Positions 1 through 28,882 of a stretch of 28,882 nt of DNA are shown here, one piece after another. The notes under the pieces were generated by a model. The model was not told the origin of the DNA. It did no database searches and saw nothing but the letters and a program-made list of their open reading frames with translations. This stretch comes from an uncultured Candidatus Bathyarchaeia archaeon. Its GTDB lineage: Archaea; Thermoproteota; Bathyarchaeia; RBG-16-48-13; JAGMEO01. The position numbers were made by a program, and so were the translations under genes. The DNA lies in contig CAYZTF010000001.1 of NCBI GenBank assembly GCA_964481305.1, positions 3,575 through 32,456 on the forward strand, written 5' to 3'. The first letter of the stretch is position 1, and each line of letters starts with the position of its first letter.

Positions 1-294
1 AAGATCAGGATAATGCGTTTGGGCAAAAACGTTGTTCACGAAAGCCCCTTTTGTAGAAATTGTGGTAAACGCATGAAATCTATGGGGAGGAGCAAAGGGT
101 ACAGGTGCCCCAAGTGTGGACAGCGCGATCCTAAGGCAGAAAAACTTTTGAGTGAAGTGGAACGCGACGTCTCGCTGGGTTTACATATTCCTCCGCCAAG
201 AGCGCAGAGGCATCTGACGAAGCCCCTTTCCCGATACGGCATTGAAAAAACCGGACTAGCGGTGGCTCCTAGAGAGCCTTGGCATTATCCCTGA
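1..294 (+). CDS. tiaS: tRNA(Ile2) agmatinylcytidine synthetase, C-terminal part (5' truncated by window edge)
   Basis: Frame open from base 1. Zn-ribbon PFCRNCGKRMKSMGRSKGYRCPKCG and PPPRAQRHLTKP match the TiaS C-terminus. Confidence 0.88.
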   Translation, partial: KIRIMRLGKNVVHESPFCRNCGKRMKSMGRSKGYRCPKCGQRDPKAEKLLSEVERDVSLGLHIPPPRAQRHLTKPLSRYGIEKTGLAVAPREPWHYP

Positions 295-367
295 CTGCTC
301 CAGACTACGGAAGAGCTTCCAGAAAACTAACTATCGATTAAAGAGTGGTTTCATCTTCATAGGAAGT

Positions 368-375
368 TTAAAGTA
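368..375 (+). promoter_or_regulatory. putative TATA box for the Lrp/AsnC gene
   Basis: TTTAAAGT after a purine-rich BRE-like stretch, about 40 nt upstream of ATG 411. Confidence 0.45.
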
Positions 376-410
376 TTGAATACGGCCATATTATCCTTGA
401 GGCTAGGAAC

Positions 411-644
411 ATGTCTGTGAGAGCTTACATTCTCATAACTACGAGGCCCGGAACTTCGGAAACCGTCTCCCAAGATCTCAGGAAGATTAAAGGAATACTC
501 AAAGCCGAATCCGTTTACGGTAGGTTTGACGTAATAGCTTTGGCCGAGGCGAAGGATCACAAGACGCTTAACGAGATCGTCTACAAGAGCGTCGGAGCGA
601 ATCCAAAAGTAATCCACTCAGAGACCTGCGTCGTCCTGTTCTAG
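411..644 (+). CDS. Lrp/AsnC ligand-binding (RAM) domain protein, no HTH
   Basis: 77 aa; VRAYILI..PG....V...L..I.G......VYGRFDVIA pattern of stand-alone RAM domains. Confidence 0.88.
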   Translation: MSVRAYILITTRPGTSETVSQDLRKIKGILKAESVYGRFDVIALAEAKDHKTLNEIVYKSVGANPKVIHSETCVVLF

Positions 645-666
645 AGACGTAAAGATTTCATGATAT

Positions 667-1059
667 CTACTTCTCGCTCAGCTTTTCAGCTATGGTTTTT
701 AGCTCGCCACTCTCTAGAACCCGAATTGCGGTCTTCAGCCTCACGCGCAACCCCAGTCTTCCGAGAAGCCAGTAAAGTTGTTCACCACTGATCGAACCTT
801 TAAGATCTCCTGAAGCGATCAGTCTAGCTAAAACTTCTCCTAAGTTTGCCATGACTGTTGGAAACTGTTGGGCCGCCGTGTCCCAGATTTCAGGAGCTCG
901 GCCTACAAAGACCTCGCCCAGGATCGCTCGCGTGTCCAGCTTATCGATCGACTTTTCTTTAGTCTCTTTCAATAGATTGGCTCTCTGCATCTCTAAGAGC
1001 TTTCTACGCCTCAAAAGTTCAAGATCACGATCCGCTGTCAATTGATTCGCCTGAAACAC
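667..1059 (-). CDS. PDCD5-like dsDNA-binding family protein
   Basis: DRDLELLRRRKLLEMQ N-terminal helix and ISGEQLYWLLGRLG motif. Start is GTG 1059 or TTG 1041. Confidence 0.7.
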   Translation of the reverse strand: MFQANQLTADRDLELLRRRKLLEMQRANLLKETKEKSIDKLDTRAILGEVFVGRAPEIWDTAAQQFPTVMANLGEVLARLIASGDLKGSISGEQLYWLLGRLGLRVRLKTAIRVLESGELKTIAEKLSEK

Positions 1060-1255
1060 AGTTAGATGTCATCCAGGAACTAGAAACCGAGCTTTAAACT
1101 ATCTGGGAAAATACATTAGAAACGTCTACCGTGCTTCCCAAATACGAGGTGGAAAGAATAGAGGCATACACCGTCTCCGCACAACGTTTAAATTTTTGGT
1201 AAAGTTAAGTTTGTTGGTTAGTTCTAAGAGACAAAGACAAAGAACTAATCTGCGC

Positions 1256-1349
1256 AGCGGGGTGGGGTAGTCAGGCTTAACCCGCAGGGCTCATAAGCTA
1301 TCTCTGAGAGACCCTGAGATCGGTAGTTCAAATCTACTCCCCGCTACCA
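1256..1349 (+). tRNA. initiator tRNA-Met (CAT) with a 15-nt intron at 37/38 (1296-1310); CCA encoded
   Basis: AGCGGGG/CCCCGCT acceptor stem with A1:U72, three G-C pairs in the anticodon stem, TTCAAAT T-loop. BHB central helix CTCA/TGAG with 3-nt bulges. Confidence 0.95.
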
Positions 1350-1410
1350 ATATCCTAGATAACTACTTTCTCATAATCGAAGACCTAGGCCACAGGAACT
1401 TTCAAGAATT

Positions 1411-1418
1411 TTTAAATA
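1411..1418 (+). promoter_or_regulatory. TATA box of tRNA-Ile
   Basis: TTTAAATA ending 27 nt upstream of the mature 5' end. Confidence 0.6.
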
Positions 1419-1444
1419 AGCGACCTCTTCAATTACGATTGCTG

Positions 1445-1561
1445 GGGCCGGTAGCTCAGCTTGGTTAGAACTCCATGACCAAAGCGTTCGGCTGATAACC
1501 GAAATGGCTCTACAAAGAGCCACGGTATAGGTCGAGAGTCCAAATCTCTCCCGGCCCACCA
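1445..1561 (+). tRNA. tRNA-Ile (GAT) with two non-canonical introns: 22/23 (1469-1482) and 43/44 (1504-1528); CCA encoded
   Basis: GGGCCGG/CCGGCCC acceptor, TTCGG/CCGAA anticodon stem. Removing both inserts restores the D-stem GCTC/GAGC and variable loop AGGTC. The second intron has a perfect BHB (ACCG/CGGT plus TGGCTCT/AGAGCCA). Confidence 0.93.
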
Positions 1562-1960
1562 CAGATCTTTTCCTCTCACTGCTTGTATTCCTTTATTCTG
1601 ATGAGCCTATATATAGCCCCCCCACCCCCCATGCAAAAGAGAGGGGGTCACGGATCGTCAGCCTTATTCCCCGGCAACTTCAACCTCCTCTGACGTAGAA
1701 GCGCCTCAGGCCCTTAATCAAAACAGATTATCTTGCGCAAATCAGGAACAACGCGTGATGCCCTCTCACAATTTTGCCAAACACAAAAAAGAACGAGTGC
1801 AAAGATTTATGGGCGACAGCCCCCTTAATGGCAGCGTCTAGAACTTCTACCAGCCAACGATCTTCCAGTCTAATAGTTTTTGTCTGAGCGACGAACGATT
1901 CCAGACAGCTTTATGAATAAGTATAATTGCTGGAGAAGACAATAAAAATCCAAAGCAGTC

Positions 1961-2085
1961 GGGCCGGTAGTTCAGCTTGGTATGAATGGCAAACTTTAAG
2001 GCTGGGTTGCCAGTGTAAACGCCGCCTTCGCATACTGGATCGAAATAGGCGGAAGCCGCGGGTTCAAATCCCGCCCGGTCCACCA
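1961..2085 (+). tRNA. tRNA-Ala (CGC) with introns at 23/24 (1986-2018) and 37/38 (2033-2046); CCA encoded
   Basis: G3:U70 identity pair, CCGCC/GGCGG anticodon stem. BHB helices TTCG/CGAA (anticodon intron) and TGGCAA/TTGCCA (D-arm intron). Confidence 0.93.
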
Positions 2086-2164
2086 ACTGAAGTTACTTAG
2101 GATAGCGTTTATTTGATTAGACCAAAGTTGAATTCAAATCTTCCTTTCATGTTTAATCTCAAAG

Positions 2165-2170
2165 TTTAAG
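2165..2170 (+). promoter_or_regulatory. TATA box of tRNA-Leu
   Basis: AAAG-TTTAAG about 30 nt upstream of the mature 5' end. Confidence 0.5.
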
Positions 2171-2200
2171 AGGGCAACGATTCAACTTTTCAGCTTGGTC

Positions 2201-2340
2201 GCGAGGGTCGCCGAGCCAGGTCAAAGACGACTCAACAAGTCGTTGAAAGCGCTGGACTTAAGATCTATAGTAAGATTGGGCTCAGATACGATATCCAGCG
2301 GCGTAGGCCTTCGTGGGTTCGAATCCCACCCCTCGCACCA
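2201..2340 (+). tRNA. tRNA-Leu (TAA) with introns at 23/24 (2227-2248) and 37/38 (2263-2292); CCA encoded
   Basis: GCGAGGG/CCCTCGC acceptor, long variable arm GGC-GTAG-GCC, CTGGA/TCCAG anticodon stem. D-arm BHB TCAA/TTGA plus CGACT/AGTCG. Confidence 0.93.
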
Positions 2341-2392
2341 TTTTCCGCCATGATGAAATAGGAGAACCGAATCCAAACAAGTGGAACAAGTT

Positions 2393-2594
2393 TGGTGGGG
2401 CCGGAGAGATTTGAACTCTCGGCATTCGGGTCTCACCGCTCCAGAACCTCTTCATCCCACAGAGGTGGTCCGTACCCATGAATTATCATTCATGCTCTGG
2501 AGCCCGACCTTATGCTCGGAGACCACATCTCCGAGTGTCATACCTAGTTAGAGTCCGCCCATGAAAGCCATAGGCATTCACGGTCCACGGCCCC
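2393..2594 (-). tRNA. tRNA-Trp (CCA) with three introns: 10/11 (2553-2584, 32 nt), 25/26 (2509-2536, 28 nt), 37/38 (2432-2496, 65 nt); CCA encoded
   Basis: Spliced product GGGGCCGTGGTCTAACTAGGTATGACGTCGGGCTCCAGACCCGAATGCCGAGAGTTCAAATCTCTCCGGCCCCACCA folds as a canonical cloverleaf. Each insert is bounded by BHB-type motifs. Confidence 0.92.
2432..2496 (-). ncRNA. putative C/D-box guide RNA inside the tRNA-Trp anticodon intron (guide for Cm34)
   Basis: C'-like GATGAAGA, then guide TCTGGAGC (complement of G31-A38), then D-like GTGA. The N+5 rule lands on C34. Confidence 0.7.
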
Positions 2595-2629
2595 AACCGG
2601 CCCCGATCAGATTACAGAGATGGCCATTT

Positions 2630-2637
2630 TTATTAAA
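2630..2637 (-). promoter_or_regulatory. TATA box of tRNA-Trp
   Basis: TTTAATAA on the minus strand, predicting a start near 2606 and a leader of about 12 nt. Confidence 0.5.
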
Positions 2638-2672
2638 CTTTTTCAATAACAGCTAATAAAAGAACCGAAACG

Positions 2673-2678
2673 TTTAAG
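2673..2678 (+). promoter_or_regulatory. TATA box of 5S rRNA
   Basis: CGAAACG-TTTAAG ending 25 nt upstream of 5S. Confidence 0.6.
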
Positions 2679-2702
2679 CCTCCTCTTACATTCAAAGGTA
2701 TC

Positions 2703-2829
2703 GCCTGCCGGTCACAGGAGCACGAAATAAATAGCACCCGTTCCCGTTCCGAACACGGAAGTTAAGTCGAGCTCCGCTGAGCCATTAGTGCAGTGCGGAA
2801 GCCTGCGCGAGATCTCGGTGCTGGCAGGC
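2703..2829 (+). rRNA. rrf: 5S rRNA, unlinked from 16S/23S
   Basis: Terminal helix GCCTGCC/GGCAGGC. Conserved CACCCG-TTCCCGTTCCGAACACGGAAGTTAAG core and GCGAGA loop. Confidence 0.95.
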
Positions 2830-2903
2830 ACCCACTCACAACACTACTTAAACTTTATAACCAGCCTGCCAATCTATTCTGAAAAAGCTCTGGGGCGCAT
2901 CTA

Positions 2904-4022
2904 ATGAACGCTTTACCTGTTCAACAGTTAGGAGACGGGTCACCGCTAGGCTACATCTTCAACCTTCTCTACCTTCTGCTCTTTGTATTCTTCATGCTAT
3001 ATGGTCAGAAACTGCAGGTATGGACGATGCTCAGAGAGATAGGCAGCGCTATGAACGAGCTTAAACGCTTTAGAGACGACGCACAGAACGTCGCCGTCTC
3101 CGTTGTCAGAGAAGCCGATAAGACCGCCGCCGACCCGACGCCAAGAATAAACCAGTATCTAGAATACTTCACCACCATACCCATCGACATCGACCCGTCA
3201 GGAATCGTCCCAAAAATCGAACACATCCTCGACGTGAGGGATCAGAGGCTTAAGGACGAGGTCAAGCTCCTCGCACCTTCAGCCGACACAACTCAAATAG
3301 AGGATCTTGAAGGCGTTCTGGAGGTTGCGCTCGCCTTGAACTATATCTACCGGGTAGTAAAGCACTACTACCTCCTAGGAAAGAAGATGATGAGCTACAT
3401 GGTCATCATGCAGATCCAAATGCAGCTGCCTCTCATAATGCAAGAAGCCAAGGCTTATTCGAATGCCGTTAGAGCCTTTGCCTACGGACAGCCCATAGGA
3501 GATGGGGCTGGGGCGCTGGTCGCAGCGAAGATGATGCAAGGAACCAAGTCCGAGGAGGTTGCCAAGGACATCGTTGCAGCAGAGGTCCCTGTAGAGGGCA
3601 GGAGGGCTTTTATTCTGAAGGCGAGAGGACCTGGAGCGAACATCGGCAAATACGGCGACGCGGTTCAAAACATAATCAAAAAGTGCAGAAAGAAGGTTGC
3701 GATGGTCATCATGATAGATGCGGCCTTAAAGTATGAGGGAGAGAAGACAGGAGACACGGCTGAAGGAGTTGGCACGGCCATCGGCGGAATCGGGGTAGAT
3801 CGTTTCAAGATTGAGGAAACGGCCACAAAGTTCAAGCTTCCTCTAAACGCGGTGATAATCAAAGAGTCGGTTGAAGAGTCCGTGGCGCCGATGACGAAGG
3901 AAATAGTTGATGGTGTTCAAACCGCAATTGCGAGGATCAAGAGGCTCATAAACGAGCGGACTAAGAAAGACGACATTGTTATCGTCGTCGGCGTTGGAAA
4001 CACCGTTGGAATCGGGCAGTGA
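2904..4022 (+). CDS. DUF1512 family conserved archaeal membrane-anchored protein
   Basis: 372 aa. N-terminal TM helix, PIDIDPSGIVPKIEHILD, GQPIGDGAG, IDAALKYEGE, C-terminal VGVGNTVGIGQ. Confidence 0.85.
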   Translation: MNALPVQQLGDGSPLGYIFNLLYLLLFVFFMLYGQKLQVWTMLREIGSAMNELKRFRDDAQNVAVSVVREADKTAADPTPRINQYLEYFTTIPIDIDPSGIVPKIEHILDVRDQRLKDEVKLLAPSADTTQIEDLEGVLEVALALNYIYRVVKHYYLLGKKMMSYMVIMQIQMQLPLIMQEAKAYSNAVRAFAYGQPIGDGAGALVAAKMMQGTKSEEVAKDIVAAEVPVEGRRAFILKARGPGANIGKYGDAVQNIIKKCRKKVAMVIMIDAALKYEGEKTGDTAEGVGTAIGGIGVDRFKIEETATKFKLPLNAVIIKESVEESVAPMTKEIVDGVQTAIARIKRLINERTKKDDIVIVVGVGNTVGIGQ

Positions 4023-4029
4023 AAAAAAG

Positions 4030-4437
4030 ATGTCTTCGGAAAAGAGAAGCGTCTCTCTTGTCCTCATCCTCATCATAGTGAGCGTCGTAATCATGATATT
4101 CTTGGCGACGCAATCGTTAAGTGCGGCATACATGTATTATCAGCAAGGTCGTATTGATCAGGTCGGATACAACTTGATGTATGGAATAATCGGGGTCGCT
4201 CTCTCCTTGTACACAGTTGCGCAATTCAGAAGAAGAGGCCATTCTAGACCCATTAAAGAACCTGACGTCATGACCATTGCGGAATGTCAGAAATGCGATT
4301 TCAAGAACGTCAGAAAATTCGCTAAGGGAGACTACGTTATGAAGACGACTGAAGAGTGCCCAAAATGCAAGGAGCCCATGACCATCACATCAATCTACCA
4401 AATCGAGGATAAAACTAAGAAACCGGAAGAACTCTAG
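4030..4437 (+). CDS. small membrane protein with a C-terminal Zn ribbon
   Basis: ATG 4030 just after the DUF1512 stop. Two hydrophobic helices, then CQKC...CPKC. Confidence 0.8.
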   Translation: MSSEKRSVSLVLILIIVSVVIMIFLATQSLSAAYMYYQQGRIDQVGYNLMYGIIGVALSLYTVAQFRRRGHSRPIKEPDVMTIAECQKCDFKNVRKFAKGDYVMKTTEECPKCKEPMTITSIYQIEDKTKKPEEL

Positions 4438-5333
4438 AGCGTCGTAACGATACAACCATTCCTTGTTACAACCACCGTGTGTTCGGCTTGAGCAACCATC
4501 GCACCGCTTTTTTCTACAAGTACAGGGTAGCTGACGACGTTCTTACTTGATAGCAGTGTTGAAAAAGCGATTTTGAAGTCTTCTGATGGAAGCTCGTTCA
4601 CAATCCATCTTTCTGAAAAAGGCAGATTTCTAAATTTGGATTTTATTGCCTCGAAAAGCTTTCTAGCGGCTTCATCTTTCGGAGGCTTGTCCTTATGAAT
4701 CCTGTAGATGTAGGCCTCACTTGCACTCCGAATCTCGCCAGCTGCACTCGGCAAAGTAGTGAATGGTTCGATTGCATAAACCTCGCCTTCGTCCAATTTT
4801 GAGCCGTCAAGTCTCCCTACGTTTGGGACAGACTTGCCTGTATGAAGCATAAATCTGCCGAGCTGATGGCCCGAAAGGTTCCAAACGATCCTGAAGCCGT
4901 TACGTTTCGCCGCGCCTTCAATTGCGTCACCGACCTCTGAAGCCTTGATACCTGACCGAACAATTTTTATTGCCCGTTCCAATCCTTCGTCCGCCGACCG
5001 AATCATATCCTCATGTTCAGCGCTGAAGCCTATCGACGTAGCCGTGTCTGCGATGTAGCCGTCAACGTGAACGCCTATGTCGATCTTAACGAGGGCGCCT
5101 TCAGGTATGATGAGTCTGTCGTTTGGAGGAGACGAGTAATGAGCAGCCACGTCATTCATGCATACGTTGCAAGGAAAGGCGAGAGCTCCCCCTTTATTTT
5201 CAATGGCGCGCTCAAGCTTTTCGCATATCTGAAGCACTGATTCACCGACCCTCACGACGGATCTTGCTTCCTTCCGAACCTCGCTAGCTATACGCCCTGC
5301 CTTGCGGTAAGCCTTCAAAACCCCTTCGTCCAT
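4434..5333 (-). CDS. map: methionine aminopeptidase type II
   Basis: AFPCN, AAHYS, KIDIGVHVDGYIADTA, NLSGH, YAIEPF, AQAEHTV metal-site motifs. Confidence 0.96.
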   Translation of the reverse strand: MDEGVLKAYRKAGRIASEVRKEARSVVRVGESVLQICEKLERAIENKGGALAFPCNVCMNDVAAHYSSPPNDRLIIPEGALVKIDIGVHVDGYIADTATSIGFSAEHEDMIRSADEGLERAIKIVRSGIKASEVGDAIEGAAKRNGFRIVWNLSGHQLGRFMLHTGKSVPNVGRLDGSKLDEGEVYAIEPFTTLPSAAGEIRSASEAYIYRIHKDKPPKDEAARKLFEAIKSKFRNLPFSERWIVNELPSEDFKIAFSTLLSSKNVVSYPVLVEKSGAMVAQAEHTVVVTRNGCIVTTL

Positions 5334-5499
5334 TAAGACCAGCCCCTCAAAGGGCGTCGAACACTTATATTACCTGAAAATGCCTTAAAAACTAGAGCCA
5401 TAACGTATGAAGCCGAGAAAGTCTTCCAATCCGCTAGGAAAAGGCCCGCTATTGCCCAAGCCGTGAAGCCCGAATAGTGGATGAGGATTGTTGGAGATT

Positions 5500-6039
5500 A
5501 TGCCGAGCCTTCATGAGACAAAACGTAAGTTCTCCCGCGTTGTTTTAGCAGGAACCTTCGATCAGTTACACAAGGGCCATAAGACCCTTATCGCCAAAGC
5601 TCTGGAGATAGGGGATCACGTCCTTCTCGGACTGACGACGAACAATATGGCTAAGCGCTTAAAGAAACATCAGGTAGAACTATTTGACGAGAGGAAGAAG
5701 GCACTCGAAAACTTCCTGAGGAAGATTCACGCCCTAGAGAGAACTAAGATTGTTCCTATAGATGATCCCTACGGACCTACGTTGACAATGGACGACATTC
5801 AAGCGATCGTGGTAAGTAAAGAAACGGCTCCAAGGGCCAAGGAAATAAACATCCTTAGACGGGAAAGAGGCCTAAAAGCCCTCGAGATTGTGGTTATAGA
5901 CATGGTGCTTGCGGAGGATATGAAACCTATCTACTCAACGCGAATTCACATGGGAGAAATAAATGAGAACGGTCGGCTGCTTCGATCAAGAACCGAATCA
6001 AGTTCCAATGTACAGCATCAAGAAAACAATACCGACTAA
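5500..6039 (+). CDS. coaD: archaeal phosphopantetheine adenylyltransferase
   Basis: GTFDQLHKGH, DPYGP, IVVSKET, YSTRI. ATG 5500 follows GGAG; TTG 5488 is an alternative start. Confidence 0.88.
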   Translation: MPSLHETKRKFSRVVLAGTFDQLHKGHKTLIAKALEIGDHVLLGLTTNNMAKRLKKHQVELFDERKKALENFLRKIHALERTKIVPIDDPYGPTLTMDDIQAIVVSKETAPRAKEINILRRERGLKALEIVVIDMVLAEDMKPIYSTRIHMGEINENGRLLRSRTESSSNVQHQENNTD

Positions 6040-13660: not shown

Positions 13661-16063
13661 TCACACTAGGCGTACTTGCTTTTCAGATCCGAGACCAATT
13701 TCTTTGGAAAGGCCTGAAGAGTACCGAGGTTTAAGGTCGTCGTCCTTTTTACCGAACAATGAAAGAACCCTGATCGCCGCGGGAAGGATCTGTTGCTCCT
13801 CGTAGTATTCAAGGTCAAGCTGGTCGTATTTGGCTAGCGAGTAGGGGAGAACCCTCTCATATAGCCTGCCCCTACCCTTGATTATCACGAAGCCTACCTT
13901 GTCACCGATCGTCAGATTCCAACCATCCTTCCTAAGCATCTTGGCCGCTTCAACGTGAGGAGTGTTCACCTTATACTCTTCTATCGGCTTAGTCAACGTC
14001 TTCCAAACTATCAGGTCGCTGTAGGGAACTTTGCCGCTTCTAAGGTCCGTAATGTACTGGCGCACAAAATCCACCGCCTTCTCGGGAGACTGCTCTTTCA
14101 GAACTATCTCTAGGACCTTTTCCTGCACTTGTTTAGCTGTCTCAGCCCAGTCTCCTCTTGCCACCTCCATCCCCACTATATCTAAACGGCCGTCGGGTAA
14201 GAGACCAGCATACCTCTTCTTTGCTTCTGTAAAGAAAACCCTCTCGTAAGTCGCATCCGGCCTTATCTCTAAGCTTAACTCACGCTCAACCATAAGCAGA
14301 AAAGTTCCAGTCTTCTTCGGATCATGTTTAACAAAGAGGCTATCTGTGTCGCCGTAGATCACGTCCAAGCCCGTCTCCTTTGCCAGCTCGATGGCGCGTT
14401 TGATAGTGTAGCGCCCCCACGCCGCCGTGGCCTCTGCGACAGGCCTGATGTACCAGCGGGCCCCCACCCAGCCGGTATAGCCGTATGAGGCATTTGTTAT
14501 CACTTTGATCGCTCTTTGCCTAGCGTCCAGAAGCTTGTATTCCGCGCTTCTGGGCTTTGTCTTCTCCACATCAATCTTCAGACGGCCGCGGATACGGATT
14601 AAATCAGACAAGACTTGTTTGTAGAAGCCGGGAGGATCCTTTCTGAAACGATGTTTAACCTCCGGCGCAACGAAGACGCCGCCAGGAGGATCAGGCTCAC
14701 CTGGTTCAACGTAGGTATCCGGAGACGCGTTGTAGACGATCATAATGTTCGGATACATCGACTTGAAGTCTAAGACTGACACATTCTCGTGGATTCCAGG
14801 CTTAGGCGCGAGCACGATAGCGCCCACGTACGGAAAATAGGGATTCTCCTTTCGGCTCGGAACCATCTCCCCTATCTTGTATGCTTGGCGTATCAGGTAC
14901 CACTCAACCCGGAAGCCAACCGCTGCCGCACCTACGTAGTCGAGCGGAAGCCCCACGATGTATGAAAGCTGCATCGCGTAGTCCAGTAGCGACCCCAAGA
15001 CGCCAAGGATAATTTCTGCCTTCTTAACAGAACGCCTGAGGAGAGTCTGACGCTTCGATGGATCGTCCCAGTAGTCCGCAACCTCAACATCCTCAACTTC
15101 TATTTCCTCTTCATCCTTTAAGATGCCGAGGTACTTCGCCATGTTCTCAAGCGTCTTGACCTTGACCTCTTCAAAATCCCCGGCGTAATCATAGAGGTCT
15201 ACGTTCGCGCGTCCTGTAATCGAGATATGTCCATAAAGGCTTGGATGAGGCTCAGTCTCAGACCGAGACACGGAGAGTTTGATGCCTGCTCTCTTCCCCC
15301 TCTCCAAGAGATAGGGCCAGTCATGACTGTTGCTTCCGTAGCCGACGACAATGTCAGGATCGAGTTCTTCAACGTACTTGACGAAGGACTTCAAGATTCC
15401 CCCATCGTCTGTCCCTTCGGAGACAAACTGTTTAGTTTCACCCCGACTGTTCGCAGTTGAGACTATCACCACAGGGTTTCTATCTGGTTTGGGTGAACCT
15501 TTTTTGCTGTAACAGACGATTGAGAAGGACACGACCCTGAGTGGCGGCATCTCAGCCTTCTCTACTGGCTTTGGAGGGGTAGTTAGAACGTAAACCTTGT
15601 CGACAAACGCGCCGGTTTCGTTTTTCACTTCATCTCCTTCAAAGAGATGCCACCCGCAAGGATATACGTTCTTGTCAATACTGTATCTCTGAGCATATCG
15701 AATATCCTCCTCAAGGCTCATCTTAACGCCTTTCATTTTGGACATGTGCGAAGCCAGTTTAGCGGTCTCGTCGGGATCTCTGCACACAACTCTGAGTGTC
15801 TTAACGGATTTTCCGAAGTATCTCCTATTCACCGCTTCAACTGATTCAACCGAAGCGATGAAATCTCTATCTTCTCTTACTCTACGTCCAATGTCTTCTG
15901 GACCTGCATCATCTTCGAGAACTAGGTAAAAGTAAGGCCTGAAGCCTTTATCAAAGACTAGAATGCGTCGACCAGTGTCGTCCAAGCCCCAGAGCCGAAT
16001 CTCCGGCTCCCTATTTACCTTTTCACGATTAATATCCAACAGAAAAAGATGATGCCACACCAT
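13661..16063 (-). CDS. polB: family B DNA polymerase (PolB3-like), 3'-5' exonuclease motifs degenerate
   Basis: Polymerase motifs DFKSMYPNIM, KVITNASYGY, YGDTDSLF, KKRYAG are intact. 800 aa, no intein. Confidence 0.95.
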   Translation of the reverse strand: MVWHHLFLLDINREKVNREPEIRLWGLDDTGRRILVFDKGFRPYFYLVLEDDAGPEDIGRRVREDRDFIASVESVEAVNRRYFGKSVKTLRVVCRDPDETAKLASHMSKMKGVKMSLEEDIRYAQRYSIDKNVYPCGWHLFEGDEVKNETGAFVDKVYVLTTPPKPVEKAEMPPLRVVSFSIVCYSKKGSPKPDRNPVVIVSTANSRGETKQFVSEGTDDGGILKSFVKYVEELDPDIVVGYGSNSHDWPYLLERGKRAGIKLSVSRSETEPHPSLYGHISITGRANVDLYDYAGDFEEVKVKTLENMAKYLGILKDEEEIEVEDVEVADYWDDPSKRQTLLRRSVKKAEIILGVLGSLLDYAMQLSYIVGLPLDYVGAAAVGFRVEWYLIRQAYKIGEMVPSRKENPYFPYVGAIVLAPKPGIHENVSVLDFKSMYPNIMIVYNASPDTYVEPGEPDPPGGVFVAPEVKHRFRKDPPGFYKQVLSDLIRIRGRLKIDVEKTKPRSAEYKLLDARQRAIKVITNASYGYTGWVGARWYIRPVAEATAAWGRYTIKRAIELAKETGLDVIYGDTDSLFVKHDPKKTGTFLLMVERELSLEIRPDATYERVFFTEAKKRYAGLLPDGRLDIVGMEVARGDWAETAKQVQEKVLEIVLKEQSPEKAVDFVRQYITDLRSGKVPYSDLIVWKTLTKPIEEYKVNTPHVEAAKMLRKDGWNLTIGDKVGFVIIKGRGRLYERVLPYSLAKYDQLDLEYYEEQQILPAAIRVLSLFGKKDDDLKPRYSSGLSKEIGLGSEKQVRLV

Positions 16064-16154
16064 CCAAACCGCCCCTCTAAGCCATCAAGAATAGATCGCC
16101 TGCATGAATTTAAGATCTCTAGAACTGGAACCCTGTAAGCTATTAGGGGTGTCT

Positions 16155-16727
16155 TCAGAGTTTCTTCTCCAATACGTAGGCATCCTCGTCTCCATAGTAG
16201 CCCCTATCAACGCGGACGAAGCTGAAGCCTAGCTTATTGTAGAAGTTCTGCGCGGCTACGTTACTCTTACGAACCTCGAGTCTGACACTAGAAACGCCTG
16301 ACCTCTTTAGAATCTCAAGAATCTTCAATACTAGAGATGATCCTACCGCTCTCCTCAGACGATCTCGGCGGACAGCCAGCGAGACCAAGTGGCCTACTTT
16401 CTTTTCAACAGAAGCGACAACGTATCCAACGACCTCACCCGTTTCCTCAGCCACCAGAAACGTCTCTGGGTTTTCTTCTACTAGGAAGTCGATGAAGAAG
16501 GGAGGGAATGCGTCTTTGAATGTCTCACGTTCGATCTTGTATATCGCTGGAAGATCCCTTTGCTCAACCGCACGAATAACAGGCTCGGACATAGGAGTCA
16601 CGCCACAGACAGGGTTCGCGTTCGATCCTCCCAGCGCGCAAGAGAGAGCTTTTACTATGATTTCAGGACCTGTTCCTACAGCATCACCCATCGTTATCTT
16701 GATAATTGGCTTTCGATTAAGCGTCAT
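16155..16727 (-). CDS. rimI: RimI/Ard1-type N-acetyltransferase with a PdxA-like N-terminal extension (core from ATG 16592)
   Basis: HLVSLAVRRDRLRRAVGSSL, VRLEVRKSNVAAQNFY, YYGDEDAY. Strong GGTGAGGAG SD before ATG 16727. Confidence 0.85.
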   Translation of the reverse strand: MTLNRKPIIKITMGDAVGTGPEIIVKALSCALGGSNANPVCGVTPMSEPVIRAVEQRDLPAIYKIERETFKDAFPPFFIDFLVEENPETFLVAEETGEVVGYVVASVEKKVGHLVSLAVRRDRLRRAVGSSLVLKILEILKRSGVSSVRLEVRKSNVAAQNFYNKLGFSFVRVDRGYYGDEDAYVLEKKL

Positions 16728-16929
16728 GCTCCTCACCTTTCAAATGTTCAATAATTTCAATCATAACGTCTTTTTCACTAAATGCCCACGTGCCTATGAC
16801 AGTTCGTATTCCATGCTTTTTTCCGCTAATCGTGCGCGATCAATGCCTGTGCGACAATAGTCCAAGCTTAGTTTTAAGTATAAAGACCGAACATTTCAGT
16901 TTCAGCAACAAACAATTTCAAGGCTTAAA

Positions 16930-18009
16930 TTGCGAATTCTAAAAAGAAGCCTGAAGCAGGGCTTAATGAAGCTCATTCCAGAGAATTTGGACGACCTTTG
17001 GGTCCTTTACAACATCGTCCAAGTCGGCGACAGAGTATGTGCACGAACGACCAGAGAGGTTAAGGTAGCGCAGGAAGATGCTCGGCCGACTAAGGGCAAG
17101 AGAATACCTTTGTACCTTGGTCTGAAGATCGAGAAAGCTGCCTTTGATAAAAGCGTAAATCGCCTCCGAATGACAGGGATCGTTTCAGAAGCTCCCGAAA
17201 AGATACCTGGAATAATGGGAACCCACCACACCATCAGCGTGTATCCAGGAACCACTTTAACTATTGAAAAAAAAGAGTGGCCGCTATATCAACTAAAAAG
17301 GATCAAAGCCGCCTGTGAGGAAAAAGCGCAACCTATACTCGTCGTAGGGATCGATGATGAGGAATGCTGTATCGCCCTCCTGCGACACTACGAGATAGAC
17401 GTAAAGAATGAGGTTAGAGCGAGGCTTCCAGGAAAGCTTGAGGCTGAGAAAAGAAGTGATGCCCTAATAAACTACTTCAAATCTTCTCTGGAAGCACTCA
17501 CGCCAGTATGGGAGTTATGTAAATGCTCAATCATCTTGGTAGGTCCAAGTTACATCAAAAACGAGTTTGCGAAGTACGTACGTGATAAGCGACCGGAAAT
17601 CGCTGATAAAATCGCTGCTATCGGATTTGCCAGTAGCGGAGGGGTGGCTGGTGTCGGAGAAGCTCTGCGCTCGGGCATCTTAGAAAAAGTTGCTAAGAAT
17701 GTTCGGATTGTCGAGGAGACGAGGCTGGTCGAACAGGTCTTATCCAGACTAGGCTCTCAAAGTGGAGACGTCTCTTACGGAACAGATGTTGATGAGGCGG
17801 TCAAAATGGGAGCCGTAGACCATGTACTTGTCGCGGACAAGCTTCTGAGAGAGGCGGAGAATACCGAAAGGCAGAGGCTTGAGGACCTTATCAGAAACGT
17901 GGAAAAGATACGTGGAAAGGTGACAATCGTCAGCACTGAACACGAAGCTGGTAAAAAGCTACTGGGGCTCGGCGGAATAGCTGCACTTCTACGATACCCC
18001 ATAGCATAA
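16930..18009 (+). CDS. pelA: pelota / Dom34 ribosome rescue factor
   Basis: PENLDDLWVLYNI, GDRVCARTTR, LRMTG, HHTI, STEHEAGKKLLGLGGIAALLRY. Confidence 0.95.
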   Translation: MRILKRSLKQGLMKLIPENLDDLWVLYNIVQVGDRVCARTTREVKVAQEDARPTKGKRIPLYLGLKIEKAAFDKSVNRLRMTGIVSEAPEKIPGIMGTHHTISVYPGTTLTIEKKEWPLYQLKRIKAACEEKAQPILVVGIDDEECCIALLRHYEIDVKNEVRARLPGKLEAEKRSDALINYFKSSLEALTPVWELCKCSIILVGPSYIKNEFAKYVRDKRPEIADKIAAIGFASSGGVAGVGEALRSGILEKVAKNVRIVEETRLVEQVLSRLGSQSGDVSYGTDVDEAVKMGAVDHVLVADKLLREAENTERQRLEDLIRNVEKIRGKVTIVSTEHEAGKKLLGLGGIAALLRYPIA

Positions 18010-18123
18010 ACTTTAAGCCTTCTTCTAGCAACCTTTTTTTAAGCCTTAAAAAAGAGTTACGACGAGATTGGTTCAAGACACTAGTGCGCCCGAAAACTAC
18101 CTCTATTGAAGGAAGTGAAAAAC

Positions 18124-18525
18124 TTGAGCAAACCGACCGAGGTTGGAAGCTTAAAAGTAGGACATAACATCCTCATCGAAAACGAGCCTTGCAAAATCGT
18201 AGAGTATGAAAAATCTAAGCCAGGCAAACATGGTTCGGCTAAGGCTCGCATCGTTGCTATGGGGGTCTTCGACGGCGTTAAGAGAAGCATTGTAAGCCCG
18301 GTCGACGCAAAGATAGAGGTACCCCTCATTGAGAAGCACAGCGGCCAGATCGTCTCGATAGGCGAAGACACGGTTCAACTCATGAACTTGGAGACTTTTG
18401 ATGTCTTCTTGACCAAGAAGCCCAATGAAGAGGAGTTAGGAACTAGACTTTCTGAAGGGTTAGAGGTCGAATACTGGAAGATTATGGACAGAATGAAGAT
18501 CATGAGGGTAAAGGGCTCGACCTAA
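18124..18525 (+). CDS. eif5a: translation factor aIF5A
   Basis: Hypusination motif KSKPGKHGSAKARI. Start is TTG 18124 or TTG 18106. Confidence 0.96.
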   Translation: MSKPTEVGSLKVGHNILIENEPCKIVEYEKSKPGKHGSAKARIVAMGVFDGVKRSIVSPVDAKIEVPLIEKHSGQIVSIGEDTVQLMNLETFDVFLTKKPNEEELGTRLSEGLEVEYWKIMDRMKIMRVKGST

Positions 18526-18747
18526 TCAGCTGAGTCCCTACCGAGATTCATCTCGCCTTTTTCAGGTATCAGACTGACGCGCAGGTTTTAGGTAAAGGCA
18601 AATCGCGTACACGAATAACAACGTGGTTTGCCGCTTTACATACAATTTAGAAAAAACTGGTTGTTTGTCGCAGAGAAGGCAGTCATGGTTGCCAACTTAC
18701 ACTCCACGACCAATTCTCTGTCACGAGCAAGCGATAAGTTCGGCTGC

Positions 18748-19248
18748 TTAGCGAGCCATACGAATGATTTCAGCCTTGCGCCTTTCCACATCAAGCAAGG
18801 CGTACGTATGTTCTCCACTCAGATACCCACAAACCTCTCCAGGGTTTATGACTAACGTCTCTCTGACTGTCCGCACATCCGCTTTATGAAGGTGCCCGTA
18901 GACCAGGACATCGTATATTCCAGAGTTTATGAGGGAGTTCAGCAAGGCCTCCTCATGCCCATGTAGCAACGCGACCTTAAGTCCGTCAACCTCGATGTCA
19001 ACGAAGAAGCTTTTCACCTCGGCTCCGATCTCGGCGAAACGTTTCTTTAGCAGTTCTCTCTCAGCGCAGTTGTTACCGAAGACGCCGACGAGCCTTGCCT
19101 TCAGGGGCTTAAAGTGAGACGGAACGAAGGGGCTTATGTAGTCGCCAGCATGCAGAACAAGCTGCACACCATCTTTGTTCAGTCGTGCGACGACTTCGTC
19201 GATCAGGGGCAGGTTGTCATGAGTGTCAGAAATTATTCCAACAAGCAT
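18748..19248 (-). CDS. YfcE/MJ0936-family metallophosphoesterase
   Basis: SDTH, HAGD, GNN, HG, GHLH, NPGE. Confidence 0.92.
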   Translation of the reverse strand: MLVGIISDTHDNLPLIDEVVARLNKDGVQLVLHAGDYISPFVPSHFKPLKARLVGVFGNNCAERELLKKRFAEIGAEVKSFFVDIEVDGLKVALLHGHEEALLNSLINSGIYDVLVYGHLHKADVRTVRETLVINPGEVCGYLSGEHTYALLDVERRKAEIIRMAR

Positions 19249-19410
19249 GTCTTTTCCTCCTTTTGAGGGGTTTCTTAATGGATTAAGGTCATAATAACCT
19301 AAAACTTTTTACCTACGCTCGGGACTTTGTGGAAGCATCGCGCTTTAAAAGCGGCTTTGTCTCGTAATGCTCCACAAATAATGAAAAATGATGGACTGAC
19401 AAGCTGTTGA

Positions 19411-20208
19411 TTGACCGTGCCCACGATACTACTCGTCAATGATGACGGAATCTACGCGGTAGGGTTGCTTATCCTAAAAAGAGAGTTAGAGAAGTTAGGC
19501 AAAGTGGTCGTTGTCGCTCCGAAAGATAAAGCAAGTGGAGCAGGAAAGTCGATAACTGTCCGAAAGCCAATAAAAATCGAGGAAGTGCGTCTTTCAGACG
19601 GCTCGTCGGCTTATGCGATAGACGGTACGCCCGCAGACGCGGCCATGCTAGGCATATATAAGATTTTGAAACACCCACCGGATTTGCTCCTTTCAGGCAT
19701 AAATCTAGGGTACAACCTCAATATCGATGACAACCTCTCCTCGGGAACCGTTGGCGCAGCCATCGAGGCGGCTATTCACCACGTACCAGCAATAGCGATG
19801 TCTTGTTTTGTTCCGAGATTATCGTCTGCGAAAAGTGAAGGATTGGTCTCGTCACAAGAGTTGGAGCTAGCAGCCGTCATAGCTAGGAGAGCAGCTAATT
19901 ATGTTTTAGAAAAGAGTATGCCAGAAGGCGTGGATGTCATCTCGATAAACGTTCCAGAGAAAGCGGATCCAAGTAGAGTCAAGATCACAAGCCTCTCTTA
20001 CTCCAAATATGCTGACATATATGTTAAACAAGAGGATGGTTATACGCTAGAGTGGGGGGCAGAATACGGTTCAGAGACTGATCCAGAAACGGACTTATAT
20101 GCTGTTAGAAAAGAAAGGTTTGTGTCGATTACGCCAATAACGATCAGATTCCCTCACAGGAAGGAGAAATTAAAGGGCTTGTTGAGGATTCTCTCCTCTC
20201 CAGAGTAG
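19411..20208 (+). CDS. surE: 5'/3'-nucleotidase SurE
   Basis: ILLVNDDG, VVAP...SGAG, GTPADA, SGINLG, SGTVGAAIEA, VSITP. Confidence 0.95.
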   Translation: MTVPTILLVNDDGIYAVGLLILKRELEKLGKVVVVAPKDKASGAGKSITVRKPIKIEEVRLSDGSSAYAIDGTPADAAMLGIYKILKHPPDLLLSGINLGYNLNIDDNLSSGTVGAAIEAAIHHVPAIAMSCFVPRLSSAKSEGLVSSQELELAAVIARRAANYVLEKSMPEGVDVISINVPEKADPSRVKITSLSYSKYADIYVKQEDGYTLEWGAEYGSETDPETDLYAVRKERFVSITPITIRFPHRKEKLKGLLRILSSPE

Positions 20209-20330
20209 TTTATCCTCCGTTTGTGAGGCCAAACTGGATCAGTTTTCCAGTTCGAAAACTTGTTTTTGGATTGAGCCTTCCATTTGGACGCTGGCGCGAT
20301 GGTCGATTGAGGTTATGTAGGGATCGCAGA

Positions 20331-21863
20331 CTAAGCCGCTGCGATTCCCCCTTTCTCCACCCAGCTAAACTTCTTTTGAAGCGTTTTTGGATAATAGAGC
20401 TTCCAGTCGAAGCCCACTTTTCTGCCCCAATAGTAGTAGACGCGGGGATCGATATAGCTCTTCAGTGATGTCCCGAGATTGTATTCTTTGGTTGACTTCA
20501 TGAGCTTAACATTCAACTGAGCTTTTTTGAGCGCTTCCCGCGCCCGCTTTTTTGACTTTCTAGTCTTCTTCAGTCTGATTTGCGTCTCAAGCTTTTTGAC
20601 GCGTTCCTCTTTACTTTTTAACGACTCCTTCCATCTTTTCGGGATCTTACGCTTATGGTTACAAGCGATAGCGGCTTCGAGATTAGCCATCTTAGCTACG
20701 TGTTTCTTCTCGAACTCAGGACTAGATTCACGAACTTTTGCACTTTTAAGATAGTCTTTCACGACTTTGGAAGCGTGGTAGGTTCGGAAAACCTTGGCCG
20801 TCAGTCCGGGCATAGCCTCGTTTAGGAACTCGTTTACGTCCTCTGATCTCACGCCTTCGAACATCGTAGATTTGGCATTTGAAGCGTATTCTCGTAAATT
20901 GTCTACAACTGCTTCAGGCAGACTCACTTCCTTGCGCCACTTCACATAGTCTTTACCTATGAAATCAAAGGTCACATGGCCATTAGAACCTATAGATATG
21001 TGGCGAGGCTCAAGCGTCGTCGCGCCAACAGTATCTGCTTCATCTTCGTCTTTTTCATCTCCAACTCGAAGCCTCAGTTCATCTATAAGGTAGCATACTG
21101 TGGCTATCTTTCTCCTCTTTTCGTCTTCCGCCCTCAGGCTGTCCCTGATTTTTCTCCTAACATCATCAATTTGGCGCTCAAGTTTCCGAGCCTTGTTGAA
21201 CTTTTCTTTTTCCCTTTCCTGCTTGATGTTAGAGGAGTCTGCCAGCCAAACGTACTTCGTTTTTCCGCTGAGCTTGTCATTCCACTTAGCGATCCACATA
21301 CAATTGGGTTGCCAAACGACCTCTTTCCAGTTTCCTTCAGGAACGGAAGCATCAGGTGAGAGATTCAAGATTACATCCTCTTTTCCCGCTCCATATTTCC
21401 ACATGCCACGTAGCGGATGTTCCCCTCTACCCATGAATATCGATGAAGGCTCAACAACGTAGTTGCTGACTTCCATCTTCAAGCCATTGACAACGACGTA
21501 TCCGTATATCTCCTTATTCTTCTCGCGCTCCGCCTTACGAGCTTGCGCGATTTGCTTCTTCTCCTCCTTCGTTAACCGCAGCTTCTTCTCAGCTTCCCCC
21601 TCTACATATCTCTGTATTTCTGAGAAATCGAAGTCCTCAGGCTTAGCTTCTTCTATGTTGAGAGCCGAACAGAAGTCTCGAAAGAAGTTTTTGACGAAGA
21701 CCCAATCATTCACATATTCAGTGCCGAGCTTCTTTACCCACGCATACGCCATCTCTTCTTGATGAGGAGAGAGCTCAAGCTTTCTACCTTTATAGTATAT
21801 GTGAAAGCCTTTGGCTTCATAAGGCCTAGACACGAGAACGCCGTTGTGAATTAGCTGTTTCAT
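20331..21863 (-). CDS. top1: eukaryote-like DNA topoisomerase IB
   Basis: Catalytic set present: LRVGDEK (R), FIGKD (K), AKVFRTY (R), CNH (H), SYIDPR (Y). Also EPSSIFMGRGEHPLRG. Confidence 0.95.
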   Translation of the reverse strand: MKQLIHNGVLVSRPYEAKGFHIYYKGRKLELSPHQEEMAYAWVKKLGTEYVNDWVFVKNFFRDFCSALNIEEAKPEDFDFSEIQRYVEGEAEKKLRLTKEEKKQIAQARKAEREKNKEIYGYVVVNGLKMEVSNYVVEPSSIFMGRGEHPLRGMWKYGAGKEDVILNLSPDASVPEGNWKEVVWQPNCMWIAKWNDKLSGKTKYVWLADSSNIKQEREKEKFNKARKLERQIDDVRRKIRDSLRAEDEKRRKIATVCYLIDELRLRVGDEKDEDEADTVGATTLEPRHISIGSNGHVTFDFIGKDYVKWRKEVSLPEAVVDNLREYASNAKSTMFEGVRSEDVNEFLNEAMPGLTAKVFRTYHASKVVKDYLKSAKVRESSPEFEKKHVAKMANLEAAIACNHKRKIPKRWKESLKSKEERVKKLETQIRLKKTRKSKKRAREALKKAQLNVKLMKSTKEYNLGTSLKSYIDPRVYYYWGRKVGFDWKLYYPKTLQKKFSWVEKGGIAAA

Positions 21864-21985
21864 ATCGCGTCTTTTCGTCCTTCAATTCACTAGATTTCAA
21901 ACACTGGCAATCAGACAATGTACTGTAAAGCGTTTGAATCTCATAAGCAACTTCTTAAACTTTAGGTTCATAAATTTAATGCGCC

Positions 21986-23116
21986 TTAAAGCTCCCCGTA
22001 CCTTATGCTTTTCCTTCTCCTTTCAAGATGTTTCTGAGCCAAGATCCTTTTTATCTTGTTGGAGAGAGAGTCATAGATATTTGGCAGGCTCCATCCCGTT
22101 TCAGAAAAAGCGTAAACCCGTTCAGGCATCTTTATGGTCACGTTGGCTTCATATCGCAGCCTGTCTTCGTCTCCTAATATTCTTGATGTCTTCACCGTAG
22201 ACCTTACCTCCTGTAATTTTGGGAACGCCTTGCCCAAGTTGTTCACGACTCTCAAGAACTTGCTCTTAGCAACCTCGGCTTCGAAGGGGTCGTCTGGAAG
22301 ACCTACAATATACGCTGGAACCACGCTACGTTCTAATGGAACCAGAAGCTTGACAAAGTCTCTGAAAGTGATTATTCCCTGTAACTCACCCCACAGAGTG
22401 ACTAACGAATAGGTTGTTCCTCGTTCCATCATAGTGTCTAGTACAGTTAAGGCATCGTCGTTGACGCCGCAGGTAAGTGGGTTCGGATCCATCAATCCAC
22501 CCACCAGTTCCGACAGACCCTTCTGAAGAGCACTGACCATAGCACCTTTTTCCAAACCCTCTGAAGGTATCATGCTAAAGACTATGTGGCTTGAAGACAA
22601 AATACCGCATAGGCCACGGGCATTAACCACTGGCAGATGGTCAAACCTTCGCCGTATCATCAGACTCCTTGCTTTAGCCACCGTATCCTCTTTTCTTACA
22701 GTTGTCGGCTTCGCTGTCATGATTTTGCCTGCCTTAACATTCCTTAACGTCGTTGATTTCAGAAGTTGACATATCGAACGATCAGTAACGACTCCAATAA
22801 TCGACTCGTTCACAACAACAGGTAAAGTTCTCAGACGGTAATCAGTCATCATTCTAGCAACTTTGCCTACGTTGTCGTTAGGGGAAAGTTTCGGCGCAGA
22901 GATTGTGAGAGACGTTACCTTCCTCCTTGAGATATCTGAGGCTTTGAGAAGATCTCTCATCAATAGCATGCCCACTTTTTTGCCTTCGACTACGAAGGCC
23001 TCGTGCACATTCAGATTCCTGAGGGTACCTATAGCCTCGGAGATAGACGATTCCGAAGAAACTAGGATTGGTCCTTTTTGTAGAAATTCAACCCTAGCGG
23101 ATCTGACTACCTCCAA
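21986..23116 (-). CDS. 4xCBS protein with a C-terminal HPF/RaiA-like domain (Hib-type hibernation factor candidate)
   Basis: Four CBS repeats, then RYEANVTIKMPERVYAFSETGWSLPNIYDSLSNKIKRIL, resembling the HPF beta-beta-alpha tail. Confidence 0.7.
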   Translation of the reverse strand: MEVVRSARVEFLQKGPILVSSESSISEAIGTLRNLNVHEAFVVEGKKVGMLLMRDLLKASDISRRKVTSLTISAPKLSPNDNVGKVARMMTDYRLRTLPVVVNESIIGVVTDRSICQLLKSTTLRNVKAGKIMTAKPTTVRKEDTVAKARSLMIRRRFDHLPVVNARGLCGILSSSHIVFSMIPSEGLEKGAMVSALQKGLSELVGGLMDPNPLTCGVNDDALTVLDTMMERGTTYSLVTLWGELQGIITFRDFVKLLVPLERSVVPAYIVGLPDDPFEAEVAKSKFLRVVNNLGKAFPKLQEVRSTVKTSRILGDEDRLRYEANVTIKMPERVYAFSETGWSLPNIYDSLSNKIKRILAQKHLERRRKSIRYGEL

Positions 23117-23184
23117 AGGGCATTCTCCAATATTTGATGAAGGATTGCTTTTAGGATGCTGATGATTCTACGGATAGGTCAAAC

Positions 23185-24015
23185 CTATCTGGCGTAGACT
23201 TCGACGAGGTCGCGGGCCGTGATTATACCTATGATCTCTTTCTTTTTGACCACAGGAAGGCGTTTAATGTGTTTCTTCGCCATCGTATAAGCTGCCTTAT
23301 GTATGGTTGTTCCGGAAGGTATGGTAATTAAAGGCGACGATGCTGCCACTCCGACCAGCGTGCTTAAGTTACCGCCTCTGGCAAGGAAACTAGTGAGGAG
23401 ATCTCTTTCTGTGAATATTCCACAGTGCTTCCCATCGCGGTTGACCAAAACGCTGCCAATTCTCTTTTTCCCCATTACCCTCGCTACTTCGCTGATGGTA
23501 AGATCTTCATCAACTGATATGACGCTTTTCGTCGTGAAATCGTCTACTTTTAATGAGGTTTCAGGACTCGCTGGCAGACTTTTGATCAGGTCTGAAGCCG
23601 TTACAATTCCAACCAAGTCTTTACCTTTGAAAACTACCAGCCTACCCTTCCTTTCGATCATCAGCTTGGCCGCCTCTTTCACTGTGGCCTTCGGTTCAAC
23701 GGCGATAAGCGGAGTGGACATCGCTTCCTTGACCTCAACATTCTTGGGGTCTTTTCCCAAAGCTAAGACGCGGCTCAAAATATCACGCTCCGTGATTATG
23801 GCCCAAGGCTTCCCCTCACGCAAAACAATCAAACTTCCGATATGTTTCTCTCCCATGATCTTCGCCGCTTCGGCTACAGAGGCTTTCTCACCGATGGTTA
23901 ATGGTTCTTTACTCATGATTTCCTCGACAAGTTTAACCTTAGAAAGCTCGTCCGTATATTGTCTGAAAGCTCTATCCATAGGGCTTGGAAACTCTTTAGA
24001 GAGATCTCGCCCCAT
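23185..24015 (-). CDS. 4xCBS domain protein
   Basis: Two near-duplicated CBS pairs (IITERDIL / IFTERDLL). ATG 24015 follows GAGGAGGGAG. Confidence 0.88.
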   Translation of the reverse strand: MGRDLSKEFPSPMDRAFRQYTDELSKVKLVEEIMSKEPLTIGEKASVAEAAKIMGEKHIGSLIVLREGKPWAIITERDILSRVLALGKDPKNVEVKEAMSTPLIAVEPKATVKEAAKLMIERKGRLVVFKGKDLVGIVTASDLIKSLPASPETSLKVDDFTTKSVISVDEDLTISEVARVMGKKRIGSVLVNRDGKHCGIFTERDLLTSFLARGGNLSTLVGVAASSPLITIPSGTTIHKAAYTMAKKHIKRLPVVKKKEIIGIITARDLVEVYAR

Positions 24016-24171
24016 TCTCTCCCTCCTCATTTTGTATAATTTGAACATTCAAATATTTGAATTTACGCTCTTTTTAACCGCCCTTGATAATCTACTTAGC
24101 CTTCCAGATGAAAGGGCTTAGCTGCTTAGAAGGCGATAGTTCGCTACACATGTGGAGAATCAGGTTTGTAT

Positions 24172-24426
24172 TTAACCACCAGAAACTAGAGGAACAACAT
24201 CGAATTCGAAACTATCTATCTGATTTTTTGGGTTCAGGAGAATATTCTGGCCTTTGGAAAAGATTCCGATATCCGTGCCTTTCAGATTGTATTTCTTCGT
24301 GAATACAATGAAAAAGTCTTCATAAGTTGATCCTCCAGGTAATGAGAATTCTTCTTCCTTTGGAACATTTAGTTGTTCCCTTATACGCGAAGTCACATAA
24401 TTTACTTTGATTTTTAGCTCTCCCAT
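24172..24426 (-). CDS. MoaD/ThiS-like ubiquitin-fold protein (SAMP)
   Basis: About 84 aa beta-grasp pattern ending VVPLVSGG-stop. Confidence 0.8.
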   Translation of the reverse strand: MGELKIKVNYVTSRIREQLNVPKEEEFSLPGGSTYEDFFIVFTKKYNLKGTDIGIFSKGQNILLNPKNQIDSFEFDVVPLVSGG

Positions 24427-24605
24427 AAACACACATCCATAATTGAATTTGGCAGATTCTTAAACCATTGGTTTCACACGCCCTTTGATACGCCTATCTG
24501 ATGAGCACGTCTTTCTATGGATTAATGGGAAATAATTCTTTATTTACCACTCCAGATTTAAGTAGCAAAAAACATGTTTTGGATAACGGACCGGAAGCAG
24601 GGCCC

Positions 24606-25247
24606 ATGCAAGTAACATTGGTGAACTATACTAAAGATGGAATCAAGACGATAGCGAACGCTGTAAGAGTTACGGGTCCCTTCTTTGAGCAGATGCCAGA
24701 TGAAAAGCTCGTACGATATATGGTTAAGCATGACTATGGTTCAGCTCTCGAGCATGTGTCGTTCACTTTTGAGTTGAAGGATATAAGCGTGGCCGTATCA
24801 AGAGAACTCTTGGAGCACCGGGTAACCTCCCACACGGCGAAGAGTACAAGATACGTGAGCGAGGCAGGCGGCCTCCGATACTACACGCCTCCAAAGATAG
24901 AAGAGCCGCTTCTAGCAAAGTACAAAGAACATATGAGCTCGGTTTTTGAACTCTACAAGAAGATCGAAGAAGAAGTGGATCGAGAGTCGGCTAGGTACGT
25001 TCTACCCATGGCCCTTAAATGCACGTACGTTTGGACGATTAACGCTCGTTCTCTCCTAAACTTCTTAAGGCTTCGACTTTGCAAGAATGCGGCGCCAGAG
25101 ATGCGGGAATTGGCCATCGAGGTTAAGGACGAAGCCATGAGGGCTTATCCAGAAATATTTGAAAACGTTGACTGTAGAGGCTCTCAATGGGGAGTCTGCC
25201 CTGAACCGAAAAAAAGAAGCTGCGGAAAATTTCCTCAGAAAAAGTAG
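24606..25247 (+). CDS. thyX: flavin-dependent thymidylate synthase
   Basis: HDYGSALEHVSFTF, EHRx7S-TRY, ESARYVLP, NARSLLNFLRLR, EMRELA. Confidence 0.85.
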   Translation: MQVTLVNYTKDGIKTIANAVRVTGPFFEQMPDEKLVRYMVKHDYGSALEHVSFTFELKDISVAVSRELLEHRVTSHTAKSTRYVSEAGGLRYYTPPKIEEPLLAKYKEHMSSVFELYKKIEEEVDRESARYVLPMALKCTYVWTINARSLLNFLRLRLCKNAAPEMRELAIEVKDEAMRAYPEIFENVDCRGSQWGVCPEPKKRSCGKFPQKK

Positions 25248-25316
25248 AAGTGCCGCTTTCGTGTGCGCATGCGCTTCACCAGGCCATGATACCTTTAAAA
25301 TAGAATTGTTCTGGTG

Positions 25317-25661
25317 CTAATTACTCTCTCTGTTCTTGCGCCCGCACGAGTAAGCCAGCAGACAAAAACACAGAGTCGACATCAGATACCAAGCAGGAAC
25401 GAACATACCATACATATCAACTGAGAGGGTTATGAAAGCGGACCACAATGAACTAAAATCGAAGCCTACGGTTAGATGGAGCCCTATCAGGATGCCCCTT
25501 TGACTTGGGCCAGAAAATGAAGAGAGGCTTGATTGCATCAGACTAGTCAACGGAAACGTTGAAAATTCAACCAGAACTAGGTTCAATGTAAAAACGGGGT
25601 TGGAGACCGACGGGCAGAAAAGGAGAAATATTGACAATGAGGCTATTCCAGTGCAGACCAT
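25317..25661 (-). CDS. possible small membrane protein
   Basis: Open frame filling the thyX-MBL gap with hydrophobic stretches. No recognised family. Confidence 0.35.
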   Translation of the reverse strand: MVCTGIASLSIFLLFCPSVSNPVFTLNLVLVEFSTFPLTSLMQSSLSSFSGPSQRGILIGLHLTVGFDFSSLWSAFITLSVDMYGMFVPAWYLMSTLCFCLLAYSCGRKNRESN

Positions 25662-25710
25662 TATCGAACATGTACGGGATAACTCCAGAGGGCGGACAGA
25701 AACAAGGTAG

Positions 25711-26322
25711 TTAGGGCTCTTCCATGAACTCGATGAACTGATCCAAAGTTCGTTTTTCAAGCGTGTAATTGGTCTTTTTCTCTTCTCCTATAGTTGAATA
25801 TGGCGCTCGCCCATAATCGTGTCCTGGATAGACTTTAACGTCTTCGTCAAGCTTCATCAACTTGCCGAACAAACTATGGTACATGTCTCTAGCGCTACCA
25901 CCCGGCATATCCGTTCTTCCACACTCTCCCACAAAGAGCGTATCCCCTGTAAGTAGTTTGTCTCCTACCAGAAGGCATATACTATCGAAGGTGTGTCCCG
26001 GCGTATGAATTATTTTGATATCTAACTTACCAATTTTTAGAACGTCGCCACCGACCACGCCGACTTCCTTATCTGCCTTCGATGAACGGTAAGCCACTAC
26101 TTTGCCGCCGAGCTTCGATAAGATTTCGCCATTACCTGCAGTATGATCCCAATGACCATGAGTGTCTATTATATACTTCACGGTCAGTCTATGTTCCTTT
26201 ATTACTCGAATTATTACGTCCGCGTTAGAACTTGGGTCCACAACCGCTGCTTCTTTTGTTTCCCCGTCCCCTACGACATAGGAGAAGTTGTCGCCTTTTG
26301 CTTTAATCTGTCTGAAGTACAT
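25711..26322 (-). CDS. MBL-fold metallo-hydrolase (glyoxalase II / ETHE1-like)
   Basis: THGHWDH, HTPGHT, TGDTLFVGECGRTD, PGHDY. Confidence 0.92.
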   Translation of the reverse strand: MYFRQIKAKGDNFSYVVGDGETKEAAVVDPSSNADVIIRVIKEHRLTVKYIIDTHGHWDHTAGNGEILSKLGGKVVAYRSSKADKEVGVVGGDVLKIGKLDIKIIHTPGHTFDSICLLVGDKLLTGDTLFVGECGRTDMPGGSARDMYHSLFGKLMKLDEDVKVYPGHDYGRAPYSTIGEEKKTNYTLEKRTLDQFIEFMEEP

Positions 26323-26375
26323 AGCAATCTCCTACGATTTCGTCCCAACATTCTTTGAGCCCAATGGGTCATATT

Positions 26376-27758
26376 TTAAAAAGATGAGCCGCGAAGATAC
26401 TCTTTAGCCGGCAGCAACTCTAGGCTCATACCCATTCTAGACAGAACTTGCAGGTCTTTGACACAGCCCACACTGGCGTCTATGTTGTCGTAAACAGGAT
26501 GAGCCCACATTTTCTCTGGCACTACGTTGAACTGCAATGGAATTCTTGCTGAAACCCCATATCTATTCCATAACGTCTTGGAAAAAACAGTACTGAAATA
26601 CGAGCGGACAGAGGTGTAACTTTTTACTAGTTCAGAGGCCCCGAAAGCTCCAATCCCATGCCACAGTACGACGTCTTCAGGTGAAGCTATCGAGTATATG
26701 ATGAATTGAGGCGACGCTGGCGTTTCATGGAAGTCGTAATTTAAGATTTTTTCTCCAGAAACCTCAAATTCGTCGTCTGCATTCGCAAAACTCACGTCCT
26801 TTGGGTCTATAGCATTTGGATACAGAGGCGTTGGCCTGTAGGCCACTTTGAGGCTCTTCAGCTCAGTTCCTTTGAAGTATATCTTTCCTCTAGCTGCACG
26901 TTTTGAGCCATATCCCTTGGTTGAGTGAGGAAGCAGAAGCAGGGTCGTCCTGTTCTTCATACTTCTTCCCATGCAATGATAGATTTGTTCAACGGCTGCA
27001 TAGTCTTTGTGGTTTTCTCTGATAACATAGTGCAATAGGCCGTTGCTCGTCTCATTTTCCAAGACTGTATGAGGCATCCGCATCGAAGGAAGGCAGAGCC
27101 GCATACCAAATGACTCAGAAAGACCTTCAAGCTGCTCATATTTCACTGAGTCTACCATGTCCATGTAATTGCTTTGAGAAAGACGGCTCTCTATTGTTTC
27201 AACTTCGTCTTCGGTAATAAGTGACCCCTTGTACTTCTCCACGAATTTTCTATCGATTTCTAATTCTTCGTTCTTTACGTAGGCCGCCGGAAAAGCGCTT
27301 TGTCCGGTTTCCACTATCGATTCTTTGAGTGGGTTCATCGAATACCTGTCTGGTTCTATGTCGTCCGTGTTTAGAAGAAATGAAACTGCCTTTCCCAGTG
27401 ACGGGTTCATCAACCTTTCACATATCTCGCCGATATCTCTCTTCTCAATTGCAAGCGTACTACGGTTTTCAAAGTAGTTTCCACAAACCTCAAGGAGACG
27501 AACGGCTATGATCCCTTGAAGCTCCTCCACCGTCAGTTGAGGGTTCGAGTATTCAACCGATCCCCTTAAGAATATGTGTTCGCCTTCAACAACAGTCTCT
27601 CTCTTTTGCCCTTTCTCCATGTGAAATAGGCTGGTTTTTCGCCAAAGACCTTTGAAGGCAGAAATCTTCCTCACCAAGGCCTCAATGCACGGCTTAGAGC
27701 TCTTGAGGAAGTCTTCAACAATCATTCTGCCTAAGGGTGTCGACAAGGCGTTCGTCAA
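26376..27758 (-). CDS. hypothetical protein, 460 aa, family not recognised
   Basis: Long ORF with normal composition. TTG overlaps the GNAT stop (TTGA); ATG 27725 is an alternative start. Confidence 0.85.
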   Translation of the reverse strand: MTNALSTPLGRMIVEDFLKSSKPCIEALVRKISAFKGLWRKTSLFHMEKGQKRETVVEGEHIFLRGSVEYSNPQLTVEELQGIIAVRLLEVCGNYFENRSTLAIEKRDIGEICERLMNPSLGKAVSFLLNTDDIEPDRYSMNPLKESIVETGQSAFPAAYVKNEELEIDRKFVEKYKGSLITEDEVETIESRLSQSNYMDMVDSVKYEQLEGLSESFGMRLCLPSMRMPHTVLENETSNGLLHYVIRENHKDYAAVEQIYHCMGRSMKNRTTLLLLPHSTKGYGSKRAARGKIYFKGTELKSLKVAYRPTPLYPNAIDPKDVSFANADDEFEVSGEKILNYDFHETPASPQFIIYSIASPEDVVLWHGIGAFGASELVKSYTSVRSYFSTVFSKTLWNRYGVSARIPLQFNVVPEKMWAHPVYDNIDASVGCVKDLQVLSRMGMSLELLPAKEYLRGSSF

Positions 27759-28594
27759 CCTCTTTCTAAGGATTCCGCCGCATAGATGCAGTCTTCACCG
27801 AAGGACATGCCATAAAACATCCTCACTAGACGAAAATGTTCTACAAATCCTAGATTCAGTAACGCGTCTAAGACTAGAGGGACCTTTTCTAAGACATATA
27901 TTGAAACCTCCATTCCCTCAAGATTGGCTAGGGTTGTTTTCAAGAGGTCGACGGCAACGTCTTCACGCCCTTTGCGGCAAACCATGGGCCCAACTTCAGC
28001 CACTCCGCTATACGTCTTCCCAACGATGAACCCTAAGACATTCCCATCCTCTACTTTTGAGTAGCAAAGATTGGCAGTATTTGAGAGAATTGGGTTCAGT
28101 AACTTTTCTCGAGAGGCCCCGAAGCAAAGGGCGTCTAGATCAATGATCTCTTGAATGAGCCTTGCGTACGTTTTCCCTGAACGGTTTTTGGCAATTTTTG
28201 ATGATGCTTTTCCCTTTAAAACCACTAGCGCCGAGTCTTTTTGGAAGCCGGCTCTTCCATAAAACGATACCAGATGTGGGTATGCGTACAAACCGACAGA
28301 GTCTACGCCTTTACTGGTCAGATATTCTAGGGAGTGCCCAACAAGGAGCGCCCCAACGCCCCTCTTACGATATTTTTCGCTCACGATTACGTTTCCTATC
28401 CAACCTACCCGATCGTAACTGATGGTTGTCGTTACGCCTATCTTCTCCGAATCTTCGATTGCCACAAAACAACCTTCGGGTTCTAAGTCCATCATGAACT
28501 CGAAGTCCTCTTCTGTCAGATCCCAATCCATCGTATCGGTTAGTTGAACGGCGAATTCAAAATCTTCGGCAGACATTCTCCTGACATGTACCAT
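27755..28594 (-). CDS. tandem-domain GNAT acetyltransferase (YitH-like)
   Basis: GWIGNVIVSEKYRKRGVG acetyl-CoA motif A, FYGRAGF, and a degenerate second GNAT lobe with AEVGPMV. Confidence 0.88.
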   Translation of the reverse strand: MVHVRRMSAEDFEFAVQLTDTMDWDLTEEDFEFMMDLEPEGCFVAIEDSEKIGVTTTISYDRVGWIGNVIVSEKYRKRGVGALLVGHSLEYLTSKGVDSVGLYAYPHLVSFYGRAGFQKDSALVVLKGKASSKIAKNRSGKTYARLIQEIIDLDALCFGASREKLLNPILSNTANLCYSKVEDGNVLGFIVGKTYSGVAEVGPMVCRKGREDVAVDLLKTTLANLEGMEVSIYVLEKVPLVLDALLNLGFVEHFRLVRMFYGMSFGEDCIYAAESLERG

Positions 28595-28652
28595 GCTATC
28601 AGCCCTGCAACTGAGATCTATTTTGTGAACCTACAGGCTTAACAGCCAGATA

Positions 28653-28880
28653 TTATAGCTTGAAATGCAGCCCTTCTCTCTTATCCAAGCTTTTACATCT
28701 TTCAAGTGTTGCCTTTACGATCAATGGCAAAGCGATTGTAGCGTCACAATGGCAGGTTACGTATTTGCCACCTGCTTTCTCCTTCCCCCAGCTCAGGGCC
28801 TCTTTAAAGGTACATCCCGAAAGGCCCCCCCAATGTGGAGCGTCGGTTGTGATCTGAAAACCGTAGTCGTGTCCTGCGTC
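28653..28880 (-). CDS. dys: deoxyhypusine synthase (or DHS-like), C-terminal 75 aa; absent from the ORF track, runs off the window edge
   Basis: Manual translation DAGHDYGFQITTDAPHWGGLSGCTFKEALSWGKEKAGGKYVTCHCDATIALPLIV. Contains EAxSWGK with the catalytic Lys and DATIALPL. Confidence 0.9.
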   Translation of the reverse strand, partial: DAGHDYGFQITTDAPHWGGLSGCTFKEALSWGKEKAGGKYVTCHCDATIALPLIVKATLERCKSLDKREGLHFKL

Positions 28881-28882
28881 GG

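Follow-up and report, generated by a model that had tools for sequence, protein, structure and literature searches.

Multi-Intron tRNA Genes in Archaea

Multi-intron tRNA genes have been described in Thermoproteales, where a gene may contain three BHB introns, one canonical and two non-canonical, and where the 25/26 site is one shared with the gene analysed here (PMC4090602, PMC4390854). Examples are the tRNA-Pro gene of Pyrobaculum islandicum, with introns at 25/26, 37/38 and 56/57, and a tRNA-Glu gene of P. calidifontis. The gene analysed here resembles these in its intron complement, and the likeness extends to an alpha/beta endonuclease with the crenarchaeal specific loop (PMC3241643). In contrast to the Thermoproteales, however, the host is a mesophilic sediment Bathyarchaeia archaeon, the isotype is Trp, one of the introns lies at 10/11, and the leader carries a copy of an acceptor strand. 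The first-pass annotation of this DNA had described triple-intron tRNAs as rare and known in Thermofilum. That statement requires revision, given that three introns have been published for Pyrobaculum (PMC4390854, PMC4090602) and up to five for Asgard archaea. According to the Asgard report, tRNA genes in that group contain up to five introns per gene, with many introns in the D-arm (10.64898/2026.10.13.758758). As in our case, D-arm introns were missed by annotators there, and gains were repeated and lineage-specific (10.64898/2026.10.13.758758; PMC11291895). Asgard archaea nevertheless belong to another phylum, and help from leader sequences is not described in the available part of that report.

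An intron at 3/4 in the acceptor stem of some Thermoproteales tRNAs, termed an extreme case in a review (PMC4090602), lies so near the 5′ end that its motif must compete with that stem; the host intron is comparable in this respect but occupies a different position, 10/11. In Haloferax volcanii and other Euryarchaeota, the tRNA-Trp intron lies at 37/38, is about 65 nt long and contains guides for C34 and position 39 (PMC11408192, PMC4090602). The present host belongs instead to Thermoproteota, and its 37/38 intron has only a weak terminal C box, GUGA as the D box and a guide for position 39 that has shifted register. Split tRNA genes, as in Nanoarchaeum equitans and Caldivirga, likewise rely on pairing by sequence beyond the mature tRNA to create the structure that the endonuclease requires (PMC4090602). 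There, the flanks pair mutually into the motif, whereas here the leader is proposed to pair with the 3′ acceptor strand within one contiguous transcript. Position 10/11 is missing from the partial list of intron positions in a review of the field (PMC4090602), and the papers in our literature search that name both Bathyarchaeia and tRNA introns mention the subject in passing only.

A tRNA-Trp Gene With Three Introns

The window, that is, the whole stretch of 28,882 nt analysed here, belongs to a 647-kb MAG that is 82% complete. A tRNA-Trp(CCA) gene of 202 nt occupies positions 2594..2393 on the minus strand of the window; G1 falls at 2594, and the encoded CCA ends with its A at 2393. It is interrupted by introns of 32 nt at 10/11, 28 nt at 25/26 and 65 nt at 37/38, and excision of all three leaves a 77-nt cloverleaf. 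The parts of the gene are as follows.

2585..2594, minus strand: exon 1, tRNA positions 1-10, the same as the 5′ end of orthologs without intron 1
2553-2584 (gene 11-42), minus strand: intron 1, 32 nt, between G10 and U11, strict BHB
2537..2552, minus strand: exon 2, tRNA positions 11-25
2509-2536 (gene 59-86), minus strand: intron 2, 28 nt, at 25/26, strict BHB
2497..2508, minus strand: exon 3, tRNA positions 26-37, with the anticodon CCA inside
2432-2496 (gene 99-163), minus strand: intron 3, 65 nt, at the canonical 37/38 site, relaxed BHB, from an alignment of 14 orthologs
2393..2431, minus strand: exon 4, tRNA positions 38-76

The spliced 77-mer was identified as tRNA-Trp(cca) by ARAGORN, which folded it with a normal acceptor stem, a D-arm containing a U13-U22 mismatch, an anticodon arm, a T-arm and a variable loop of 5 nt. 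This identification and the junctions seen in orthologs agree with the first-pass annotation on the gene, its Trp identity and all three intron positions; its figure of 125 intronic nucleotides out of 202 is exactly the sum of 32, 28 and 65. The unspliced gene gave no match with ARAGORN and none in an Rfam search at the gathering threshold, and a permissive Rfam search returned only a match of the 3′ end to the tmRNA model and a chance-level match to sR35. Standard tRNA finders overlook the gene, and annotations of genomes from this widespread lineage of sediments would consequently show no tRNA-Trp. The unspliced 202-nt RNA folds far better than shuffled sequences (z = -4.7).

Close relatives of a protein encoded in the window are titled Candidatus Bathyarchaeota or Bathyarchaeia, and the DNA runs containing the tRNA-Trp locus came from freshwater sediment, sediment, wastewater and soil. 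Contigs from four separate studies contain the locus. One of them covers the whole gene, a second extends from the 3′ end to past the 5′ end, and two run from base 2418 onward. The contig spanning the whole tRNA-Trp stretch shows a single difference, which falls in the intron-1 loop. Since an intron-less junction occurs in none of these contigs, the introns are not an assembly artefact. No paralogous copies of the three introns were found elsewhere in the host genome.

A search of the 82%-complete host assembly with ARAGORN in intron mode, combined with inspection for BHB motifs, found no second tRNA-Trp. Another intact tRNA-Trp gene, with this locus untranscribed, had been named in the first-pass annotation as one observation that would speak against its reading; the two other Trp calls proved to be a tRNA-Arg(CCG) with a textbook 37/38 motif, on contig C13, and a candidate on contig C5 that becomes tRNA-Gly(CCC) once cut at its BHB sites. 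Judged from sequence, the locus is a working and apparently the only tRNA-Trp gene of this sediment Bathyarchaeia archaeon. The incompleteness of the assembly, together with the failure of standard finders to detect the gene, would also fit a decaying or non-functional relic whose working counterpart lies in the unassembled 18%. We consider this very improbable, given that the exons are almost identical to those of orthologs while the introns diverge with compensatory changes, that both the encoded CCA and the promoter-like element have been retained, and that the same three-intron gene is the sole real Trp match in a related genome that is 93% complete (G003).

The surroundings of the gene are likewise rich in introns. 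Window regions 1256-2340 and 2704-2829 contain four more interrupted tRNA genes, located upstream and on the plus strand, together with a 5S rRNA gene just past tRNA-Trp. The four are those for Met(CAU), probably Ile(GAU), Ala(CGC) and Leu(UAA), the last with introns at 2227-2248 and 2263-2292, and all tRNAs of the cluster are interrupted.

Splice Motifs and Orthologous Genes

A BHB was defined as a 4-bp central helix between two 3-nt bulges on opposite strands, with the cut after the second bulge base; in a strict motif, all four central pairs (4/4) are formed, the inner helix has at least 5 bp and the outer helix at least 2 bp. A geometry scan of the gene returned two strict motifs and no others, one coinciding with the ends of intron 1 and the other with those of intron 2. 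In intron 1, the tRNA bases C5-U8 (CCGT) are paired with GCGG in 4/4 pairs, the bulges are G9-G10-A and A-C-U11, and the inner helix CCGTGAA/TTCATGG has 7 bp, with an outer helix (G3-G4/C12-U13) of 2 bp only. In intron 2, TATG and CATA form the central helix, likewise in 4/4 pairs, between bulges of ACA and AGG; its inner helix is 9 bp and its outer helix 2 bp long. The scan thereby reproduced the earlier descriptions of a full BHB at intron 1 (CCGT/GCGG, bulges GGA and ACT, CCGTGAA/TTCATGG) and a perfect one at 25/26 (TATG/CATA). Two strict motifs also arose in 21 of 500 dinucleotide shuffles, and the motif alone is therefore only modest evidence. The decisive support for the tRNA-Trp introns is comparative.

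Orthologs of tRNA-Trp were found in 24 of 41 relatives. The 37/38 intron is present in all fourteen genes compared and the 25/26 intron in eight (those of the host, G003 and G004, and L004, L005, L007, L009 and L016), whereas four relatives (L006, L008, L010 and L013) have the 37/38 intron only. Over the first 38 nt, L013 differs from the spliced host tRNA-Trp at 2 positions. The agreement of such uninterrupted orthologs with the spliced sequence at both D-arm junctions fixes the splice sites to the base. Conservation within intron 1 follows the motif: across 13 distinct sequences, the G9-G10-A/G bulge, the GCGG strand and the A-C-U bulge are invariant, and the inner helix covaries, its third pair being G-U, G-C or A-U and its fourth U-A or C-G, while the loop drifts freely.

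The short outer helix of intron 1 could be taken to mean that the 10/11 insertion is real but removed by a route other than EndA cleavage of the proposed motif, for example, with different boundaries or through trans-processing. There is little reason to expect this: if the cut is moved by a single base, the product no longer agrees with the orthologs; neither the 4-bp helix nor either 3-nt bulge varies across the 13 sequences; and the same geometry is found in tRNA-Gln and tRNA-Glu. We therefore regard such removal as highly unlikely and retain cleavage by EndA at the BHB as the probable route.

The 10/11 intron of tRNA-Trp occurs in three genera of the host's own family (represented by the host, G003 and G004, the G004 gene being broken over two contig ends). 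A search for the Trp 10/11 insertion pattern retrieved 2 of 401 genomes of the class, both in the host family; the pattern fits only about 8 of the 14 sampled orthologs, and the count is to be read as not found elsewhere among the genomes searched. With the same pattern, 14 true homologs of tRNA-Trp with a 10/11 intron were recovered from metagenome contigs. Other relatives are interrupted elsewhere. The tRNA-Trp gene L011 (genome G035) has a D-loop intron near 17/18, and a 43/44 intron is present in L016 and L018 (genomes G029 and G013), so that L016 also has three introns, at 25/26, 37/38 and 43/44. Within Bathyarchaeia, repeated intron gain has affected this one tRNA, at 10/11, 25/26 and 43/44 and near 17/18 in the D-loop, the sites differing between lineages.

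Introns at 10/11 in tRNA-Gln and tRNA-Glu

A census of host tRNA genes, based on BHB candidates and ARAGORN runs on the spliced products and thus crude and incomplete, revealed two further genes with an intron at 10/11.

G000:C51:2927-3039 (L141), minus strand: tRNA-Gln(UUG), with two D-arm introns, one of them at 10/11 and 21 nt long
G000:C6:2443-2571 (L142), minus strand: tRNA-Glu(UUC), with a 21-nt intron at 10/11 and an anticodon-loop intron

In both genes, bases 5-8 (CGGT) are paired with GCCG in the same geometry as in tRNA-Trp. Both introns are present in several families of the order, and the Gln intron together with its leader copy (see below) occurs in at least four of them (f1, f3, f4 and f7). 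Position 10/11 is a recurrent intron site in the host lineage and not a one-off.

The Glu intron resembles the Gln intron in length and ends. A separate peculiarity concerns the T-loop, in which U55 is near-universal among tRNAs: the T-loop UCCAAAU, with C at position 55, occurs in the host tRNA-Gly(CCC) (G000:C5:13911-14025) and in the tRNA-Glu(UUC) listed above (G000:C6:2443-2571).

A Leader Copy of the 5′ Acceptor Strand

The sequence preceding the tRNA-Trp gene contains two elements of interest.

2597..2604, minus strand, -10 to -3: leader copy GGGGCCGG of the 5′ acceptor strand, complementary to C65-C72
2627..2637, minus strand, about -43 to -33: A/T-rich TATA-like element; an equivalent aaaaaGGATATAT element is conserved in relatives

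By its position, the TATA-like element would set the start of transcription near -17, upstream of the leader copy, and the copy would then be transcribed. Across the genes with a 10/11 intron, leader copies are 6-8 nt long and each matches its own acceptor sequence. A copy was found in 17/17 tRNA-Trp genes with the intron and in 0/11 orthologs without it, in 7/7 and 0/6 tRNA-Gln genes, and in 8/8 and 0/8 tRNA-Glu genes, respectively; the relatives are non-independent samples, and each gene's intron/copy pattern may reflect few gain or loss events. In the host genome, the copies read AGCCCGG at -10 for tRNA-Gln and GCTCCG at -22 for tRNA-Glu. Only the three 10/11 genes among 15 host tRNA genes have such a copy, the 12 others having been checked and found to lack it. 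In G003, intron and copy are both present for Trp and Glu, and neither is present for Gln. The association between intron and leader copy is gene-specific, not genome-specific.

Such a copy might also have arisen as a neutral by-product, for example, by a small tandem duplication of the first bases of the gene, and have no role in splicing. The Trp copy and its spacer do resemble a 10-nt tandem repeat of the gene start, with 8/10 bases matching; moreover, the pattern in each gene could stem from few events, and the folding controls described below are not fully specific. Several observations nevertheless make this origin rather unlikely in our view, if still worth weighing. The Trp copy, located 2-5 nt before +1, is invariant over 13 diverged loci, whereas its spacer and flanks vary. 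Three genes, each with an acceptor sequence of its own, have such copies, the distances ranging over 2-16 nt, and none is found in any intron-lacking ortholog, including the G003 tRNA-Gln from the same family. The Glu copy in G002 and G004 is one base different, yet its pairing is kept through a G-U pair. A target-site duplication of the intron does not account for the repeats either, because what separates the two copies is a short spacer rather than the intron. The preferred reading is thus that the copy has a part in splicing. Our literature search found no paper on leader-assisted BHB folding; what appears to be new is that 10/11 introns are strictly coupled to an acceptor-strand mimic in the leader, for which a role in folding is plausible.

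Precursor Folding and a Proposed Splicing Route

Because the central helix of intron 1 takes up C5-U8, it excludes acceptor-stem pairs 5-7. The competition between these structures was evaluated using two-dimensional energy models, which take no account of tertiary structure or proteins. In precursors lacking a leader, the acceptor stem is favoured, and enforcing the intron-1 helix costs +6.8 kcal/mol in the host precursor, 11.6 kcal/mol in that of G003 and 6.1 kcal/mol in that of G004. When its own leader is included, the minimum-energy fold of the host precursor has the copy on the 3′ strand and contains the intron-1 helix (-101.6 vs. -94.1 kcal/mol). With the natural 16-nt leader, the minimum-energy folds of both the host and the G004 precursors pair the copy with the 3′ strand and form the motif. 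For G003 with its leader, enforcing the helix gives a fold 4.0 kcal/mol better than enforcing the acceptor stem, although the minimum-energy fold is a different one. Removal of intron 1 reduces the advantage of the copy-paired fold, calculated with the copy helix enforced, from -4.7 to about -1 kcal/mol.

The specificity of this effect was assessed by exchanging leaders. Only the cognate leader moved the Trp and Gln precursors to the splice-competent fold, and the result for Glu was less specific, with foreign leaders lowering the energy too. Leader swaps were used in preference to mononucleotide-shuffled leaders, which are a poor control because a G-rich leader often still pairs after shuffling; for G004, where the shuffled-leader control was weak, 60/100 shuffles also favoured the splice-competent fold.

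From the observed gene structure, motifs, conservation, covariation, enzyme genes and intron/copy association, together with these models, we infer where transcription starts, that splicing takes place, what the leader copy does, in which order the steps follow and that methylation occurs. The primary transcript would probably begin about 17 nt upstream of the gene and contain all three introns, each of which would be cut at its BHB by an alpha/beta splicing endonuclease of the crenarchaeal, broad-specificity type before an RtcB-type ligase joins the exons. Introns 1 and 2, being local hairpin motifs, could fold during transcription. The intron-1 motif requires tRNA bases 5-8 to pair with the 3′ end of the intron, an arrangement incompatible with the acceptor stem. 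The 8-nt leader copy could pair with the 3′ acceptor strand instead, leaving bases 5-8 available. Once intron 1 is gone, the advantage of the copy would nearly vanish, and the true acceptor stem and the D-arm could form, after which RNase P could remove the leader. Because the residual advantage of the copy is small, tertiary folding and RNase P might be able to pull the molecule to its native form. The box C/D-like elements of intron 3, described below, would be placed to guide 2′-O-methylation of C34.

Jointly, a working three-intron gene, splicing by the endonuclease, a leader copy that frees bases 5-8 and a putative guide within intron 3 form what we judge to be the best explanation of the locus, and we hold it with considerable confidence. 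A broader proposal is that 10/11 introns can persist only with a leader mimic of the 5′ acceptor strand, which would serve as an inbuilt aid to folding, holding the 3′ strand to let bases 5-8 enter the splice motif and forcing splicing before 5′ maturation; we incline towards this generalisation with noticeably less assurance. The pairing of 10/11 introns with leader copies offers a concrete, testable answer to the question of how introns survive where the splice motif clashes with the tRNA fold, and the leader-copy model predicts an order of processing in which splicing precedes RNase P.

Box C/D-Like Elements in Intron 3

The motif of intron 3 is relaxed. The anticodon stem serves as its outer helix, 3/4 central pairs are formed (with one U-U mismatch), and the inner helix has 2 bp. 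The following elements were recognised within the intron.

2469..2472, minus strand: D′-like box CGGA, which is CUGA in several relatives (e.g., L004, L005, L006 and L008)
2449..2455, minus strand: C′-like box AUGAAGA, nearly invariant among 14 orthologs
2437..2448, minus strand: conserved putative 12-nt guide that, as read from the sequence, pairs with C34 through its fifth base upstream of the D box
2433..2436, minus strand: D-like box GUGA, from the alignment of 14 orthologs

A short covarying stem joins the D′-like and C′-like boxes, which are kept in nearly all of the 14 orthologs; the terminal C box is not conserved. For a box C/D RNA, Rfam yielded only a chance-level sR35 match. In the relatives L003 and L004, both checked by hand, a second guide is in register and aimed at C39. 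In the host, the register of this guide (window 2473-2482) is shifted by 2, and only a 5-bp duplex aimed at C41 can be formed, so that position 39 is not addressed. In the host, C41 may have replaced C39 as the predicted target, or this guide may no longer function. The published median length of Trp introns with a nested box C/D RNA, 65 nt (PMC4090602), is also the length of intron 3. By analogy, intron 3 resembles the box C/D guide intron of Haloferax, a resemblance short of established membership in that family.

Splicing and Modification Enzymes

The host genome encodes two EndA paralogs. The first, at G000:C45:150-722, is similar to the catalytic alpha subunit of Aeropyrum pernix (3p1z_B, 1.8e-48) and keeps the catalytic Tyr, His and Lys. 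It aligns without gaps through the crenarchaeal specific loop, in which K44 is kept and R46 is replaced by K; it is this loop, with K44, that enables the enzyme to cut non-canonical sites (PMC3241643). In the second paralog, at G000:C2:176-802, the catalytic His is missing, as in a structural beta subunit. The predicted alpha/beta endonuclease of the host is thus of the crenarchaeal type with the broad-specificity loop.

RtcB was not found in the 82%-complete host assembly and is present in G001, G003 and G004, which belong to the same family as the host. The RtcB of G004 is in two pieces, at G004:C148:7064-7231 and G004:C27:20614-21756, corresponding to profile positions 1-53 and 53-426, a pattern that could reflect a contig break or a split or interrupted gene. 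As for modification, the methyltransferase fibrillarin is encoded in the host genome (G000:C24, 3.5e-94).

Follow-up and report, generated by a model that had tools for sequence, protein, structure and literature searches.

Transfer RNAs with multiple introns are known in Thermoproteales, ARMAN and Asgard archaea (PMC4090602, PMC4033280, preprint 10.64898/2026.10.13.758758). In split tRNAs, complementary leader or trailer sequence outside the mature tRNA assembles a splicing-competent precursor and holds the exons together (PMC4090602, PMC4033280). Pairing by sequence outside the mature tRNA is thus a feature that the tRNA-Trp gene described here shares with the trans-spliced split tRNAs of Nanoarchaeum equitans and Caldivirga maquilingensis and with permuted tRNAs. 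However, the leader and trailer of split tRNAs pair mutually and form the splice motif, whereas the present gene is contiguous and its leader pairs with mature positions 65/66-72, outside the motif. The locus also resembles the non-canonical archaeal bulge-helix-bulge introns, in which four exon bases before the 5' bulge pair with intron bases before the 3' bulge, the bulges are 3 nt long and the precursor does not fold as a cloverleaf. It differs in that the described motif is formed by exon and intron alone, while here the leader takes the displaced partner strand. We found no description of a leader that mimics the acceptor strand in the full-text literature searched (subscription journals lay outside it), including PMC4090602, PMC4033280, the Cyanidioschyzon paper and the 2026 Asgard intron census, in agreement with the first-pass annotation of this DNA, which knew of no such cis-chaperone. 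Archaeal non-canonical tRNA splicing is known, but a cis helper in the leader, as proposed here, is undescribed within the searched literature.

The window (the whole stretch of DNA analysed, 28,882 nt) comes from a 647-kb Candidatus Bathyarchaeia MAG that is 82% complete. Its tRNA-Trp(CCA) gene lies on the minus strand, with +1 at 2594, an encoded CCA ending at 2393 and three introns, at 10/11, 25/26 and 37/38 (Table 1). Together with the leader copy, the gene is contiguous from 2604 to 2393. The 5' end of the tRNA reads GGGGCCG UGG and then the intron; the 3' end reads CUCUC-CGGCCCC-A-CCA. Removal of the three introns yields a 77-nt sequence that ARAGORN calls as tRNA-Trp(cca). When run on the whole window, ARAGORN called no tRNA and missed the raw gene. 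Rfam gave no tRNA match at the locus at gathering score, only a sub-threshold partial match of 18.4 bits, because the three introns interrupt the gene. Five interrupted tRNA genes (window positions 1256-2594 and 2704-2829) are clustered here beside a 5S rRNA gene of divergent orientation; of these five tRNAs, Rfam detects three and ARAGORN none.

Table 1. Features of the tRNA-Trp(CCA) gene and its leader, in window coordinates
Feature	Positions	Strand	Remarks
TATA-like box TTTAATAA, tRNA-Trp promoter	2630..2637	-	3' end 25 nt upstream of leader copy
Leader copy GGGGCCGG of the 5' acceptor strand	2597..2604	-	Complement of C65-C72; predicted 5' end of primary transcript
Spacer TT, leader copy to tRNA +1	2595..2596	-	
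Exon 1, tRNA positions 1-10, GGGGCCGUGG	2585..2594	-	C5-U8 (2590-2587), predicted 5' strand of central splice-motif helix
Intron 1, 10/11, 32 nt; hairpin CCGUGAAUGCC/GGCUUUCAUGG	2553..2584	-	GCGG at 2558-2555 pairs C5-U8
Exon 2, positions 11-25, D arm	2537..2552	-	
Intron 2, 25/26, 28 nt, canonical bulge-helix-bulge	2509..2536	-	Central UAUG/CAUA, outer hairpin CUCGGAGA/UCUCCGAG
Exon 3, positions 26-37, anticodon CCA	2497..2508	-	
Intron 3, 37/38, 65 nt, C/D-box-like elements	2432..2496	-	Guide UCUGGAG faces C32-G37
Exon 4, positions 38-76, encoded CCA	2393..2431	-	C65-C72 (2404-2397), CCGGCCCC

The 37/38 intron (2432-2496, minus strand) contains C'/D-like boxes, GAUGAAGA and GUGA, which most Trp relatives share. 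Counted from the D-like box, the fifth base of the guide faces C34, and a second guide, GGGU before CGGA/CUGA, faces A38-C41. These boxes and the guide facing C34 recall the C/D-box guide intron of archaeal pre-tRNA-Trp (Haloferax type), but the likeness is confined to intron 3 and does not bear on the leader copy.

Marck and Grosjean reportedly defined the bulge-helix-bulge motifs in 2003. The 25/26 intron of tRNA-Trp is an exact textbook case, with bulges AC↓A and AG↓G (arrows mark cuts) and an outer hairpin of 8 bp; its geometry agrees with those Marck-Grosjean definitions that are quoted in the preprint 10.64898/2026.10.13.758758, and it was used to set the geometry of the 10/11 motif. Read in this way, intron 1 (2584-2553) lies between G10 and U11, ends in GCGG-AC, and pairs its GCGG (intron positions -3 to -6) with C5 C6 G7 U8 in the central helix. 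The sequence reading gives two 3-nt bulges, G9 G10↓A and A C↓U11, each cut after the second base. On the intron side, the helix is strong, with one mismatch in 11 positions, and the exon-side helix consists only of G4:C12 and G3-U13 in Trp and of 1 bp in Gln. The predicted 10/11 motif is a relaxed form of the bulge-helix-bulge, with an outer exon helix of only 1-2 bp. The pairing of C5-U8 with the intron GCGG that this motif needs would exclude the normal acceptor stem.

The exon boundaries agree with the spliced sequences, which ARAGORN calls as cloverleaf tRNAs, tRNA-Trp(cca) and tRNA-Gln(ttg). Intronless Trp orthologues read UGG-UCUAGC uninterrupted across the 10/11 junction, and Gln orthologues likewise read through. 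The 3' end of intron 1, GGGCGGAC, is kept in Trp relatives with the 10/11 intron, although this end was part of the metagenome search pattern, which bears on its conservation among the loci so found. For the splicing endonuclease, we detected two PF01974 paralogs, one on contig C45 and one on C2, with open frames 206 and 210 aa in length. These would be consistent with a broad-specificity enzyme with a putative two-subunit arrangement, as a relaxed motif needs.

The 8-nt leader copy is the exact complement of C65-C72, a strand that would be contested between the copy and the true 5' strand. The first-pass annotation had pointed out the tandem GGGGCCG, the TATA box and the complementarity of the leader octamer to C65-C72, and all of these sequence statements hold on the minus strand. 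Its argument that the 10/11 motif needs C5-U8 with the intron, and is thereby incompatible with the acceptor stem, fits the placement of GCGG. It had also counted 8 bp for the leader pairing against 7 bp for the true stem. An eighth pair (G with C65) does exist in this gene, but it is not general, as this leader base is A in 2/13 Trp and 13/34 Gln leaders. Three other readings of the repeat were considered and rejected. The upstream copy is not the real 5' end of the tRNA, as U8-R9-G10 follow the downstream copy only and the spacer length varies. Nor is the copy part of the splice motif, whose central helix must sit directly 5' of the G10↓A cut. An att integration-site duplication does not apply to a tandem repeat of 7-8 nt that flanks no element.

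Archaeal TATA boxes usually end about 22-23 nt before the transcription start. Measured from the 3' end of the TATA-like octamer, the distance to the first base of the copy is 21-27 nt in about 50 intron-bearing genes, whereas intronless genes have 27-36 nt between the octamer and tRNA +1. The base preceding the copy (position -1) is a pyrimidine in all 13 Trp and in 30 of the 34 Gln leaders, and position +1 is a purine in all of them, a predicted signal that is the usual initiator step. Together, the TATA spacing and the pyrimidine/purine step suggest that the primary transcript most likely starts at the first base of this sequence.

Intron-bearing genes were collected by patterns that excluded the leader. 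In each gene so collected that has a 10/11 intron, all seven leader-copy positions (7/7) can pair with the 3' acceptor strand, and the copy lies 2-13 nt upstream of +1. The distinct intron-bearing leaders number 47 (13 tRNA-Trp and 34 tRNA-Gln) from about 12 Bathyarchaeia families. Specifically, both same-family relatives that have the Trp gene show the 10/11 intron and the leader GGGGCCGG (spacer ATA or TT), and a metagenome scan for Trp, with a pattern built from the intron 3' end and the D loop only, returned 17 loci, all with the leader copy. Trp spacers in relatives read ATA, ATT, TTAAC, AAGTT or AAGCTAA, the last two in a deep AT-rich lineage among the 17 loci with an intron of 15-16 nt. 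None of the 18 intronless Trp genes from other families has more than 5/7 leader bases pairing with the 3' strand, even where the acceptor is GGGGCCG. In the whole genome, one other tandem 5' acceptor strand was found among about 19 tRNA-like genes, and, apart from tRNA-Trp, the gene it belongs to is alone in having a 10/11 intron. No leader copy precedes the remaining tRNA genes (roughly 17), some of which have introns at other positions.

In three metagenome contigs of the AT-rich lineage (L165, L167, L168), a single tRNA-Trp gene contains one 14-16-nt intron sequence at two sites, the 10/11 junction and the variable region, and both insertions follow the exon bases CCGUAG. The pattern suggests an intron copied to a site that would offer the same central helix.

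The layout recurs in a tRNA of different sequence. A tRNA-Gln(UUG) gene on contig C51 (L175:215-400, minus strand) has introns at 10/11 and about 24/25 and reads AGCCCGGG-AA-AGCCCGG-UGG, followed by a 21-nt intron ending in GCCGAG and then UGUAGCGG. Its central helix would be CGGU:GCCG, compared with CCGU:GCGG in tRNA-Trp, so that the leader copy and the intron pairing segment have both changed to match tRNA-Gln. Judged from its sequence, tRNA-Gln is an independent replicate of the tRNA-Trp layout with a different acceptor. A class-wide pattern search that left out the leader showed that 34 of 401 genomes have a 10/11 intron in tRNA-Gln, and the Gln loci fetched all have a 7/7 copy 2-13 nt upstream of +1 (30/30, about 12 families). 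The same-family genome G003 has a Trp gene with intron and copy and a Gln gene without either. Outside one genus, the intronless Gln genes (about 19) have no leader copy. In the tRNA-Gln leaders of family f27 (L207-L213), the copy is extended to GGCCCGGGG, which could pair 9 bases deep and thereby open the last two T-stem pairs.

A leader copy possibly also occurs in a third tRNA species, tRNA-Met(CAU), on the plus strand of L020 (about 2085-2245) in G008, a relative that belongs to a different family. This gene has three introns, located after U8, within the D arm and at 31/32. The first of these is 18 nt long and would form 3/4 pairs in the central helix, with an 8/9 boundary that is not certain. 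The putative Met copy, GCCGAGG, would pair with the 3' strand CCUCGGC without mismatch or wobble; the true strand, GCCGGGG, includes a G-U pair with it. This case too would accord with selection on pairing.

To model the competition between leader and acceptor strand, we folded 23 distinct precursors, 15 of them Trp, with ViennaRNA at 37 C. With the leader, the central-helix probability was 0.67 and that of the native acceptor stem 0.006; without it, the values were 0.017 and 0.94. The pairing probability of the leader with the 3' strand was 0.98, and results were similar at 60 C. Central-helix probability was 0.09 when the copy was replaced by AAUAAUA and 0.36 when it was shuffled; shuffled copies keep about half the effect because they are G-rich and still pair with the C-rich 3' strand. 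Forcing the strict motif cost 5.4 kcal/mol with the leader vs. 7.7 without, and it was cheaper with the leader in 23/23 loci, although the leader lowered this cost by only about 2.3 kcal/mol on average. The central helix was not formed in the model for 6/15 Trp precursors even when the leader was present. After removal of all introns, the leader-paired state was still 2-4 kcal/mol more stable in the model, so restoring the true acceptor stem must depend on tertiary folding or on a nuclease. When the L175 tRNA-Gln precursor is modelled, its released 5' strand AAAGCCCG can pair with the anticodon stem-loop CGGGCUUU of the same tRNA, and this pairing, probably a modelling artefact, dominates the fold of the spliced form.

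These results bear on the central proposal of the first-pass annotation, that the leader sequesters the 3' strand so that the splice motif can form. The suggested folding of the precursor with and without the leader gave an exchange of the acceptor stem for the splice-motif helix only when the leader was present. The suggested survey of relatives found the duplication together with the 10/11 intron in all 47 distinct leaders and no intron-bearing relative without a copy, and the promoter geometry supports the placement of the copy in the transcript. Co-occurrence, the tRNA-Gln replicate and the fold models thus favour the proposed sequestration.

We consider it likely that selection maintains the leader copy as a cis element that stands in for the 5' acceptor strand and would enable splicing at 10/11 as proposed. 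Transcription would start at the copy or within a few bases of it. Within the primary transcript, C66-C72 of the 3' acceptor strand (in this gene C65 as well) would be taken up by the copy. This would release the true 5' strand, so that C5-U8 and the intron GCGG could build the central helix of 4 bp and place both cut sites, G10↓A and C↓U11, in 3-nt bulges that a broad-specificity splicing endonuclease could cleave. As a second role, the leader helix would act as a tether for the 10-nt 5' exon from cleavage to ligation, comparable to the complementary leaders of split tRNA halves (PMC4090602, PMC4033280); without this helix, the exon would be held only by 4 bp to the excised intron. Once ligation has removed the central helix, the true strand could retake the 3' strand and the leader could be removed. 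The sequences with their complementarity, co-occurrence and conservation and the model energies are observed here; that the strands pair in vivo, that this affects cleavage and ligation, and when the 5' end matures are deduced from them. The coupling of splicing to RNase P processing, which had also been put forward, is speculation; the RNase P RNA (RF00373) was not found in this 82% complete genome, which is uninformative either way.

Mutually exclusive helices also govern attenuators and the expression platforms of riboswitches. By analogy only, C66-C72 may be compared with such RNA switches as a strand with two alternative partners that would decide the downstream structure. The difference is that no ligand or ribosome trigger is evident here and the reset would be the irreversible excision of the intron.

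The repeat is short, and a chance match in G+C-rich sequence might be suspected on that ground. Its recurrence in every intron-bearing relative and in a second tRNA of different sequence refutes this, and a tandem copy occurs in 0/14 tRNA-like genes at unrelated control loci, which came from a loose-pattern scan that returned mostly chance bacterial matches. The Trp leader copy exceeds chance, and we give coincidence practically no credence. The copy could also be a functionless scar, left by a tandem duplication at intron gain or retained as a partial self-duplication. The copy and spacer in the window do resemble a 10-nt tandem repeat, and decayed copies do occur in one genus. However, a scar would be expected to diverge at the rate of its flanks. 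Instead, the copy tracks its tRNA (GGGGCCG for Trp; AGCCCGG or GGCCCGG for Gln) and pairs 7/7 in all 47 distinct leaders of about 12 families, while the spacer (2-13 nt) and the upstream bases vary freely. The Trp copy is conserved at 7/7 positions in 13 distinct leaders. Positions 2-7 of the Gln copy are 100% conserved in 34, compared with only 32-53% agreement over the ten bases upstream and a spacer variable in length and sequence. The sole substitution among intron-bearing leaders, A (20) or G (14) at Gln position 1, pairs with U72 in either form, and decay is confined to intronless genes. These comparisons cover two or three tRNA species in related genomes that are not independent, and within each tRNA family there is no covariation because the acceptor sequence is invariant within each tRNA. 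We regard a neutral scar as very improbable; the pattern of conservation points to a selected cis element.

A more serious competitor holds that the copy serves some role other than formation of the splice motif, its link to the 10/11 intron being indirect or inherited. It might mask the 3' end or acceptor stem of the unspliced precursor against RNase P, CCA repair and charging, as a form of quality control or ordering, or it might simply be a favourable sequence for transcription start. The copy does lie exactly at the predicted start, and the leader-paired state is predicted to persist after splicing. Evidence for such a role also comes from genus g24 (family f15; L238-L247), whose compact intronless tRNA-Gln genes have leader copies in every state of preservation, intact in 3-4 of the 10 loci. 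One copy type is identical (AGCCCGG), some still pair 7/7 (GGCCCGG, twice, and AGCUUGG), others have one mismatch (AGCCCGA, AGCCGGG, CGCCCGG), and some of the genes have no recognisable copy. The intact copies indicate that the sequence is tolerated, and perhaps useful, without an intron, so a splicing-independent role is conceivable. Nonetheless, the range from perfect to gone is what decay predicts, and the g24 copies are probably relics of intron loss. No other intronless Trp or Gln gene examined has the copy, nor do the roughly 17 other tRNA genes of this genome; it is found only where the intron needs positions 5-8 (3-6 in Met). On balance, we consider a different role unlikely, and prefer a stand-in strand that helps splicing at 10/11.

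How acceptor and D-arm introns are presented to the endonuclease has so far been left at the statement that the precursor "folds differently", to which a stand-in strand would be a concrete and testable answer. Such a strand would be a built-in folding helper for a disfavoured splice motif and would set the order of processing steps. It would likely prevent loss of the 10-nt exon and would also explain the persistence of such introns. For annotation, a tandem acceptor strand at the transcription start may serve as a signature of tRNA genes that are missed by ARAGORN and by Rfam at gathering score. The leader copy may also offer a minimal natural RNA switch that is reset by processing. Whether a general archaeal rule lies behind these genes is, in our judgement, evenly balanced: every intron whose splice motif draws on the 5' acceptor strand (roughly positions 3-8) would depend on a stand-in at the 5' end of the transcript, which pairs with the 3' strand, tethers the first exon and forces splicing before 5' maturation. 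If true, the rule would hold across Bathyarchaeia and would predict hidden introns and transcription starts.
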